DNA of 64,000 nt from Gammaproteobacteria bacterium (GTDB lineage Bacteria > Pseudomonadota > Gammaproteobacteria > UBA4575): positions 192,001-256,000 of the forward strand of contig CBDCUI010000009.1 of assembly GCA_965222615.1 (NCBI GenBank). The letters run 5' to 3'. The translations under genes and the position numbers were made by a program. Below the pieces are notes generated by a model that saw only the letters and a program-made list of their open reading frames with translations, made no database searches and had not been told where the DNA came from. Numbering within the stretch: position 1 is the first letter of the stretch; the number at the start of each line of letters is the position of its first letter. This document shows, one piece after another, positions 1 through 64,000 of the stretch.

Positions 1-757
1 TTAAAAATAGATTCTTTTTGCCTGTTTTGTCCCATAGCGAGACGTGAGCATGACATCCATTACCGGTTAAATTTGAGAATGGTTTCGGTGCAAAGGTTGC
101 ACGTAACCCATGTTGTTCGGCAAGAGTCTTAGTCATGTATTTAAAGAACACATGTCGGTCCGCAGTGACCAAGGCATCGTCATAGTCCCAATTCATTTCA
201 AATTGACCGTTTGCGTCTTCATGATCGTTTTGATAAGGATTCCAACCAAGTTCAATCATGCAATCACAAATTTCACTTATTAACGGGAAACGGCGCATAA
301 GCGCTTGCTGGTCATAACAAGGCTTGCTTTGTGTGTCTGCAGAATCGGCTAAAGCATTACCTTCTTGATTGATAAGAAAGTACTCACACTCTACACCGGT
401 TTTTACGCGATAACCTTTTTTAGTTGCACGTGCTAGTTGTCGCTTCAGTGCAACACGGGGGGAGGCTTCTACTTCTTTGCCGTCCATCCAGAGATCACTG
501 GCAAGCCAACCAATTTCTGGATTCCACGGTAATTGAATAAGACTGCTTGGATCGGGCACACCAAACATATCTGGATGTGCAGGAGTCATATCTAACCACG
601 CTGCAAAGCCAGCAAACCCGGCACCATCTTTTTGCATGTCTGCAATGGCTCGTGCTGGGACAAGCTTAGCGCGTAAAACTCCAAACAGATCGACAAAGCT
701 AACTAGAAAATATTTTATGCCATTATCTTTTGCGACTTTTGCCAAATTTGTAGCCAT
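1..757 (-). CDS. gmaS: gamma-glutamylmethylamide synthetase (type III glutamine synthetase-like, GlnT family), 5' part; runs off the window
   Basis: Not in the ORF track. Manual translation from ATG at 757: MATNLAKVAKDNGIKYFLVSFVDLFGVLRAKLVPARAIADMQKDGAGFAGFAAWLDMTPAHPD, typical of GmaS. GGGAGA RBS upstream; directly downstream of mgsC. Confidence 0.92.
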   Translation of the reverse strand, partial: MATNLAKVAKDNGIKYFLVSFVDLFGVLRAKLVPARAIADMQKDGAGFAGFAAWLDMTPAHPDMFGVPDPSSLIQLPWNPEIGWLASDLWMDGKEVEASPRVALKRQLARATKKGYRVKTGVECEYFLINQEGNALADSADTQSKPCYDQQALMRRFPLISEICDCMIELGWNPYQNDHEDANGQFEMNWDYDDALVTADRHVFFKYMTKTLAEQHGLRATFAPKPFSNLTGNGCHAHVSLWDKTGKKNLFL

Positions 758-835
758 AACTCTTCTCCCATAGACCTTTCTTATTGTTAGTTTTTATATG
801 AACGTTTGTTTAAGACCTTTCATATCGTTACGTTA

Positions 836-2188
836 TTAATATGTGTTGGTGCCAGGTATCCAATCAGTTCCAGCAAGAGGCACTTTTGCCATCGCAGCCG
901 CTTCAACCGTTAGCGCAACCAAATCTTCTGGTTCCAGATTATGCAAATGCGATTTACCACAGGCTCTAGCCAAAGTTTGTGCTTCCAGCACCATAGTTTG
1001 CAACAAATTTTTTATACGACGGCCTCCTAATTCCGGATCTAAGTTTTTGCCCAATTCCGGGTCTTGTGTTGAGATCCCAGCAGGGCATTTGCCTTCATGA
1101 TAAGCATCATAATAACCGGGGGCTGTACCTAATTTATGGTATTCATTTGTGTATTTGGGACTGTTGCAGCCCAGCGCAAAAAGGGCTGCCATCCCTATTG
1201 ATACAGCATCTGCACCTAATGCCAAGCATTTGGCAACATCGGCTCCATTGCGTATACCGCCCGATACAATGAGTTGGACTTTACGATGCATGCCCATTTC
1301 TTGTAAGGCTTGAGTAGCGATTCGAACTGCGGGCAAGGTTGGGATACCAACATGTTCAATAAATACATCTTGAGTTGCGGCTGTTCCACCTTGCATGCCA
1401 TCAAGTACAACTGCATCTGCACCGGCTTTGACGGCGAGCTGTACATCATATTTAGTTCGTGTCGCGCCGACTTTTATATAAATTGGTTTTTCATAATCCG
1501 TAATCTCACGCAGCTCTTGGATTTTTATTTCCAAATCATCCGGGCCTGTCCAATCTGGATGTCGACAGGCGCTACGCTGATCAACACCTTTTGGTAGAGT
1601 ACGCATTTGTGCTACACGATCACTAATTTTATAGCCAAGTAGCATACCGCCTCCGCCAGGCTTAGCGCCTTGACCGCAAACGACTTCAATTGCATCAGCT
1701 TTACGCAAATCATCTGGGTTCATGCCATAACGCGAAGGCAGCAACTGATAAACAAGTGTCTTAGATGATTTTCTTTCTTCCGGAGTCATGCCACCATCTC
1801 CAGTAGTCGTACTGGTGCCCATCATCGATGCACCTTTACCCAGAGCGTCCTTTGCTTGAGCCGATAGCGCACCAAAGCTCATACCAGCAATAGTAATTGG
1901 GATATCAAGATGCAGTGGTTTTTTTGCATAACGTGTACCAATTACAACATCGGTATCACAACGTTCCCGGTAACCCTCGAGTGGATAACGTGACATACTT
2001 GCACCGAGAAATAATAAGTCATCGAAATGGGGTAGCTGGCGTTTTGCGCCGCCGCCACGGATACTATAAATGCCTTGTGTAGCAGCACGCTGTATTTCAG
2101 CAATTGTATTTCTATCCCAAGTGTAAGATTCTTTCATTGGCGGAAGTTGTTCGCTTTTTACCATTGGATTTAAATCTAAATTTTCCAT
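836..2188 (-). CDS. mgsC: N-methylglutamate synthase subunit C (FMN-binding glutamate synthase family)
   Basis: GMSFGALS, TTTGDGG, GQGAKPGGGG and SGGIR motifs; gmaS/mgs context. Confidence 0.92.
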   Translation of the reverse strand: MENLDLNPMVKSEQLPPMKESYTWDRNTIAEIQRAATQGIYSIRGGGAKRQLPHFDDLLFLGASMSRYPLEGYRERCDTDVVIGTRYAKKPLHLDIPITIAGMSFGALSAQAKDALGKGASMMGTSTTTGDGGMTPEERKSSKTLVYQLLPSRYGMNPDDLRKADAIEVVCGQGAKPGGGGMLLGYKISDRVAQMRTLPKGVDQRSACRHPDWTGPDDLEIKIQELREITDYEKPIYIKVGATRTKYDVQLAVKAGADAVVLDGMQGGTAATQDVFIEHVGIPTLPAVRIATQALQEMGMHRKVQLIVSGGIRNGADVAKCLALGADAVSIGMAALFALGCNSPKYTNEYHKLGTAPGYYDAYHEGKCPAGISTQDPELGKNLDPELGGRRIKNLLQTMVLEAQTLARACGKSHLHNLEPEDLVALTVEAAAMAKVPLAGTDWIPGTNTY

Positions 2189-2207
2189 TTTAATACCTTA
2201 TTTACAT

Positions 2208-2903
2208 TTATTCCGAAGGTAGATGGGCATCATCAATCTTAAAGTTATATAAGTTTCTTGCGGAGCCATAGCGCTTGAAATTTTTTGGATTAGCATTAAC
2301 TCCTGCTTGATGTAAAAGTTCGGTAAGCTTGTTTAGATGTTCGTGCTTCATTCCCTTTTCGATACAATCCATACCGAGGCTTTTAACTTTTCCCTGTACA
2401 AAAATTTGTACTTCATATATTGAATCACCTAAAGAGTCACCGGCATCACCACAAATTACTAAACTTCCTAATTGCCCCATGAATGCCGACATATGTCCAA
2501 CGGATCCTCCCACTACGATATCGACTCCTTTCATTGAAATACCACAACGCGCGGCAGCATCTCCTTCAATGACAAGTAGGCCTCCATGCCCGGTAGCACC
2601 AGCATATTGTGAGGCATTTCCTTTTATAGTGACTTGGCCTGACATGATATTTTCTGCGACACCGGCACCGGCATTGCCCGTGACGGTTATATTGGCTTGT
2701 TTATTCATGCCACCACAATAGTAACCTACATGACCGTCAATCTTTACATCGATAGGTGAATCGAGGCCTACTGCAATAGCATGTTTGCCACTTGGATTGT
2801 TAACTAAAAACTCGGCTGATTTAAGTTTGCCATTGTGTAAATGGAGTTGTTCATTGAGCTCACGAACTTCAGTACTTGCAAGGTCATACATTTTTTTCTT
2901 CAC
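2208..2903 (-). CDS. mgsB: N-methylglutamate synthase subunit B (GXGXG / GlxC-like)
   Basis: GXGXG beta-helix repeats; YGSARNLYNF C-terminus. Start could be the ATG four codons downstream. Confidence 0.9.
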   Translation of the reverse strand: MKKKMYDLASTEVRELNEQLHLHNGKLKSAEFLVNNPSGKHAIAVGLDSPIDVKIDGHVGYYCGGMNKQANITVTGNAGAGVAENIMSGQVTIKGNASQYAGATGHGGLLVIEGDAAARCGISMKGVDIVVGGSVGHMSAFMGQLGSLVICGDAGDSLGDSIYEVQIFVQGKVKSLGMDCIEKGMKHEHLNKLTELLHQAGVNANPKNFKRYGSARNLYNFKIDDAHLPSE

Positions 2904-3375
2904 AATTATCGATCTCGTTAAGCTTATCTTGTCTAGAAAGTTCTACAGCCCAAACTGCTGCTTGTAGGCGGGAATGTAGTTTTAACTTAGACAATATGTT
3001 TTTAACATGTACTTTAACAGTGCAGTAGCTAATTCCTAATTTAAGCGCAATCACTTTATTGCTTAGACCTGATGCGAGAAGCGTTAAGACTTGTTTTTCT
3101 CTAGTCGTTAAACCAGCGTCATTAATTTTTTGTTCACTTGGATTTAATAATGGGTCGAGATTATCGGAATTGACTGGCTCTTTTAATTGCGAGTTTGTAG
3201 TTATTTCTAGTCGATCTGAATATTTGTCAGATAATGGTGATACAATAAATAACGTTTCCATATTAGAAAGTTGGTTGAGCATTTGTTTTCCACTTTCACT
3301 ATGTGGATTGATTTCTAGCGCCATCACATTATCCAATTTATCTACCAAGTTTTTAATAATCTCTATATCTTCCAT
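2884..3375 (-). CDS. LuxR/NarL-type HTH regulator without a complete receiver domain
   Basis: C-terminal LTTREKQVL...TVKVHVKNILSKL...SRLQAAVWA; lies between mgsA and mgsB. Confidence 0.85.
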   Translation of the reverse strand: MEDIEIIKNLVDKLDNVMALEINPHSESGKQMLNQLSNMETLFIVSPLSDKYSDRLEITTNSQLKEPVNSDNLDPLLNPSEQKINDAGLTTREKQVLTLLASGLSNKVIALKLGISYCTVKVHVKNILSKLKLHSRLQAAVWAVELSRQDKLNEIDNCEEKNV

Positions 3376-3378
3376 ATG

Positions 3379-4278
3379 CTACTCCTTGATCCAGCTGTAA
3401 ATTTTTTCAGGCTCAGGTTCCCAAATTTTTGCATTTTCAACTCCAGGTAAATTTGCTATGGCGCGAAATTCTGACGCCATGGCAGCCCATTCATCTGTTT
3501 CAGCCATCACTGCTGGTTTACAGCCAATGGGATCGCGCATTACTGCAAATCCATCACGTGTGCCTATTGCAAAAGTATAAAACCCATCAAGATCATCAAT
3601 AGCATTTTCCAATGCTTCAGTAAGTGAAGCACCTTCACGTATCTGCCACATCAGATAACCGGCAGCAACTTCGCTGTCGTTATCGGTTTTAAACTCAACA
3701 CCTTCTCTGCGTAGTTTTCTGCGTAATCGATTGTGGTTGGATAAAGAGCCGTTGTGAACTAGACACAAATCTAGGCCTGTAGAAAATGGATGTGAGTGTT
3801 CGGTAGTAACGGCGCTCTCGGTTGCCATGCGAGTATGTCCTAAGGCATGTGTGCCTTGTAAGTCACTTAACTCAAAGCGTCGAACAACATCCTTAGGCAA
3901 TCCTTTATCCTTATAAATCTCGATTATCGTGCCTGAACTAGTTACATGAAGATCCGAATGATTTTGTTCCAACCAAGTTAAGATGATAACAACATCTGTT
4001 GGCACAATGAGAACTGCATGATTAAAGCGTGTTTCAATAGAAGATTTTTCACCGAATTTTTCTTGCAGCTGTTTTTCGAGTTTATCCCAAGGATAATTTT
4101 GGGATTTATTGAGGAGTGTAATTTTCGAGAAGCCTGGCTCAACAGGGTTTCGATAAAATGCAACTCCGGCACTATCCGGTCCACGCTCCGACATTTCGAC
4201 GAGCATAGGAGAAAGTAGATCTCCTAACAGTGGTTCTAAATCCGGGTTTTTAAAAAACAGCCCTACGATTCCACACAC
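3379..4278 (-). CDS. mgsA: N-methylglutamate synthase subunit A (class II glutamine amidotransferase)
   Basis: MCGIVG Ntn start (GTG codon), ERGPDSAG, GHTRMATES, HNGSLSN. Confidence 0.92.
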   Translation of the reverse strand: MCGIVGLFFKNPDLEPLLGDLLSPMLVEMSERGPDSAGVAFYRNPVEPGFSKITLLNKSQNYPWDKLEKQLQEKFGEKSSIETRFNHAVLIVPTDVVIILTWLEQNHSDLHVTSSGTIIEIYKDKGLPKDVVRRFELSDLQGTHALGHTRMATESAVTTEHSHPFSTGLDLCLVHNGSLSNHNRLRRKLRREGVEFKTDNDSEVAAGYLMWQIREGASLTEALENAIDDLDGFYTFAIGTRDGFAVMRDPIGCKPAVMAETDEWAAMASEFRAIANLPGVENAKIWEPEPEKIYSWIKE

Positions 4279-4326
4279 CGTAAAAAAGCCTCTTAATATT
4301 TAGATTATTTATACTAGTTTAGGCAA

Positions 4327-4355
4327 ATTCTATGGTGAAGGCATATATTTGTCAA
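4327..4355 (-). promoter_or_regulatory. sigma70 promoter of the mgsA operon
   Basis: TTGACA (4355-4350), 17 bp spacer, TAGAAT (4332-4327) on the minus strand, about 50 bp upstream of mgsA. Confidence 0.75.
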
Positions 4356-4385
4356 CTGATATGAATAAAATATTCCTGATAGGAA
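4354..4385. promoter_or_regulatory. putative operator(s) of the XRE-cupin regulator
   Basis: AACTGATATGAAT at 4354-4366 (12/13 identical to 5117-5129) and palindrome TTCCT-GAT-AGGAA at 4373-4385. Confidence 0.45.
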
Positions 4386-4419
4386 ACTTTAATCAGGCTG
4401 ATTGTGATTTTCTGTGTAT

Positions 4420-5031
4420 TCAGTTTTCCCGATTCAGCTTGATGATGACAGACAATAAACGGATCGGTAGCTTTATTAGTTCTTCAGGCCCATGCGGTGC
4501 ATCCGCATCAAAAAACAGGGAATCCCCTGGCTTGAGCCTATAAGTATTATTGGTATGGCGATATAGTGCTTCGCCTTCCAGCATATAAATAAACTCAGCC
4601 CCAGAATGCTGAAATAATGGGAATACTTCAGATTCTTCAGATAAGGTGACGAGAAAAGGTTCCACCGATACTTGTTTATCAATTGTATGGCCAAGTAGTT
4701 GGTAAATATGCCCAGCTCTTGTGCCTTGACGATTAATGCTCAATCCCTCACCAGAACGAACATAGGTACAATCGCGTTCTTCTTCATATTTGCGGAATAA
4801 AGACGTTACTGGCACGTTGAGTGCGTTAGCAAGTGCGTGTAGCGTAGCCAGCGAAGGAGAGGTGTTGCCATTTTCAATTTTTGAGAGCATACCCGGAGAC
4901 AGATCTGCGGCTTTGGCGACTTCTTTAACTGTCAATTGAAGCTGTTTACGAAACTCTTTGATTTGATTACCAATAGCTGACTCTAAAGGAAGCGTCTTAT
5001 GGTTAATATCTAGATGGGCCTCATGTTTCAA
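4420..5031 (-). CDS. XRE-family HTH + cupin transcriptional regulator
   Basis: LSPGMLSKIENGNTSPSL HTH; cupin HSGAEFIY...GDSLFFDADAPHG. Confidence 0.9.
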   Translation of the reverse strand: MKHEAHLDINHKTLPLESAIGNQIKEFRKQLQLTVKEVAKAADLSPGMLSKIENGNTSPSLATLHALANALNVPVTSLFRKYEEERDCTYVRSGEGLSINRQGTRAGHIYQLLGHTIDKQVSVEPFLVTLSEESEVFPLFQHSGAEFIYMLEGEALYRHTNNTYRLKPGDSLFFDADAPHGPEELIKLPIRLLSVIIKLNREN

Positions 5032-5106
5032 AGTTGATATCCCTATGCCATTTTGTGGGTGACGAAAATGCTATATCGTAAATTAAGAATGACATTTATT
5101 ATTGAG

Positions 5107-5136
5107 AAACTAGTTTAACTCATATGAATTTGTCAA
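5107..5136 (-). promoter_or_regulatory. probable promoter of the XRE regulator with an operator in the spacer
   Basis: TTGACA (5136-5131), 18 bp spacer, TAGTTT (5112-5107); AACTCATATGAAT lies in the spacer. Confidence 0.45.
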
Positions 5137-5318
5137 TAGAAATTTTTCCGCTTAATTAAGATATTTATATATTTCAATACCTTATTCTATGGCAACATCA
5201 AAGGGGTTCTATATACTTTATATATAAGGTGCCTAGTGTGATATCGTACCAAGCCGGTTGAAAAACAGCTTTGTACTTTTGAATTTTATTACATCAATGT
5301 TAAAGCGTTTAGTGGAAT

Positions 5319-6044
5319 TTACATTCCCAGATAGGCTTTACGCACATGATCGTTGTCCATGAGGCTTTTCGCTTCACCTTCAAGCGCAACAGCTCCGGTT
5401 TCAAGCACATAACCGTGGCGTGCTAATTCAAGCGCAAGTTCTGCATTTTGTTCAACTAAAATTATACTTACTCCTTTTTTATTAATTGCAATTAAAATCT
5501 TTGCGATTTCCTGCACGATTACAGGTGCGAGGCCCAAAGAAGGTTCATCGAGTAACAATACACGAGGGTTAGACATTAATGCTCGACCAATAGCTAACAT
5601 TTGTTGTTCACCACCACTCATGGTTTTTGCTAACTGATGTTGGCGCTCTTTCAGTCGTGGAAAATGATTGAATACTATTTCCAAATCATTTTTGATTCCA
5701 TCTTTATCATTTCTGGTAAAAGCACCAAGCTGTAGGTTTTCTAGTACAGTAAGCCCTTTGAAAACACGTCGACCTTCTGGAACATGGGCTATGCCTAATT
5801 TGAGAATTTTGTCTGCAGATAATTTATCTATACGCTTTTCATCAAAATAGATTTCGCCACTACTAGGATGTTCTAGACCAGAGATTGTGCGTAGGGTGGT
5901 GCTTTTGCCCGCGCCATTAGAGCCGATTAATGTAACGAAATCAGATTCGTTAAGATCCAAAGAAACCCCTTTCAAAGCGGCAACTTTATGGTAGTGAACG
6001 TGAATATCTTTAACTTGCATTAACATATCAATTTGTTCCACCAA
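5319..6044 (-). CDS. ABC transporter ATP-binding protein (LivF-like)
   Basis: GSNGAGKST, HVPEGRRVF, MSGGEQQM, LLLDEPSLGL. Confidence 0.92.
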   Translation of the reverse strand: MVEQIDMLMQVKDIHVHYHKVAALKGVSLDLNESDFVTLIGSNGAGKSTTLRTISGLEHPSSGEIYFDEKRIDKLSADKILKLGIAHVPEGRRVFKGLTVLENLQLGAFTRNDKDGIKNDLEIVFNHFPRLKERQHQLAKTMSGGEQQMLAIGRALMSNPRVLLLDEPSLGLAPVIVQEIAKILIAINKKGVSIILVEQNAELALELARHGYVLETGAVALEGEAKSLMDNDHVRKAYLGM

Positions 6045-6783
6045 GATATGCTTCGATCACTTTTTCATTTGCTCTAATTTCTTCGGGTGTGCCTTCGGCA
6101 AGTAACTGCCCAAAATTAAGTACAGTGAGATAGCCACATAGCCCCATCACAGCTTTCATATCGTGTTCAACTAAGACGATAGTAATTCCGGATTGTTGAA
6201 TTTTTCTGGTCAACTCCATCATGTGATTGGTCTCTTCAGGATTCATCCCAGCAAATGGCTCATCCATCAGTAGAACCTTTGGTTCAGCTGCTAACGCAAT
6301 GGACATGGCCAAAGCACGTTGTGACCCTAAAGGCAACTCAGAAGCAAGTTGGTCTTTGCGTTCACTTAGCCCCATGAATTCCAATACTTCTGTAGTTTTT
6401 TCGCGTGCTTGACGTTGTTTGTTTTTATCAGCACTCAGAATTGCAGAAAAAATATTTGTGCTAGCTTTGATATGACAACCTACAAGAACATTTTCAAACA
6501 CACTTAGTTCTTGAAATAAAGTTGTTTCTTGAAAGGTGCGAACGACACCTAAACGCGCCACCTTGCTAGGATTCATGCCCGCAATATCTTGGTTGCTATA
6601 ACGGATTTGTCCGTTTGTTGGCGTGTAGAATCCAGCTATGTTTTTAAACATGGTACTCTTACCAGCACCATTGGGTCCGATCAATCCACGGATTTCACCT
6701 TCTTCTACTTGAAAGCTCACATTATCTAAAGCAGTTAATCCCCCAAATTGCTTAGTTACATTGCTAATTTCAAGTAATGCCAT
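6028..6783 (-). CDS. ABC transporter ATP-binding protein (LivG-like)
   Basis: GPNGAGKST, RTFQ, LLMDEPFAG, VEHDM, AYLG. Confidence 0.92.
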   Translation of the reverse strand: MALLEISNVTKQFGGLTALDNVSFQVEEGEIRGLIGPNGAGKSTMFKNIAGFYTPTNGQIRYSNQDIAGMNPSKVARLGVVRTFQETTLFQELSVFENVLVGCHIKASTNIFSAILSADKNKQRQAREKTTEVLEFMGLSERKDQLASELPLGSQRALAMSIALAAEPKVLLMDEPFAGMNPEETNHMMELTRKIQQSGITIVLVEHDMKAVMGLCGYLTVLNFGQLLAEGTPEEIRANEKVIEAYLGGTN

Positions 6784-6829
6784 GAGATTTTCTGCTTTAC
6801 ATTTATATATGATGTTTCAATGTTAAGTT

Positions 6830-7858
6830 TTATGGTTTACGGAATAACCACCAAAATGTTGATTTTTCCTGGAGTAGCTTTTTGCCTTGACCATTTGACA
6901 GTGGTGCATCGGTATCAGAAGGTGATTTCTTTAGCCCAAATAATTCGCGAATTTTAGACGGCACTCTTTCTAATCCCTGTGGCAAAAACATAATGGCTGC
7001 AATTAATACGGCACCGTATATTGCGGGGCGAATTTCTTCCAAAGCTCGAAATGATTCATCAAGAATGGTTAACGCAATTGCGCCTAAAATTGGACCATAA
7101 AAGGTATTGTAACCACCTACAATCACCCAAATCAGAACAAACACCATTACTCCAATTCCAAATTGATGTGGAGTGACTGTGCCTAGATAATGTACCTTTA
7201 AGGCGCCCGCAATTCCTACAAATATTGATCCTACAATAAATGCCAGCGAACGATAGCGCCACGTATTCACGCCAACTGACTCGGCTAAAGGTGCTTTCCA
7301 GTGTACTGCGTGTAGTGTCAAACCAATTCTAGAATTTTCGACGCGATGTAAAATAATTAAGCAAATTGTCACAACAGCTAGAACTAGATAGTAATAGGGA
7401 ATAGGGTCAACAAATTCAAACTCACCAAGCTTTGGTGGTGGGATATTGCTTAACCCACTGCTGCCACCAAATGGTTTTACAAAAAATATCCAACCCAATC
7501 GAATTGCTTCTCCTGCGGCAAATGACCCAATTAAGAAATAAAACTGGCTCATACGAAATAATGGAAAACAAAGTAGACCGGCCACTAAGCCAGCCATTAC
7601 TCCTGCAAGTGGCATCGTCAGCCAGAAAGACAAGCCAAATTCTTTTGCCAACAGTGCGCTGGTATATGCCCCAACGCCCATCATTACAACGTGGATTAAA
7701 GACCATTCACCAGTAAGTGTTACGATTCTATAACTTACTACGACTAATACATTAATAAGCAAAAAAATGACTAAGTCTTGATGGTGGTATTTTAAAAAGT
7801 GAGGCAGAACAATGAGGCCTAATAAAATGAGTACTATACTAATTGCAGTTTTTAGCAT
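6830..7858 (-). CDS. ABC transporter permease (LivM-like)
   Basis: Multi-TM, VIVGG..TFYGPILGA. Start is probably the ATG at 7858 (MLKTAIS), because the track start at 7936 overlaps the upstream gene. Confidence 0.88.
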   Translation of the reverse strand: MLKTAISIVLILLGLIVLPHFLKYHHQDLVIFLLINVLVVVSYRIVTLTGEWSLIHVVMMGVGAYTSALLAKEFGLSFWLTMPLAGVMAGLVAGLLCFPLFRMSQFYFLIGSFAAGEAIRLGWIFFVKPFGGSSGLSNIPPPKLGEFEFVDPIPYYYLVLAVVTICLIILHRVENSRIGLTLHAVHWKAPLAESVGVNTWRYRSLAFIVGSIFVGIAGALKVHYLGTVTPHQFGIGVMVFVLIWVIVGGYNTFYGPILGAIALTILDESFRALEEIRPAIYGAVLIAAIMFLPQGLERVPSKIRELFGLKKSPSDTDAPLSNGQGKKLLQEKSTFWWLFRKP

Positions 7859-7860
7859 TT

Positions 7861-8730
7861 TTATTCGCTCACTTTCATGCCCATGATACCCGTAGGCTTG
7901 ACGATTAAGACCAACACCATCACTAACAAGCCACAAATTGTTGCAATCGTTCCACTAAAGTAGGCGGTTATAAATGTGTGAAAGATTGCATACAAAACAG
8001 CTGCCAATACAGCTCCAGAAAGACTACCGATACCGCCCACAATGGTAACGATGAAGGCAGTAATAATTACATTATGTCCCATGTGAGGATTAATATTTGT
8101 CAGCGGTGCCATTAAAGCCCCAGCCAGTCCAGCAAGTGCTGTACCGACGCCAATGGCAATCATTGATGTACGATTTATGTTGATACCCTGCAAGGCAGCG
8201 GCCTCTCGATCTAATGCCACTGCACGCAACGACCATCCAAGTTTTGTTCGCGTCAGAAAAAACCACAAAATTATCAGTGCGGATACGGCAACGGCTACGC
8301 TAAAAATCCGCTGTGCAGGAATGCGTAATATGTCGAATATTTCTATAGTTCCAGGAAACGGAGGAGCGACTTGCTTGGACGGACCGGTTCCTCCCACTAC
8401 ATGTGCAAGTACTTGTAAGATAAATAAGACACCAATTGAACAGATCAATCCACCCAGAGGGTCTTCACGTTTTGGGCGAAATAGTAATCGCTCCATTAAA
8501 AGGCCGATAATCGTGACAACAGTAACCGCAAGCACTACGGTAGGTAGGTAAGGGAAATTATTTTGGGCATGCACTAACCAGATAGTGTATGCACCTACCA
8601 TCACGAGCTCTCCATGGGCGAAATTTACAACACCCATAACACCAAAAATCAGTACTAGACCCACTGCCCAAAGGGCAAAGAAGCCGCCTTGTATGAAGCT
8701 GTTAACTATGGATTGAAGAAACAACTCCAT
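7861..8730 (-). CDS. ABC transporter permease (LivH-like)
   Basis: GVVNFAHGE, RAVALDREAAALQGIN, IVGGIGS. Confidence 0.92.
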   Translation of the reverse strand: MELFLQSIVNSFIQGGFFALWAVGLVLIFGVMGVVNFAHGELVMVGAYTIWLVHAQNNFPYLPTVVLAVTVVTIIGLLMERLLFRPKREDPLGGLICSIGVLFILQVLAHVVGGTGPSKQVAPPFPGTIEIFDILRIPAQRIFSVAVAVSALIILWFFLTRTKLGWSLRAVALDREAAALQGININRTSMIAIGVGTALAGLAGALMAPLTNINPHMGHNVIITAFIVTIVGGIGSLSGAVLAAVLYAIFHTFITAYFSGTIATICGLLVMVLVLIVKPTGIMGMKVSE

Positions 8731-8778
8731 ATAATTTTCTCTCTTCTACTGACTATAGTTTTTATTCGTAGTTATAAC

Positions 8779-8808
8779 AAAAAAGGGGAGCTATTCACTC
8801 CCCTTTTT
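8779..8808. terminator. intrinsic terminator / stabilising hairpin after the substrate-binding protein gene
   Basis: AAAAAAGGGGAG-CTATTCA-CTCCCCTTTTT with A/T tracts on both sides. Confidence 0.75.
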
Positions 8809-8832
8809 CCAATTAATGCCCTAAGAGCAAGA

Positions 8833-10107
8833 CTATACAGTCCTTAAATCTAAGGCTTGCATGTGTTTTTTCAACACATCACCATGTTTTTCTAACCAGC
8901 CATGAACACTTCTAAATTCAACGATACGTGCCCGGCCTCCTTGCATCGTCACAACTGGCCAATTACCAACAACGGCATTATCTAGCCCCCACAGATCTTT
9001 GCCCCACCAATGACCCGGGCCAAAGGTATGCGAAGGTGTGGGATTTGCTTTTAATGCCTCAAGCACATCCATAGGCTCGACACTGCCTGCTGCCTGAGCT
9101 GCATCAGCCCAGATCTGTAAAATGTTTGGGTATTCCCATGCAACTGCAGACCATTCACCTGAATGATCTTTTTTAAATGCTGCATCAAACACACCCGGAT
9201 TTGGATTTGGAAAATAAACCTGATCATTTGATTCCAGAGCTGGGTCATCAAAGTCAGGAAATTGGAAGATTAGGCCTTCAACAAAATCTTGACTAGTTTT
9301 AGCGATGACTTCTTCATAAAGATCAAAGGTGCAAGAGATGATCTTACCTTTAAAGTTTTGATGATAAAGTTGTTCTACCAATGGAGTAGTATAGACATCA
9401 GTGGCCATGCAAAAGATGTCTGGTTTTTTTGCCAGTAATGAATTTACTATTGGGGCAAAGTCAGCTACGTCAAAACCATGAAAGTTAGTATCTAGTACTT
9501 CAATTCCAGCTACTTCAAACGCTGCTTTGTAGGTAGCTGCTGATTGTTTGCCATATTCAATATCATCAGTGGTTACGATCACTGCTGTTTTGGCATCTGG
9601 AAAGTTTTTTGCTAACCATTCAACTCCGGTCACGTTATATAATGGATGAGACTCACATAAAGCAGTCAAATAAGGCGTGTCAGGAGTGATGTCACTGGGT
9701 AAGAGGGTAGTCGTTAACATTTTCTTCCTAGTACCCCACGGCATGACTGATGCGACGGTTGAACCACCCAGCATCATCACCATCTTGACTTCATCCTCTA
9801 ATACCAGTTTCTTATAACCCTGTATCGCTTTTTCTGTGTCATAACCGTGATCATAAGCGACGACTTCAATTTTATAATTGTCGCCACCAACGTTAATGCC
9901 GCCTTTGCTATTGATACTATTGGCAACAATTTTAGAACCGTATAAACCCGGCAATCCCCACGGTGCATAATCACCTGTCATGGGAATATTCATACCAATT
10001 TTTACAGTTTTTTCACCTGCAAACAGGAGATTTGGTGTAAAGCCTAATGCGCCAGCTGCAGTACCAGCCGTCGTGGCTTTTAAAAAATCCCGACGTGTAA
10101 TATTCAT
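8833..10107 (-). CDS. ABC substrate-binding protein (LivK/periplasmic binding protein type 1) with Tat signal
   Basis: MNITRRDFLK twin-arginine leader; KIG...PMTGDYAPWG. Confidence 0.88.
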   Translation of the reverse strand: MNITRRDFLKATTAGTAAGALGFTPNLLFAGEKTVKIGMNIPMTGDYAPWGLPGLYGSKIVANSINSKGGINVGGDNYKIEVVAYDHGYDTEKAIQGYKKLVLEDEVKMVMMLGGSTVASVMPWGTRKKMLTTTLLPSDITPDTPYLTALCESHPLYNVTGVEWLAKNFPDAKTAVIVTTDDIEYGKQSAATYKAAFEVAGIEVLDTNFHGFDVADFAPIVNSLLAKKPDIFCMATDVYTTPLVEQLYHQNFKGKIISCTFDLYEEVIAKTSQDFVEGLIFQFPDFDDPALESNDQVYFPNPNPGVFDAAFKKDHSGEWSAVAWEYPNILQIWADAAQAAGSVEPMDVLEALKANPTPSHTFGPGHWWGKDLWGLDNAVVGNWPVVTMQGGRARIVEFRSVHGWLEKHGDVLKKHMQALDLRTV

Positions 10108-10465
10108 GTTTAACTCCTCCGGCTCACTGTAAGCACTGTGTGTTTAGTCTCTGTAAAGCGAGCCTAATATTCTTATAACTATTTAAATCACAACCTAAAT
10201 AATTGCGTCTGAAACAAGTGCAAATCCGCAAATAGAATAGGCTAAAGACTAAATTTGATTAATGATGATTATCTGCCAACCGATTTGGGTCAATGACTCA
10301 TCCTAAGTAACACTTTAGTGGTAGTGCAGTGCAGTAATATATGGCTTTGTTTCAGGCGTTTGTTGCTACTGAATAATGAGCTTTATGCTTGATGATAAGT
10401 TCTTTTTTTGAGGAATTAGAATTATTTGAATAGGCGAATGGTTCTTTAGTTTATTATTAAATATT

Positions 10466-11155
10466 CTATGCTAGCCACAATGTTTTCGGTGTACCACCAT
10501 CGCAGTACAACTTAATTAAGTCAATCAACTGTTTCATGATGGTTTCTATGTATTCACAAGTTGTGTTTTGATTTCCTTGAATAATAAAAAGCACATTTTT
10601 TGTGCCTAAAGTTATTTTTGTTGCATCGGCTTGGCGACATTCCATTCTGCATATAACATTATCTTTACCTTCTATATAACAATATTCTCCTGTATTGATT
10701 TTTTCAGACTTATTTCTACCAAGTGGAACAAATGTTTCTGTTCCATCCGCAAAACGCAATATGATTTGATCATCTATTTTATCAATATCATGCGCTCCTA
10801 AGGATAATTTGCTTTGAATGGAAACACAGTTATAAATATCTACAAGCAAGTTGATAGAGGGTAGTGTGTCTCTTTTAAGAAGAGTTGTGATTAAGCTTTG
10901 TGGAGATGCAATAAGATTGGGGTTTGAGCAGTTTATTTTTTGGTGAAGTATTTCGAACCCCGATAAAATAGGATCTTCGGATAAGAGTTCTTCAGAATAC
11001 TTTTCTTTGTATTCTTTAAATAAATTATTTTTGTGTTTTTCAAACTCGGGATGTGTGCGTTTATTGGTTAAGTTGTTAATGCTAAATACTGCACATTTAA
11101 TGCCCAATGCAATTACTTCAGACGAGATTGTAAATGCTAAAGTTTTCTCATCCAT
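10466..11155 (-). CDS. stand-alone B3/4 domain protein (PheRS-beta editing-like)
   Basis: ASPQSL...LPSINLLVDIYNCVS...LGAHDIDK...GEYCY...CRQ motif set. Confidence 0.85.
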   Translation of the reverse strand: MDEKTLAFTISSEVIALGIKCAVFSINNLTNKRTHPEFEKHKNNLFKEYKEKYSEELLSEDPILSGFEILHQKINCSNPNLIASPQSLITTLLKRDTLPSINLLVDIYNCVSIQSKLSLGAHDIDKIDDQIILRFADGTETFVPLGRNKSEKINTGEYCYIEGKDNVICRMECRQADATKITLGTKNVLFIIQGNQNTTCEYIETIMKQLIDLIKLYCDGGTPKTLWLA

Positions 11156-11237
11156 CTATATATTTAAGGATAAAATTTATTTGCTTTTAATAATTGTTAT
11201 AGGTTAGTAGATGGAGATGCTTATGCATCAAAATTAA

Positions 11238-13289
11238 TTATGAGTTTGAAATTGCCTGAGAAATCAAAACTTCAACGGCGTGCACACTAGTACTTTCTCC
11301 CATATCCGATTTATCTCCAGGATTAAGTACATTGACATTTGCGCGAGTTTGTTGTCGCTTTGGCCAGCGACCTTTATGGCTCAATGCAACACCTCTCAAT
11401 ACCTCATCTGTAACTTTAAGATATAGGGGCAACTGTCCGATTTCATTACTTAATTCAACAAAGTCGCCTTCACGTAGTCCACGGGACCTAGCATCATCTG
11501 GATGCAAAACCACACATGCTGGGCCTTGCTGTTTTTCTATCTTTGGGCCATTGCCAAAGGTATCGTTTATTGACCATGGGGAAGCTGGTGACAATAAACG
11601 CAGACGGTTACTATGCGGGCGTTTATCCGCATGGGGCTCAGGCACTAGTGGCAAACCGTCTTTTTGGGCTTGTTCAGATGCGATTTCAATTTTTCCACTC
11701 GGAGTTTGAAATTGAAGGGTTTCAAACTGGATTATTGGTTTAGGTGAGATATACACGGTTCCTTTTTGGCTTAGTGATGCAAAGGTTTCCCTGAGTCTTG
11801 ATTGTTGTAATAACGTATCAATAATCGATTGGTCACTTTCGTACAACTCATGATTTGTATAGCCCATGGCCTTAGCTAGACGCCGGAAAATTTCTGAGTT
11901 TGACAGAGATTCACCCATAGGCTCGGTGGCTTTGACCTGTGCCGATAGACTCAAATCAAAATAGGAAGCAAACAAGTCATCTGACTCAAGAAAACTGGCA
12001 GCAGGTAATACATAATCGGCATAATCAGTGGTATCTGTCGGAAACACCTCTGCGACAACCGTAAACAGATCTTCTCTTTCTAGTGCTTTGCACAAGCGCG
12101 ACTGTTGTGGATTCGATGCTGCAATATTGTTGTTCCAGCAAAACAGAGCTTGTGCAAGTTCTTTAGTTTCAAGATATTCAGCCAGTTCCATGTGACTGAT
12201 ATCAGGTACTTCATTTTCACAAAGCTGGGAGCCTAGCAGATAGGAATCATCGATATGGCGTTGTCCCAAGCCATTCAAATACAAGAACCCTGCACCAGGC
12301 TTACCAATATTCCCCGTGATGGCTGGTAATAGGGAACAGGCACGCATGGCGTTGCCACCCATTGGTTGGCGCTGAAACCCCTGGCCTAGCCATAATAATG
12401 AAGGCCCGTCTGCATAGAGTTGTGCCGCTTGTACGATGTCGGCAGCGGGGACACCAGTTATCTTTTCTCCCCACTCAGGCGTGATTTTTTCCAGCTGTTG
12501 TTCAAGTTGTTCCCATCCGATGGTATAGGCATGAATAAATTTTTTATCGGTAAGCTCGTCTCGTCTCATCACGTGCATCATGGCAAATGCCAATGCCGCA
12601 TCACTACCAGGGAAAAGCTGTAAATGTAGATCAGCACGAGCAGCTGTTGAAGTGCGAATTGGATCGATGACGATTCGTTTGCCGGGTGACTCCTGCAACC
12701 ACTGTGCATCAATATGCGGAGCTGCAGTTGAGGGATTACCTCCCCATACCATGATGCATTGAGAATCTTTTGAGGTGCGAGGATCGAAGCCTGTCATGGA
12801 TGTGCCGTATACATAATCAAGTGCAATATGGCCTGCCAAATTACAGACAGAATCAGGATTGACTTCCGTAGCACCAAGACGATTGAAAAACCGCATCGGA
12901 AAATGGTAACCAATGGCTGCAAATGTACCCGTGTAATGAGTATTTAGAATTTTGTCTGCGCCACTTTCATTAACAATTTCTTTGAGTCGGTCCGCTATTG
13001 CCGTAATCGCCTCATTCCAGGAGACGGGCTCAAACTTGCCTTTGCCCTTGGCACCGGTACGACGTAATGGCTCTGTCAATCTTGCATTAGGATCCAGCCA
13101 TATACTGTTATAGCCGATTGAACATTTACGGCAAAGCTTGCCTCGACTAACTGGGTGTTGGAGGTCTCCCTTAACCTGTACGATAGCATCATTTTTTTTT
13201 GTAACTACAATACCGCAGGCATCGTAACAGTCACGTGGACATGTGGTTAAGATACTATGTTTGTCTTGCGAAGATGTATTAGCTGTCAT
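11238..13289 (-). CDS. molybdopterin-dependent oxidoreductase (DMSO-reductase superfamily), cytoplasmic, substrate unknown
   Basis: TCPRDCYDAC...GKLCRKC Fe-S motif, TTDYADYVLPAA, LHPDDARSRGL C-terminal domain; no signal peptide. Confidence 0.88.
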   Translation of the reverse strand: MTANTSSQDKHSILTTCPRDCYDACGIVVTKKNDAIVQVKGDLQHPVSRGKLCRKCSIGYNSIWLDPNARLTEPLRRTGAKGKGKFEPVSWNEAITAIADRLKEIVNESGADKILNTHYTGTFAAIGYHFPMRFFNRLGATEVNPDSVCNLAGHIALDYVYGTSMTGFDPRTSKDSQCIMVWGGNPSTAAPHIDAQWLQESPGKRIVIDPIRTSTAARADLHLQLFPGSDAALAFAMMHVMRRDELTDKKFIHAYTIGWEQLEQQLEKITPEWGEKITGVPAADIVQAAQLYADGPSLLWLGQGFQRQPMGGNAMRACSLLPAITGNIGKPGAGFLYLNGLGQRHIDDSYLLGSQLCENEVPDISHMELAEYLETKELAQALFCWNNNIAASNPQQSRLCKALEREDLFTVVAEVFPTDTTDYADYVLPAASFLESDDLFASYFDLSLSAQVKATEPMGESLSNSEIFRRLAKAMGYTNHELYESDQSIIDTLLQQSRLRETFASLSQKGTVYISPKPIIQFETLQFQTPSGKIEIASEQAQKDGLPLVPEPHADKRPHSNRLRLLSPASPWSINDTFGNGPKIEKQQGPACVVLHPDDARSRGLREGDFVELSNEIGQLPLYLKVTDEVLRGVALSHKGRWPKRQQTRANVNVLNPGDKSDMGESTSVHAVEVLISQAISNS

Positions 13290-13304
13290 TTCAGAATCTT
13301 CTAT

Positions 13305-14006
13305 TTACAACTGCAATAATGCAGTGTGTCCAACTGGAGCACCATTAAATTCTATAAAAGCATCTTTTAAACAAGACCACATATAATCTGTAGAAGCGCT
13401 GTCAAATAGAAAGTGAAATGCAGGGATCTTTGCAAAGTCGTTACGAATAATGATGGCGTTCATGCGAGCAACTGAAGTTTGCGCAATAGTGCCGTTAGGG
13501 AATTTATTTATGCGTAGATCTACACCACAAAGCTTGGCAAACATTGCATCTGCATATTGACCGGTAACAAGTAACCAGGCAGATGAATTGAAACGTGGCA
13601 CAGAATAACAATCCCTTGGTTGGTCATGCCGGTATTGTTCCTCTAATGCTTTGCATTGGTCTTGTTCATTAAGTGGATTGTTCAAAACTAATATTTCAGT
13701 GTCTGCAAGTCGTCCAGCCAAGGCGCCATTGTTTTGTTGATAGGCTTGATTATTCTGTTCACCAATATTTAAATTTTGTGTCCTGGCCCAAGCGATTGCT
13801 CCGCGACCTTTGAAGCCTGTTCTAGGCAATGCGCTTAAGTCGATTAAACCTAGTTGTTTTGCTTGGGAGATTTCTTCTTCAATAGTCTTGCCATAATGAT
13901 CAACCAGTGTTGCATCCATATACTTTTTAAACTGTGCGCCCGCTGCTAAAAGCGTTCGATAATGTGGGCTACGTACAAGGTTATCTGTAGGCTGTATTGT
14001 TGGCAT
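13305..14006 (-). CDS. mgdD: N-methylglutamate dehydrogenase subunit D (SoxG-like)
   Basis: DLSALPRTGFKG, AKLCGVDLR, AQTSVAR; last gene of the SoxB-D-A-G-like operon. Confidence 0.82.
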   Translation of the reverse strand: MPTIQPTDNLVRSPHYRTLLAAGAQFKKYMDATLVDHYGKTIEEEISQAKQLGLIDLSALPRTGFKGRGAIAWARTQNLNIGEQNNQAYQQNNGALAGRLADTEILVLNNPLNEQDQCKALEEQYRHDQPRDCYSVPRFNSSAWLLVTGQYADAMFAKLCGVDLRINKFPNGTIAQTSVARMNAIIIRNDFAKIPAFHFLFDSASTDYMWSCLKDAFIEFNGAPVGHTALLQL

Positions 14007-14008
14007 CG

Positions 14009-16939
14009 CTACATCTCTTGGCGTTTATTTTCTGGATCGTAAAATGGCATCTTGACAACATCTGCCTCAATGATGTTGCCGTTAGTGAGCTTAATATTGA
14101 TTTTCATTCCAGATTCTGTATTGGCTTTGGCATAAGCCATGCCTACAATTTTATTCAAAGTAGGGGAGAAGGCGACTGAAGTAATATGCCCTACGATGCT
14201 ATCTCCGTCTAATATCAAATTTGATTCTTTTGGGCATTCGTTTTCGTCGAGTGGCTGAGGAGTTTCGAAACCCACGAGCTTGCGATTTGAAGGATGGTTT
14301 TCAATGACTTGTAGGGAACGTCCGCCAACGAAGAAAGGCTTTTTCCTCGCGATGGCCCAAGCCATATGCGCCTCTTGCGGAGTCGTCATGGCATCGGTGT
14401 CTTGACTTACGATGATATGGCCTTTTTCCAAGCGTAATAATCGCTGCGCCTCAATCCCTACGGGTCGAATATCTTCCTCTTTGCCCGCACCTAGCAGTGC
14501 ATCCCATAAGGCTTCACCTTGCGAAGATGGCACATGAATTTCATAACCAAGTTCGCCCACAAAGCCAACTCGCAACAAACGCGCTGAAATATTGGCAACG
14601 GTTCCGCTACGCAAAGCTAAATAAGGAAATCCTTCTGGTGAAAGATCGATATCGCTACATACTTTCTGCAACACTTCTCTGGAATTGGGTCCAGCAATGT
14701 TGACACCAGCATAGGCAGCGGTGACGTTAGTTACATCGACGTTTAAACGCCATTGCGCATTCCACCACAACATGGTTCGATATACATTTTCGACGCCTCC
14801 GGTGGTTGCCGTAACGTAAAAGTGTTCATCACTAAATCGACACGCAACGCCATCATCGATGATAGTCCCGGCAGGATTGGTCATTAATAAATATCGAGTT
14901 GTGCCTATTTTTTGTTTTACATAGGCAAAGGTATACATTCGATTTAAAAACTCAGCCGCATCTGGGCCTCGAATTTCAAGTCCACCTAGTGTGGATACGT
15001 CAATCAAACCCACGTTGTTACGTATGATTAGGTTTTCTTCACGAATACACTGCTCACGCTTTTGTGCTTGTCCGTAATACGCCGGTCGCCACCACAGTCC
15101 AGCCGTCATCATTTGTGCACCCGCTTCAAGATGGCGGTGATGCATAGCAGTAAAACGTTCTGGTTCAAAGCTACGACCTGCGATAGCGCCTAGTTTTTCT
15201 GCGCGGAAAGGCGGGCGTGCAGTAGTCACTCCAACTTCTGCTACCGTGCGTTGCGTTTCATCGGCAACCAATCGAGCGGTTGCCAACGCGGAGTGACGTC
15301 CTTGGGAAGGACCCATGCCCACCGTAGAATATCGTTTGACTAACTCAAGTTCGGCATACCCATCTTTACATGCGTTGACGATATCGGCAACTTGCAAATC
15401 TTCGTCGAAGTCGACAAATTCTTTGCCATTCGGATGTGAAAAAATGGGCCAAGGATGATTACTACTTATATATGAGTTAGAAATCTTTGTCTGCGGAACT
15501 GCAAGATCTTTTGCACTCAAACCTAAATTTTTACATGCTGCTTGGCCTGCTTGTTTACCTGATTCGATGAGCGTATTAAGTTGATTCACACCATTTACTG
15601 CGCCCGCTAAATGAAAATGATCCGGAAGCTGGGTGATTGAAAATATGGCGGTTTCATCGTCATAAGAAATTTTACCACCTGCTTGTAACGCAAGTTGATA
15701 GGTGGGGGTGAAGCCGACAGAGATACAAAGTAGATCACAATCATAGTGTTGTGACTCACTTGCGCATTTACCCTGCGCAACTATTTTGCGTAGTTCTACC
15801 CCTTTAATGTGTTTTTGATCAGAACTAGACTCGGCTGCATACACGGTATGGCCATTAAGAACAGGTATTCCCGCAGCACGAATCTTTTCATGCAACGAAG
15901 ATGCACTAAGTGATTCGCGTAAATCTGCGACGGCAACGACTTGTACACCATTTTCGAATAAGTCGAGTGCGGTGGCATAACCATCGTCATTTGCAGTAAG
16001 GACTACTGCACAGTGACCCGGACGCACACCGTATAAACGTATCAAGCGTTGTGCAGCAGTAGCGAGTAGAATCCCTGGTAGATCATTGTTATGAAACATG
16101 GCCGGTTGTTCCATTTTCCCACTTGCTAGGATCATTTCTTTGGCACGTAATTTATACATACGATTGCCTTGAATCACCGGCAACCAGTTATCTGCAAACC
16201 ATGCATTGCATACTGTATCTGTCATCACTTCGATCTGCGGATGCCTCTCTATCGCTTCTACTAGTTCATTACGTAAAGCAGGTGTCAAAGTTGCATCGGT
16301 ATCAAATCGAGCGTAGTTCAGAGAACCGCCTAAAATCGGTTCTTGCTCAATGAGTAAAACTTCTGCACCTGATTCAGCAGCACTTAGCGCAGCGCAGAGT
16401 CCTGCAGGACCTGCTCCGACTACAGCAACATCACAAAATTTATAGCTTTTATCGTAATAGCCATGTGCAACATTTTGATTGACATGCCCAAGACCCGCAC
16501 GCTTGCGTACAATCGGTTCCCAAAAATTTTGCCAAATTCCTTTGGGTCGAAAAAACGCCTTGTAATAGAATCCTACTGGCAGAAATTTTCGTACTAGGTT
16601 GATTCTGGCCTCTTGATCGTTTTCCAGACTGCCTGTGTAATTTTGTCCAGTCACTTTTAAACCGGGTGTGATCTTGCGGCGATCCGCTGCGACATTGGGC
16701 TCGTTCTCTAACTGCACCAGAGTGTCCGCTTCAAGTCCAGCCATGGACATCACACCACGCGGACGGTGATATTTAAATGAACGTGAAAGCAGCCAAATAT
16801 CGTTGGCCGCAAGCGCGCTGGCAATGGTGTCGCCTGCTAAACCAGTATAGGTCTTACCTTCAAAACTAAAGCTGACCGTTTGCTGGTGATCGACTAATAG
16901 GCCTGCCGAAGCTTGTAAGCGATTAGTTGAAGTTTCCAT
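14009..16939 (-). CDS. mgdC: N-methylglutamate dehydrogenase subunit C (SoxA-like)
   Basis: SRSFKYHRPRG, GAGPAG, KRYSTVGMGPSQG and a C-terminal GcvT domain (DVSTLG, GELGYEI, LRLEKG). Confidence 0.88.
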   Translation of the reverse strand: METSTNRLQASAGLLVDHQQTVSFSFEGKTYTGLAGDTIASALAANDIWLLSRSFKYHRPRGVMSMAGLEADTLVQLENEPNVAADRRKITPGLKVTGQNYTGSLENDQEARINLVRKFLPVGFYYKAFFRPKGIWQNFWEPIVRKRAGLGHVNQNVAHGYYDKSYKFCDVAVVGAGPAGLCAALSAAESGAEVLLIEQEPILGGSLNYARFDTDATLTPALRNELVEAIERHPQIEVMTDTVCNAWFADNWLPVIQGNRMYKLRAKEMILASGKMEQPAMFHNNDLPGILLATAAQRLIRLYGVRPGHCAVVLTANDDGYATALDLFENGVQVVAVADLRESLSASSLHEKIRAAGIPVLNGHTVYAAESSSDQKHIKGVELRKIVAQGKCASESQHYDCDLLCISVGFTPTYQLALQAGGKISYDDETAIFSITQLPDHFHLAGAVNGVNQLNTLIESGKQAGQAACKNLGLSAKDLAVPQTKISNSYISSNHPWPIFSHPNGKEFVDFDEDLQVADIVNACKDGYAELELVKRYSTVGMGPSQGRHSALATARLVADETQRTVAEVGVTTARPPFRAEKLGAIAGRSFEPERFTAMHHRHLEAGAQMMTAGLWWRPAYYGQAQKREQCIREENLIIRNNVGLIDVSTLGGLEIRGPDAAEFLNRMYTFAYVKQKIGTTRYLLMTNPAGTIIDDGVACRFSDEHFYVTATTGGVENVYRTMLWWNAQWRLNVDVTNVTAAYAGVNIAGPNSREVLQKVCSDIDLSPEGFPYLALRSGTVANISARLLRVGFVGELGYEIHVPSSQGEALWDALLGAGKEEDIRPVGIEAQRLLRLEKGHIIVSQDTDAMTTPQEAHMAWAIARKKPFFVGGRSLQVIENHPSNRKLVGFETPQPLDENECPKESNLILDGDSIVGHITSVAFSPTLNKIVGMAYAKANTESGMKINIKLTNGNIIEADVVKMPFYDPENKRQEM

Positions 16940-16963
16940 TATAAGTTACTAATTTTTAAACAA

Positions 16964-17239
16964 CTAAAAATCTACACGTTCAGTGAAAATATCGCTGGCG
17001 GGGTAGGTTTTTAAAATTTCATCGGTTACGGTATTGCGTTCGGCAATAAACCAATAAGAAGTAGCGGCATGACACCACCATTCGCACACGACCCCGGCGG
17101 TATTGTTGGACATCCACATATAATTTGCCCATTCTTCATCGCTTACATTTTGTAGATTGGGCATATCGGTCACTTCGCCAAAACAGATGAATTCAGAAAT
17201 ATTACGTGGACCATTTAGGGGGCAGTTCATTATTTTCAT
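16964..17239 (-). CDS. mgdB: N-methylglutamate dehydrogenase subunit B (SoxD-like)
   Basis: MKIMNCPLNGPRNISEF, EWWCH, ERNTVTDEI. Confidence 0.88.
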   Translation of the reverse strand: MKIMNCPLNGPRNISEFICFGEVTDMPNLQNVSDEEWANYMWMSNNTAGVVCEWWCHAATSYWFIAERNTVTDEILKTYPASDIFTERVDF

Positions 17240-17250
17240 ATTTGTTCTCT

Positions 17251-18492
17251 CTAGTGGCTTGCAGCCGTAGCGCCAGCTTCATTGGATAACTTAAAGGTTT
17301 TAAAACGATCAAGACTGAAAGGCCGGATCATTTCAGCAGTTTTTTCGTTTGCAATCGTTTCTGCCATGCACTTGCCGGATATAGGCGTCGCTTTGAAGCC
17401 CCAGGTACCCCAGCCGGCATCCAGCCAATAATTTTTCACCGGGCTTTCACCCATAATCGGGCTGTAATCCGGAGTCATATCCGTGATACCGGCCCATTGA
17501 CGTAACAGCTTCAGTTCTGCAAAAAAGGGAAATAATTCCAATGTATGTGCAATCAGGCTTTCTTTTAGACCTAGTGTGGAACGAGTCGAGTACAGCTCAT
17601 AAGGATCGGAACCGCCACCAATTACAATTTCTCCGCGTGCAGTTTGCGAGACATAGGTATGTAATCCTGCAGAACTTACTAGGGGATCAAGGAAAGGCTT
17701 AATAGGCTGAGTTACCATCGCCTGCAATGGATAGCTGCGAATCGGTAATAGAATACCTGCCATCTTTGCTACTACTGAGCTCATACCTGCAACTGCTTGA
17801 ATGGCATGTCTGCATTGAATTGTGCCGCGGTTCGTTTCAACTGCAGTCACTCTACCCGCATCAATCTGTATGCCGGTTACTTCAGTACGTTGGTGAATTT
17901 CAACACCGAGTTGTGCGGCACGCATAGCGTAGCCCCAGGCAACTGAATCATGTCTTGCGGTTCCACCATCACGATGCCAAAGCCCTGCGAGGATTGGAAA
18001 ACGCGCGTTTTTATCCATGTTCAAACAAGGTACGATTTCACGAATTTGTTTGCGATCAATCATTTCCGAGCGTACACTTAAATGTTTGTTTACTTCTGCA
18101 CGCAAAGTAAAGGTGCGTACACTTGCATCGGTATGAGCCAGGGTAAGCTGACCCCGTTGTGAATACATTTGATTGTAACCAAGCTCGTTAGCCAGGTTTT
18201 TAAATAAATCTACAGATGCTTTATAGAATGCAACCGCTTCAGGAGAAATATAGTTCGAGCGAACTACCGCAGTATTGCGTGCAGTATTACCGCCTCCAAT
18301 ATAGCCTTTTTCGAGTACCACTACATTCGTAATATTGTGATAGCGTGCTAGATGATAAGCAGTAGACAGACCGTGACCGCCACCACCGATGATGACAACG
18401 TCATATGATTTTTTTAAATCACGTGGAGCTGGAATATCGCGACGCGCAGGATATTGAGATGCAAGACCATATTTTAATAAACCCCAAGGCAT
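17251..18492 (-). CDS. mgdA: N-methylglutamate dehydrogenase subunit A (SoxB-like FAD oxidoreductase)
   Basis: GGGGHG, GGGNTARNT, RSNY, GWGTWGFKATP, C-terminal GATAASH. Confidence 0.9.
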   Translation of the reverse strand: MPWGLLKYGLASQYPARRDIPAPRDLKKSYDVVIIGGGGHGLSTAYHLARYHNITNVVVLEKGYIGGGNTARNTAVVRSNYISPEAVAFYKASVDLFKNLANELGYNQMYSQRGQLTLAHTDASVRTFTLRAEVNKHLSVRSEMIDRKQIREIVPCLNMDKNARFPILAGLWHRDGGTARHDSVAWGYAMRAAQLGVEIHQRTEVTGIQIDAGRVTAVETNRGTIQCRHAIQAVAGMSSVVAKMAGILLPIRSYPLQAMVTQPIKPFLDPLVSSAGLHTYVSQTARGEIVIGGGSDPYELYSTRSTLGLKESLIAHTLELFPFFAELKLLRQWAGITDMTPDYSPIMGESPVKNYWLDAGWGTWGFKATPISGKCMAETIANEKTAEMIRPFSLDRFKTFKLSNEAGATAASH

Positions 18493-18541
18493 AAATGTTT
18501 CCAGCTTTAGTTAATCGAACCAATACAACTGTGATAGTTCA

Positions 18542-20215
18542 TTAAAACAGTCCAATAATTTCGTTATTTTCATCGATGTCAATATTATTTGCTGCGGGTA
18601 TTTTTGGAAGTCCCGGCATGGTCATGATATGGCCACATAAGACCACTAAAAATTCAGCCCCTGCAGACAAATATACGTCTTTAATAGGCACAACATGCCC
18701 AGAAGGAGCGCCGCGCAAATCTGGATCGGTTGAAAAAGAATACTGAGTCTTGGCCATACATATTGGAAAATGTCCATAACCTTCATCTTGGTAGCGCTTA
18801 ATTTTATTGCGAGTCTTGGTTTCAGCAATTACGTCACTGGCACCATAAATTTTTCCAGCTATTTTAGTAATTTTCGTCCACAGGAAATCGGTCTCTTCAT
18901 AAGCAAAATGAAGATCAGGTGGAATATGGGCAATTTCGTCTACCACTTCTTTTGCCAAGTCTTCTGCACCGGCTCCACCATGTGCCCAATGATTACATTC
19001 AATCATTTTTATTCCATGGTGCGCCATTTTTTCCTGCAGGAGTAAAATTTCCGCATCCGTATCAGTTGTAAATCGATTAATCGCAACCACACAAGGTAAA
19101 CCAAAATGATTGCGGATATTGTTGATATGGCGTTCTAAATTTGGAATACCCTTTTCAAGGGCGGCAAGATTTTCTTCTTCTATATTATTAAGCTCAGCAT
19201 GTCCGTGAAACTTCAGTGCACGAATCGTTGCCACCACGACGACTAAAGATGGGTTGAGATCGGCTTTTCTACATTTTATATCGAGAAATTTTTCTGCGCC
19301 TAAATCCGCACCAAAGCCTGCTTCCGTAACTACATAATCCGCAAGTTTTAAAGCTGCTTTAGTAGCAATCACTGAATTGCAACCGTGAGCGATATTGCCA
19401 AAAGGGCCACCATGTATAAATGCAGGATTATTTTCCAAGGTCTGCACTAAATTAGGCTTGATTGCATCTTTTAATAAAGCTGCCATGGCGCCTTGGGCAT
19501 TGAGATCACGGGCATGAATGACTTCACCGTTATTTTTATAGCCGCAAATAATATTGCCAAGGCGTGTACGTAGATCTTGTATCGAAGTGGCTAAACACAA
19601 GATCGCCATAATTTCAGAAGCAGTGACAATATCAAAACCAGTTTCCCTAGGATGCCCATTTACCACACCACCCATGCCAACCATAATTTTACGAAGGGCA
19701 CGATCATTTAAGTCAACTACTCTCTTCCATAAGATACGGCGATCATCAAAATTTAGTTGATTCCCTTGTTGAAGATGATTGTCAATCAGTGCTGCAAGCA
19801 GGTTATGCGCAAGGCTGATGGCATGAAAGTCACCAGTAAAATGTAAATTGATATCTTCCATGGGGACCACTTGTGCGTAGCCACCACCTGCGGCACCACC
19901 TTTCATACCAAAACAAGGGCCTAAAGAAGGTTCGCGTATGCAGATTAAGGCGCGTTTACCGATACGATTTAGTGCATCGCCTAAGCCAATGGTAGTTGTG
20001 GTTTTACCTTCTCCCGGTGGCGTAGGGCTGATGGCGGTAACCAGAATAAGCTTGCCATCTTCACGATCTTGTAAAGAATTAATAAAGTTTAGAGAGAGTT
20101 TGGCTTTGTAATGGCCATAGGGCTCAAGGTGTTGGTTTTCTATATTGAGTTTTTCATGTGCAACCTCTGCAATGTCCTGCATGGTTGCTTGTTTTGCAAT
20201 ATCGATGTCAGCCAT
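18542..20215 (-). CDS. fhs: formate--tetrahydrofolate ligase
   Basis: [51 protein letters not shown]. Confidence 0.97.
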
Positions 20216-20380
20216 AGATTCGTCGATTCATGTTAGATATTTAAGTTGTCTTATCGTCTAAAAGGTCAAATACACTAATAGTGAAAGCAATATCTGACTT
20301 TCTAAATCGCTATAAAATTTTGTACTAAAACCGATAGATGATTCGTTGTACGATAAATCTGGTCAATTGCTCGAAAGAAT

Positions 20381-20396
20381 TACTACCTATTGAGTA
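20381..20396. promoter_or_regulatory. NarL-like 7-2-7 inverted site between divergent fhs and folD
   Basis: TACTACC-TA-TTGAGTA (TAC-N10-GTA). Confidence 0.4.
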
Positions 20397-20561
20397 CGGA
20401 AAAACTTCCTAACTTCATTACTATTTATCTGTAAATTCTGTAGCCGACTTATTAGCCTGCACATAAAAATATTCCAGTGTACTTCAGTCCTTTTTGAACC
20501 AGTTTCTCAGCTAAATTTGAAATTTATAGCTTGGATTAAATATTAAAAAAACGAGTTAAAC

Positions 20562-21443
20562 ATGACAGCAGTATTAATAAATGGCAAAGCGATAGCTGTA
20601 AATATAAAAGCCGAAGTAACTGACCAAGTACATGTATTAAAAGAGCAGGGGATACAACCTTGTCTGGCGGTTATTTTAGTCGGAGATGATCCCGCTTCTC
20701 ACACTTATGTTGGTGCTAAGCAAAAAGCCTGTGAGCAAGTGGGAATTCAATCTATACAGCATAACCTCCCTGTAGATATAGCCGAAAGTACCTTGCTCGA
20801 TTTGATTAATGAATTAAACCAAGATTCGAACGTACATGGAATTTTGGTACAGTTGCCATTGCCTAGCCACATAGATGAAAACAAAATTATTCAAACAATT
20901 AAGCCTCATAAAGATGTAGATGGCTTTCATCCTTTTAATGTAGGGCGCTTATCAACAGGACTAGATACATTAATTTCCTGTACTCCGTACGGCGTATCAG
21001 AACTGATTGCCAGAACTGGAATAGATACATCTGGCAAACATGCTGTAATTGTAGGTCGAAGTAATATCGTGGGTAAGCCGCTAATGAATTTACTTGTTCA
21101 AAAAGCAAAACATGCAAATGCCACGGTTACAGTTTGTCACTCTAGAACAAAAAATATAAAGGCACATACTTGCCAAGCAGATATTTTGATTGCGGCGATA
21201 GGGAAGGCCCGTTTTATTTCTGCTGACATGGTAAAGCCAGGCGCAGTGGTTATTGATGTTGGGATTAATCGTATTGAAATAGATGGAAAACGTCGCTTAG
21301 TAGGAGATGTTGATTTTGGTAGTGTAAAAGATGTCGCTTCAGCAATAACGCCGGTACCAGGTGGAGTAGGCCCAATGACAGTTGCTATGCTAATGAAAAA
21401 TGTTGCTAAGGCTGCAGACCAATTCAGTGAGTTAAAAACATAG
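20562..21443 (+). CDS. folD: bifunctional methylene-THF dehydrogenase/cyclohydrolase
   Basis: GILVQLPLP, KDVDGFHP, GRSNIVGKP, TPVPGGVGPMT. Confidence 0.97.
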   Translation: MTAVLINGKAIAVNIKAEVTDQVHVLKEQGIQPCLAVILVGDDPASHTYVGAKQKACEQVGIQSIQHNLPVDIAESTLLDLINELNQDSNVHGILVQLPLPSHIDENKIIQTIKPHKDVDGFHPFNVGRLSTGLDTLISCTPYGVSELIARTGIDTSGKHAVIVGRSNIVGKPLMNLLVQKAKHANATVTVCHSRTKNIKAHTCQADILIAAIGKARFISADMVKPGAVVIDVGINRIEIDGKRRLVGDVDFGSVKDVASAITPVPGGVGPMTVAMLMKNVAKAADQFSELKT

Positions 21444-21450
21444 ATACTCG

Positions 21451-22215
21451 CTATAGCTGTTTGCTGAGAACCATATCAACTGCCTCACTGATGTCATTTG
21501 CAACAAGTGGAGACGTAGCTGTTATTTGTTGTTCATCATTGGGTCGGTATTTACCGGTTCTAACAAGAATTGCCTGAAGGCCAGCATCTAAGGCTCCGTT
21601 TACGTCCGCTTCAACATCATCGCCTACCATCATAACTTGATCAGGTGGGCAGCTGAATTCTTTAATTGCTTGGTGAAAAAATTCTTTTGCAGGTTTGCCG
21701 AGTATGGTTGCTTTAGCACCACTAGCATATTCAAGTGCATGCACAAAAGGCCCGGTATCTAAACTAAAACCACTTTCTTCTTTAAAATAACGGTTATCTC
21801 CCATTGCTAACAGTGGTGCACCTTCAAATAGTAATTGAAACGCAGCATTTAACATTTCATACGTAAAGCTAGAACCCGCATCGCCGAGTAATACTGAGTC
21901 AAATTCTTGATGTTTAAATTCTGAAAACTCAGGGTGAAGATCTGGGTGTATCAACAAAAAAGGGCATAGATTTTTTTCTCTTATATAGCTTTGTGCAGCT
22001 AAGGGAGCAGTAAACAGTTGATCTTTGGAAATATCTAAGTTCATCTTAGCAAGTTTTTTTATGATTGCTGCACGAGTGCTTCGCGTCGTGTTTGTGATAA
22101 ATCGTATGGGAAAATGATTTGTGTGTAATCGATCAATTGCAGTCAAAGCACCGGCAATGGGGTTGTTTCCTACATAGATAACTCCGCTTAAATCTAATAG
22201 TACACCTTTAATCAT
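21451..22215 (-). CDS. HAD-IIA hydrolase (TIGR01458 / LHPP-HDHD2-like)
   Basis: LLDLSGV, FITNTT, GKP, MVGDD..DV.GA, VRTGKYR. Confidence 0.88.
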   Translation of the reverse strand: MIKGVLLDLSGVIYVGNNPIAGALTAIDRLHTNHFPIRFITNTTRSTRAAIIKKLAKMNLDISKDQLFTAPLAAQSYIREKNLCPFLLIHPDLHPEFSEFKHQEFDSVLLGDAGSSFTYEMLNAAFQLLFEGAPLLAMGDNRYFKEESGFSLDTGPFVHALEYASGAKATILGKPAKEFFHQAIKEFSCPPDQVMMVGDDVEADVNGALDAGLQAILVRTGKYRPNDEQQITATSPLVANDISEAVDMVLSKQL

Positions 22216-22521
22216 GGCATAAATTTCCAGACTTGATTTGTACTAATTATTATGCGCGCAGTAGAGAGAATAAATAACCAGTTTGAATTAAATATAAGTA
22301 TTATTTATTTTGGCATTTTAATTATTCTTTAAATTACGCAATCATTGTGTGTATTCATGTTATTAGTAATTTTAAACATGAAGAGGTCTTGGCAAAATCT
22401 CCATACATTGAAAAATTGTCTGATTTGTAATTATTGGATATCAGTTACCAAGTATTCCTAAATAAACACTAGCGACTAACTGCCCTAGATCAGTAATAGC
22501 AGTCATAAATCGATGATTTAG

Positions 22522-22537
22522 TACTCCCTTTTAGGTA
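22522..22537. promoter_or_regulatory. NarL-like 7-2-7 site upstream of tmd
   Basis: TACTCCC-TT-TTAGGTA; a related half-site TACTCAATA at 22582. Confidence 0.4.
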
Positions 22538-22772
22538 CGTCTGAAGTGAAATTGACCCCTGCTTCTGCGGGCGAGACCATTTACTCAATAAGAAAGAACT
22601 TTTTAAGTCGTAATACTTAGGCGCAAGCGATATGTGGAGGGTCCTAGTACGCTAAACGGCGTATGTAATAACAAGTAAGTAACTGCTTAAACAGCTAACT
22701 TTCCCACGCAATAAATAAAAAAGCTATTGGCTTAATGCTAGAGGCTAAAAATTCTAAAACTTATACCGCTAA

Positions 22773-25095
<2,323 letters not shown>

Positions 25096-25181
25096 CATTT
25101 CCTTTTCAACACTGCATTTTACAGCTATGCGGTTGAGTCCTGAGTAATCATCCAAATACAAGCTGAAAAGAAGAACGGCTA

Positions 25182-27305
25182 ATGAATGACTCTGAGTTAA
25201 ACCATAACGCCGAACAAATTACTCGAATCCTATTTCAGGAATTCCCAACATGGATGTTGGTATCTTTTTATATTGCAGCTTTTGCGACTATTGCAATTTT
25301 TTTGTATGGCTGTTTTGTACAAGTGCGAAAGTATCGTTACGGCCAGCCTTTACATTTCAATGAGCTAGGCCAAGGAATTGTAGGCATGATAAAGGACGTC
25401 TTTAGTCACCGTACGATTAAGCGTCGTGATTCCTCTGCCGGTCTCCTTCATGCACTTATCTTTTTTGGTTTTGCGTTGTTGTTTATTGGCACTGCAATTA
25501 TCACGCTTGAATACGATATAACTGAACCATTAATCGGCTTTAAATTTTGGTATGGTTGGTTTTATTTATGGTTCTCGTTAATTCTAGATATAGCTGGTAT
25601 CTCATTGATAATTGGGCTTATTTATATGATGTATCGGCGCAAATGGTTAAAGCTGCCAAAGCTAGATTATACGCGACCTGATCGTGCGAAAGGTGAACCA
25701 GATTATGATCGCAGCGGGTATCGTCGAGAGGATTGGGCGTTTTTATGGACGCTTATCTTAATTGGAATCACGGGTTTTCTATTAGAAGCCACACGCTTGA
25801 CCTGGTTACAGAGTGATGCGAGTGTATGGGATTATCGTTGGTGGTCACCAGTAGGGACCTTAATTGCTTATCTATTCCAAAGTATTGGCTTGTCAGCCAC
25901 AGGGGGTGGCGTTCTACGACTTTATTTATGGTGGTTTCACGGTCTGCTAGCCTTTGCGTTCATTGCTTTAATCCCTTTTACTAAAGTTAAACATATTTTT
26001 ACGGCGATGGCTTCGCTTGCAGTACGCGATGCTAAACCTGCTGCACGCCTGCCCAAGGCAGACTTGGAAAGTGAGACCATTGGTTATAACAAAATTACAG
26101 ATCTAAATTGGAAACATCTGCTACAGGCGGATGCTTGTACCAAATGTGGGCGTTGTCATGAAGCCTGTCCAGCTAATGCAACGGGATTTCCGTTATCACC
26201 TCGTGATGTGATATTAACTTTACGTGAATTGGCAATAAACACATTAGAGCGTGCTGTCTTACCAGATGACACGGCTTTAGCGGTTATTGGCGATCAGGTA
26301 AATCAAGTACGCACAGAGACACTTTGGTCTTGTAGAACTTGTGCAGCATGTGTGGAGATTTGCCCAGTAGGGATTGAACACGTTCCAATCATTGTAGAGA
26401 TGCGTAGATCGCTTGTGGAAGAAGGCGAGATGGACTCTACTTTACAAACAGCATTACAGCAGATTCAAAAAAAAGGCAATTCCTTTGGTGAGAATAAACG
26501 CAAAAGATCTGCATGGACAAAGAAACTTGATTTTCAAATCAAAGATGCACGTAAGGAAGTAGTAGATGTACTTTGGTTTGTAGGTGACTTTGCCTCATTT
26601 GATCCACGTTATCAAAAAGTATCGCAATCATTCGCCCGTATTCTTAATTCTGCTGAAGTAGATTTTGGCATTCTCTATGAGGCAGAGATGAATGCGGGTA
26701 ATGATGTACGGCGTGTTGGTGAAGAAGGGCTCTATGAGCATCTGGTAGAAACCAATGTTGATAGTTTAGCGGGTTGTGAATTCAATCGCATCGTGACAAC
26801 AGATCCGCATTCTTTTAATACGATAAAAAATGAATATCCAGAATTCGAAGGAAAATTTGAAATAGAACATGCTAGTACGCTAATCAAGCGCTTACTTACC
26901 TCGAATCAAATCAAATTAACTAAAAAATTAAGCAATCGAGTCACGTATCACGACCCGTGTCATTTAGGTCGGCTTAATAAAGGTTACGATGCACCACGTG
27001 ATGCCATTAAATTATTAGGTGCAGAGCTTGTAGAAATGGAGCGTTCTCGAGACAACTCTTTTTGTTGTGGTGCTGGTGGTGGACGTATCTGGATGGCAGA
27101 TCCTCTCGATAAAGACAAACCTGCTGAACATCGTATGCATGAAGCAGCACAGATTACCGACTTAGATACCTTTGTGGTGAATTGTCCCAAATGTATGAAT
27201 ATGTTTGAGGATGCGGTGAAATCTACGGGCCATGAAGACGATTTCGAAGTTAAAGAACTTATTGAATTGGTTGAGGAATGCATGGACTTTGGTATGGATG
27301 ATTAG
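25182..27305 (+). CDS. membrane-bound heme-b/Fe-S oxidoreductase with CCG domains (FadF/EtfD/EMO-like)
   Basis: N-terminal TM helices with His residues, two CxxCxxCxxxCP motifs, HDPCHLGR, CCGAGGG, CPKC. Confidence 0.88.
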   Translation: MNDSELNHNAEQITRILFQEFPTWMLVSFYIAAFATIAIFLYGCFVQVRKYRYGQPLHFNELGQGIVGMIKDVFSHRTIKRRDSSAGLLHALIFFGFALLFIGTAIITLEYDITEPLIGFKFWYGWFYLWFSLILDIAGISLIIGLIYMMYRRKWLKLPKLDYTRPDRAKGEPDYDRSGYRREDWAFLWTLILIGITGFLLEATRLTWLQSDASVWDYRWWSPVGTLIAYLFQSIGLSATGGGVLRLYLWWFHGLLAFAFIALIPFTKVKHIFTAMASLAVRDAKPAARLPKADLESETIGYNKITDLNWKHLLQADACTKCGRCHEACPANATGFPLSPRDVILTLRELAINTLERAVLPDDTALAVIGDQVNQVRTETLWSCRTCAACVEICPVGIEHVPIIVEMRRSLVEEGEMDSTLQTALQQIQKKGNSFGENKRKRSAWTKKLDFQIKDARKEVVDVLWFVGDFASFDPRYQKVSQSFARILNSAEVDFGILYEAEMNAGNDVRRVGEEGLYEHLVETNVDSLAGCEFNRIVTTDPHSFNTIKNEYPEFEGKFEIEHASTLIKRLLTSNQIKLTKKLSNRVTYHDPCHLGRLNKGYDAPRDAIKLLGAELVEMERSRDNSFCCGAGGGRIWMADPLDKDKPAEHRMHEAAQITDLDTFVVNCPKCMNMFEDAVKSTGHEDDFEVKELIELVEECMDFGMDD

Positions 27306-27347
27306 ATTTAAAATTTATAAATGCTAAAAAAATTATTTTGCTTTTGA

Positions 27348-28757
27348 ATGATGCTGTTATTAATAAATCCATTTCAACACGATCCTGTAGCAATGGATAA
27401 GTCTATAAATAATTTGATTAATCACACACTAAGTCGGGAAGATCCGTACTGTGCAGCGGCATTACATCCATATGTTGCATCAAAGATGCAAGAGCAATTA
27501 GAAGAGATAATATTTGCTACAAAAAAATTAAAACTTTTATTTTCAGGAGTAGTCTACACGCCGTTAAGTGTACTAGAAAAATTAACACACGATAGGGATA
27601 TAAAAATTCGAACTCGTGTTGCACGACACCCATCAATTTCGGATGCAGTGTTGATGAGGCTGATAAAAGAAGATGAACGATTACCTATTTTAGTCGCTAT
27701 TGCTACTAATCAACATGCCAGTCAACAAGTTTTAGAACAGCTCCCTTGGCGAGAAATTAATGAGGTTAGACAAGCCCTCTATAAAAATATGAACACAGGG
27801 GCTACTGTGCTTAACGCGCTATTAGAGAACAGCTCGCTATTGCAAAAAAAAGAAATTGCTAAAAATTCAAATATAAACGCGAAAATTTTAAACAAATTAT
27901 GGGCAAGTAAAGATGAGTATTTGCGCGCAGAAGTTATTGCACATCAAAATTGTCCCGTAGAATTAATGCTAGAAGCTCAGCAAAGTAAATCATCATTGAT
28001 ACGTAGAATGTTAGCTTCGAATCCAAATATTCCAACTAATACTTTAATATCGCTATTAAATGATGCAGTTGCCCAGGTGCGTGCTGCAGCAACACGTAAT
28101 TTGTTATTGCCTGAAGATCAACTTGATGTCATCAAGGATGATCCATCTAATCAAGTCAGACGTAACCAGGCGAGACGACCAAAACTTGAATATGGCGTGG
28201 TAAAGCACCTTGCAAGTGATAATGATTCATGGGTACGTCGATGGATTGCGCGTAATGTCGATACACCCCCAGAGATACTACTCGACTTAGCTGAAGATGC
28301 AGTAAGAGAAGTACGCCGTAGTGTGGCCTGTCATCCATCTTGCCCACAATCCTTGGTACTAAGGCTTGCAAATGACTCAAGTGCATGGGTCAGGGCAGGG
28401 ATTGCAGCCCGCGAGGACATATCTATAGAAGTCATACGTAAATTTGCGACCGAAACTGACCTCGATGTGATTTCAGCGGTGGGGAGGAATTCAAATACAC
28501 CAGAGGATATTTTATTAGACATTACAGAGCATCCAGACAAAGATGCACGTCGCGCAGTTATTTTAAATAGCAGCGCTCCGTATAGTGTTGTTAACAATCT
28601 CTTAAACGATCCCTATCCACTCAATCGCTTTATGTTGATCGAACATTCTGTTTTGACAGACACAGACTTGTGGCAATTAACCGCGGACCCAGAGGCCCAA
28701 GTGAGGTTCAGGGCTACTTCGGTTTTGGCACAACGTCTAAGCAATAAAATAAAGTAA
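27348..28757 (+). CDS. HEAT-like / leucine-rich-repeat-variant (LRV) helical repeat protein
   Basis: ~24-aa repeats of the form D...VR..A.(N/H)P. Start may be a downstream Met. Confidence 0.75.
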   Translation: MMLLLINPFQHDPVAMDKSINNLINHTLSREDPYCAAALHPYVASKMQEQLEEIIFATKKLKLLFSGVVYTPLSVLEKLTHDRDIKIRTRVARHPSISDAVLMRLIKEDERLPILVAIATNQHASQQVLEQLPWREINEVRQALYKNMNTGATVLNALLENSSLLQKKEIAKNSNINAKILNKLWASKDEYLRAEVIAHQNCPVELMLEAQQSKSSLIRRMLASNPNIPTNTLISLLNDAVAQVRAAATRNLLLPEDQLDVIKDDPSNQVRRNQARRPKLEYGVVKHLASDNDSWVRRWIARNVDTPPEILLDLAEDAVREVRRSVACHPSCPQSLVLRLANDSSAWVRAGIAAREDISIEVIRKFATETDLDVISAVGRNSNTPEDILLDITEHPDKDARRAVILNSSAPYSVVNNLLNDPYPLNRFMLIEHSVLTDTDLWQLTADPEAQVRFRATSVLAQRLSNKIK

Positions 28758-28812
28758 TTTCAATTAGATATTAAGTATTCTTAATGTAAATTAAATTTAT
28801 GGAGTCAGCCAA

Positions 28813-29607
28813 ATGAAGATACTTGTACCGATTAAACAGGTAGCAACACTCGATGAAGACTTTGAAGTTCGCGAGGACGGTAAAGATGCCGACCCAGATT
28901 ATCTCGATTACGAGCTCAATGAGTGGGACGATTATTCTTATGAAGCCGCATTACAGATAATGGAAGCACATGATGCTGTGGAAGTTATTCCTGTCACAGT
29001 TGGGTCAGAAGAAGCAGAAGATGGTTTGCGCAAGTGTTTGGCAAAGGGGGGCGAACGTGGCATTCGTATATGGGACGATGCTTTAGAAAATTCCAATCCA
29101 CTTGTAATAAGCAAGGTACTTGCAAAAGTTGCTGAAAAGGAAAATGCCGACATGGTATTTGTAGGTACTTTGTCATCAGATCATGCCTTTGCAAGTACTG
29201 GAGTCGGTATTGCTGCTGAGCTGGACTGGCCACATGTCGCAGTGGTTTCAAGTTTGGAATACAAACCGGGTGATCCATCAGCCAAAGTTCGACGCGAGTT
29301 AGAAGGCGGTATCGAAGAAGAACTCAAAGTGCAATGTCCTGCAGTTTTAACCATTCAGCTTGGTATTAATGAACCTCGCTATTCTTCACTTCGTGGTATT
29401 AAACAGGCTAAAGCAAAGCCTATTGAAGAACTGTCACATAGCGACTTGGGTTTAAGTGATGACGAAGTAGGTGAAGCGGGGTCAGCCTTTCGTGTACGAC
29501 GTATGTATATCCCTGAAAAGGGGCAAGCAGAACTGATTGAGGGAACTGCAGCTGAACAAGCAGTGCGACTTACTGAAATCATTAAAGAACTACAAGGAGC
29601 AGCTTAA
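28813..29607 (+). CDS. etfB: electron transfer flavoprotein beta subunit
   Basis: MKILVPIKQV, LNEWDDYS, RELEGG, GINEPRY.SLRGI, resembling the TMADH-partner ETF. Confidence 0.93.
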   Translation: MKILVPIKQVATLDEDFEVREDGKDADPDYLDYELNEWDDYSYEAALQIMEAHDAVEVIPVTVGSEEAEDGLRKCLAKGGERGIRIWDDALENSNPLVISKVLAKVAEKENADMVFVGTLSSDHAFASTGVGIAAELDWPHVAVVSSLEYKPGDPSAKVRRELEGGIEEELKVQCPAVLTIQLGINEPRYSSLRGIKQAKAKPIEELSHSDLGLSDDEVGEAGSAFRVRRMYIPEKGQAELIEGTAAEQAVRLTEIIKELQGAA

Positions 29608-30569
29608 TGAATGGAATACTAGTTATTGCTGAACACCGACAAGGCGAGTTAAGTGCAGCCACACTTGAGACGATAGGGGCTGCCACTTTGCTCAAATCAC
29701 AACAACAGCAGCAACTAACTGTTGCTATATTAAGTAAAAATACCGATGCGTTTGTACAACAAGTAAGTGTTACTGGAGTGGATGAGGTAATTACTGTTGA
29801 AACGCCGGTTGATAATTTTCAATCAGATATATATGAAACGGCTGTTTTAGGACTCGCAAGTGAACATAAGCCGAGCGTGATCATGATGCCGCATAGCGTT
29901 GATGCTTGGGGGTATGTTCCAGCGGTGGCGGTTAAGGGTGATTATGGCTTAGCCACCGATGTATTTGACGTCAAATATGAAAACGATGAACTTATCGCTA
30001 CTCGTGCCGCCTATGCAGAAAAAATGCATATGGAAGTTGATTTTCCTGGTAAGGAAACCATCGTACTTACTATTCGTGGCAATGTATTCAAACCAGCTGA
30101 AGGGACTACCAGTCCAGAAGCATCCATATTTAATTTAGCTGATGTGCAAATGCGTACTGAACATTTGCAATTCATTGAACCGGAATCTAGTGGAGATGTA
30201 GATATCACTCAAGCCGAATATATGTTGTCTATTGGGCGAGGAATTAGTGAAGAAGATAATGTAGAACAATTTCAAGAGCTGGCAGACCTTATGGGCTTTA
30301 CACTAGGATGCTCGAGACCTATAGCTGATAACGGTTGGTTACCTAAATCTCGACAAGTAGGCCAATCTGGCAAAACTGTGACAAGTTGCAATGTCTATAT
30401 CGCCATGGGGATTTCTGGTTCGGTACAACATATGGCAGGAATGAAGCATGTACCTAATATCATCGCAGTAAATACCGATGCCGAAGCCTCTATATTTAGT
30501 ATTGCGAGATATGGCATCGTTGCTGATATCTTTGATATCGCTGATGAGCTACAAAATCACTTTACGTGA
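29607..30569 (+). CDS. etfA: electron transfer flavoprotein alpha subunit
   Basis: SIGRGI, CSRPIAD.GWLPKSRQVGQSGK, GISGSVQHMAGM. Confidence 0.94.
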   Translation: MNGILVIAEHRQGELSAATLETIGAATLLKSQQQQQLTVAILSKNTDAFVQQVSVTGVDEVITVETPVDNFQSDIYETAVLGLASEHKPSVIMMPHSVDAWGYVPAVAVKGDYGLATDVFDVKYENDELIATRAAYAEKMHMEVDFPGKETIVLTIRGNVFKPAEGTTSPEASIFNLADVQMRTEHLQFIEPESSGDVDITQAEYMLSIGRGISEEDNVEQFQELADLMGFTLGCSRPIADNGWLPKSRQVGQSGKTVTSCNVYIAMGISGSVQHMAGMKHVPNIIAVNTDAEASIFSIARYGIVADIFDIADELQNHFT

Positions 30570-30591
30570 TCTAAATAGTCGAGAAACTGCT

Positions 30592-30646
30592 TTAAAGAAA
30601 GAGGCCTGCGCCTTAGTAGGGGTTTGAAAAGTTAAGCGCAGGCCTC
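30592..30646 (-). terminator. intrinsic terminator between convergent etfA and porin genes
   Basis: GAGGCCTGCGC...GCGCAGGCCTC 11-bp stem, followed by TTTCTTT on the minus strand. Confidence 0.7.
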
Positions 30647-30742
30647 ATTTACAACACCACGAAGAGGAGTACCTTCCTCGACTTTGATATGGAGGATATT
30701 TCAATATGACACGTGATGTTGTTTTTTTGCTTGTATCAGTAC

Positions 30743-31549
30743 TTAAAATGAACGGGATATACTGAAGACGACTCTATCTTCAATATTCTTTTTACCACTA
30801 GGGCCAAAAAAGTCTTTGAGATCGCTGTCTTCATCGGTGTCGTGATAGCGCAAGTCTAAATTGAAATCATAAATTGTTTTAGTAATGCCGACTTCCCAGT
30901 GCTTATAAGAGTATCCGTCACATAATGTATCTGTAACTGGGTCACAAAATGCACCTCTTGAACCTGTTGCGTCATCGCCCTCGACATCTTGATAGCCGTA
31001 ACCAAAATCAAGTCCCCAGTTATTCGCAAATGACAATGCAAGTGCACCTTTGATATAAAATCCATCACCGTCCTCTAAAGTAAAGTCAGGCGAATAGGCG
31101 CCAAACAAGCTAATATAAGGCGAAAGTGCGCCTTCAAAGCCGTGCCCTAGAGTTAACCAGAATTCCCATTGATCTGTTTCTAATCCACCCGAACCCGAGT
31201 CCTCCGCACTGGGGAAGTTGTAATAAATGAGCGTCGCATCATAATCTAAACCGCCACCAGAGCCTGCATAACCAACATAATAATCTAGCTCTAATGAGCT
31301 GTTTGCTAATTCAATGTTGGATCCCCAAATTCCTGCATACCAGTTGTTATAACCCCAATCAAAGCTGCCTTGAATAGCTGGGTCCTGGCTAGTAAATGAT
31401 AAGCCTCGGAATACGTAGTCTGTTGTCAAGGTGATCGTATTACTAAAATTTTCTTTCGCAAAAGCACCTTCTGCTGAGGCAATTCCACCGTAGCTAGATA
31501 AAAGTAATACAGCCGCAGCAGCCATTTTTTTAATAATTTGGCTTTTCAT
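30743..31549 (-). CDS. TorF-family putative outer-membrane porin (TIGR02001-like)
   Basis: Signal peptide, TDYVFRGLS..DPAIQG, ELDYYVGY, C-terminal SRSF. Confidence 0.88.
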   Translation of the reverse strand: MKSQIIKKMAAAAVLLLSSYGGIASAEGAFAKENFSNTITLTTDYVFRGLSFTSQDPAIQGSFDWGYNNWYAGIWGSNIELANSSLELDYYVGYAGSGGGLDYDATLIYYNFPSAEDSGSGGLETDQWEFWLTLGHGFEGALSPYISLFGAYSPDFTLEDGDGFYIKGALALSFANNWGLDFGYGYQDVEGDDATGSRGAFCDPVTDTLCDGYSYKHWEVGITKTIYDFNLDLRYHDTDEDSDLKDFFGPSGKKNIEDRVVFSISRSF

Positions 31550-31556
31550 TAGTTAC

Positions 31557-31602
31557 TCCCCATAAGAATGGATAATTTGTAGCTGAGATATTCTTATGGG
31601 GA
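31557..31602 (-). promoter_or_regulatory. 13-bp perfect hairpin sequestering the porin RBS
   Basis: TCCCCATAAGAAT (31557-31569) pairs with ATTCTTATGGGGA (31590-31602); most of the GGGGAG SD lies inside the stem. Confidence 0.65.
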
Positions 31603-31743
31603 ACGGCTTCAAACAATTCCACTCTGGAATTAACACCAAGTAGGTAGAACTTATCTAATACTATTAAAAGGTTGGTAGTGGTGTAAGACGATCAGGGGGT
31701 CAATCATGTATTAGGCGTTAGATATCAAATATTTGTAGAATAG

Positions 31744-33906
31744 TTAATGTTGTGGAGTCAGTGTTTGGGAAAGCTTTTGAACTGCGGCATCTCCCGTGAT
31801 TGGTTTTGAAATAAAGTCACCTTGAGCAAAATCCACACTAGCATTTTTAAGTAAGTTTAGTTGGGATTCTGATTGCACACCATTTGCAATAACACTGATA
31901 TTTAAATTGTGCATCAGTGAAACAATAGCTCGAATGAACTTTCCATTATCATCTATACAATCTTCTATTACTGAACGATCTATACGAATTAAATCTATAG
32001 GCATATTTTGTACTAAAGAGAGAGATGTTTTTCCGCATCCATAGCCGTCTAATAGCAATTGAATATCTTTTCCTTCCATAGGCTTTAATAAGCTATTCGT
32101 TATTCTTGGAGCATGGCTTAATACATTTTCAGATACTCCAACAACTAAATTGCATAGATCAGGTTTGACGGATAACAATTTTTCACGTAATCGGAAAATT
32201 GAATTTGCGTCTAATAATGAGGCCCCGGTGACTTGAATATTAAATGATAATTTCTGAATTTCAGGAATAGAGGTATGCCAATTTTCTACTTGTTTACACA
32301 CATCGTTTAGCATCCATTCCCATAATGGAGTAATCAGTTGTGTCTCTTCTGCACTAGGTACGAATTGTTCGGCATATAACAAACCTTGTATCGGATGAGG
32401 CCAAACTAATCTTGCTTCAAGCCCTGTTAATTGATTATCTTTTAATGCGACTACTGGTTGCCAATGCACTAGAAATTTATCTTCATCAATTGCTTGTTGA
32501 AGTTCTTTTTCTCTATGGGTTTGTAATGCTGCTTTTCCATGTGTAACTAAATCAGATACTTCATAACGAGCACCACCTAAACTTGTTGCTCGGCTTAAGG
32601 CATTTTGAGCCTCAGTAAGTACGCTGTCTTTATCGTCATATCTAGAATTACCTATTACCACACCCATGCTAGCAGTTACATAGACCTCATTTTCGCCTAC
32701 CGATAGAGGTGCTTGTACTTGCTCTTTGATTTGATTAATAATTGTAGTGATGTTTTTTATACTATAGTGAGATGAGTCTAATAAAATCCCAAAATGGTCG
32801 TCGTGTAATCTACATAAAGATATGGGCTCATTTAAAGCTTCAATAATACGGTGTCCAATTTCAACAATAACGTATTCAATACTTTGTACACCTAGACTTT
32901 CAAGTATCTGAGAATACTGGTCTATGCTTAGTAATAGCAATGTAAATGCATAATTTTTTCTGTATTTAGATTTTTCAATTGCATGATCTAGGCGATCTAT
33001 AAATAAAATCCTGTTCAATAATTTAGTATTAGAGTCGTATAAAGACTGTTGTTGATTACGTTCTTGAATTTTTATCTGCTTATCAAAATCAAACAGCGAG
33101 CCTTCAAACGATAATAATTCTCCACTTGAAGAAAAATTTCCCTTTCCCTTATTAAAGACCCATCGCTCTAAACCTTCTGCTGTAATAATTCGGTGTGTTA
33201 GTTCATACTGTTTTCCAGCTTGTAACTTATATTGAATAGTTTCAAAAAGTCTTTGATGATCATCTGGATGTATAATGCTCGAAAAGGTTATCTCGTTCTT
33301 TTCTACTAATTGATCACGGCTATAACCAGTCAATTCTAAACACCCCGAACTCGAATATTCGATAGTGAAATTATTATCATTGCGACATCTATAGAGCATT
33401 CCTGAATAGTTATCGATAAGATTACGCAAGCTACGATACTTGGCTTCGACTATATCTTGCTTGCGCATTTTGTCTGTAACATCTGTTAACGTCCCGACTA
33501 TCCCAACTAACTCACTGCTGTGACTATTTTTGAAAATAGAGTTGGCGCGAAGCACCATGAAGATAGAATTATTTTGTTTAGAAAGAAACCGAGTTGTAAC
33601 CGAACCTCTCGTACGGGTTTTTTGTTTGAATAAATTATGTAAATATTCCTCAACGCTGGATCGATCTTTAGGATGGATATGATCGAGCAGATGAGTACCC
33701 AGCGTTTCATCTTGTGTATAGCCTGTTAAATGTGCCCATGATGGATTTAAGTAAACCCATTTACCTGACATATCTACTTCAAATACAATTTGCTGTAGAT
33801 TGTTTAAGACATTATTTTTATTGAGAGTTGATTCGGTGCTGTAATACAAGTCGTCCTGACTAAGACGTTTATTAAATTGTACAAATATGTTGCTTAATGT
33901 GCTCAA
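31744..33906 (-). CDS. PAS-PAS-GGDEF-EAL protein with degenerate catalytic motifs
   Basis: Two PAS domains (IHPKD, IHPDD); GGDEF replaced by HDDHF, EAL by EAR, DDFGTG by DGYGCG. Confidence 0.88.
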   Translation of the reverse strand: MSTLSNIFVQFNKRLSQDDLYYSTESTLNKNNVLNNLQQIVFEVDMSGKWVYLNPSWAHLTGYTQDETLGTHLLDHIHPKDRSSVEEYLHNLFKQKTRTRGSVTTRFLSKQNNSIFMVLRANSIFKNSHSSELVGIVGTLTDVTDKMRKQDIVEAKYRSLRNLIDNYSGMLYRCRNDNNFTIEYSSSGCLELTGYSRDQLVEKNEITFSSIIHPDDHQRLFETIQYKLQAGKQYELTHRIITAEGLERWVFNKGKGNFSSSGELLSFEGSLFDFDKQIKIQERNQQQSLYDSNTKLLNRILFIDRLDHAIEKSKYRKNYAFTLLLLSIDQYSQILESLGVQSIEYVIVEIGHRIIEALNEPISLCRLHDDHFGILLDSSHYSIKNITTIINQIKEQVQAPLSVGENEVYVTASMGVVIGNSRYDDKDSVLTEAQNALSRATSLGGARYEVSDLVTHGKAALQTHREKELQQAIDEDKFLVHWQPVVALKDNQLTGLEARLVWPHPIQGLLYAEQFVPSAEETQLITPLWEWMLNDVCKQVENWHTSIPEIQKLSFNIQVTGASLLDANSIFRLREKLLSVKPDLCNLVVGVSENVLSHAPRITNSLLKPMEGKDIQLLLDGYGCGKTSLSLVQNMPIDLIRIDRSVIEDCIDDNGKFIRAIVSLMHNLNISVIANGVQSESQLNLLKNASVDFAQGDFISKPITGDAAVQKLSQTLTPQH

Positions 33907-33927
33907 GTTGCTGCAGTCGATGAGTTG

Positions 33928-34584
33928 TTATTTGCCAAACCCGTGACCTAAAGCCCAGACAGCGGCTTCTAGGCGTGAGTGAACCTTCAATTTCCTTAAT
34001 AAATTTTTCACATGTACTTTTACAGTACCATCACTTATATCAAGATCGCGTGCAATAAGTTTATTATTTTTACCACTTGCAATTAATTCCAAAATTTCTC
34101 TTTCTCTTTGAGTAAGAGAAACATCTTCTTCTTTTTCCGGCGTAGCATTTCGATCACGTCGTATAGAGCTTGCTAGCTTTTCAGATAAGTTCTGATCTAG
34201 CACCATTTGTCCTTTTAATACGTTTTGTAACTTTGACTGTAAAACTTCCGGTTCTAAATCTTTTAATAGATATCCGTCAGCGCCATTGCGCAAAGCTGCT
34301 ACAAGGTCCTCTTCGGCATTAGAAACTGTCAGCACAATAACATATGCACCTATATTATTTTTTTTCAGCTCAACTAATGTTTCAATACCGTTCATGCCTT
34401 CCATGTTTAAATCAAGTAATATGAGATCGGGATTATGATGCAATGCTAGTTTAACTCCTTCCATCCCTGATTGTGCTTCACCTACAAGTTTAAATTCATT
34501 ACCCATATCATCGATAAGCTGAGCTACACCTTTTCGAAATAGTGGGTGATCATCAATAATTAAAACAGAATTTTCTGACTGCAT
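33928..34584 (-). CDS. narL: NarL/NarP-family response regulator
   Basis: DDHPLFRKG, LLDLNM, GADGYLLKD, TVKVHVKNLLRKL...SRLEAAVW. Confidence 0.88.
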   Translation of the reverse strand: MQSENSVLIIDDHPLFRKGVAQLIDDMGNEFKLVGEAQSGMEGVKLALHHNPDLILLDLNMEGMNGIETLVELKKNNIGAYVIVLTVSNAEEDLVAALRNGADGYLLKDLEPEVLQSKLQNVLKGQMVLDQNLSEKLASSIRRDRNATPEKEEDVSLTQREREILELIASGKNNKLIARDLDISDGTVKVHVKNLLRKLKVHSRLEAAVWALGHGFGK

Positions 34585-34596
34585 TTTTACCTCACT

Positions 34597-35859
34597 TTAA
34601 TCAGGCAAAATATTTTTACTATTTTTTGTTTTGAAGGATATTTTTATCTGTGTACCACCTAATTGACTCGCCTGAACGCGAAATTTTCCTCCTAATTCAT
34701 GTGCTCTTTGCTGCATAATGATCATGCCATGGCGGTGTGTGTGTGTTTGAATACCATCCATTCCAATACCATCATCATCAATAATAATGGATATTAATCC
34801 TTGAGGTTGTAAATTCAGTGATACCTCCGCACGGCTCGCTTGAGAATGTCTCACAACATTCGAAATTGCTTCACGAATTATTTGTAGCACATGAATTTCC
34901 TCATCTACTGCTAAATCTACACGAGACAATCTATTATCTAAGCTAATAGCAACACTGCTGCGATTTTCAAATTCTTCTACAGAATCTTCTAATGCATGAG
35001 CAAGATCACGACTATTCATTGCTAGTCTGAAAGTAGTAATCAGTTCACGTAACTGTTTATAAGAAATATTAAGATTTGTGCGCAATTCTTCTACAATGCC
35101 ACTGATTGCAGTTATATTGCTGTCATTTTTATTCGAGCTTATTTTCAGTAATGCTTGAAGGCGGCTTACTTGTATTTTTAAATAAGAAAGAGATTGAGCT
35201 AGTGAGTCATGTAATTCTCTTGCTATCAAAGCTCTTTCTTCATGAAGTGCAAGACGTTTGCTCATATCCACTTGCTGCGAACTTGACAAAATACCATTCA
35301 ATGCAAATTTTAATGACTCAATCTCTGCAATTGAAATTTTTTTCGATGCAGCTTTAGGCACTTTTAAAATTAAAGTGCCACCAGTACTATGCTTATTTTC
35401 GCTTAAACGAATTATTTTAATATCAAATAAATCATTATGATTTCGATTATGTAAGTGTAATGCGTTATAATTTTCATCTGATGAGATATGGCTTAAATAA
35501 TCTTTAAATAAATTCAGCTCTTTTTCGTCTGTAATTGCTATGATGTCATTTTCACCAGATTCTTTTTTTACAAAAATTGCACCTGCATCAGCATTTGTTA
35601 AATTTTCAATTTCTTTTAGTACAGTAGAGAATGGCGTTGTAGAACCAGGGTTTTCTATGATGGCTCTAAGAATAGAGTTAAGAAAATGAAGGTGTTTATG
35701 TTCATCAGGAAATTCTAATGTGCTGTATGCGAGCTTATTGGATTTGCTATTAGGTTGTGTAAGCTCCTTTTTTTCTCTAAACAGGTAGGTTTTTGATATA
35801 AGGTTCAGAAATGCTTTTGAGGTATGGAGCGTATTTTTATAATTGTCTGATAACATCAA
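34597..35859 (-). CDS. NarX/NarQ-like HisKA_3 sensor kinase, apparently soluble
   Basis: EERALIARELHDSLAQSLSYLKIQ, QLRELITTFRL, EAISNVVRHS, DDGIG; no TM segment visible. Confidence 0.88.
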   Translation of the reverse strand: MMLSDNYKNTLHTSKAFLNLISKTYLFREKKELTQPNSKSNKLAYSTLEFPDEHKHLHFLNSILRAIIENPGSTTPFSTVLKEIENLTNADAGAIFVKKESGENDIIAITDEKELNLFKDYLSHISSDENYNALHLHNRNHNDLFDIKIIRLSENKHSTGGTLILKVPKAASKKISIAEIESLKFALNGILSSSQQVDMSKRLALHEERALIARELHDSLAQSLSYLKIQVSRLQALLKISSNKNDSNITAISGIVEELRTNLNISYKQLRELITTFRLAMNSRDLAHALEDSVEEFENRSSVAISLDNRLSRVDLAVDEEIHVLQIIREAISNVVRHSQASRAEVSLNLQPQGLISIIIDDDGIGMDGIQTHTHRHGMIIMQQRAHELGGKFRVQASQLGGTQIKISFKTKNSKNILPD

Positions 35860-36421
35860 ATCGCCTTTTGTTATGAGTAGATGATTTGTTTTAACAGCTC
35901 ATATCAGCAGTAACGCATATACAACTGAAATAGCAACATATCACTGTAAATTTTAGTACAAATAGATTACACCTTGTTTATAAAGGCTACAATTTATTTG
36001 CCATGTGAAATTACTGTTTCGTAAAAACATGTAATACAATTAATTATATTCATTGCCTTACTCTACATGTGGTTTACATAAAGTATTAGTTTTTATAGTT
36101 GGCCAACCTCGTTCCTGGCGTTGCTACTAATATTCTTAGCAAGAATGTCTAGCATATACATATGTCAACCTAAACTATACGCCACTAGCACCATCGATGA
36201 TGGATAAAACTCTATAAATAAATTTATAAACCTAATAAGAAGTGTATTTATACACATGTGGCTACCAATAAAGTTGTATAACTTATTAGTAATTGACGCA
36301 GACTAGAAATACTTTTTATTTTTTGATGTTTGGCTAGTATCAGTTAACGCCTTTGCATTGTTTAGTCTAATTACTTCAACAACACAATTTTAAAAAAATA
36401 AATTATTTTAAGGAGAAACTC

Positions 36422-37528
36422 ATGGCCGTTACTCGACATTCAGCATTGGAATCACGTCATCAAGCGCTTGGCTCACCTCTTGGAGAATGGAATGAGATGG
36501 ATGTACCGTGGGAATATGCCCAAGATATAAATGATGAACATCTAGCAGTTCGACATGCTGCAGGGTTATTTGATGTTTCAGGTCTTAAAAAGAACCATAT
36601 TATAGGGCCAGATGCAATTTCTGTGGCTAATCATGTATGTACACGTGATTTGTCTATTCTTTATCCAGGAAGATCAACTTATGCCATTATTCTTAACGAA
36701 GATGGATACATCACGGATGATTGCATCATGTTTCACATATCGCCTAACCATGTAATGATGGTGCATGGTGGTGGTACTGGCATGGAGCAGCTGCAAAAAT
36801 CAGCGCAAAACAAAGATGTCAATATTATATTTGACGATGATTTACATGATATTTCATTACAAGGTCCTAAGGCAGTTGATTTGCTAGATCAACATACACC
36901 TTTTGATCTGCAAAGCTTAAAGTATTTCCATCATATACCTACTACATTATTCGATCATCACTGCCTAATATCACGTACAGGTTATTCAGGCGAACGAGGC
37001 TATGAGATTTTTGCTAAAGCGGCTGACATCGTTTCAATCTGGGATGCAATTTTGGAAAATGGTAATTCAATGGGAATCATTCCTTGCTCATTTAATTGTA
37101 TCGATGCTATTCGTGTTGAAGCAGCGTTGTTGTTTTATCCTTATGATATGAATGAAAATAATACGCCCTGGGAGGTCGGATTGGGATTCGCAATCAGTCA
37201 AAAGAAAAAAGCAGACTATCGAGGTAAAGATGCCGTATTAAATTCTATTGGCAAAGAAAAGATTAAAACATTTGGCATTGTCGCTAATTGTGAAACAGCT
37301 GTAGACCCGGATGCAGAAGTCATTCAAGATGGAAAAACAGTGGGTAAAGTAACTGCACCGGTTTTCTCGCCCATCATTAACCAATCTCTTGCTATGGTGC
37401 AACTTCAACCTGAACTTGCTCAGGCTGGCATCAATCTTGATGTCAAAGGTGAGAATGTATCGTGTTCTGCAACCACTTCAGAAATCCCTTTCCTGGATCC
37501 AACAAAGAAAAAGAGATCAGCTAAGTAG
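36422..37528 (+). CDS. stand-alone aminomethyltransferase (GcvT / folate-binding family)
   Basis: GLFDVSG, LQGP, SRTGYSGERGYEI, RVEAAL, TPWEVGL, PFLDP. Confidence 0.9.
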   Translation: MAVTRHSALESRHQALGSPLGEWNEMDVPWEYAQDINDEHLAVRHAAGLFDVSGLKKNHIIGPDAISVANHVCTRDLSILYPGRSTYAIILNEDGYITDDCIMFHISPNHVMMVHGGGTGMEQLQKSAQNKDVNIIFDDDLHDISLQGPKAVDLLDQHTPFDLQSLKYFHHIPTTLFDHHCLISRTGYSGERGYEIFAKAADIVSIWDAILENGNSMGIIPCSFNCIDAIRVEAALLFYPYDMNENNTPWEVGLGFAISQKKKADYRGKDAVLNSIGKEKIKTFGIVANCETAVDPDAEVIQDGKTVGKVTAPVFSPIINQSLAMVQLQPELAQAGINLDVKGENVSCSATTSEIPFLDPTKKKRSAK

Positions 37529-37660
37529 AAATTTAGTTTAATAATTCATTTGGCTATCTATTTTGATAGTAATGTCTAATATACCAGCGTATAAAATATG
37601 GCGCAGTAGTTTAGGTCTTATATATTTAACTAGTAACTCTCGAAGTAAAATCGCTAAAAA

Positions 37661-38377
37661 TTGAAACCAATACGTATTTTTAGGCACGATGACTGGATTG
37701 GAGCAGGTTATTTTGTTGAAACGCTAGATCGCCTTCAAATTGCATATGAATTAATTGCAATTGATACTGGTGACATAGTCACAGATCGACTTGAAGATGC
37801 AAGTGGCTTGGTTTTCTTGGGTGGAACCATGAGCGTAAATGATCCGCTTACTTGGGTTGATGATGAGTTAAACCTTATTCGTAATGCAGCAAAACGAAAA
37901 TTTCCAGTTTTTGGTCACTGTTTTGGAGCTCAGTTAATCAGTAAAGCATTGGGTGGAAGCATAAGCAAAATGCCTGCTAAGGAGATAGGTTGGCATGCAA
38001 TTGAGTTTAAAGATAATGAGATTACAAGAGAGTGGTTTAATAAACTACCACGTACAATTAAAGTCATGCTTTGGCATGAAGATGCAATGACACTACCACA
38101 GGGTGCAACACCTCTTTATTCAACTGCTTTTTGCCCACAGCAGGCTTTCATTTTCGATAATATGATTGCAACGATTCCACATATTGAAGTCACTTCTGCA
38201 ATGTTAAAAAATTGGTTAGATTTATATGGTTATGATTTAACTCCAATTTCGGCAAGCGTGCAGAGCATTGAAGAAGTGAGCAGTAATCTCGATATGCGGA
38301 TTCGCGATATGCAACAATTATCAGACGTTCTTTATAAACGGTGGTTAGATATAGTGAGAAGGTATAATCAGACTTAA
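37661..38377 (+). CDS. type 1 glutamine amidotransferase-like hydrolase
   Basis: LGGTMS, GHCFGAQL nucleophile elbow, WHED, PHIE. Confidence 0.88.
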   Translation: MKPIRIFRHDDWIGAGYFVETLDRLQIAYELIAIDTGDIVTDRLEDASGLVFLGGTMSVNDPLTWVDDELNLIRNAAKRKFPVFGHCFGAQLISKALGGSISKMPAKEIGWHAIEFKDNEITREWFNKLPRTIKVMLWHEDAMTLPQGATPLYSTAFCPQQAFIFDNMIATIPHIEVTSAMLKNWLDLYGYDLTPISASVQSIEEVSSNLDMRIRDMQQLSDVLYKRWLDIVRRYNQT

Positions 38378-38634
38378 ACTAGATTATTTATATTGGTTAA
38401 AACCAATTAATCGAGTACTTATTTTAGGCAAGCAGATACAATTAAAACGCTAAAATATCTTTAGTGCTCTAGTGCAAGACATTTGTACTAGCTTTAGGGC
38501 TTGTAATTCATTTATCGATATTTTATACGACAGACGATAATTATTTATATATCAGTGGGTTAATCAACACGTGCAATATGACTATATCTATTTTACTATT
38601 TACTAATATACAGGAATAACAGCAAAATCAGGCC

Positions 38635-39876
38635 ATGAGCGAATTCACTTTTAATACTGTTCCCGAAGTCTTAGAGGATCTTAAGCTGGGTAAGCTTGTG
38701 ATTGTTGTGGATGATGAGTCACGTGAAAATGAAGGTGATCTCATTGGTGCAGCAGACAAGTGTACGCCTGAAATGGTGAACTTTATGGCCACACATGGAA
38801 GAGGACTAATCTGTGCTGCCATTACTGAAGAGCGTTCAAGAAAATTAGATTTGGATTTAATGGTAGAGGCGAATGAAAACGATGCCTTACACAATACCCC
38901 ATTTACTGTTTCTGTTGACTATAAGCATGGTACTACCACCGGTATTTCTGCTACAGACCGTTATAAAACCATCCAGGCGCTTGCAGATCCTTCTACAAGC
39001 GCAAGTGATTTTGCACGTCCGGGACATATTTTTCCGTTACGTGCCACAAAAGGAGGGGTATTCAGACGTGATGGACACACCGAAGCTGCGGTAGATTTAA
39101 TGGAACTTGCCGGACTACGTCCTGCAGGCCTGCTATGCGAAATCATGAAGCAAGATGGCAGTATGGCGAGACTACCAGACTTAATTGAATTTGCCCAATT
39201 ACATGGTTTGAAAATTCTTACTATACAAGAACTTATAAGATACCGTTTACGTTATGAATCAAGAGTAGAGCGTGAAGTTACCGTACAACTACCCACTTGC
39301 TGGGGAGACTTTGAATTAACGGCATTCCGCGATATTTATACGGATAAAGAACATCTGGCGCTTGTACATGGCAGTTGGAATCCAGGTGACGACGTATTGG
39401 TGAGAATACATTCTGAATGTTTGACTGGCGACGTATTTGGATCTGCACGATGTGATTGTGGCGAACAAATCCGGATTGCCATGGAAATGGTGCAACAAAA
39501 TCAGCAGGGTGTCATTATATATATGCGTGATGAAGGTCGTGGCATAGGCTTGGTGAATAAATTAAAGGCCTATGCATTACAAGAACAGGGTTATGATACC
39601 GTAGAAGCCAATCTTGAATTAGGATTTGATGCCGATCAGCGTGATTTCTCCATCGCAGCACATATTCTGCGTGCATTAAATGTTGAAAATGTACAACTGA
39701 TTACCAATAACCCGGATAAGTGTAATTGGATGGAAGCGTACGATATTAATCTTGTGGATCGGATTTCTATGATTTGTCCAACAGATAGCGAATTTCGTCG
39801 TAAATATCTTCAGACTAAGCGCGACAAAATGGGCCACGTTATTGATCTTAAAAATATCGTACCGCACTGGAAATAA
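38635..39876 (+). CDS. ribBA: bifunctional DHBP synthase / GTP cyclohydrolase II
   Basis: DDESRENEGD, RPGHIFPL, GHTEA, RIHSECLTGD, RCDCG, EGRGIG, TNNP. Confidence 0.96.
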   Translation: MSEFTFNTVPEVLEDLKLGKLVIVVDDESRENEGDLIGAADKCTPEMVNFMATHGRGLICAAITEERSRKLDLDLMVEANENDALHNTPFTVSVDYKHGTTTGISATDRYKTIQALADPSTSASDFARPGHIFPLRATKGGVFRRDGHTEAAVDLMELAGLRPAGLLCEIMKQDGSMARLPDLIEFAQLHGLKILTIQELIRYRLRYESRVEREVTVQLPTCWGDFELTAFRDIYTDKEHLALVHGSWNPGDDVLVRIHSECLTGDVFGSARCDCGEQIRIAMEMVQQNQQGVIIYMRDEGRGIGLVNKLKAYALQEQGYDTVEANLELGFDADQRDFSIAAHILRALNVENVQLITNNPDKCNWMEAYDINLVDRISMICPTDSEFRRKYLQTKRDKMGHVIDLKNIVPHWK

Positions 39877-39879
39877 GCG

Positions 39880-40080
39880 CAAGAAGCTCTGATTTATTCT
39901 GCTACTTCGTTAAAAAATGTTTCGAAATGCTCATTTACTAGCGTGTAAACTCCGCTTTGACTCGCACCTTCCTGGTGCTCGGCCTGTGGCTAGCAGAGCT
40001 TCCCAAATCTGCTCCCGGCAGATTTGTCTTAACATTTTTTGCCTCATATCAAACGCTATGCTAATAAATCAGCACTCCTT
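39880..40080. repeat. nested palindromic REP/MITE-like intergenic element
   Basis: Outer arms CTGATTTATT...AATAAATCAG; inner arms AAAAAATGTT (39912)...AACATTTTTT (40031); internal hairpin CAAATCTGC-TCCCG-GCAGATTTG. Confidence 0.6.
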
Positions 40081-40109
40081 TAACGTATTAAGCTTACATA
40101 TTTAATAAA

Positions 40110-40727
40110 ATGAAATTACTTGGCCTTTCGGGCAGCCCTGCCAAAAACTCAAACTCAAGGACGTTGAGTGCCGTCAAGCAAGTTGTGGAATTTGCCAAGA
40201 CATATGATTCTAGAATAAATGATGAAACCATCAATGTGCGTGACTTAAATATTGAGTTATGCGACGGTCGTAATCCAGCCTTGTATGAAGGTGATACCAA
40301 GAACTTAATCAATAAGATAGTACAAGCGGATGCATTGGTTTTAGGGACACCAGTCTATAGAGGTTCATATACTGGTATATTAAAAAACGTATTCGATATC
40401 ATTCCTAATGATGCACTTGTAGGGAAACCAGTGGGCATCGTGGTTACGGCTTCGACTCAACATCATTATTTATCTATCGAACATGGAATTAAGCCATTGC
40501 TAGGATTTTTTCATGCTCATGCATTGCCAGGAGGCGTGTATTTAAGTAGCCATCATTACCAAGACCACGTGCTAGTAGATGAACGAGCGATAGAGCGCTT
40601 ACATCAATTAGGGGAATCCATAATTGAATTTGCTAAACATATTCCACATGACAGATCTAAAGTAACTGGCGCATCGGGACCAGATATTCCTTGGGAGTCT
40701 CGGTTGAAAGGTAGTAATACCCTATAG
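40110..40727 (+). CDS. NAD(P)H-dependent FMN reductase (SsuE/MsuE-like)
   Basis: LSGSP..NSRT, GTPVYRGSYTGILKN, GKPV. Confidence 0.9.
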   Translation: MKLLGLSGSPAKNSNSRTLSAVKQVVEFAKTYDSRINDETINVRDLNIELCDGRNPALYEGDTKNLINKIVQADALVLGTPVYRGSYTGILKNVFDIIPNDALVGKPVGIVVTASTQHHYLSIEHGIKPLLGFFHAHALPGGVYLSSHHYQDHVLVDERAIERLHQLGESIIEFAKHIPHDRSKVTGASGPDIPWESRLKGSNTL

Positions 40728-40929
40728 TTTTTTGTACCTTTTTGAATGTGCTACAAGTGTCTTAATATTTTTCATTGTAAAACAAGCGGATAACTAATAA
40801 TTTAGCATTAAATAATTACAAATAATTTATAACTAATTGATTTTAATATATATTATATATCGCTAAAAGAAAAATATAATAACTTCAAGCAACTTAACCT
40901 CATTTTTAATGTACCTCTTTGCATAAAGC

Positions 40930-41168
40930 TGTGGTACTTTACATCTCGGTGGTTCCATAAATCTCTGTACCGTTGAGAGGCGATATCTAGAGAATCCGGA
41001 AGGAGCAATAACTATATAAAATAACTTCTGTAAAACCATCTGCCTAGCGTAGAAACATTTAGCAGCCCTTTCTCCTCTAGTTGGGTCATTAATTAAAAAA
41101 TATAAAAGCTAAAGTTGTTACGCAAAGAAAGGTAAGTATCAACCCGCCCCCGTGGCGGGTTTTGTTTT
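40930..41168 (+). ncRNA. candidate orphan small RNA
   Basis: Extended -10-like TGTGGTACTTT, ~220 nt without an evident ORF, 5' hairpin CGGT...ACCG, ends in a strong terminator. Confidence 0.35.
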
Positions 41169-41169
41169 T
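41141..41169 (+). terminator. intrinsic terminator
   Basis: AACCCGCC-CCCGT-GGCGGGTT followed by TTGTTTTT. Confidence 0.8.
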
Positions 41170-41226
41170 CATGGGTACACTAATCTTTTTAAAACTTCTT
41201 TTTTCATGAACAGTTGTATTAAATCC

Positions 41227-41589
41227 ATGAAATTTTGGTATGTAGTCACACTAAGCTTACTGTTCATCTATACAACACCACTATTTGCGGCAGATGTAGG
41301 CGGCCGATATTTAATCTCAGGGATTGGTAAAGACTCATGTCAAAGTTTTGTAGATGCCGATGCTGTGGGGCAGTCATATTATTTGACTTGGTTATCTGGC
41401 TATATTACTTCTCACAATTATCATTCTGAAGGTACATATAGTATTGTTAACAAGAAGTCTGTTCAGGATTTAGAAACCTGGTTGCGCGGCTATTGTTTTG
41501 CCAATTTAGATCATACATTTGAACAAGCTGCAAAGGGTTTGGTGAGAAGTTTAGAATATTTTAAAAAGAAAAATTATTACGACAAGTAA
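41227..41589 (+). CDS. small exported hypothetical protein with a Cys pair (HdeA/Rap1a-like fold possible)
   Basis: MKFWYVV... signal peptide, G.G..SC..F, WLSGY, W...YC. The track start at 41152 lies inside the terminator. Confidence 0.65.
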   Translation: MKFWYVVTLSLLFIYTTPLFAADVGGRYLISGIGKDSCQSFVDADAVGQSYYLTWLSGYITSHNYHSEGTYSIVNKKSVQDLETWLRGYCFANLDHTFEQAAKGLVRSLEYFKKKNYYDK

Positions 41590-41607
41590 TTAATACAAGA
41601 GTGTTTT

Positions 41608-42030
41608 GTGGAAAATCAAGATCTTAAACGTGCTGGATTAAAAGTTACTTTACCTAGAATGAAGATTTTAGAGATTCTTGAAAGCTCCAATAAAAAACAT
41701 TTAAGTGCTGAAGATATCTATAGGGTATTACTTGACGCAGGTGAAGAAATAGGGCTTGCCACAATATACAGAGTGTTAACCCAATTTGAAGATGCGGGAT
41801 TGGTAATACGGCATCATTTTGAAACTGGGCAGGCTGTATTTGAACTAGAAAGCGGTAAACATCACGATCATTTAATCTGCGTTAAATGTGGCAAGATTAT
41901 TGAATTCATGGATGAGTCTATTGAAGCCAAACAAAAAGAAATTGCTAAGAAGAATGGCTTTCGAATCTCAGATCATTCTCTGATCATATATGGGATATGC
42001 GATAATATAGGATGTCAAAGCAAGCATTAG
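41608..42030 (+). CDS. fur: ferric uptake regulator
   Basis: AGLKVTLPRMKIL, HLSAED, GLATIYRVL, HHDHLIC. Confidence 0.96.
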   Translation: MENQDLKRAGLKVTLPRMKILEILESSNKKHLSAEDIYRVLLDAGEEIGLATIYRVLTQFEDAGLVIRHHFETGQAVFELESGKHHDHLICVKCGKIIEFMDESIEAKQKEIAKKNGFRISDHSLIIYGICDNIGCQSKH

Positions 42031-42089
42031 TCTAAAGTTCAATATCAAATAGACTATTCCTTAACGAGTTTTATGCTTAATTTACTTTA

Positions 42090-43445
42090 ATGTCTAAAAA
42101 CAAATTTCCTCCAGGCCCTGAAGGCGAGGGTAAATTAGGTTGTCTACCCAGCATGCGTAGCAACCCCATGCAATTCTTAGAGAAGGTTGCGCAAGAATAT
42201 GGTGGTATCGCCCGTATTAATATGGGTGATTATTACTCATACCTTGTTTCTGAGCCTAAATTAATAAAAGAAGTGCTAGTCGATAACTATGATAAATACA
42301 AAAAAAATACTCGCTATAAACAAGTACGTATGGTTATAGGAGAGGGTATGCTGCTAAGTGAAGGCAATGTCTGGAAGAGGCAACGTACCACGGCACAACC
42401 AAAGTTCACTGCCAAGGCATTGGAAGCACAAATAGACTGGATTACTCAATTGGCATCAGAATTTATTGACACCTGGCATGAAAATATTGAAACCAAAAAA
42501 CCAGTCGAGCTTGAATACCAATTTAATATCCTCACGCAATTACTTGCAGGAATGTGGATGATGGGTGCAGGATTCAAATCACGTGCAACTACAGTTGCCC
42601 ATATTTATCACCAGATTCGTACGAACTGGCCTGAGATGACCGATTTAACAACTAGTTTATTGAAACCGAAAAATTTGAAAAAAGAAATTAACTTTAGACG
42701 CGCATTGCACCAGCTGAATAAATGTGTGTATGGGATCTTAGATGAATATCCGGATATCATTGATACAGATATTGGTTATTTAAAACATATCATCGAAGAT
42801 GAGGACGCAAAGTCCTATATCAAAAAAAACAGACGTAGCTTACGTGATCAGATGCTTACTTTGTTTGTTACAGCATTTGAAACAACAGCTACATCTTTGT
42901 GCTGGACGATGTATGTCATAGATAAGTACCCAGAAGTGAAGCAACGCATTTATGAAGAAGTAAACACTATTCTCGGCAAACAAACTCCTACATCAGAACT
43001 ACTTAACAAGTTAAATTACACTGAAAAAGTTATCAAAGAGTCATTGCGCTTATATTCCTCAGTACATTCCTTTTCACGTGTTGCTTTAGAAGATCATCAG
43101 ATCGGCGGGTATAACGTACCGAAGGATATGACAGTTATCATATCTTCTTACGTAACGCACCGCCTTCCACAATATTGGGATGATCCCTATACATTTGACC
43201 CAAATAGGTTTGATAAAGATAGATCAGTTGGAAGGTCACGTTTTGCCTATATACCTTTTGCAGCAGGTCATCGAAATTGCATTGGCTCTCATATGGCAAT
43301 ATTGCAAAGCAAGCTAGTAATTGCGCTGATTACTCAACGCTATAATTTGACACTTATTCCTGGACACAAGGTGGAGCCTCAAGCCGCGACTACTATGCGA
43401 CCAAAATATGGGATGAAAATGAGTGTAGACCGTCTTGCTGCTTAG
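42090..43445 (+). CDS. cytochrome P450
   Basis: FAAGHRNCIG heme motif, ESLR (ExxR), FDPNRF, I-helix TAFETT. Confidence 0.93.
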   Translation: MSKNKFPPGPEGEGKLGCLPSMRSNPMQFLEKVAQEYGGIARINMGDYYSYLVSEPKLIKEVLVDNYDKYKKNTRYKQVRMVIGEGMLLSEGNVWKRQRTTAQPKFTAKALEAQIDWITQLASEFIDTWHENIETKKPVELEYQFNILTQLLAGMWMMGAGFKSRATTVAHIYHQIRTNWPEMTDLTTSLLKPKNLKKEINFRRALHQLNKCVYGILDEYPDIIDTDIGYLKHIIEDEDAKSYIKKNRRSLRDQMLTLFVTAFETTATSLCWTMYVIDKYPEVKQRIYEEVNTILGKQTPTSELLNKLNYTEKVIKESLRLYSSVHSFSRVALEDHQIGGYNVPKDMTVIISSYVTHRLPQYWDDPYTFDPNRFDKDRSVGRSRFAYIPFAAGHRNCIGSHMAILQSKLVIALITQRYNLTLIPGHKVEPQAATTMRPKYGMKMSVDRLAA

Positions 43446-43454
43446 TGAGATATA

Positions 43455-43607
43455 TTAATAACCTGCTCTACGTGCGCGGTCATCGGGACGATCGTCCTTA
43501 TCTTCCTTAGGGACAGTGTTGTTATCAGTGTCTGTTGGTTGTGGGCCAGCTACCCCACGACCTGCATTCAATTTGTCCTCTGTAAGCTCTTTTTGTCGCT
43601 TATCCAT
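43455..43607 (-). CDS. 50-aa charged, probably disordered small protein
   Basis: Manual translation: MDKRQKELTEDKLNAGRGVAGPQPTDTDNNTVPKEDKDDRPDDRARRAGY*. More GC-rich than the flanks; weak GGA/GAG RBS. Confidence 0.5.
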   Translation of the reverse strand: MDKRQKELTEDKLNAGRGVAGPQPTDTDNNTVPKEDKDDRPDDRARRAGY

Positions 43608-43662
43608 GCTCTTTATCCAAAAAAATCACCAAACTAACTATACTTTATCGCTTTTTATTGAC

Positions 43663-43678
43663 CGTGATCTAGCTCATA
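43663..43678. promoter_or_regulatory. possible CRP/Vfr-like site
   Basis: CGTGA-N6-TCATA; a weaker TGTGA-N6-TCGCC at 43722. Confidence 0.25.
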
Positions 43679-43834
43679 AGTCATTATCGATTTAGTATAT
43701 AAGTGTTTAAAGCAGATATTTTGTGAAGTGTATCGCCAAGTAGAGCCTACAAAAACCTTATAATTTACGGGAAAATAATAGGGAAATATTCATATACAAG
43801 AATTTAAACCAGGTATGGAGAGCATAATTTAAGG

Positions 43835-45103
43835 ATGTATTTACAGCACTTTGGCCTTGAACAACAACCGTTTCAACTGACTCCAGATGCAAATTTCATG
43901 TACTTGAGTAAGCCGCATGCGCGTGCCAAATCGTACATGGAATACACAGTATGGAATCGAGATGGCTTTGTTGTAATCACTGGAGAGATTGGCTCAGGGA
44001 AAACGACACTGATCCAGCAGTTGCTACGTAATGTTAGTGATGATGTCCTCATTGCCCGAATTTATCAGACTCAACTGAATGAAGTTGAGTTCTTTCAGGC
44101 TATATTACTTGAATTTGGTTTAGAGCCTTTCAATGCTGGAAAAGTTGAATTAATGAGTATGCTTAACAACTTTTTGATCGAGCAATACTCACATGGAATT
44201 CAAGTCATACTTGTGGTTGATGAAGCACAGAATTTGAGTAAGCGTGTCCTTGAAGAACTGCGCATGCTTACCGGAATGGAAACAGATGAAGAGCGTATTT
44301 TAAACCTTATATTAGTCGGGCAGCCAGAATTAAAAAATTTATTAGATGCTCCGGGTATGGAACAACTTTCGCAACGCATTCGATTTCGATTTCATTTGAA
44401 GCCCTTAGAGCAAGAAGATATCGCTAATTACATTAGACATAGGCTCGAAATCGCTGGTGCAAAGAAGAAAACTATAATACGAGATGAATGTATCCCACTA
44501 ATATACCGTTATACAGGAGGCATACCTCGTCTTATCAATACGCTTTGTGACACTGCTTTAATTTGTGCTTATGTCGATGGTAAAAAATTGGTAACAGCTA
44601 GCTTCATAGAAGAGGCTGTTACTGAGTTGCAATGGCAGCCATATCACGAAAGAGCTGGTATTAAAGCTCTAGAATCTAAACCGACTATGGCTGTAGATTA
44701 TGATTCTGGTGCTAAGTTAGTGGACATCATGAATGAAGAAGAAGTAGTCGAGCATGTAATCACAGAAAATATTACCTCAATTGGTCGAATACCAGTTAAC
44801 GACATACGCATTAACGATGAAATGGTAAGTGGACATCATGCTAAATTGATACGTTTCCAAGATAATTATTTCATCGAAGATCTTATTAGTACCAATGGCA
44901 CATTTGTGAATGGAAAGCGGATTAAAAAATGCGTACTAAAAGATGGGGATCGTATCGCTTTTGGTCCATACAAAATGTTGTTTCAGGTAGATACATCTTC
45001 GTTATTGAATCCAACTTCTTCCAATAAAGATGATGAATTCAGTAACATAGTTTCGCTTGATGATACTGTGGTTAGTAATCCTGTTGCAGCAAACAACAAA
45101 TAA
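43835..45103 (+). CDS. ExeA/GspA-like AAA ATPase fused to a C-terminal FHA domain
   Basis: MYLQHFGL..PF, GEIGSGKTT, VDEAQNL, LVGQPEL, GGIPRLIN; FHA IGR...VSGHHA...DLISTNGTFVNG. Confidence 0.9.
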   Translation: MYLQHFGLEQQPFQLTPDANFMYLSKPHARAKSYMEYTVWNRDGFVVITGEIGSGKTTLIQQLLRNVSDDVLIARIYQTQLNEVEFFQAILLEFGLEPFNAGKVELMSMLNNFLIEQYSHGIQVILVVDEAQNLSKRVLEELRMLTGMETDEERILNLILVGQPELKNLLDAPGMEQLSQRIRFRFHLKPLEQEDIANYIRHRLEIAGAKKKTIIRDECIPLIYRYTGGIPRLINTLCDTALICAYVDGKKLVTASFIEEAVTELQWQPYHERAGIKALESKPTMAVDYDSGAKLVDIMNEEEVVEHVITENITSIGRIPVNDIRINDEMVSGHHAKLIRFQDNYFIEDLISTNGTFVNGKRIKKCVLKDGDRIAFGPYKMLFQVDTSSLLNPTSSNKDDEFSNIVSLDDTVVSNPVAANNK

Positions 45104-45112
45104 AGGAAGCTC

Positions 45113-45886
45113 TTAGCTGCGTATCCCTATGCCTTTATTCAGCAAATAAAGGCAAATCAAAAACAATACTACAAGAAACCCAATAATTACTGTCATTGAA
45201 ATGGTCAGATTGACATCTGATATACCAAGTATTCCATAACGAAAAGCATTTACCATATAGAGAATAGGATTGGCTAGTGAAATTTGCTGCCAGAAAGTTG
45301 GCAACATTTGTATGCTAAAAAACACTCCACCAAGATACGTAAGTGGTGTAAGGACAAAAGTTGGAATGATAGAAATATCGTCAAAGCTTTTTGCGAATAT
45401 TCCATTAATCAGACCTGCCAGTGAAAATAATGCAGCAGTTAATATAGAAGTTATTAGAATAATAGTGATATTACTGATTTGTAGGCGCGTAAAAATGAGC
45501 GCTACAAATGTTACTGCAATACCTACTGTTATGCCTCGTGCAATACCTCCCAGCATAAACCCTAAAATAATAATATAGTTGGGCATAGGTGATACCAGCA
45601 TCTCTTCTATATGACGTTGAAACTTTGAGCTATAAAAGGATGAGACTGAATTGGCATAAGAATTAGTAATAATGCCCATCATGATTAAGCCGGGAGCGAT
45701 GAATTCTATATAAGAAAAACCATCGATATCACTAAGCTGGGAGCCAATGAACTTTCCCATGATTAAAAAGTATAAGGCCATTGTAATTGCCGGAGGTAAA
45801 ATTGTTTGAACCCAGATTCTTGCAAAGCGAAGAATTTCCTTTGTTACAATTGTGCGTAATCCAATTAATTGCTTTACCAAGTTCAT
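45113..45886 (-). CDS. yadH: ABC-2 transporter permease (YadH-like)
   Basis: RIWVQTILPP, PGLIMM, PLTYLGGVF, NPILYMVNAFRYG. Confidence 0.88.
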   Translation of the reverse strand: MNLVKQLIGLRTIVTKEILRFARIWVQTILPPAITMALYFLIMGKFIGSQLSDIDGFSYIEFIAPGLIMMGIITNSYANSVSSFYSSKFQRHIEEMLVSPMPNYIIILGFMLGGIARGITVGIAVTFVALIFTRLQISNITIILITSILTAALFSLAGLINGIFAKSFDDISIIPTFVLTPLTYLGGVFFSIQMLPTFWQQISLANPILYMVNAFRYGILGISDVNLTISMTVIIGFLVVLFLICLYLLNKGIGIRS

Positions 45887-45892
45887 TTGGAT

Positions 45893-46816
45893 TTATTCAC
45901 TAGTATTTTTTGTTAATGTAAGAAATAGCTCTTCTAGACGGTTAGTCTTATTCTTAATGCTTAGAACAGTAATTCCTTGTTGGTTTAAAGTATTGAACAG
46001 CTCATAGAGAGATTTTTTATTTGATAAAGTAACCTCTAAAGTTTTTTCATCAAGAACATCGTACGAGTACTCATAAAGGTCTAAAGCTTTAGTTATCGGA
46101 TGCTGCAAATATAGAATAAAGCTTTCTTCTTTTAATTTTTCTAAGAGATTTCGCATAGAAGTATCTACTTTGATCTTACCTTGATCAATGATCGCAATAT
46201 TTTTACAGAGGTTTTCTGCTTCTTCCAAGTAATGGGTAGTTAATATAATAGTTTTCCCATCTTCATTTATTTTTCGAAGCATCTTCCACATCGATCTGCG
46301 AATTTCTATATCTACTCCAGCTGTAGGCTCATCTAAAATAAGTAACTCAGGGTTATGGACTAAAGCTCTTGCGATCATTAACCTGCGTTTCATTCCGCCC
46401 GAGAGTTCTCTTGGGATATCTTTGCGTTTTTCCCAAAGCCCCAGTTTTTCAAGACAGTCTTCAGTTGCATCTAATGCTTCATTTTTTGGCACTCCAAAGT
46501 AGCCTGCTTGGTTCTTAATGATTTCAGCCAGTGGCTCAAAATTGTTGAAATTAAATTCTTGTGGAACCAACCCAATTAAGTTCTTCGCTTGGGAAAAATG
46601 CGTGTCGATGTCATAACCAAGAATATGTACTTTGCCTGCTGTTTTGTTAACTAGGGATGTTATGATGCCTATCAGTGTAGATTTGCCAGCACCATTTGGG
46701 CCAAGCAATGCAAAGAAATCACCCAGATTTACATCAAGGTCAATATCTTCCAGTGCAACAACATTATTGCCATAGGTTTTACAAAGCCCACGAATGGATA
46801 AAGCATGTTCAGTCAT
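45893..46816 (-). CDS. yadG: ABC transporter ATP-binding protein (YadG-like)
   Basis: GPNGAGKST, VPQEFNFN, LSGGMKRR, LTTHYLEEAE, NRLEELF. Confidence 0.88.
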   Translation of the reverse strand: MTEHALSIRGLCKTYGNNVVALEDIDLDVNLGDFFALLGPNGAGKSTLIGIITSLVNKTAGKVHILGYDIDTHFSQAKNLIGLVPQEFNFNNFEPLAEIIKNQAGYFGVPKNEALDATEDCLEKLGLWEKRKDIPRELSGGMKRRLMIARALVHNPELLILDEPTAGVDIEIRRSMWKMLRKINEDGKTIILTTHYLEEAENLCKNIAIIDQGKIKVDTSMRNLLEKLKEESFILYLQHPITKALDLYEYSYDVLDEKTLEVTLSNKKSLYELFNTLNQQGITVLSIKNKTNRLEELFLTLTKNTSE

Positions 46817-46874
46817 TTTTTGTGAGAGTATGTTTTTATAATAATTTATTTAGTCTATCGGTATGAGGAGCTAA

Positions 46875-48269
46875 ATGGATAACACAGATTTGATGCATTA
46901 TTTTTATGATGAACAACATGATGACAGTGTACCAATTAATATTGTTACTAAAGAGAATTATAAAGAATGGAAAGCCAAACAAGGTAAGTTTACTCAAAAC
47001 TGGATTCAATCATCAGGCTTTCAGCCCAAAGCAAATAAATACCTATGTATTCCAAATACAGATGGAGGTTTAAATAGTGTACTGGTTATAACCGATCAAG
47101 AAAATACTATTTGGACCCTGGGAGATTGTCCTCAATCTTTGCCTGCAGGCCATTACCATATTGCTGAGAAACCTGAAAATACTAGTGATGATTCGTATTT
47201 ACTTGGCTGGGGTTTGGGGGCCTATCAATTTATCCAATATAAAGATACTAAGAATAAACTATGTAAGATCTCAAACGTACAGCTAACTGATAAAAATTGC
47301 TTAGAAGCACTTTTGAGAGCCACGGCAATAACACGAGATCTGGTAAATACTCCTGCTTCCGATATGATGCCACAGCATTTATTGGAACATAGTCAAGCGC
47401 TTGCCAAACAATTTAATGCAGAGTTAGTTGAATACGAAGGCGATGATTTATTAAAAGAAAACTTCCCAGTTATACATGCAGTAGGGCGAGCTAGTGTACA
47501 CCCACCCAGGCTAATTCAATTGTCATGGGGCGACTCCAAGCACCTTAAAGTAGCCTTAGTGGGCAAAGGTGTGTCTTTTGATAGTGGTGGACTGGATATA
47601 AAGTCTGCTGCCGGTATGCGTTTAATGAAAAAAGACATGGGGGGTGCAGCGCATGTTTTGGGAATCGCAAGTGCGATTATGCAATTAAACTTGCCTGTTT
47701 GTTTACAGGTGTTTATTCCCGCAGTGGAAAATGCTATCTCGGCAAATGCCTATCGTCCAGGTGACGTTATAAAGTCAAGATCTGGTAAAACAATTGAAAT
47801 TGAAAACACAGATGCTGAAGGGCGTTTAATACTTTGCGATGCGATAACTAAAGCGATTGAAAACGATCCAGAAATACTAATTGATTTTGCAACTTTAACA
47901 GGTGCAGCAAGAGTGGCATTGGGAACAGAAGTGCCCGCATTTTTTACTAATGATAAAACTATTGTTGAGGAAATAATGCTTGCTTCTGAAACTGTACATG
48001 ATCCTGTATGGCAATTACCATTGCATAAGCCATATCGATATCTACTGAACAGCAATATTGCAGATATTTCAAATTGCTCTACTGGTTCCTTCGGTGGAGC
48101 AATTACTGCAGCACTCTTTTTAAGTGAATTTGTGCCGATTACAACAAGATGGCTGCATTTTGATGTAATGGCCTGGAATACACGTAACCGACCTGGTCGC
48201 CCAAAAGGTGGGGAGGCAATGGGTTTACGTACTATTATTGAATTTCTACGACAACGATATTCTGCATAG
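46875..48269 (+). CDS. M17 leucyl aminopeptidase family protein
   Basis: VGKGVSFDSGG, MKKDMGGAA, NTDAEGRL, ATLTGA. Confidence 0.93.
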   Translation: MDNTDLMHYFYDEQHDDSVPINIVTKENYKEWKAKQGKFTQNWIQSSGFQPKANKYLCIPNTDGGLNSVLVITDQENTIWTLGDCPQSLPAGHYHIAEKPENTSDDSYLLGWGLGAYQFIQYKDTKNKLCKISNVQLTDKNCLEALLRATAITRDLVNTPASDMMPQHLLEHSQALAKQFNAELVEYEGDDLLKENFPVIHAVGRASVHPPRLIQLSWGDSKHLKVALVGKGVSFDSGGLDIKSAAGMRLMKKDMGGAAHVLGIASAIMQLNLPVCLQVFIPAVENAISANAYRPGDVIKSRSGKTIEIENTDAEGRLILCDAITKAIENDPEILIDFATLTGAARVALGTEVPAFFTNDKTIVEEIMLASETVHDPVWQLPLHKPYRYLLNSNIADISNCSTGSFGGAITAALFLSEFVPITTRWLHFDVMAWNTRNRPGRPKGGEAMGLRTIIEFLRQRYSA

Positions 48270-48288
48270 AAATTAAGACTTATAAATA

Positions 48289-49281
48289 ATGAATAACCCG
48301 CATCGTTTTTGCATTGCTCCTATGATGGAATGTACAGATCGTCATTATCGATATCTTGCGCGTCTTCTGACCAAACGCAGTATGCTCTATACTGAAATGA
48401 TAACTACAGATACCTTATTGCATAGTGATCATGGTTACCATTTAAAGATCAACTCTTGTGAACACCCAATTGCCTTGCAGTTGGGTGGTAGTGATCCAGT
48501 AAAAATGGCTAAATGCTCTGAATACGCTTCTGAATTTAACTACGATGAGATCAATATAAATGTAGGTTGTCCAAGCGATCGTGTACAAGCTGGCAAGTTT
48601 GGAGCAAGCTTGATGCTTGAGCCACAAACCGTTGCAAAATGCATAAAAGAGATGAATAGCGTTACTGATCTCGATGTGACAGTAAAAACGAGAATAGGTG
48701 TAGATGAGCAAGACAGCTATGAGGATTTTGCAAGATTTATAGCTATCATTGCCGATGCAGGTTGCACGGTGGTAATCGTGCATGCAAGAAAAGCATACCT
48801 TTCAGGTTTAAGTCCAAAAGAAAATAGAACGATTCCGCCTTTATGTTACGATTATGTCTATAAAATTAAACAACAACATCCGCAACTTAAAATAATATTG
48901 AATGGAGGTCTTGATAATTTTCAAGATATTCAAAAACATTTAACTGCACTTGACGGGGTGATGGTTGGAAGAAAGGCTTATGAAGATCCTTATTTTTTAG
49001 TCAATGTCGATGCAAAAATATTTAACGAGCAACATACAACTCTTTCGCGGTATGAAATATTAGCCAAGTATCTTAGTTATGCACAAGGACAGTTGGACAA
49101 GGGGGTGCCATTGCATATTCTCACCAAACATATATTCGGAGTGTTTAACGGTGTACCTGGCGCAAAACAATGGCGTCGCTATCTAAGTGAAAATAGACAC
49201 AAAATTGGAACGAATCTTGGTGTAATCCATCATGTAGCGTTAGAGCTTGTTGGCAGAAATAAGCTATCTACTATTTACTAA
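48289..49281 (+). CDS. dusA: tRNA dihydrouridine(20/20a) synthase
   Basis: APMMECTDRH, NVGCPSDRVQ, VHARKA, LSPKENR. Confidence 0.94.
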   Translation: MNNPHRFCIAPMMECTDRHYRYLARLLTKRSMLYTEMITTDTLLHSDHGYHLKINSCEHPIALQLGGSDPVKMAKCSEYASEFNYDEININVGCPSDRVQAGKFGASLMLEPQTVAKCIKEMNSVTDLDVTVKTRIGVDEQDSYEDFARFIAIIADAGCTVVIVHARKAYLSGLSPKENRTIPPLCYDYVYKIKQQHPQLKIILNGGLDNFQDIQKHLTALDGVMVGRKAYEDPYFLVNVDAKIFNEQHTTLSRYEILAKYLSYAQGQLDKGVPLHILTKHIFGVFNGVPGAKQWRRYLSENRHKIGTNLGVIHHVALELVGRNKLSTIY

Positions 49282-49900
49282 AAATGTGTGCGTACTCTTT
49301 TTGTGCTGAAAAATAGTTGTAATCGGTTAGCTCGTCAACGTCGCGCACACTGGATAAACATGTTGTCGACCAACCTAGAGAATTTATTTTTTCTTCCGTA
49401 TCTTTAAGCACCTTATTTGTGCTCCAATTAATGCCACTGAAAATAGATACATGAATTTTATTGGTGCCGATTAGTACATAGCCACCATCGACTGCAGGGC
49501 CTAGTACAATATCATGTCCAGTTTCTAGTTCAGTAAAGGCACGGTTAATATAAGTTAAGTCTAGTTGAGGACAGTCTGAGCCAATCAATACCACTGGTGT
49601 GTCATATTTCAGGTGTTGTCGTATCGCATTATACATGCGCATGCCTATGTCTTTGCCCATTTGCTTATGCAAAGTAAGTGTGTATTTGTTTTGGCAATAT
49701 TTAAAAAAAGGATGATCAGAATCTGGATAGCAATATAATGCGATGTCAAAATTTTCTACGCAAATATTTGTTAAAATATGTTCTAAGATTTTTTTATACA
49801 ACTCTGCAGTGAATTCTTCACCAAGATTGGCAGACAGGCGAGTTTTAACAAACCCTGGCTCAGGGTGCTTGCAAAAACAAATTACAGTTTTGGTTTGCAC
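49271..49900 (-). CDS. TIGR04282-like (DUF2064) glycosyltransferase / nucleotidyltransferase-fold protein
   Basis: PGFVKTRL, IGSDCP, LGPAVDGGYVLIG, DVD. Confidence 0.87.
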   Translation of the reverse strand: MQTKTVICFCKHPEPGFVKTRLSANLGEEFTAELYKKILEHILTNICVENFDIALYCYPDSDHPFFKYCQNKYTLTLHKQMGKDIGMRMYNAIRQHLKYDTPVVLIGSDCPQLDLTYINRAFTELETGHDIVLGPAVDGGYVLIGTNKIHVSIFSGINWSTNKVLKDTEEKINSLGWSTTCLSSVRDVDELTDYNYFSAQKEYAHIFSK

Positions 49901-49904
49901 TAGT

Positions 49905-50582
49905 TTAATAGTAATACTTGGCTAGTTTTTCTGTAGAGGCGCCAAAATAGAACATCAAACGTAGTTTCCACATTGTAACAATAGTTTTTATTGTGCCTTG
50001 TTGCTCCCATTTTCTACTAGAAGAAATTACCTTTTCGGGCAGACATAAAGGATGGGATAGATGTTTTAAACGTGCGCTAACGGCAATGTCTTCCATAATT
50101 ATGTAATCCGGAAATCCCCCGCAGGCAAAATAAGCCTCTCTTCTTACAAACATGGCTTGGTCACCGGTTACGATCCCTGTAACAGCACTGCGGAAATTCA
50201 TAAACCAAGCAATTATTTTAAACATGAAACTTGAATTTGAAAATTTGATAGTAAATCTTCCCCATTGCTTAGAACTTGACTTAAGTGATTTGCAAATCAA
50301 GTTTGTAGCATCAGCAGGTAATATCGTATCGGCATGAAGAAATAAAAGAATTTCATTTGAGCTTTGTTGGGCACCTAGATGTAATTGAAAACCACGAGAT
50401 GGTTTAGAACTAAATGTTTGACAGCCAATTTGTTTCGCAACTTCTATAGAAGCATCACAGCTTCCACTGTCAACAACAATTATTTCGTGTCCTTGTTTGA
50501 TTAAGTCATGCAGCAATGTTTTTTGTTTTGTTAAATTTTGCTCTTCATCTAAAACTGGGATGATTACAGATATTATTGCCAT
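49905..50582 (-). CDS. TIGR04283-like family 2 glycosyltransferase
   Basis: SVIIPVLDE, LFLHADT, TGDQAMFV, MED, SSRKW. Confidence 0.88.
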   Translation of the reverse strand: MAIISVIIPVLDEEQNLTKQKTLLHDLIKQGHEIIVVDSGSCDASIEVAKQIGCQTFSSKPSRGFQLHLGAQQSSNEILLFLHADTILPADATNLICKSLKSSSKQWGRFTIKFSNSSFMFKIIAWFMNFRSAVTGIVTGDQAMFVRREAYFACGGFPDYIIMEDIAVSARLKHLSHPLCLPEKVISSSRKWEQQGTIKTIVTMWKLRLMFYFGASTEKLAKYYY

Positions 50583-50785
50583 GATTTTGAAAGCAATTGT
50601 TCTAAAACAACTATTTTATTTTCTGTAGTGGTTAAATGATTGATTAATCAGCCAATTTTAAATTCAGTTCATTAATATATTTTTGTTACAATTACCGCCA
50701 ACATTCTATTAGTATTGCTAATGAAAACAATTAAATAAGCTAGCACATATTTACTCTTTACTCAGCATGCGAAGGAACGAAATTT

Positions 50786-52096
50786 ATGAAAAATCACATC
50801 CTGAATATTCTCAAATCTCATAAATTTATATTAGTTAGTGTATTCTCCATGGCATCTTTTTCTGTGTATGGTGCCGGATTTCAAATCAGTGAACAGAGTG
50901 GCACAGGATTAGGGCGTGCGTTTGCTGGTTTCGGAGTGATCGGTGATGATCTTTCTATGGCTTTCTACAACCCTGCTGGCTTGACTATGCAAGAAGGCAC
51001 ACAAATCCAAGTAACAGGGTTTGCAATTGATGGCAGTTCAAGATTTGATGCGGATACAGGTCAATCCGGCCGCGTGCCACCACTTGTTCCGTTAGGTAGC
51101 AATGATAATGGGGCTACATTCAGCATAGTACCTAATCTTTATTTTACCATGGATTTAACGGATAGATTAAAATATGGCTTTGCTATTACCGCACCATTTG
51201 GCCTTGCAACGGAATACGATCGGGATTGGGTGGGTCGCTATCAAGCTAAAGAATCAGAGCTGCTTACTGTGAATATTAATCCTTCTCTTGCATATAAGCT
51301 TAGTGATTCATTTTCCATTGGCTTTGGAGTAAGTGCGGAGTATGCCGATGCAACTTTAAGCCAAGCAGTCTTTACGGGTGGCCCTGATGGCTTTGCAGAG
51401 GCAAAGGGAGATGATTGGGGTTATGGGTGGAATGCGGGATTTATGTATCACCCCGATCCAACTTTTCGTGCGGCAGTAGGATTTAGATCTAAGATTCACC
51501 ATAAGTTGTCTGGCGATGATAATGAAATTACTGGCACTCCATTAGGTGGCGGAAATTTTTCATCAGGGGTGGAAGCCAGAGCGACATTACCTGAAGTCGT
51601 GCATGCAGGATTGTACAAAGAATTTGCTTCCAAATGGGGTCTATCTCTTGGTTTCCGGTGGACAAGGTGGAATCGATTGCAAGAACTTATTGTAAAGACC
51701 GATAGCCCATTTGTTCCAGACAGTGTCCTTGAATTGAAATGGGATAATGTAATTTCTGCAAATATTGGTGTGGATTACTACTATTCAGATAAGTGGACAT
51801 TTCGTGCAGGGTATATGTTTGATGAGTCACCTACTGATGATAATTTTAGAACACCTCGAATTCCTGATGAAGATCGCAATTGGTTCGCCGTAGGTGCTAC
51901 CTATAAGCCAAATGAACAATTGCAGTTAGACGTAGGCTTCACACATATTATTGTGGATGATGCCGATATTGAAATAAGAGGAGATGTTATTGCAGCTCCA
52001 CCTGCATCACCAATCGTTGTTACTGATAGTGTCGTGGGAGAATACGACGATTCAGGCGTTAACATTCTTAGTTTACAAGCCGTTTATAAATTTTAA
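50786..52096 (+). CDS. fadL: OmpP1/FadL long-chain fatty acid / hydrophobic compound outer-membrane transporter
   Basis: AGFQISEQS..GLGRAFAG, YNPAG, PFGLATEY, RIPDEDR, terminal YKF. Confidence 0.88.
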   Translation: MKNHILNILKSHKFILVSVFSMASFSVYGAGFQISEQSGTGLGRAFAGFGVIGDDLSMAFYNPAGLTMQEGTQIQVTGFAIDGSSRFDADTGQSGRVPPLVPLGSNDNGATFSIVPNLYFTMDLTDRLKYGFAITAPFGLATEYDRDWVGRYQAKESELLTVNINPSLAYKLSDSFSIGFGVSAEYADATLSQAVFTGGPDGFAEAKGDDWGYGWNAGFMYHPDPTFRAAVGFRSKIHHKLSGDDNEITGTPLGGGNFSSGVEARATLPEVVHAGLYKEFASKWGLSLGFRWTRWNRLQELIVKTDSPFVPDSVLELKWDNVISANIGVDYYYSDKWTFRAGYMFDESPTDDNFRTPRIPDEDRNWFAVGATYKPNEQLQLDVGFTHIIVDDADIEIRGDVIAAPPASPIVVTDSVVGEYDDSGVNILSLQAVYKF

Positions 52097-52109
52097 TTTT
52101 CTCAATAGC

Positions 52110-52143
52110 ATCAACTCACAAGTTAACAAGCTTGCGAGTTGAT
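52110..52143 (+). terminator. hairpin after fadL
   Basis: ATCAACTCACAAG-N8-CTTGCGAGTTGAT. Confidence 0.5.
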
Positions 52144-52619
52144 TAGTTCAACAAACCTATCAATAAGCTCAAAATCTTTGAGCGATATTTTGTTTGACTA
52201 AAATACATTTAGTTTTCATTTGGTTATTCCTCGCAAGTTTTACAAGTCTTTGCAATGTAATACAAATTTAGCGACATGTTTCGCAGAAATAGAGTAGGCA
52301 TTGGCAGAGGATCAAGTTTGTTGACGGTAAAACAGTTCAGCAGTTGGTGCCGGTAATAAAAGCGTTACTTGATTATTTTTAATGATAATTGCTTTTTATA
52401 ATTAAATTGCACTCATCGAAAATTAATCGTTGCTTTTTAGTACGTTACGAATTTTTGTTCTGTTTATTTTAGATGTGGAAATTTAGTTTGTGTATTCCAA
52501 TTTTAAAAAAACTGCCAATAAAATAGTTTGAAATTTGCAATTAAAGTAAATTATCATGAGATTATTGTAAGTGAATAAATTTTCCTTACAAAAAATAACA
52601 AAATACCAGGTGGGAGAAT

Positions 52620-55600
52620 ATGAGAACGAAGGATTTCGTATCTCATTTGCTACTATTAATAAGTATCTATGCATTAGCCGTATCTAGTGCAAATTCCAGT
52701 GACTCAGCTGAAGTAGCAAATTGGCAAACTACATTCAATAGCGTCAATTCATCGACATATGTTGAGGATAGGTTGTGGACACCTGAAATATATTCACGTC
52801 TGGCAACCGCTGATACTCATAGCAATAACAATTCTCGAAGTAGTCAAAGCAAATATCACAAGAAAAGAAAAAAACGTAAGCAAGCAGATCTGTCTTTACG
52901 CAAGAGTGTAAACAATCCACGTCCGGATGTTGGAGAGTTTGTTACCTTTACGATTACTGTAAAAAACGATGGCCCGGCAGGCACTGATTACGCAGTGGCT
53001 GATGTAATTCCAAGAGGCTATACCCACATCACTAATATCAGTAAAGGTGGTCATCTGGAAGGTAATGTAATTACTTGGAAACATAATTGGATCGATGCAG
53101 GTGTAAAGCAAACTTTTAGTTTTCGTGCATTGGTTAAAGAGAAAACTGGAGCAAAAGACGAATATAAAAATGTTGCGCAAATCATAAAAAGCAATCGGCC
53201 TGATCCCGACAGCAAACCAAATAATGATGATGGCGATCAAAGTGAAGATGATGAGGACTTCGCAATTGTTGAACCTCAATCCAATGTGGCAGATTTTTCA
53301 TTACATAAAAATGTTGATAACAGAACACCGAATATAGGAGATGTAGTAACTTTTACGATTAGCGTTAAAAACTATGGCCCAGCAGGAGGAGATTATGATG
53401 TACAAGATTTGCTTCCTCCTGGGTTTAGTAAAATCTCGTACATCAACAGGGGAGGTATTCTAAAAGGCAATAAAATTACCTGGAAAGGGCAGTGGATAGG
53501 CAAAGGTGAAACACAGGTATTTAAATTTCGTGCAACCGTAAATTCTCCCAAATGTGTAGCTGATGAATATAAAAATATTGCACAAATCATAAAAAGTAAC
53601 CGACCCGATCCCGACAGTACGCCGAACAACGACGATGGTGATCAAAGTGAAGATGATGAAGACAGTGTTGTTGTTATTCCAAACACCGATATCTGCGATA
53701 CGAATAATGCGGATTTATCGTTACAAAAGACGGTTGATAATAAAACCCCAAATATTGGTGATGTAGTTACTTTTAAAATTAAAGTCAAAAATGATGGTCC
53801 GTCTGGTGCTGATTATCATCTTGAAGATGTAGTTCCCAGCGGTTTCAGCAATATTACTGGTATTACGAGGAATGGTGCACTTGCTGGTAATACGATTACA
53901 TGGAAAAGGCAATGGATAGACAAAGGTGAAATACAGGTATTTAAATTTCATACAACCGTAAATTCACCAAAATGTGTAGCCAGTGAATATAAAAATGTTG
54001 CACAAATCATAAAAAGCAATCGACCTGATCCCGACAGTACGCCGAACAACGACGATGGCGATCAAAGCGAAGATGATGAAGACAGTGCAGCTGTTATTCC
54101 AAATACTAATATCTGTGACATCGGTACTTCTGACTTATCACTAAACAAAACAGTTAACAATGCCACCCCGAATGTAGGTGACACCGTGACGTTTAGTATT
54201 GTGGTGAGCAATGCCGGCCCGGATGCTGCCACCAATGTAGGGGTGAGTGACATTGTACCGGTGGGCTACAGCAACATCAGTAATGTCAGCAATGGCGGCA
54301 GTGTCAATGGCAACAATATTAGTTGGAATGTTGCCAGCATTGCTAGTGGAGCGAGTGTCGCATTGAGCTTTAGTGCAGAAGTGCTCGCACCCACCGGTGT
54401 GGCCGATGAATACAAGAACACGGCCCAAGTCAGTGCTAGTGATCAAAGTGATCCGGACAGTACGCCGAACAATGATGATGGCGATCAAAGTGAAGATGAT
54501 GAAGACAGTGCCAGTGTAATCCCAGGCGGTAGTGCAGGCGTTGCCGATCTGATGTTAACCAAGAGTGTCGACAATGCCACCCCGAATGTAGGCGAGGTGG
54601 TGACGTTTAGTATTGTGGTGAGCAATGCCGGACCCGATGCCGCCACCAATGTAGGGGTGAGTGACATTGTACCGGTGGGCTACAGCAACATCAGTAATGT
54701 CAGCAATGGCGGCAGTGTCAATGGCAACAATATTAGTTGGAGTGTTGCCAGCATTGCTAGTGGAGCGAGTGTCGCATTGAGCTTTACCGCAGAAGTGCTC
54801 GCACCCACCGGTGTGGCCGATGAATACAAGAACACGGCCCAAGCCAGTGCTAGTGATCAAAGTGATCCGGACAGTACACCGAACAATGATGATGGCGATC
54901 AAAGTGAAGATGATGAAGACAGTGCCAGTGTAATCCCAGGCGGTAGTGCAGGCGTTGCCGATCTGATGTTAACCAAGAGTGTCGACAATGCCACCCCGAA
55001 TGTAGGCGAGGTGGTGACGTTTAGTATTGTGGTGAGCAATGCCGGACCGGATGCTGCCACCAATGTAGGGGTGAGTGACATTGTACCGGTGGGCTACAGC
55101 AACATCAGTAATGTCAGCAATGGCGGCAGTGTCAATGGCAACAATATTAGTTGGAGTGTTGCCAGCATTGCTAGTGGAGCCAGTGTCGCGTTGAGCTTTA
55201 GTGCAGAAGTACTCGCCCCAACGGGTGTAGCCGATGAATACAAGAACACCGCCCAAGTTAGCGCCAGTGATCAAAGTGATCCGGATAGTACGCCGAACAA
55301 TGATGATGGCGATCAAAGTGAAGATGATGAAGACAGTGCCAGTGTAATCCCAGGCGGTAGTGCAGGCGTTGCCGATCTGATGTTAACCAAGAGTGTCGAC
55401 AATGCCACCCCGAATGTAGGCGAGGTGGTGACGTTTAGTATTGTGGTGAGCAATGCCGGACCGGATGCTGCCACCAATGTAGGGGTGAGTGACATTGTAC
55501 CGGTGGGCTACAGCAACATCAGTAATGTCAGCAATGGCGGCAGTGTCAATGGCAACAATATTAGTTGGAATGTTGCCAGCATTGCTAGTGGAGCGAGTGT

Positions 55601-58600
55601 CGCATTGAGCTTTACCGCAGAAGTGCTCGCACCCACCGGTGTGGCCGATGAATACAAGAACACGGCCCAAGTTAGTGCTAGTGATCAAAGTGATCCGGAC
55701 AGTACACCGAACAATGATGATGGCGATCAAAGCGAAGATGATGAAGACAGTGCACTGGTGGTTCCACAAATCGATCCAACCGGTCGTTTTTATTGTGAAG
55801 ATACCGGAGAGATCTTAACCGGTGGTTCGGTTGCATTTAGCTCATCAAACGGTGGTTCTACAACTGATTTCTTAGATGGTACTACAGGTGAATATCGTTC
55901 TGACTTTATCGCGCCTGCGGCGGGTACGATGTTTACCATGGCGATTACACCGCCACCAGGAACCATTTTAAGTGTGACTAGACCTGTAAACCCAACTCCC
56001 ATTGCGCCCGCAGGAGCAGTTCCGGTAAATCTGGGTAGTACTGAACAGGGTAATACTGGATTCTTAGTTGATTTCAGTGCAGCTGCAAATACACCTTGGT
56101 ATGACACATTTACGATCGATCCGGGTGATCCCATTATTATCAATAACAATATACCCGTAACGAATTGTGCAACCTCATCTATTTTGTTACGCAAAACTGC
56201 AGCTGAGCAAAGTGTAACAATTGGAAGTCTTGTTCAATATGAGATTAATGCACGTGTGTTACTGCCATTACCGCTTACGGATATCGATATTGTCGATAAC
56301 ATTCCTGGCGGGTTCGTATATGTTGCAGACTCTGCAATTATTATTCGCGCCGGTGCGGATGGTGAGTTAAATACTATTGACGATGTAGTAACGAATGCCA
56401 TAGTTACTGGAACCGATCCAATTACCTTTGAAGACATTGATTTTGCAGCTGGTGAAGAGCTAATTATTCGTTATTTCTTGCAAGTTACTTCGGGTGTGGT
56501 TGAAGGGCAATATGAAAATACTGCTCAATGCTTTAATCAAGGTAACTTAGCGGTTTGTAACCAAGCGGTTGCTTCAGTAGAAGTATCACAAGACCCGATT
56601 CTGGAGAAAACGACCATTATCGGCAAAGTTTGGGATGACATCGATCAAGATGGTTGGCAAGACAATGCCAATGCAAGCAATATCGTTGTGAAACATTTAA
56701 ATGATGATAGTGAAGGAATAAATATTGAATCGATACCTGGACGTTCTGATCAGTTGGATCCTATTGAATTACACCAGGAAAATGTAACAGTCGCTATGTC
56801 AAATGATCATAACAATCCGGTTGTACTGACTTCGGCTGAAGGCACACGATTGGTTATCGATCAAACCGGTAAAGTCACTGCAGAACACACCGGCATGAAA
56901 GCCAAGGGCTTAACTGGGCAAGATTTGCAAGTGGCCAGCGTAATTGATAACGGCAAAATGCACCTTACTATTACAAACCATGGACTACATGAAGCCGGAA
57001 TACCTGGTGTTCGTATTGCCAGCGTTGAGGGTTTATTAGTTGAAACGGATGAATATGGTCGCTATCACTTAGCCGATATCGATGGTGGCCGTTGGGAACG
57101 CGGACGCAATTTTATACTTAAAGTAGATCCTCTAACTCTACCTGAAGGCGCTGAATTTACTACAGAAAATCCCCGTGTCTTACGTATAACACAAGGATTG
57201 ATGAGTAAAATCAACTTTGGCGTGAAATTACCCAAGCAGGATGCCGTATATAAACTGGAAATGCAGGAGCAACATAAGGCCTCTAGACACGAAATCGTCA
57301 AAACGCGTGAACTCGATGGAATTGTAGACCCAATTCATTTTGCGTCGGGTAAAGCCGATATCACGGATACATATATAGCTAAATTAGAGCGTGCCATTAG
57401 TAGTCTTTCCGACAAGGACAATGTGCGTATACACGTAGTTGGCCATACCGATACACAATTGTTAACCCCGGCAACTGCTGCGAAGTTTAAAGATAACTAC
57501 GGGCTCTCCATAGCAAGGGCAGAAGAAGTGGCCGCCAAATTGCGTTCTGAGCTGGGACTTAAAGTAACTTCGGTAGAAATTTCAGGCCGAGGCCCAGATG
57601 AACCTGTTGCCAGTAATGACAACCCAGAAGGCATGGCTAAAAACCGCAGAGTAGAGACGAGTTTACTTTTTGATGAAAGAATATCGAAAAAAATGGTGGC
57701 GACCAGCTATGAAAAAATCGCCGCGGGGCGTAGTGATGTATTACTACCTAAAGGTGGACGAGTTTGGGTGGTGGAAGATCCCACCAAGATTGATCTAAGA
57801 CTGGACGTTATTTTCCATAGTGCGGTTGCAGTTGATAAAGGTGGGAAAGTCTCTGCTGTAAGCTTTAATAACTACAGCAATTACTTGGCTTACATTGATC
57901 GCTGGGAAGTAACGATTTATAACGACTCCGATGTTGATTTAATTTATCCAATTGCAAAGGTCTCAGGTGAGCGCAGCAATTTCTTGGCAATTCATGAACT
58001 GCAACTAGATGCCAGCACAAAACTAGACGATTCACTGTGGTACGTTTTGCGCGTACACGATTCCAAAGGACGCATGGATGAAACCGTGCCCAAACATCTT
58101 GCAGTCGTAGATGCGGAGCTTGCAGGAATGGAGCCAATATCAGAAGAGCAGCAAAGAGAGTTAAGTAGAAGCATTGTTGGTAAAAACAGCCTGAGTAATC
58201 AAAGAATCCCCATACATGGGTCTCGTGTGCGCTTAAATGGCAGTGGTATTGATGCTGGTTATATATTGAGAATTAACGATCTCAGCATTCCAATTTCAGA
58301 AAAAGGCACATTTGCGACAGAACAACACTTACCAATCGGTACGCATAGCTTTGAGGTGAATGTAAGTGATGGCATTGACGATACAACCAGCAGAAATTTG
58401 AACGTAGATGTAAAAGGTAAGCATTTCTTCATGGTTGGTTTGGCTAATTTAACGGTTGGTGAAAATAGTTTATCGGGAAGTGTTGAACCTCTGGGCGAAG
58501 ACGATCACTTTGATGAAGATGTATGGATAGATGGCCGAGTTGCGTTCTATTTGAAAGGCAAAGTGAAAGGCAAGTATTTAATTACTGCACAACTGGATAC

Positions 58601-61142
58601 TACTGAAGATGAATTGCGTAATTTGGGGGATCGTTTAGATGATGAGGATCCACGTAGATTGTTCCGCAAGCTGGATCCTGATAAGTACTATGCCGTATAT
58701 GGTGACGACTCCACTACGATAGATGATACCGATAGCCAGGGAATGTTTTATCTGCGCGTCGATTGGGATAAAAGTATGGCATTGTGGGGCAATTACAATA
58801 CCGATATCACCGGTACCGAGTTTTCGCAATACAACCGCAGCTTATATGGTGCCAAGCTTGAACACCGAAATGTCGACACCACTGAATTTGGTGATCACAA
58901 ACATGAAGTGCATGCATTTGCATCTCAAGCACAAAACGTTGCCGCGCACAATGAATTTGTTGCCACAGGTGGCTCCCTTTATTACTTGCGCGATACCGAT
59001 ATTGTTCAGGGTTCTGAAAAAGTTTGGGTGGAAGTTCGTAATCGTGATACCGAACAAGTTACAGAAAACATCGCGTTAAAACACGGCCAAGATTACGACA
59101 TCGATTATTTGCAAGGACGTATTATTTTAACGCGACCGCTTTCCCAGGTAGATATCGGTAATGGTCCAAACATTATTAAAGACCAACCTTTAGAAGGTGA
59201 TGATGTATTCCTATTAGTGGATTACGAATACAACCCAGAATCATTTGATGCAGACGACGTAACTGCCGGACTACGTGGCAAAGCCTGGTTAAATCAATAC
59301 ATTGGTATTGGTGGTACCTATATCAATGAAGAACGCAATGGCGAAGACTATGAGTTAAAAGGTGCTGATGTAACTCTGAAGGCAGGCAAGGGCACTTACA
59401 TCAAACTTGAATATGCAGAAAGTGATGCCAACCAAACTAACCAAAACTTTATTTCAAATAATGGTGGAATTAACTTTAACAACAAGACCAATACACTAGA
59501 CGAAAACAGTGATGGTGAAGCCTTAGGGATAGAAGCACGAGTTAATTTTGCAGAGATGACAGGCAATAAGCAGCAAGGTTATCTCATGGCGTGGTGGAAA
59601 GATCGTGATGCAAACTTTTCATCTACCGCGCGTCTCGATGATGGTATTGAAACTACAGATACTGGTTTAGAAGGGGTGTGGCAGGCCACCGATAACTTGA
59701 AGTTAAGTACAAGAATTACCAATTTAGACAAACGCGGTGAAGGTGAGTTTACTGCTGCAAGCATACAAGGTGATTACAGCCTGACCGATCGTTTAACCCT
59801 GGGCGCAGAAATTCGTTACGAAGACGAAGAAGATGATACGGGTCTATTTGAAGATACCGAAGCAACATTGGGTGGCCTCGCGTTGCGCTATAAGTTAACA
59901 CCAGACACCGAAGTCTATGGCAGTGCACAAGCTGTGATTGCGGACGATAACGATTATGAAAATAATGCCGGTGTAACCATTGGTGCCAGTCGTCAACTTA
60001 ATACAAGATTGGCATTAAAAGGCGAAGTTACGACAGGTGATCGTGGTGAAGCGATTGTACTTGGCGGTGAATATGCAGTAACACCGAATACCAATATTAG
60101 TATTAATGCTGGGTTTGGTGAAGGTGCAGCAAGTCAGATCGGTACGAATTATGTCACTGCAAATGGAATGGAGCTTTATGGCAGTTATGCAGTGGATCCT
60201 GATCGCACCGATAGTGGTTCCAATATGTTCACGTTTGGTACCAAACGCAGATTCCAGAACGGTTTAACAATATTTACTGAGAGTCAATTTGGCGAAGGTG
60301 ACGAAGAACAAAGTATCGGCCGTACCTACGGCTTGGATTATGATCTGACTGAACAATGGCGACTTAGTGCATCAATACAAAGTAATGATTTAGATCGTGA
60401 TTTAGGTGATATTGATAGACGTGCAGCTACCGTAGGCGCTAAGTTTAGAAATAAAACGGTTCAGTTTGGTAGTGTGCTTGAATATCGTGAAGATGATGAT
60501 CGCTCAACCGACTTGGATAACACTCAATGGCTTACCAGTAACACCATTGAATGGCAGAAAAGTGAAAACTTGAGGTTGCTGGGTAAACTAGATTTGTCTA
60601 CGACTCATAGCGATAGCAATAAAGGCGATGAAGCAAAATATGCCGAGATCGATCTTGGTTTTGCTTATCGACCTGCAACATATGATCGCTGGAATATTTT
60701 AGGCAAATATACCTTCTTGTATGACTTAGGTAGCAGTGGCCAGGATGATGTGACACCAGAAGAGCGTGCGCACATCTTCTCGCTAGAAGGCATTTATGAC
60801 CTTAATCAAAAATGGGAGCTTGGCGCTAAGTATGCACATCGCGAAGGCGATCTGCGTTTAACACGTGGATCCGGCCCATGGTTTGAATCGGGCGCACATT
60901 TAGCTGTAATTCGATCTCGATACCACTTCATTAAGAAATGGGATGCCTTGTTTGAATACCGTTGGTTGGAAAGTGAAAGCGAAGATGATGAAAAACATGG
61001 CGCTTTAGTCGCGGCATACAGGCACCTAGGCAAACACTTTAAAGTCGGTGCTGGGTATAACTTTACTGACTTTAATGACGACCTTACGGACAACGATTAT
61101 GATAGCGATGGTTGGTTTATAGATATAGTAGGTAAGTACTAA
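52620..61142 (+). CDS. giant surface protein: signal peptide, 7-8 DUF11-type Ig-like repeats, OmpA-like peptidoglycan-binding domain, large C-terminal outer-membrane beta-barrel region
   Basis: DLSLxK...PNVG..VTF...N.GP...D..P.G...YKN.AQ repeats; OmpA motif GHTD...LSIARA...NRRVE; amphipathic strands ending GYNFTDF...VGKY. Confidence 0.85.
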   Translation: MRTKDFVSHLLLLISIYALAVSSANSSDSAEVANWQTTFNSVNSSTYVEDRLWTPEIYSRLATADTHSNNNSRSSQSKYHKKRKKRKQADLSLRKSVNNPRPDVGEFVTFTITVKNDGPAGTDYAVADVIPRGYTHITNISKGGHLEGNVITWKHNWIDAGVKQTFSFRALVKEKTGAKDEYKNVAQIIKSNRPDPDSKPNNDDGDQSEDDEDFAIVEPQSNVADFSLHKNVDNRTPNIGDVVTFTISVKNYGPAGGDYDVQDLLPPGFSKISYINRGGILKGNKITWKGQWIGKGETQVFKFRATVNSPKCVADEYKNIAQIIKSNRPDPDSTPNNDDGDQSEDDEDSVVVIPNTDICDTNNADLSLQKTVDNKTPNIGDVVTFKIKVKNDGPSGADYHLEDVVPSGFSNITGITRNGALAGNTITWKRQWIDKGEIQVFKFHTTVNSPKCVASEYKNVAQIIKSNRPDPDSTPNNDDGDQSEDDEDSAAVIPNTNICDIGTSDLSLNKTVNNATPNVGDTVTFSIVVSNAGPDAATNVGVSDIVPVGYSNISNVSNGGSVNGNNISWNVASIASGASVALSFSAEVLAPTGVADEYKNTAQVSASDQSDPDSTPNNDDGDQSEDDEDSASVIPGGSAGVADLMLTKSVDNATPNVGEVVTFSIVVSNAGPDAATNVGVSDIVPVGYSNISNVSNGGSVNGNNISWSVASIASGASVALSFTAEVLAPTGVADEYKNTAQASASDQSDPDSTPNNDDGDQSEDDEDSASVIPGGSAGVADLMLTKSVDNATPNVGEVVTFSIVVSNAGPDAATNVGVSDIVPVGYSNISNVSNGGSVNGNNISWSVASIASGASVALSFSAEVLAPTGVADEYKNTAQVSASDQSDPDSTPNNDDGDQSEDDEDSASVIPGGSAGVADLMLTKSVDNATPNVGEVVTFSIVVSNAGPDAATNVGVSDIVPVGYSNISNVSNGGSVNGNNISWNVASIASGASVALSFTAEVLAPTGVADEYKNTAQVSASDQSDPDSTPNNDDGDQSEDDEDSALVVPQIDPTGRFYCEDTGEILTGGSVAFSSSNGGSTTDFLDGTTGEYRSDFIAPAAGTMFTMAITPPPGTILSVTRPVNPTPIAPAGAVPVNLGSTEQGNTGFLVDFSAAANTPWYDTFTIDPGDPIIINNNIPVTNCATSSILLRKTAAEQSVTIGSLVQYEINARVLLPLPLTDIDIVDNIPGGFVYVADSAIIIRAGADGELNTIDDVVTNAIVTGTDPITFEDIDFAAGEELIIRYFLQVTSGVVEGQYENTAQCFNQGNLAVCNQAVASVEVSQDPILEKTTIIGKVWDDIDQDGWQDNANASNIVVKHLNDDSEGINIESIPGRSDQLDPIELHQENVTVAMSNDHNNPVVLTSAEGTRLVIDQTGKVTAEHTGMKAKGLTGQDLQVASVIDNGKMHLTITNHGLHEAGIPGVRIASVEGLLVETDEYGRYHLADIDGGRWERGRNFILKVDPLTLPEGAEFTTENPRVLRITQGLMSKINFGVKLPKQDAVYKLEMQEQHKASRHEIVKTRELDGIVDPIHFASGKADITDTYIAKLERAISSLSDKDNVRIHVVGHTDTQLLTPATAAKFKDNYGLSIARAEEVAAKLRSELGLKVTSVEISGRGPDEPVASNDNPEGMAKNRRVETSLLFDERISKKMVATSYEKIAAGRSDVLLPKGGRVWVVEDPTKIDLRLDVIFHSAVAVDKGGKVSAVSFNNYSNYLAYIDRWEVTIYNDSDVDLIYPIAKVSGERSNFLAIHELQLDASTKLDDSLWYVLRVHDSKGRMDETVPKHLAVVDAELAGMEPISEEQQRELSRSIVGKNSLSNQRIPIHGSRVRLNGSGIDAGYILRINDLSIPISEKGTFATEQHLPIGTHSFEVNVSDGIDDTTSRNLNVDVKGKHFFMVGLANLTVGENSLSGSVEPLGEDDHFDEDVWIDGRVAFYLKGKVKGKYLITAQLDTTEDELRNLGDRLDDEDPRRLFRKLDPDKYYAVYGDDSTTIDDTDSQGMFYLRVDWDKSMALWGNYNTDITGTEFSQYNRSLYGAKLEHRNVDTTEFGDHKHEVHAFASQAQNVAAHNEFVATGGSLYYLRDTDIVQGSEKVWVEVRNRDTEQVTENIALKHGQDYDIDYLQGRIILTRPLSQVDIGNGPNIIKDQPLEGDDVFLLVDYEYNPESFDADDVTAGLRGKAWLNQYIGIGGTYINEERNGEDYELKGADVTLKAGKGTYIKLEYAESDANQTNQNFISNNGGINFNNKTNTLDENSDGEALGIEARVNFAEMTGNKQQGYLMAWWKDRDANFSSTARLDDGIETTDTGLEGVWQATDNLKLSTRITNLDKRGEGEFTAASIQGDYSLTDRLTLGAEIRYEDEEDDTGLFEDTEATLGGLALRYKLTPDTEVYGSAQAVIADDNDYENNAGVTIGASRQLNTRLALKGEVTTGDRGEAIVLGGEYAVTPNTNISINAGFGEGAASQIGTNYVTANGMELYGSYAVDPDRTDSGSNMFTFGTKRRFQNGLTIFTESQFGEGDEEQSIGRTYGLDYDLTEQWRLSASIQSNDLDRDLGDIDRRAATVGAKFRNKTVQFGSVLEYREDDDRSTDLDNTQWLTSNTIEWQKSENLRLLGKLDLSTTHSDSNKGDEAKYAEIDLGFAYRPATYDRWNILGKYTFLYDLGSSGQDDVTPEERAHIFSLEGIYDLNQKWELGAKYAHREGDLRLTRGSGPWFESGAHLAVIRSRYHFIKKWDALFEYRWLESESEDDEKHGALVAAYRHLGKHFKVGAGYNFTDFNDDLTDNDYDSDGWFIDIVGKY
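52884..55765 (+). repeat. seven intragenic tandem domain repeats; the last four are near-identical 414-bp units
   Basis: Unit starts at 52884, 53289, 53709, 54129, 54543, 54957 and 55371. Confidence 0.92.
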
Positions 61143-61160
61143 AATTTAATTGTTATCAAA

Positions 61161-61589
61161 ATGGCTGAAAACAGAATTCTAAAGAGCCAAGAAGTCCTGT
61201 CACAGGCGGCAAACTATGCGCCAATTATTGAAACCTTTGGGATGAAGCTTTCATATAATGAGGATAATGAAGCAGTATGGACATTACCTTTTACTAAAAG
61301 CCTAACCAATGGCGTTACCATCCATGGAGGCGCTATCGCCACGCTTTTAGATTGTGCTGGTTGGTTTACGCTATCGCAGTATTACGAAAACTGGATAGCA
61401 ACCGTTGACTTCAATACCAATTTAATAACCTATGCCAAAGATGAGACCCTTGTTGCTACCGGGCATGTCGTCAAGATTGGAAAAAGAATATCCAACTCAA
61501 CAATGGAAGTTGTCTCAGAAAAAGACGGCAGAATCATTGCAACAGGTACCGGAACATACGCATTGACTTCAGTGCCATTTCCTATCTAG
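61161..61589 (+). CDS. PaaI family thioesterase
   Basis: N...IHGGAIATLLD hot-dog motif. Confidence 0.9.
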   Translation: MAENRILKSQEVLSQAANYAPIIETFGMKLSYNEDNEAVWTLPFTKSLTNGVTIHGGAIATLLDCAGWFTLSQYYENWIATVDFNTNLITYAKDETLVATGHVVKIGKRISNSTMEVVSEKDGRIIATGTGTYALTSVPFPI

Positions 61590-61787
61590 TGATACTTGGA
61601 ATATTTTGAGTAAATATACATTCGTTAAGCTGGTGTTTTAGTAGTTTTTTAATCCCAACTTCTGCCTAATTGTTGGGTAATGATCTTAATACCCATATAA
61701 TGTCCGCTAACGACCCAATGTATGGACACCTCCAAGCTAAGCAATTAGTTTGTGTGGTGTTAGAAACACAAAAGAAGGAGTCCATAC

Positions 61788-62831
61788 ATGAAACATCTAA
61801 ACATAGTTGGCGTTGATTTAGCAAAAAACGTAATCCAAGTTTGCGTGATGCGCGCGCAGCGACAAGAAGTAATCAATCGTTCCTATAGTCGTACTAAATT
61901 TGCAGTATTTCTCGTTAAACAACAGCGCAGTGTCATCGCCTTTGAAGCATGTGCCAGTAGTCATTATTGGGCACGAAAAGCCAAAGCATTGGGGCATACC
62001 ATCAAAATCATTCCGGCAAAAGCGATCACACCGTATCGTCAAGGCCATAAAACCGATATCAATGATGCCCGCGCGATCGCTGAAGCGGCGAGCCGTCCCC
62101 ACCTACTTGAAGCCCCATTAAAGAGTGTTGAACAACAAGGCTTGCAAGCCGTACAACGTTCAAGAGAGCTTTTGGTACAAGAGCGAACCGGTCTATCCAA
62201 CCACATCCGTGGCATATTGATGGAATTTGGCATCGTCATTCCTAAAGGCTTTGCCGCCTTGCATCAACAGATACCCGAGGTACTAGAAGATGGGGAGAAC
62301 GAGCTACCCGATCTATATCGCCCGACGTTACAGATATTGTACGAACGCTTAGTGCAACTCAAAACAACCATCACGATACTTGATCAACAAATTGCCGCCC
62401 TCATCAAACAACATCCAGGTTGCGAAACGCTCATGAAGATAGAAGGTGTGGGCCCAATCAGTGCGATATTACTGTATGCCAGCCTTGGTAGTGGCGATGC
62501 GTTTAGCCAAGGTAGACAATATGCGGCGTACTTAGGGTTAACGCCCAAGCAATACAGCAGTGGCGGGAAAACGAATCTTATTGGGATAAGTAAAAAGGTT
62601 GCGAATAAACGTTTGCGCTCCGTACTCATTCAAGGAGCACGTGCTTATGTGCACAAGCTCAAAGAACCGAAAAGCCAAAAAGATCGCTGGCTGCTGGCAC
62701 TGATTGAACGTGCCGGCTATGGCAAGGCGGCGGTAGCGTTAGCCAACAAAAATGTGCGCACCGCATGGGCCATGCTGACCCGGGGGACAACGTACAATAA
62801 ACAACATACAACCACGATGCACATTGCATAA
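61788..62831 (+). CDS. IS110 family transposase / bridge recombinase
   Basis: GVDLAKN, FEAC, KTDINDA (DEDD RuvC-like); LGLTPKQYSSGG, ALANK. Confidence 0.95.
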   Translation: MKHLNIVGVDLAKNVIQVCVMRAQRQEVINRSYSRTKFAVFLVKQQRSVIAFEACASSHYWARKAKALGHTIKIIPAKAITPYRQGHKTDINDARAIAEAASRPHLLEAPLKSVEQQGLQAVQRSRELLVQERTGLSNHIRGILMEFGIVIPKGFAALHQQIPEVLEDGENELPDLYRPTLQILYERLVQLKTTITILDQQIAALIKQHPGCETLMKIEGVGPISAILLYASLGSGDAFSQGRQYAAYLGLTPKQYSSGGKTNLIGISKKVANKRLRSVLIQGARAYVHKLKEPKSQKDRWLLALIERAGYGKAAVALANKNVRTAWAMLTRGTTYNKQHTTTMHIA

Positions 62832-62849
62832 AAACAAAACCAAGACACT

Positions 62850-63045
62850 ACGTTACATAAAAGTGTAGAAGAGGTTAGGCAAGTAGACCTAGGTAAAGAA
62901 TAAAGAGATTCGCTTCGATGAAACCTGCTCCGCTTTGAGGATAAATAGAATCCATCGACCCAATGAGGCATCGAAGTGCGCATACATACAGGGCTAGAAG
63001 ATCGCAACTTCACGAAAAAGCCGAATATACATCTGCGTCTTTTTC
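62850..63045 (+). ncRNA. bridge/seek RNA of the first IS1111 element (ends approximate)
   Basis: Stem CTTCGATG/CATCGAAG encloses TCCGCTTTG and CGACCCA, which match the two flanks. The second loop has CATACAT and ATATACA, which match the element ends. Confidence 0.8.
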
Positions 63046-63106
63046 TTTATCAATTTCTGTTTGCTAAACTGGCGGTGTCCATATACAAAGCGGACAAATA
63101 TAAATT

Positions 63107-63304
63107 ATGCTTTGTGATTATATACTTTGGTTTCTTATGGCCGCTTTTCTGATCGTGGTTTTAAAGCACAGTTATGTTTTATATATGTATTTAGTCAGAA
63201 AAGAAAGCATATCTATGACAGATAGTGCATCTAAGGTCTATTCGCTATTACTGTTATTAGCGGTTGCCCTGAGCTTGATTTGCCAATTAAACATTATTGA
63301 TTAA
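63107..63304 (+). CDS. small two-TM hypothetical protein, cassette-like
   Basis: 65 aa with two hydrophobic segments; starts 10 bp after one palindromic site and its stop codon abuts the next. Confidence 0.45.
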   Translation: MLCDYILWFLMAAFLIVVLKHSYVLYMYLVRKESISMTDSASKVYSLLLLLAVALSLICQLNIID

Positions 63305-63359
63305 ATGTCCGTATATGGCCTCCCTCCGTTTGCAAGCAAAATATTCAATGACAAAGTAG

Positions 63360-63535
63360 AGTCGACTGCACACGTATATTCGGCCTCTATTGATAGCAAG
63401 CGCTATTGATAGCAAGCGTTGATGCTGGGCCAGGATGGTGTATTCGCACCTAAGCACCCAATCGCTATTACGTACTCGAAGTACCTGGACATTCACGGGT
63501 TACGCTTAGGTCGGTTCGACCGGTTTGCCATCTAA
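63360..63535 (-). ncRNA. bridge/seek RNA of the second IS1111 element (ends approximate)
   Basis: Stem CCTAAGC/GCTTAGG encloses AATGTCC and AATAGCG; downstream loop contains ATATACG matching the element's right end plus core. Confidence 0.7.
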
Positions 63536-63607
63536 TAAATTACTTTGCAATCGTGGTAGATAATCCTCTTAAGTGTAAGTACATGTAATTTCGTTAATTG
63601 TTTTATT

Positions 63608-64000
63608 TCACATAAGCGCAAAGTTCGGATCATATTCACTTTCATCTCGCAACATTGCAAATGCCATACGCACGGTTTTATTCGCCAGTGCGACAGCGGC
63701 CACATTCGTATGTTTGGTTTTAGAAAGATGCGTGACCCACTGACTCAATCGATCCTCTTTATGTTTCGCTTGCGAGACGACAGCCCTTGCTCCGTGAATG
63801 AGTAAGGTGCGCAGATAGGCATCGCCGCGTTTACTGATTTCCAGTAAACGCTCTTTATTGCCTGAACTGTGTTGTCTGGGGGTTAAGCCTAAGGCTGCCG
63901 CCATCTGGCGACTGCTCTTGTATTGTTTGGCATCGCCTACCGTGGCAATCAATGCTGTGGCCACCATCGGCCCGACCCCTCGTAGCTGTTGTAGACGCTT
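63608..64000 (-). CDS. IS110 family transposase, C-terminal part (start outside the window)
   Basis: GVGPMVATA, LGLTPRQHSSG, ISKRGDAYLRTLLIHGAR, ALANK. Confidence 0.92.
   Translation of the reverse strand, partial: KRLQQLRGVGPMVATALIATVGDAKQYKSSRQMAAALGLTPRQHSSGNKERLLEISKRGDAYLRTLLIHGARAVVSQAKHKEDRLSQWVTHLSKTKHTNVAAVALANKTVRMAFAMLRDESEYDPNFALM

Follow-up and report, generated by a model that had tools for sequence, protein, structure and literature searches.

Our analysis indicates that the window, by which we mean the whole analysed stretch of 64,000 nucleotides of gammaproteobacterial DNA, contains an intact insertion sequence that belongs to the IS1111 group (IS110 family) and has moved recently; it very probably carries a two-loop guide RNA with putatively retargetable parts and would insert by way of a circle. 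The original prediction had placed this element at 61698-63096; that range does contain it but takes in target flanks as well, and the element proper occupies 61718-63087 of the plus strand, inside a palindromic repeat. Its length of 1370 bp counts one of the two CA dinucleotides, the ownership of either CA being indistinguishable. A direct check of the window recovered every string quoted in the prediction in its place, and the diagnosis of an intact IS1111 element was borne out by the family domains of the transposase, the subterminal repeats, the 3' non-coding end and the 100% identical copies. The genome (3.10 Mb, 39% G+C) harbors five full-length copies without a single difference between them, one further copy truncated by a contig end and, outside the window, a right-end remnant, and the flanks differ from copy to copy while the IS itself is 100% identical. 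The RecA of this genome reaches 79% identity at most to RecA genes in plasmid-collection records, a Legionella adelaidensis record ranking first. The subterminal inverted repeats are exact over 10 bp and are offset by 3 nt from the left end and by 2 nt from the right end. The non-coding part amounts to 256 nt on the 3' side of the transposase gene (62832-63087), compared to 70 nt on its 5' side (61718-61787). Coordinates of all features are collected in the table.

The transposase matches the Pfam domains PF01548 (E 7e-18) and PF02371 (E 4e-18) and scores 312 bits against NCBIfam NF033542 ('IS110 family RNA-guided transposase'), the cut-off of which is 140. The residues D10, E53, D90 and D93 of the N-terminal domain and S258 within GLTPKQYSSG were read from the translation, and the motif G250-L-x-P-xxxx-S258-G259 is present; the definition of the G--P----SG motif follows the available text of PMC11187229 and the roles of the DEDD and serine residues that of PMC11208158. 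When aligned to ISCro4, D10, D90, D93 and S258 each stand opposite an identical residue, whereas E53 is unmatched there and comes from the translation only. The transposases of IS621 and ISCro4, relatives of solved structure, are recognised at E about 1e-11, and the best identity was 73% among the metagenome contigs searched and 47.6% in a protein search of plasmid records. The DNA of the element gave no match in plasmid records and just two short weak matches (~70 nt) in 40 related genomes, the element itself not being found among them. The first bases of the element are predicted to form a hairpin with the Shine-Dalgarno sequence and start codon of the transposase gene; the complementarity is visible in homologues too, and such a hairpin might block translation of read-through transcripts.

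Table. Features of the IS1111-type element and of its target in the window (positions of the window; elements of RNA and promoter are predicted)
Feature	Position	Strand	Description
Left junction	61701-61725		TGTCCGCTAACGACC-CA / ATGTATGG
Left target half	61701..61717	+	palindrome's left arm and its loop (TGTCCGCT AACGACC), with the CA common to the right junction
Left-end hairpin	61718..61790	+	first element bases pair with Shine-Dalgarno and AUG; MFE -27.9 kcal/mol, z -2.85
Left subterminal inverted repeat	61721..61730	+	TATGGACACC; exact reverse complement of 63074-63083
Transposase gene	61788..62831	+	347 aa; IS110-family, DEDD
Guide RNA gene (seekRNA/bridge RNA)	62908..63040	+	133 nt; two stem-loops, each with an internal loop; covariance model R1 126.7 bits
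Target-binding stem-loop	62912..62977	+	outer helix 62912-19/62970-77; CCU 62924-26/AGG 62966-68; small hairpin cap
Stem words	62913-20 and 62969-76		CTTCGATG with CATCGAAG
Right-target guide	62929..62937	+	TCCGCTTTG; complementary to the top strand of CA+AAGCGGA
Nine-nucleotide word	62954-62		ATCGACCCA; guide behaviour limited to its last 7 positions
Left-target guide	62956..62962	+	CGACCCA, 7 nt; identical to the top strand of left flank + CA
Donor-binding stem-loop	62978..63036	+	helices 62978-80/63034-36 and 62992-95/63019-22; inner hairpin
Right-donor guide	62981..62987	+	CATACAT; complementary to left end ATGTATG
Left-donor guide	63025..63031	+	ATATACA; identical to right end ATATA + CA
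Putative -35 box	63061..63066	+	TTGCTA; followed by 17 nt, then TA (63084-85), CA and AT (61718-19), giving TACAAT in the circle
Right subterminal inverted repeat	63074..63083	+	GGTGTCCATA; exact reverse complement of 61721-61730
Right junction	63079-63096		CCATATA-CA-AAGCGGACA
Right target half	63086..63096	+	CA + AAGCGGACA, the right arm of the palindrome

Removal of the element restores its target, as had been claimed: the resulting 17-mer ACGACCCAAAGCGGACA is present uninterrupted and exact at three places of the same genome (C7:819035, C9:80521 and C9:82181) and at 17 places when up to three mismatches are allowed. These uninterrupted sites contain a single CA, thus the insertion adds no duplication beyond the common core. 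The target repeat follows the palindromic pattern ATGnCnGCT-nACGACCCAA-AGCGGACAT, its copies are spread over three contigs, and the flank pattern xACGACC-CA / CA-AAGCGGACA is common to all six copies of the element. The palindrome family hosts three different elements, namely the present IS, a second IS1111-type IS and an IS30-family IS.

The same genome encodes an integron integrase (intI, C9:397324-398262, 490 bits), and the IS1111-attC group, reportedly the subject of work by Post and Hall in 2009, is said to comprise relatives of IS1111 whose target is a recombination site that is repeated and imperfectly palindromic. An attC identity of the present target was ruled out: the repeats next to intI end in ...CTTGTTAG/GTTAT, unlike the target palindrome, and the target copies are scattered. 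The element differs from the IS1111-attC group in that its target is unlike the attC type of its own genome's integron.

The structure of the guide RNA was approached by folding and by building a covariance model with homologues, which yielded two stem-loops with compensatory changes. We argue this structure from covariation, since single-sequence folds were no better than shuffles: the 133-nt RNA alone gave z -0.68 and longer stretches gave -0.94 and -2.0. RNAalifold on 56 sequences predicted 29 pairs, and compensatory changes were seen in 18. Among 40 distinct homologous sequences 98.5% of 1037 cells are paired, compared to 30-50% in slid-alignment controls, and 14 of the 26 pairs are changed on both sides, a number expected at 5.3 +/- 1.4 from shuffles and reached by none of 500. 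The outer helix of the target-binding stem-loop has both-sided changes in six of its eight pairs; the stem CTTCGATG / CATCGAAG, originally proposed to enclose two target-matching segments, lies where it was described and its helix covaries. Model R1 also matches the distant elements L117, L116, L022, L025 and L096 (E 3e-9 to 1e-4), the transposases of which are 48%, 43%, 40%, 34% and 35% identical to that of the window, and the loop segments of these elements match the flanks of their own insertions. A search of 61000-64000 with Rfam 15 at E up to 1 returned no relevant family, the sole match being a chance snoRNA at 63570-63710.

The guides themselves change together with the flanks in homologous elements, which is the point at which the original prediction could have failed; for neither target guide was the number of matches reached in any of 2000 shuffles. 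The prediction that TCCGCTTTG is the exact reverse complement of core and right flank was confirmed. Over 53 unique homologous guide/flank pairs the right-target guide matches the right flank in 310 of 371 cells at positions 3-9, whereas swapped partners give 245.8 +/- 6.1 matches and 0/2000 shuffles reach 310, a count which, as that of the left-target guide, overstates significance because homologous insertions are not phylogenetically independent. The match is complete (9/9) in 11 pairs, 8/9 in 22 and 7/9 or less in 20; position 10 has no signal (0.23 vs 0.22). Homologues with changed flanks, e.g. CATAGCAGA, CGTTTCGGA and CAACTCGGA, still match at 9/9, and the covariation includes the non-palindromic TTTG part, positions 1-5. 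Six nucleotides of TCCGCTTTG would match the left arm too, because the target is palindromic. For the left-target guide 290 of 351 cells match, compared to 265.8 +/- 4.9 with swapped partners (0/2000; 39 unique pairs), and position -7 covaries (C/C 26, T/T 11, C/A 2), while positions -9 and -8 had no covariation signal in the homologous insertions. The 8/9 match claimed for ATCGACCCA with left flank and core is therefore retained for its last seven nucleotides, CGACCCA, which covary, and not as a nine-nucleotide guide, since the first two are without signal.

The second stem-loop was proposed to hold CATACAT, matching the left end, and ATATACA, matching the right end and core. Both words are at these places, one on either strand of the second internal loop, and the donor segments covary with the ends: a left-donor TAGATAC accompanies a CCAGATA end in L027 and L083, and a right-donor UAUACUU pairs with an AGGTATG end via G-U in L037 and L079. 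The right-donor guide of the window element does not pair with the CA core because it reads CATACAT-AC; a core-pairing CA follows this guide in 24 of 52 homologues with a recognisable left end.

One would argue that these word matches are due to chance, as the individual 7-mers are short and each arises in 0.7-2% of cases. Twenty thousand dinucleotide-preserving shuffles of a 229-nt non-coding stretch gave frequencies of 0.00035, 0.007, 0.012 and 0.021 for the four words. However, two or more of them occurred together in 0.0004 of the shuffles (0.04%) and all four in none (0/20000), and in the window they occupy opposite strands of two covarying internal loops. Thus we regard chance as a negligible explanation. 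The matches could also be features of the DNA, that is, a captured piece of the palindrome along with internal copies of the ends, to which protein would bind. TCCGCT does recur in the left arm of the target, which is palindromic, and there is a likeness between the donor-type words and the subterminal repeats. Contrary to this reading, the helices around the words keep their pairing via the compensatory changes given above, which is a property of RNA, the flank covariation runs through the non-palindromic TTTG part, and relatives in the family co-purify with such RNA, as described in the available part of PMC11187229. An origin of the matches at the DNA level is thus very unlikely.

Finally, the element could be an ordinary IS1111-type IS, the protein of which recognises the hairpin structure of the repeat, the RNA match being secondary. 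The presence of three different elements in one palindrome family is in line with this, and a 2026 preprint, in the part available, reports a 'sequence-structure dual-match' for an IS110 element (10.64898/2026.03.19.712850). However, the right-target guide changes along with the right flank, up to the complete matches of CATAGCAGA, CGTTTCGGA and CAACTCGGA, and the loops of distant relatives still match their insertion sites, although these are unrelated and do not look palindromic. Recognition of the hairpin as the main determinant is therefore hardly probable, and we return to the guide RNA as the preferred reading.

With the two-loop guide RNA, the course of insertion may be pictured as follows. 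The first internal loop would read the insertion site, where TCCGCUUUG would pair with the top strand of CA-AAGCGGA and CGACCCA with the bottom strand of CGACC-CA. The second would read the ends as joined after excision: CAUACAU would pair with the left end (top strand) and AUAUACA with the right end plus CA (bottom strand). The RNA-bound DEDD/serine transposase could then place the circle junction CCATATA-CA-ATGTATGG at the palindrome's loop, and recombination would take place at the C(A) common to circle junction and target. From the sequence it appears that transcription would start mainly at a promoter that joining of the two ends recreates in the circle (TTGCTA, 17 nt, TACAAT) and that processing of the transposase transcript would release the guide RNA from its 3' part. 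The integrated element itself yielded no plus-strand promoter, and junction promoters are known in the IS110 family (PMC12288879, in the text available). RNA production, protein binding, circle formation and the recombination chemistry are all predicted from sequence, and the pair is presumably reprogrammable.

In DNA contigs of related strains the element adjoins other flanks (loose ends at 61699-61713 and 63096). The contigs of four sequencing runs contain the joints 63104->61699, 63096->63304 and 61733->62547, which we read as neighbouring copies or other arrangements and not as excision products. The joint 63104->61699 in particular was not taken as a circle because its positions are outside the element ends, and it fits adjacent copies in an array. 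A circle junction was not seen in these contigs, which cannot show rare forms, and stretches lacking coverage were given no weight.

The claim of a CA core holds in the window element, which has CA on both sides and is silent on what follows, but in the clade C alone is invariant. The second core base is inconsistently specified by the four guides, and in 21 of 45 unique homologous insertions it differs between left and right junction. The left junction of these insertions always has the base typical of the clade (T in 14, all of one subclade, and A in the 7 others). The right-junction base is variable, as it is in uninterrupted targets on contigs of the T-type subclade (CA 4, CG 3, CT 1), eight hairpin-like sites picked subjectively by eye from 50 places with a loose pattern; a strict pattern found no uninterrupted target in the homologous loci. 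It is possible, though we put it forward tentatively, that in this IS1111 clade a single base, C, is truly common to donor and target and the next base is asymmetrically inherited. An overlap of 1 nt or single-strand transfer would be favoured, since mixed outcomes would be expected if two strands were exchanged over a core of 2 nt. The polarity of the junction bases is opposite to the prediction from the top-strand cut of IS621 3' of the core (PMC11208158, in its available text), and recent single-strand models, as far as the accessible text of the preprints goes, agree with the asymmetric pattern (10.1101/2025.10.25.684509; 10.64898/2026.08.31.748434).

The element belongs to a kind described in 2024, the IS1111 elements with seekRNA or bridge RNA. 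In the available texts the group is characterised by subterminal inverted repeats of 7-17 bp (PMC11208160) and by a transposase of 330-350 aa with a long non-coding region downstream (PMC11187229); the 10-bp repeats, the 347 aa, the long 3' non-coding end and the site-specific insertion of the present element agree with this. The order of its guides, with the top-strand match 5' of the bottom-strand match, is that described for IS1111 seekRNAs (PMC11187229, same part). ISEc11, ISKpn4, ISPst6 and ISPa11 (Siddiquee et al. 2024, PMC11187229) are alike, in the text available, in the GL-P----S/TG motif, the 330-350 aa transposase, the subterminal repeats, the downstream non-coding region, the order of RNA segments and insertion without longer duplication. 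Going by their description they differ in target and sequence, and the accessible text describes them with target matches, while here the second loop matches the element's own ends too.

IS621 (Durrant et al. 2024, PMC11208160; Hiraizumi et al. 2024, PMC11208158; PDB 8wt6), as presented in the available parts of these papers, likewise has a bispecific RNA with target and donor loops, left and right guides reading opposite strands, a DEDD and serine recombinase, a short common core and a junction promoter. However, its RNA is 5' of the gene, its subterminal repeats are of 2-3 bp, its guide order is reversed relative to our element, and its core is CT with a nearly invariant T, whereas the present element has the RNA 3', repeats of 10 bp and a core C(A) with an invariant C; the two proteins are similar in the C-terminal domain only (E 2e-11). 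Placement in the IS110 group proper (IS621 type) was rejected on the position of the RNA and the length of the repeats. ISPpu9 and ISPpu10 of Pseudomonas putida resemble the element in their multiple copies in a repeated extragenic palindrome (REP), the former also in a small RNA gene that follows the transposase gene and the latter in a hybrid junction promoter. Unlike our element, both are assigned to the IS110 group and given as lacking subterminal repeats, and neither the promoter of its own nor the antisense RNA that ISPpu9 possesses was seen here (all from the accessible text of PMC12288879).

These findings leave the understanding of how IS1111-type elements work unchanged. They contribute a well-documented natural example of an IS1111-type recombinase paired with the RNA that would guide it, expression being predicted, with exact ends, empty sites in the same genome and the covariance model R1 in hand. 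The pair should be useful for bridge-recombinase mining and annotation, the RNA of this element being missed by the models of Rfam 15. About 50 naturally retargeted relatives show which guide positions count: nine on the right, seven on the left and seven per donor side. The asymmetry of the core base, in turn, could bear on the question of whether one strand or two are transferred.

Near the end of the window an IS1111 element had been placed at 61698-63096; an element is indeed found there, although this range also takes in the target flanks, and all sequence strings quoted in the original prediction were recovered where it put them. The left boundary reads ...TGTCCGCTAACGACC-CA/ATGTATGGACACC... 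and the right boundary ...GGTGTCCATATA/CA-AAGCGGACA, the slash marking the border. The transposase matches Pfam PF01548 (DEDD_Tnp_IS110) and PF02371 (Transposase_20) and scores 312 bits against NCBIfam NF033542 (cut-off 140), whose current NCBI name is "IS110 family RNA-guided transposase". Its relatives of solved structure are the ISCro4 (E 1.5e-11) and IS621 (E 2.2e-11) transposases; D10, D90, D93 and S258 (in GLTPKQYSSG) stand opposite identical residues in the ISCro4 alignment, while E53, taken from the translation, is unmatched there. The non-coding parts measure 70 nt upstream and 256 nt downstream of the gene. The IS1111 and IS110 groups are told apart by subterminal inverted repeats and by the upstream and downstream non-coding lengths (PMC11187229, section 6; PMC11208160), and the element falls in the IS110 family by its Pfam and NCBIfam matches and in the IS1111 group by its subterminal repeats and long 3' non-coding end. 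The window also contains a 2840-aa open reading frame (52620-61142) in which a unit of about 120 aa (...PNNDDGDQSEDDED...) recurs many times almost unchanged; its product resembles repeat-adhesin surface proteins.

Features of the main element and of the neighboring IS1111-type element (window coordinates)
Feature	Position	Strand	Remarks
Main element	61718-63087		1370 bp, one CA counted
Transposase gene	61788-62831		347 aa; sole gene of the main element
Subterminal inverted repeats	61721-30 and 63074-83		10 bp, exact
First stem-loop (target-binding)	62912-62977		8-bp and 3-bp helices around internal loop
Second stem-loop (donor-binding)	62978-63036		3-bp and 4-bp helices around loop
Guide RNA of second IS1111-type element	63364-63515	minus	model R1, E ~1e-8
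Transposase fragment of second IS1111-type element	63608-64000	minus

The evidence for a structured RNA in the 3' end is comparative, because the window's RNA folded as a single sequence is no more stable than its shuffles. Transposase relatives were collected at 17 loci of named genome assemblies and 80 of metagenome contigs (26-74% identity across all loci, 61-73% within the close clade), and the 3' non-coding region is kept in most of them. The window was aligned with 55 distinct homologous stretches that had sufficient flank and passed two motif filters, and from this alignment RNAalifold predicted 29 pairs, of which 18 show compensatory changes. In the trimmed alignment used for scoring (40 distinct sequences) 98.5% of 1037 cells of the predicted structure are paired; both sides change in 14 of 26 pairs, against 5.3 ± 1.4 in shuffles (0/500 reach the observed value), and sliding the partners by 1-3 columns as a control lowers pairing to 30-50%. 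In the first internal loop the 5' strand holds TCCGCUUUG and the 3' strand CGACCCA; in the second they hold CAUACAU and AUAUACA, respectively. R1, the covariance model derived from these 40 aligned sequences, gives the window's RNA 126.7 bits and also detects RNAs downstream of far more distant transposases (E 3e-9 to 1e-4), namely on a Photobacterium damselae plasmid, a Klebsiella quasipneumoniae plasmid and three MAG or metagenome contigs.

The guides were compared with the DNA they are expected to read, the insertion site for target guides and the element's own ends for donor guides. The four loop segments were taken from 69 RNA copies added to the alignment, with element ends placed by the conserved subterminal repeats. 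For the right-target guide, a right flank of 10 nt or more was available in 62 copies (in the other seven a contig end intervened or the element end was not located), giving 53 unique guide/flank combinations. Its reverse complement matches the flank at 0.70-1.0 per position from position 1 to position 9, against 0.23 for position 10. At positions 3-9 matches occupy 310 of 371 cells, compared to 245.8 ± 6.1 for swapped partners (0/2000 shuffles); related elements are not independent, as such counts assume, but the insertion sites themselves are different places. Covariation of guides with the flanks of homologous elements, which had been named as a test, is therefore observed. Pairs match at 9/9 positions in 11 combinations, 8/9 in 22, 7/9 in 15 and fewer in 5, and clear retargeting is seen in TCTGCTATG/CATAGCAGA, TCCGAAACG/CGTTTCGGA and TCCGAGTTG/CAACTCGGA. 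The left-target guide was examined in 49 copies with full flank (39 unique): positions -6 to -2 (GACCC) are invariant, position -7 covaries (C/C 26, T/T 11, C/A 2) and position -1 matches in 34/39, while at -9 and -8 the 39 unique pairs match no better than swapped partners. This guide is therefore 7 nt long, and the previously reported match of 8 of 9 had counted two positions without signal. Among donor guides, the right end CCAGATA pairs with the loop TAGATAC in two elements, and a third with the same end keeps ATATAC; two elements with left end AGGTATG carry UAUACUU, a pairing that includes two G-U pairs. Five distant elements have unrelated flanks, and over 7-9 nt these too are matched by the loop strands of the respective element, in some with a register shift of one.

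The CA core of the original prediction describes the main element itself, which has CA on both sides, but C is the sole invariant core base in the clade and the right-donor guide does not reach the core: AC directly follows this guide in the main element, so that pairing with CA is impossible there, and among the 52 homologues whose left end could be recognised 24 read CA and 24 CT at this place. The second core base is equal at both junctions in 24 of 45 unique insertions. In the 21 discordant ones the left base is always clade-typical (T in 14 of one subclade, A in 7 others) and the right base is variable, a signal that comes mostly from one subclade and for which the window's element is uninformative. 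Eight uninterrupted hairpins on contigs of the T-type subclade, chosen by eye among 50 pattern hits, read CA (4), CG (3) or CT (1) and thus resemble right junctions, unlike left ones. At loci L014, L043, L047 and L051-L070 the left base thus follows the element, and the target supplies the right one. In the T-type subclade all four guides fit the integrated junctions (CT left, CA right), not one common core. As a lead, this asymmetry fits either a one-base overlap or the transfer of one strand. In IS621 the top strand is cut 3' of the core (PMC11208158), which predicts the mirror image of what we observe; recent preprints favor single-strand mechanisms for the excision and insertion of IS110 elements (10.1101/2025.10.25.684509, 10.64898/2026.08.31.748434).

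The genome (9 contigs, 3.10 Mb) harbors five full copies of the main element with 100% identity and a sixth truncated by a contig end. Although their flanks differ from each other, they follow one pattern, with (A)ATGnCnGCTnACGACC-CA to the left and CA-AAGCGGACAttt to the right; two copies deviate from it by one mismatch per side. The joined 17-mer ACGACCCAAAGCGGACA exists uninterrupted at three places, one on another contig (C7:819035) and two on the contig of the window (C9:80521 and C9:82181), and at 17 places if up to 3 mismatches are allowed. Therefore, the flanks belong to the target and one CA is common to both, as the site restored in the original prediction had implied. In contigs from runs of related strains the main element is joined to other flanks, which suggests that it is still moving in the population. 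Just outside the window lies a right-end remnant (C9:258242-258336), split into pieces of about 30 and 37 nt; behind it comes CTAAAACGAAAATAAT, which recurs about 250 nt upstream, an arrangement suggestive of local rearrangement or duplication.

The target consists of the loop plus the right arm of ATGnCnGCT-N10-AGCGGACAT, an imperfect palindrome found in small clusters on three contigs. It might be taken for the attC type of the genome's own integron, whose integrase lies at C9:397324-398262 (TIGR02249, 490 bits). This was rejected after comparison with the repeats adjoining the integrase upstream (L119, L123), which are spaced by about 0.6-1.3 kb and end in ...CTTGTTAG/GTTAT; they are probably a chromosomal cassette array, and this array is unrelated to the IS target. 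Other elements also occupy the palindrome. A second IS1111-type element, distinct from the main one, lies about 50 bp downstream of it on the minus strand (window 63097-64000, extending to C9:256760). The genome has 4 copies of this second element, 98-100% identical, and the one here sits in ATTGGCCGAA, a loop variant from the same palindrome family; its loop segment AATGTCC matches its flank GGACATT, and AATAGCG its flank AATAGC. Outside the window, an IS30-family element (C9:256770-258060 and C9:266400-266750) sits in the loop as ...GCTTACGAC/.../CCAAAGCGGACA, within two bases of the IS1111-type insertion point. The palindrome is thus a landing site of three unrelated or distantly related elements. 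A by-product of the motif scan was a tandem array at C7:198606-208662 (period 333 nt, about 30 units).

In tested IS1111 elements the seekRNA co-purifies with the transposase and is required for transposition (PMC11187229). By homology with these elements and IS621 (PMC11187229, PMC11208160, PMC11208158), the RNA would bridge two DNAs, aligning CCATATA-CA-ATGTATGG, the circle junction, with the target CGACC-CA-AAGCGGA so that they recombine at the bases they share; on the present analysis we regard such guide-RNA recombination as very probable for the main element. No sigma-70-type promoter was found on the plus strand within the integrated element. Joining of the ends would give TTGCTA (63061-66), a 17-nt spacer and TACAAT (TA + CA + AT), a putative junction promoter; many homologues keep its -35 half as TTGCT(A/T), and junction promoters are known in this IS family, including ISEc11 (PMC12288879). 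In a predicted left-end hairpin (61718-61790, z -2.85) the first ten bases pair with the Shine-Dalgarno sequence and start codon, and this complementarity is seen again in homologues. The hairpin's 5' arm would be missing from a transcript started at the junction promoter, and this may confine translation to the excised form.

The nearest transposase relatives found have 73% protein identity in metagenome contigs and 71% in named MAG assemblies; plasmid records held none above 48%, and the main element was not found in 40 related genomes. Bridge RNAs were predicted at the right end of 93% of ISfinder IS1111 elements (PMC11208160), and seekRNAs were demonstrated experimentally for four members (PMC11187229). 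The main element displays all sequence-level features of the IS1111 group, with no departure among those testable. The original interpretation, as corrected here, is supported, and the main element is therefore an additional member of the already known IS1111 guide-RNA group.

Follow-up and report, generated by a model that had tools for sequence, protein, structure and literature searches.

Element 2, the insertion sequence that enters the end of the 64,000-nt stretch of DNA analysed here (the window), is an ordinary member of the IS1111 group and sits in a palindromic repeat that is spelled out by its own guide RNA. We are highly confident that it is an intact and complete IS1111-group (IS110 family) insertion sequence, with a guide RNA of about 190 nt encoded downstream of a DEDD/serine recombinase gene; its anatomy, its empty sites, the covariation of its guides with their flanks and the covariation of its RNA helices were all directly observed. 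RNA-guided IS1111 elements, the targeting of repeats, and the occurrence of two diverged elements on one repeat have already been published; what is new is this member only, and the known mechanism is unchanged by the elements described here. The original prediction, made from the letters of the window, had placed an IS1111 element at this position, and every motif that it named was found where it had been placed, with the half-site AATGTCCG directly abutting the element start at 63312. The element and its target comprise the following features (window coordinates unless L001 is named):

63304-63311, no strand assigned: target half-site AATGTCCG, left arm of a 28-bp palindrome (variant T1) and right flank of the element in transposase sense
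63312-64000, minus strand: copy A of element 2 as far as it lies in the window, with the right end and the last 130 transposase codons
L001 1511-2934, equivalent to window positions 63312-64735: the whole of element 2, 1424 bp, transposase on the minus strand
63312-63326, minus strand: right terminus, made up of the 3-bp extension (63312-63314, ATA in transposase sense) and the 12-bp repeat (63315-63326)
About L001 2916-2927, outside the window: partner inverted repeat GAGGGAGGCCAT
63330-63335, minus strand: TTGCAA, putative -35 box of a junction promoter, with the -10 box TACAAT following after 16 nt only once the right and left ends are joined in a circle
63608-64000, minus strand: 3' part of the transposase gene (full gene 344 aa, L001 1807-2841)

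The genome carries six copies of element 2, and the 344-aa frame is intact in all of them. As in other IS110-family enzymes, an N-terminal DEDD RuvC-like domain is combined with a C-terminal Transposase_20 domain (PF01548 at residues 8-149, E = 2e-20; PF02371 at residues 215-293, E = 3e-24), the protein reaches 347 bits (cut-off 140) with the NCBIfam model NF033542 (‘IS110 family RNA-guided transposase’), and its C-terminal domain aligns to the IS621 and ISCro4 transposase structures with E about 1e-10. The boundaries of the element were set by comparison with empty sites. In transposase sense it reads CAATGGT-ATGGCCTCCCTC ... GAGGGAGGCCAT-ATA, and the comparison of filled with empty sites gives terminal extensions of 7 bp on the left (CAATGGT) and 3 bp on the right (ATA), no target duplication, and a single base (C) that can be assigned to either side. 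The features that define the IS1111 group are all present: subterminal inverted repeats (a perfect 12 bp in 6/6 copies), the 7/3 extensions, a long non-coding end downstream of the transposase gene (296 nt, against 94 nt upstream), and the C-terminal motif GL-P----S(t)G described for the group (PMC11187229), which here reads GLTPRQHSSG.

Element 2 interrupts a 28-bp palindrome, ATGWCCG^CTATTGGCCGAAAGCGGACAT, of which uninterrupted copies are found elsewhere in the genome (for example ATGACCGCTATTGGCCGAAAGCGGACAT at C9:82089). All six copies adjoin AATGWCCG or a near variant, and in all six the two flanks join into the palindrome; copies B and D lie at CGGTCATT, with one mismatch to the guide. 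The flank beyond the window had been predicted to begin with about CGCTATT on the plus strand and to restore a hairpin. Read from the genome past the far inverted repeat, the plus strand runs ...CCATTG followed directly by CTATTGGACGAAAGCAGACAT, that is, GCTATT rather than CGCTATT, and the joined flanks restore the hairpin TGTCCGCT...AGCAGACA, one mismatch from what was expected. The palindromes come in pairs (T1, spacer, T2; about 115 bp). Five intact palindrome copies remain in this genome, where copies occupied by insertion sequences outnumber the intact ones. Contigs of four runs from related samples, compared with this locus, gave no joint for an empty site and no circle junction.

The target is matched by segments of an RNA that would be encoded in the downstream non-coding end, as follows:

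63363-63553, minus strand: guide RNA core, with the closing helix CGAUUGC (63553-63547) / GCAGUCG (63369-63363)
63449-63510, minus strand: target-binding stem-loop, outer stem CCUAAGC/GCUUAGG
63493-63487, minus strand: 5' target guide AAUGUCC, complementary to the top strand GGACATT of the right flank
63469-63463, minus strand: 3' target guide AAUAGCG, in the same sense as the left flank AATAG plus CG
63435-63439, minus strand: ACCAU, putative donor guide, 5' side, complementary to ATGGT of the left end CAATGGTATGG
63373-63379, minus strand: AUAUACG, donor guide, 3' side, in the same sense as the right end ATATA plus C(G/A)

The stem-loop singled out in the original prediction corresponds to a target-binding loop, and its two sides match the two flanks (7/7 and 7/8 in the window copy). 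Its minus-strand arms, CCTAAGC (63504-63510) and GCTTAGG (63449-63455), pair, and in the predicted fold of 63444-63516 on the minus strand (-23.7 kcal/mol, z = -1.95, with 4/200 shuffles as good) both 7-mer guides fall in one internal loop around an apical hairpin. When the 296-nt non-coding end was shuffled by mononucleotides, 31 of 20000 randomised sequences contained such an arrangement, defined as one 7-mer that repeats the top strand over the insertion point and, on its 5' side and no more than 45 nt away, a second 7-mer that is complementary to the right flank. The whole 307-nt non-coding end folds no better than shuffled sequence (z = -1.01, 10/100), so the case is carried by the sub-structures and the comparative data only. 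A search of this end against Rfam returned no matching family, a weak snoRNA match (E = 0.15) being attributable to chance.

The comparative data come from 61 elements, six from this genome and 55 relatives with protein identities of 63-83%. On average, 5.95 of 8 positions of the 5' guide agree with the element's own flank (5.15 with permuted flanks), as do 6.41 of 7 positions of the 3' guide (5.05 permuted; perfect in 37/61), values attained for both guides in 0/5000 permutations, although the elements are kin and the figure overstates their independence. Among the most striking cases of a guide matching its flank are L070 (AGGGGCCG), L057, L075 and L047. All 8 nt of the 5' guide match in only five of the 61; L026, L044, L046 and L076 match at just 2-3 of 8, and the 1 of 8 scored by L047 is a register shift in the alignment. 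As in the target guides of seekRNAs, two segments match opposite strands and covary with the target, and the top-strand match lies 5' of the bottom-strand match, which is the order reported for IS1111 seekRNAs (PMC11187229). The helices that hold these guides covary too: across 43 sequences, the fold of the guide RNA has 38 pairs, 18 of them with changes on both sides, and 98.2% of cells are paired, as against 25.9-42.3% with slid partners and with the observed value attained in 0/500 shuffles. The closing helix never covaries, and since hardly any variation occurs in it or in the helix over ACCAU, both are uninformative. Two element-2 copies that are 78% identical keep both guides, while the surrounding stems change with compensation.

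The assignment of ATATACG (63379-63373) as a donor guide stands, in that it matches the right end of the element, and in L046 and L084, where the end is CATACA, the guide reads AUACACG, so the donor guide follows the end. On the other side, left end CAATGGTATGG goes with ACCAU and left end CAATGGGATGG with CCCAU across the 61 elements, with L039, L062 and L070 as exceptions, which suggests that ACCAU is the second donor guide; RNAalifold offers an alternative in which this stretch is paired with GAUGG. ACCAU (63439-63435) had been overlooked in the original prediction. The CG core proposed there held for the target and for the C that both junctions share, but not for the left end of the element, which has CA, so that C is all that the junctions have in common (6/6 copies and 54/55 relatives). 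Both 3' guides end in G although the donor core (CA) and the target core (CG) differ in most family members; on a speculative reading, a mismatch at the second core position would be accommodated in this clade by G-T pairing, in contrast to IS621. The joined ends of element 2 may also form a promoter: a -35 box, 15-19 nt and a -10 box are laid out across them in 55/61 family members.

Based on this anatomy we can propose how element 2 would move. The 5' side of the internal loop, AAUGUCC, would pair with top-strand bases immediately to the right of the insertion point, and the 3' side of the loop, AAUAGCG, with bottom-strand bases immediately to the left of that point and on across it; in the multi-branched region, ACCAU and AUAUACG would read the element's own left and right ends by the same 5'/3' logic. 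A complex of recombinase and RNA would then join the circularised element and the target, exchanging strands at ...AATAG^CGGACATT, in one arm of the palindrome. Formation of the circle would itself build the promoter (TTGCAA, 16 nt, TACAAT) over the joined ends and lead to expression of the recombinase gene. That the guide would act as RNA, that a circle would form and that the promoter would work is argued by analogy with experiments on ISEc11, ISPa11, ISKpn4 and IS621.

The window copy itself differs from its sisters in one feature of the RNA:

63387-63418, minus strand: 16-nt tandem duplication (CTATTGATAGCAAGCG twice on the plus strand), inside the donor-binding multiloop, window copy only

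This duplication accompanies a non-coding end of 296 nt in the window copy versus 280 nt in three sister copies, and it may impair the copy's own RNA. A stronger reading, that the window copy is non-autonomous, with a guide RNA crippled by the duplication and movement only with RNA from the three sister copies, is possible, if somewhat doubtful. The duplication does lie in the multi-branched donor-binding region, is missing from copies B, C and D and from the run X2 contig of element 2, and affects a stretch that differs in length by just a few bases among 43 aligned relatives; moreover, the ISEc11 seekRNA is reported to work when given in trans (PMC11187229). Yet conservation in the same 43 aligned sequences is lower in the duplicated stretch than anywhere else in the RNA, the target guides, donor guides and all helices of the window copy are intact, and the window copy and its sisters encode identical transposases.

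Element 2 has a neighbour of the same group, element 1:

61716-63085, plus strand: element 1, transposase at 61788-62831, ends ambiguous by 1-3 bases
62930-62937 and 62956-62963, plus strand: element-1 target guides CCGCUUUG and CGACCCAA, respectively
62981-62987 and 63024-63030, plus strand: element-1 donor guides CAUACAU and AAUAUAC, respectively
63107-63304, plus strand: 65-codon open frame between elements 1 and 2, bounded by the two interrupted palindromes

Element 1 carries the motif GLTPKQYSSG, extensions of 6 and 3, and non-coding ends of 255 nt downstream and 70 nt upstream, and the transposases of the two elements share 41% identity. The palindrome that element 1 interrupts is variant T2, with the insertion at GACC^CAAAGCGGACA. 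The small frame separating the two elements had no coverage in runs X2 and X4. The guides of element 1 were compared with the flanks of its clade, using 28 relatives drawn from a metagenome scan, since a class-wide search had yielded only relatives too distant (46% identity at most) for covariation: the 5' guide matches at 7.03 of 8 versus 6.26 permuted (0/5000), and the donor guide matches at 9/9 in 25/29 elements, including changes such as the end CAGATA with the guide AGAUACG in L164. The neighbour had been predicted to use different guides against the same repeat family, and it does so. It had also been said to use the same site at a different position and strand; the insertion points are indeed 5 bp apart (GACC^CAAAG^CGGACAT), but they lie in two variants of the palindrome, and both elements run in the same direction relative to the arm ...AAAGCGGACAT, an agreement that arises because the site is a palindrome.

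Each register recurs well outside this genome. Most of the 55 relatives of element 2 read ...AAG^CGGACATT, in Pseudomonas, Massilia, Woeseiaceae and others, and most of the 28 metagenome relatives of element 1 read GACC^CAAAGCGGAC; because both registers are conserved in other genera and in metagenomes, the specificities must be old. We therefore consider it unlikely that two unrelated recombinase lineages converged independently on one repeat family by reprogramming of their guides, in an event visible in this genome, which was the convergence suggested by the original prediction. The distance between the two transposases and the difference between their guides speak for such a history, as do L186, L190 and L192, IS1111-group elements about equally distant from element 1 with unrelated flanks, and the finding that 400 sampled genomes of the class (including the unpublished G039 and G141) hold no relative of element 1 above 46% identity. 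However, the register and target held by both lineages in many relatives elsewhere make any retargeting ancient rather than an event in this genome, and the termini CAATG...CCATATA, the first junction base C and the orientation on the arm are common to both elements and fit divergence from one ancestral target equally well, as do the overlapping registers. The present data do not discriminate between convergence and divergence from a shared target. Less probable again, and offered only as speculation, is the broader idea that the 28-bp pair is an old landing pad shared across taxa, used by two IS1111 clades in fixed registers 5 bp apart and by an IS30-family element too, with the repeat and its tenants travelling and persisting together.

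Finally, we regard it as highly improbable that the complementary stretches are incidental or act as DNA, with the protein recognising a hairpin or with DNA-DNA pairing as in IS200/IS605: a palindromic target could extrude as a hairpin, and none of the listed runs with this sequence is of RNA, but the guides covary with their flanks inside loops whose surrounding helices covary as RNA, G-U pairs included, many relatives of element 2 have non-palindromic flanks, and in close family members the RNA is reported to be required and to co-purify (PMC11187229; PMC11208160).

The closest likenesses are with ISPa11, ISEc11, ISKpn4 and ISPst6 (PMC11187229; Siddiquee et al., 2024), which are described as having a DEDD transposase of 330-350 aa and the GL-P----S(t)G motif. 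These elements are further described there as sharing subterminal repeats of 11-13 bp, 7/3-bp extensions, a long downstream non-coding region, the absence of target duplication, and a seekRNA whose top-strand match lies 5' of a bottom-strand match, the two overlapping in the target. According to the same account, ISPa11 also inserts in a repetitive extragenic palindrome; its guides and its palindrome differ from those of element 2, which is known from sequence alone and was compared with ISPa11 by description. For two diverged elements on one repeat, the precedent is ISPpu9 and ISPpu10 of Pseudomonas putida KT2440 (PMC12288879; PMC1525189), which are reported to prefer paired repeats (BIMEs), much as the repeats here are paired (T1, spacer, T2). 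Those two are described as members of the IS110 group whose RNA precedes the gene and whose ends both carry AG or CT dinucleotides, whereas elements 1 and 2 belong to the IS1111 group and use two registers 5 bp apart on two repeat variants. A comparable relation between clades is described for the IS1111-attC elements ISKpn4, ISPst6 and ISPa25, with transposases 46% identical and seekRNAs for one structured target (PMC11187229), but among these elements neither the guide matches nor the position differ, and their target is the integron attC.

IS621 is likewise described as using one RNA with a target-binding and a donor-binding loop, each of which reads both strands around a short core, and as having a promoter at the circle junction (PMC11208160; structures 8wt6 and others). 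By comparison with that description, element 2 has its RNA at the opposite end, the reversed order of strand matches, long inverted repeats, and a core that is not an identical dinucleotide (CA in the donor, CG in the target). Its donor guides lie in a multiloop, unlike those of IS621; Durrant et al. note the same for many IS1111 elements.

Our analysis adds two well-resolved natural IS1111 guide RNAs with their empty sites, along with dozens of relatives; the target loop and the donor region are legible base by base, and the covariation tables reveal which positions carry specificity. For engineering, two diverged enzymes with distinct RNAs that act 5 bp apart on one short palindrome are a natural test of orthogonality. 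For annotation, the elements account for the contig breaks of the assembly in these regions and for the interruption of most palindrome copies.

The palindrome itself fits the description of a REP, a short, dispersed, intergenic palindrome with many copies per genome that is typical of a lineage. Its pattern was found in 14 of the 41 genomes searched, including 12/24 of the same family, where it is common, with up to 103 copies, as against none for a reversed-pattern control in all 41; three genomes of the family (G402, G406 and G417) carry 56-103 copies. A REP linked to a RAYT was considered and rejected, the genome's one Y1 transposase gene having no palindrome copy within about 700 bases. 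On plasmids, the best matches to the element-2 transposase were 53-68% identical, and the one region opened (H4, Citrobacter IncC) lies outside an integron and was uninformative on the target. An integron attC was also set aside as the target, since the cassettes by intI carry the canonical attC CTAAC...GTTAG, unlike the palindrome. The genome, 3.1 Mb in size, does encode an integron integrase, IntI (490 bits), and more than 100 kb separates intI from the nearest palindrome cluster.

The last 700 bases of the window form the right-hand end of element 2, an IS1111-group insertion sequence with its transposase gene on the minus strand; the window corresponds to G000:C9:192001-256000 (source genome and contig), and the remainder of the element was read from the genome. 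All coordinates of the original prediction were correct on checking. The features discussed here are the following:

61716-63085, plus strand: element 1, the neighbouring IS1111-group element
L001 1807-2841 (locus of the window copy of element 2): element 2 transposase gene, 344 residues
63449-63510, minus strand: target stem-loop of the putative element 2 guide RNA (predicted fold)
63439-63435, minus strand: putative second donor stretch, ACCAU, which could pair with the ATGGT in the left end
63379-63373, minus strand: 3' donor guide, AUAUACG, same sense as ATATA at the right end, then C

The element 2 transposase matches the Pfam families DEDD_Tnp_IS110 and Transposase_20, scores 347 bits (cut-off 140) against the NCBIfam model 'IS110 family RNA-guided transposase', and has a C-terminal domain that can be aligned with those of the solved IS621 and ISCro4 transposases. 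Six copies are present in the genome, all with the 344-codon frame intact. Four share 98.6-100% DNA identity and encode identical proteins, while the other two (C9:960806-962231 and C7:813541-814962) are a variant of about 78% DNA identity, with proteins identical to each other and 83.7% identical to those of the first group. On the plus strand, every copy is entered through AATGWCCG (or a near variant) followed by TATATGGCCTCCCTC and left through GAGGGAGGCCATACCATTG followed by CTATTGGMCGAAWGCRGWCAT. Since the uninterrupted target site is found elsewhere in the genome, for example ATGACCGCTATTGGCCGAAAGCGGACAT at C9:82089, the length of the element can be set at 1424 bp, from window position 63312 to what would be position 64735. 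In the transposase sense it reads CAATGGT-ATGGCCTCCCTC ... GAGGGAGGCCAT-ATA, with a perfect 12-bp subterminal inverted repeat, terminal extensions of 7 bp (left) and 3 bp (right), no target duplication, and non-coding ends of 94 nt upstream and 296 nt downstream; Siddiquee et al. ascribe such features to the IS1111 group (PMC11187229). The unseen flank, predicted to begin at about CGCTATT, reads TG|CTATTGG, the flank proper starting with CTATT after the terminal G of the element, and the joined flanks give back TGTCCGCT...AGCAGACA, one mismatch from the predicted hairpin.

In the transposase sense, the target of element 2 is ...GGCCAATAG^CGGWCATT. In the predicted target stem-loop, an outer helix is followed by a short inner one and capped by an apical hairpin. 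The internal loop carries AAUGUCC on its 5' side, which complements GGACATT in the top strand of the right flank; on its 3' side it carries AAUAGCG, which has the same sense as the top strand AATAG+CG and would, across the insertion point, pair with the bottom strand. These matches have one base in common, and both 7-mers appeared in the correct order and place in 31 of 20000 shuffles. In ISEc11, ISPa11, and ISKpn4, a top-strand match likewise lies 5' of a bottom-strand match and the two overlap in the target (PMC11187229), an order and overlap identical to those of element 2.

A scan of one genome per species returned 532 stretches encoding relatives of element 2, from which 79 loci were kept. 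After removal of loci with too short a flank (13), without an inverted repeat in a simple search (8), or with an unrelated repeat (3), 55 were used together with the six own copies (n=61). Their commonest insertion site is ...AAG^CGGACATT. Within this clade, altered flanks are accompanied by altered guides, as in these loci from other genomes:

L070: 5' guide AGGGGCCG, reverse complement of flank AGGGGCCG
L057: 5' guide ACUGUCCG, reverse complement of flank ACTGTCCG
L075: 5' guide UAAGUCC, reverse complement of flank TAAGTCCG
L047: 5' guide GUAGGUCG, reverse complement of flank GTAGGTCG

Similarly, 3' guides such as GCGAACG, UAUAGCG, and ACAAGCG are identical to the left flank of their own element followed by CG. 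The mean match to the own flank was 5.95/8 for the 5' guide (5.15 when permuted) and 6.41/7 for the 3' guide (5.05 when permuted), with 0 of 5000 permutations reaching either observed value (n=61), a test that overstates independence because the sequences are kin. Of the 61 elements, 37 have a perfect 3' guide, and 22 have a 5' guide that matches at seven or more positions (32 if wobble pairs are allowed). Matches are poor in L026, L044, L046, and L076; the low score of L047 reflects a register shift in the alignment.

RNAalifold, applied to 43 non-redundant RNAs (from 44 at <93% similarity), yielded 38 pairs in eight helices, 18 of them changed on both sides. Paired cells amounted to 98.2%, compared with 93.0% in shuffled alignments and 25.9-42.3% with slid partners, and none of 500 shuffles reached any of five fold measures. 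The covariation sits in three target-arm helices and two donor-region helices, and the closing helix CGAUUGC/GCAGUCG is invariant. The 78% copies keep both target guides, and the surrounding helices have changed in compensating fashion (CCUAAGC/GCUUAGG to GCAAG/CUUGC and ACCC/GGGU to ACUC/GAGA); the target is the same, and the variant offers a natural pair in which to ask how far enzyme and RNA may drift under a constant target. The window copy was left out of the RNA alignment because of a 16-nt tandem duplication (63387-63418) in the donor-binding region, seen in this copy only: its non-coding end measures 296 nt, whereas that of three sister copies measures 280 nt, and the added unit is absent from a contig of run X2 too.

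The 3' donor guide follows the element end in relatives: in L046 and L084 the end CATACA goes with AUACACG, and in L164, from the element 1 clade, CAGATA goes with AGAUACG. The ACCAU stretch had been missed by the original prediction. In relatives, the left end CAATGGG goes with CCCAU, with three exceptions (L039, L062, L070). Because RNAalifold pairs this stretch with GAUGG instead, we treat ACCAU as a putative 5' donor guide. Target and donor guide pairs are parallel, the 5' guide reading the top strand from the second junction base and the 3' guide reading five bases plus the junction bases. Many IS1111 elements have their donor-binding bases in a multiloop (Durrant et al., PMC11208160), as does element 2. 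The only base common to target and donor junctions is C, the next base being G in the target and A at the left end (6/6 own copies, 54/55 relatives); the proposed 'CG core' therefore holds for the target and fails for the donor, the left end of which reads CA. Eight relatives have targets starting with CA. Both 3' guides end in G, and one may speculate that this G could form either a pair with a bottom-strand C or a wobble with T.

Joining of the right and left ends would place TTGCAA (63330-63335) 16 nt from a TACAAT that spans the join. A comparable -35/-10 arrangement occurs across the join in 55 of 61 elements, and TTGCAA/TACAAT may be a junction promoter of the type known in the family (the ISEc11 Pjunc paper cited in PMC11187229; mention in PMC12288879). 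Neither a circle junction nor an empty-site joint was found among contigs from four sequencing runs, and a search of sequencing runs gave no RNA run containing the sequence.

Element 1, with five to six copies in the genome, has the same layout as element 2, and the two transposases are 41% identical (138/339). It interrupts a sister variant of the palindrome, ATGWCYGCTAACGACC^CAAAGCGGACAT; in its loop, CCGCUUUG is complementary to CAAAGCGG and CGACCCAA is in the sense of CGACC+CAA, and CAUACAU and AAUAUAC form its donor stretches. Among 400 genomes sampled from the class, a tally that includes the unpublished G039 and G141, no close relatives were found; the best hits were 43-46% identical. 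A metagenome scan gave 80 loci, 28 with full ends and flanks; those dropped had short flanks (15), no repeat (1), other repeats (3), or partial genes. With the own copy added (n=29), the 5' guide matched at 7.03/8 (6.26 permuted) and the 3' guide at 6.72/8 (6.03 permuted), with 0/5000 permutations reaching either value. In 25 of the 29, the 5' donor guide equals the left end, reverse-complemented, at 9/9 positions, and where CTATG replaces CAATG at the end, UAG cleanly replaces UUG in the guide. Members of this CTATG-end subclade (L140, L144, L146-L148, and L154-L162, from metagenomes) carry the 3' target guide UGACCCUU, which fits TGACC+CT, the left flank joined to the opening bases of the element, better than the intact target (TGACC+CAA), and may recall the 'handshake' guides that are a feature of IS621.

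As the site is palindromic, the left arm that element 2 abuts in the window corresponds to a right arm, ...GGCCGAAAG^CGGACAT, to be compared with GACC^CAAAGCGGACAT for element 1. The insertion points indeed differ, by 5 bp, and the elements lie on opposite window strands, as had been proposed, but the latter only because opposite arms were used: relative to the arm, both insert in the same direction. It had also been proposed that two lineages converged on one repeat family. Each register is kept per clade in relatives of other genera and habitats, and the specificities are therefore old; they would fit convergence and divergence from a shared ancestral target equally well.

In 2024, IS1111 and IS110 elements were shown to choose their targets under RNA guidance (PMC11187229; PMC11208160), and REP sequences were reported as targets of these families in 2006 (PMC1525189). 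ISPpu9 and ISPpu10, a diverged IS110-family pair, use the same REP in one genome and prefer paired repeats (PMC12288879), and ISKpn4 and ISPa25, with 46% identical transposases, have a common target (PMC11187229). Elements 1 and 2 are further members of this already described RNA-guided IS1111 kind, the only departures found being the second core base, which differs between target and donor, and the 16-nt duplication confined to one copy.

The 28-bp target palindrome occurs as two variants, T1 (centre GGCC, hit by element 2) and T2 (centre GACCC, hit by element 1), frequently paired in the order T1, spacer of about 55 bp, T2 (four full and about nine partial or interrupted pairs; E < 0.001). 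The composites of about 115 bp, with GGTTGGA in the spacer (C9:82089-82199, C7:818943-819053, C9:833017-833126, C9:925497-925603), lie between small genes and are grouped in few regions. The pattern ATGWCYGCT-N10-AGCRGWCAT was found in 14 of 41 related genomes searched (reversed control, 0/41). Among these were 12 of the 24 that belong to the same family, where copy numbers reached 103, and a single genome from another family. By this distribution, the palindrome behaves as a REP-like repeat typical of the lineage; no RAYT gene flanked by it is present in the genome. An integron attC site was ruled out as the target, the cassette array of the genome's integron having canonical CTAAC...GTTAG sites. 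This chromosomal integron (C9:387000-398300; integrase IntI, 490 bits, cut-off 265) holds at least a dozen small cassettes and has no relation to the palindromes. Near C7:816670, a T2 site also has an attC-like end, GCCGTTAGC, beside it.

Strictly intact palindromes number five in the genome, and at least 14 sites carry an insert (six of element 2, six of element 1, and two of an IS30-family element). The latter, 1227 bp long with terminal repeats of about 26 bp, lies just past the window (L001 3018-4244 = C9:256819-258045) and at C7:815442-816667, and enters the T2 centre (ACGAC|...|CCAAAGCGG), making it a third kind of insertion sequence in the palindrome. A similar IS30-type end directly adjoins the element 2 relatives L060 and L080 in other genomes. 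The end of contig C7 (822607-822884) falls within a copy of element 1 and the start of C8 (448-1848) adjoins another, so repeated elements seem to be the cause of assembly breaks in this genome. Just upstream of both elements, at 52620-61142, lies an open frame of 2840 codons that has numerous tandem repeat domains and is OmpA-like in its C-terminal part.
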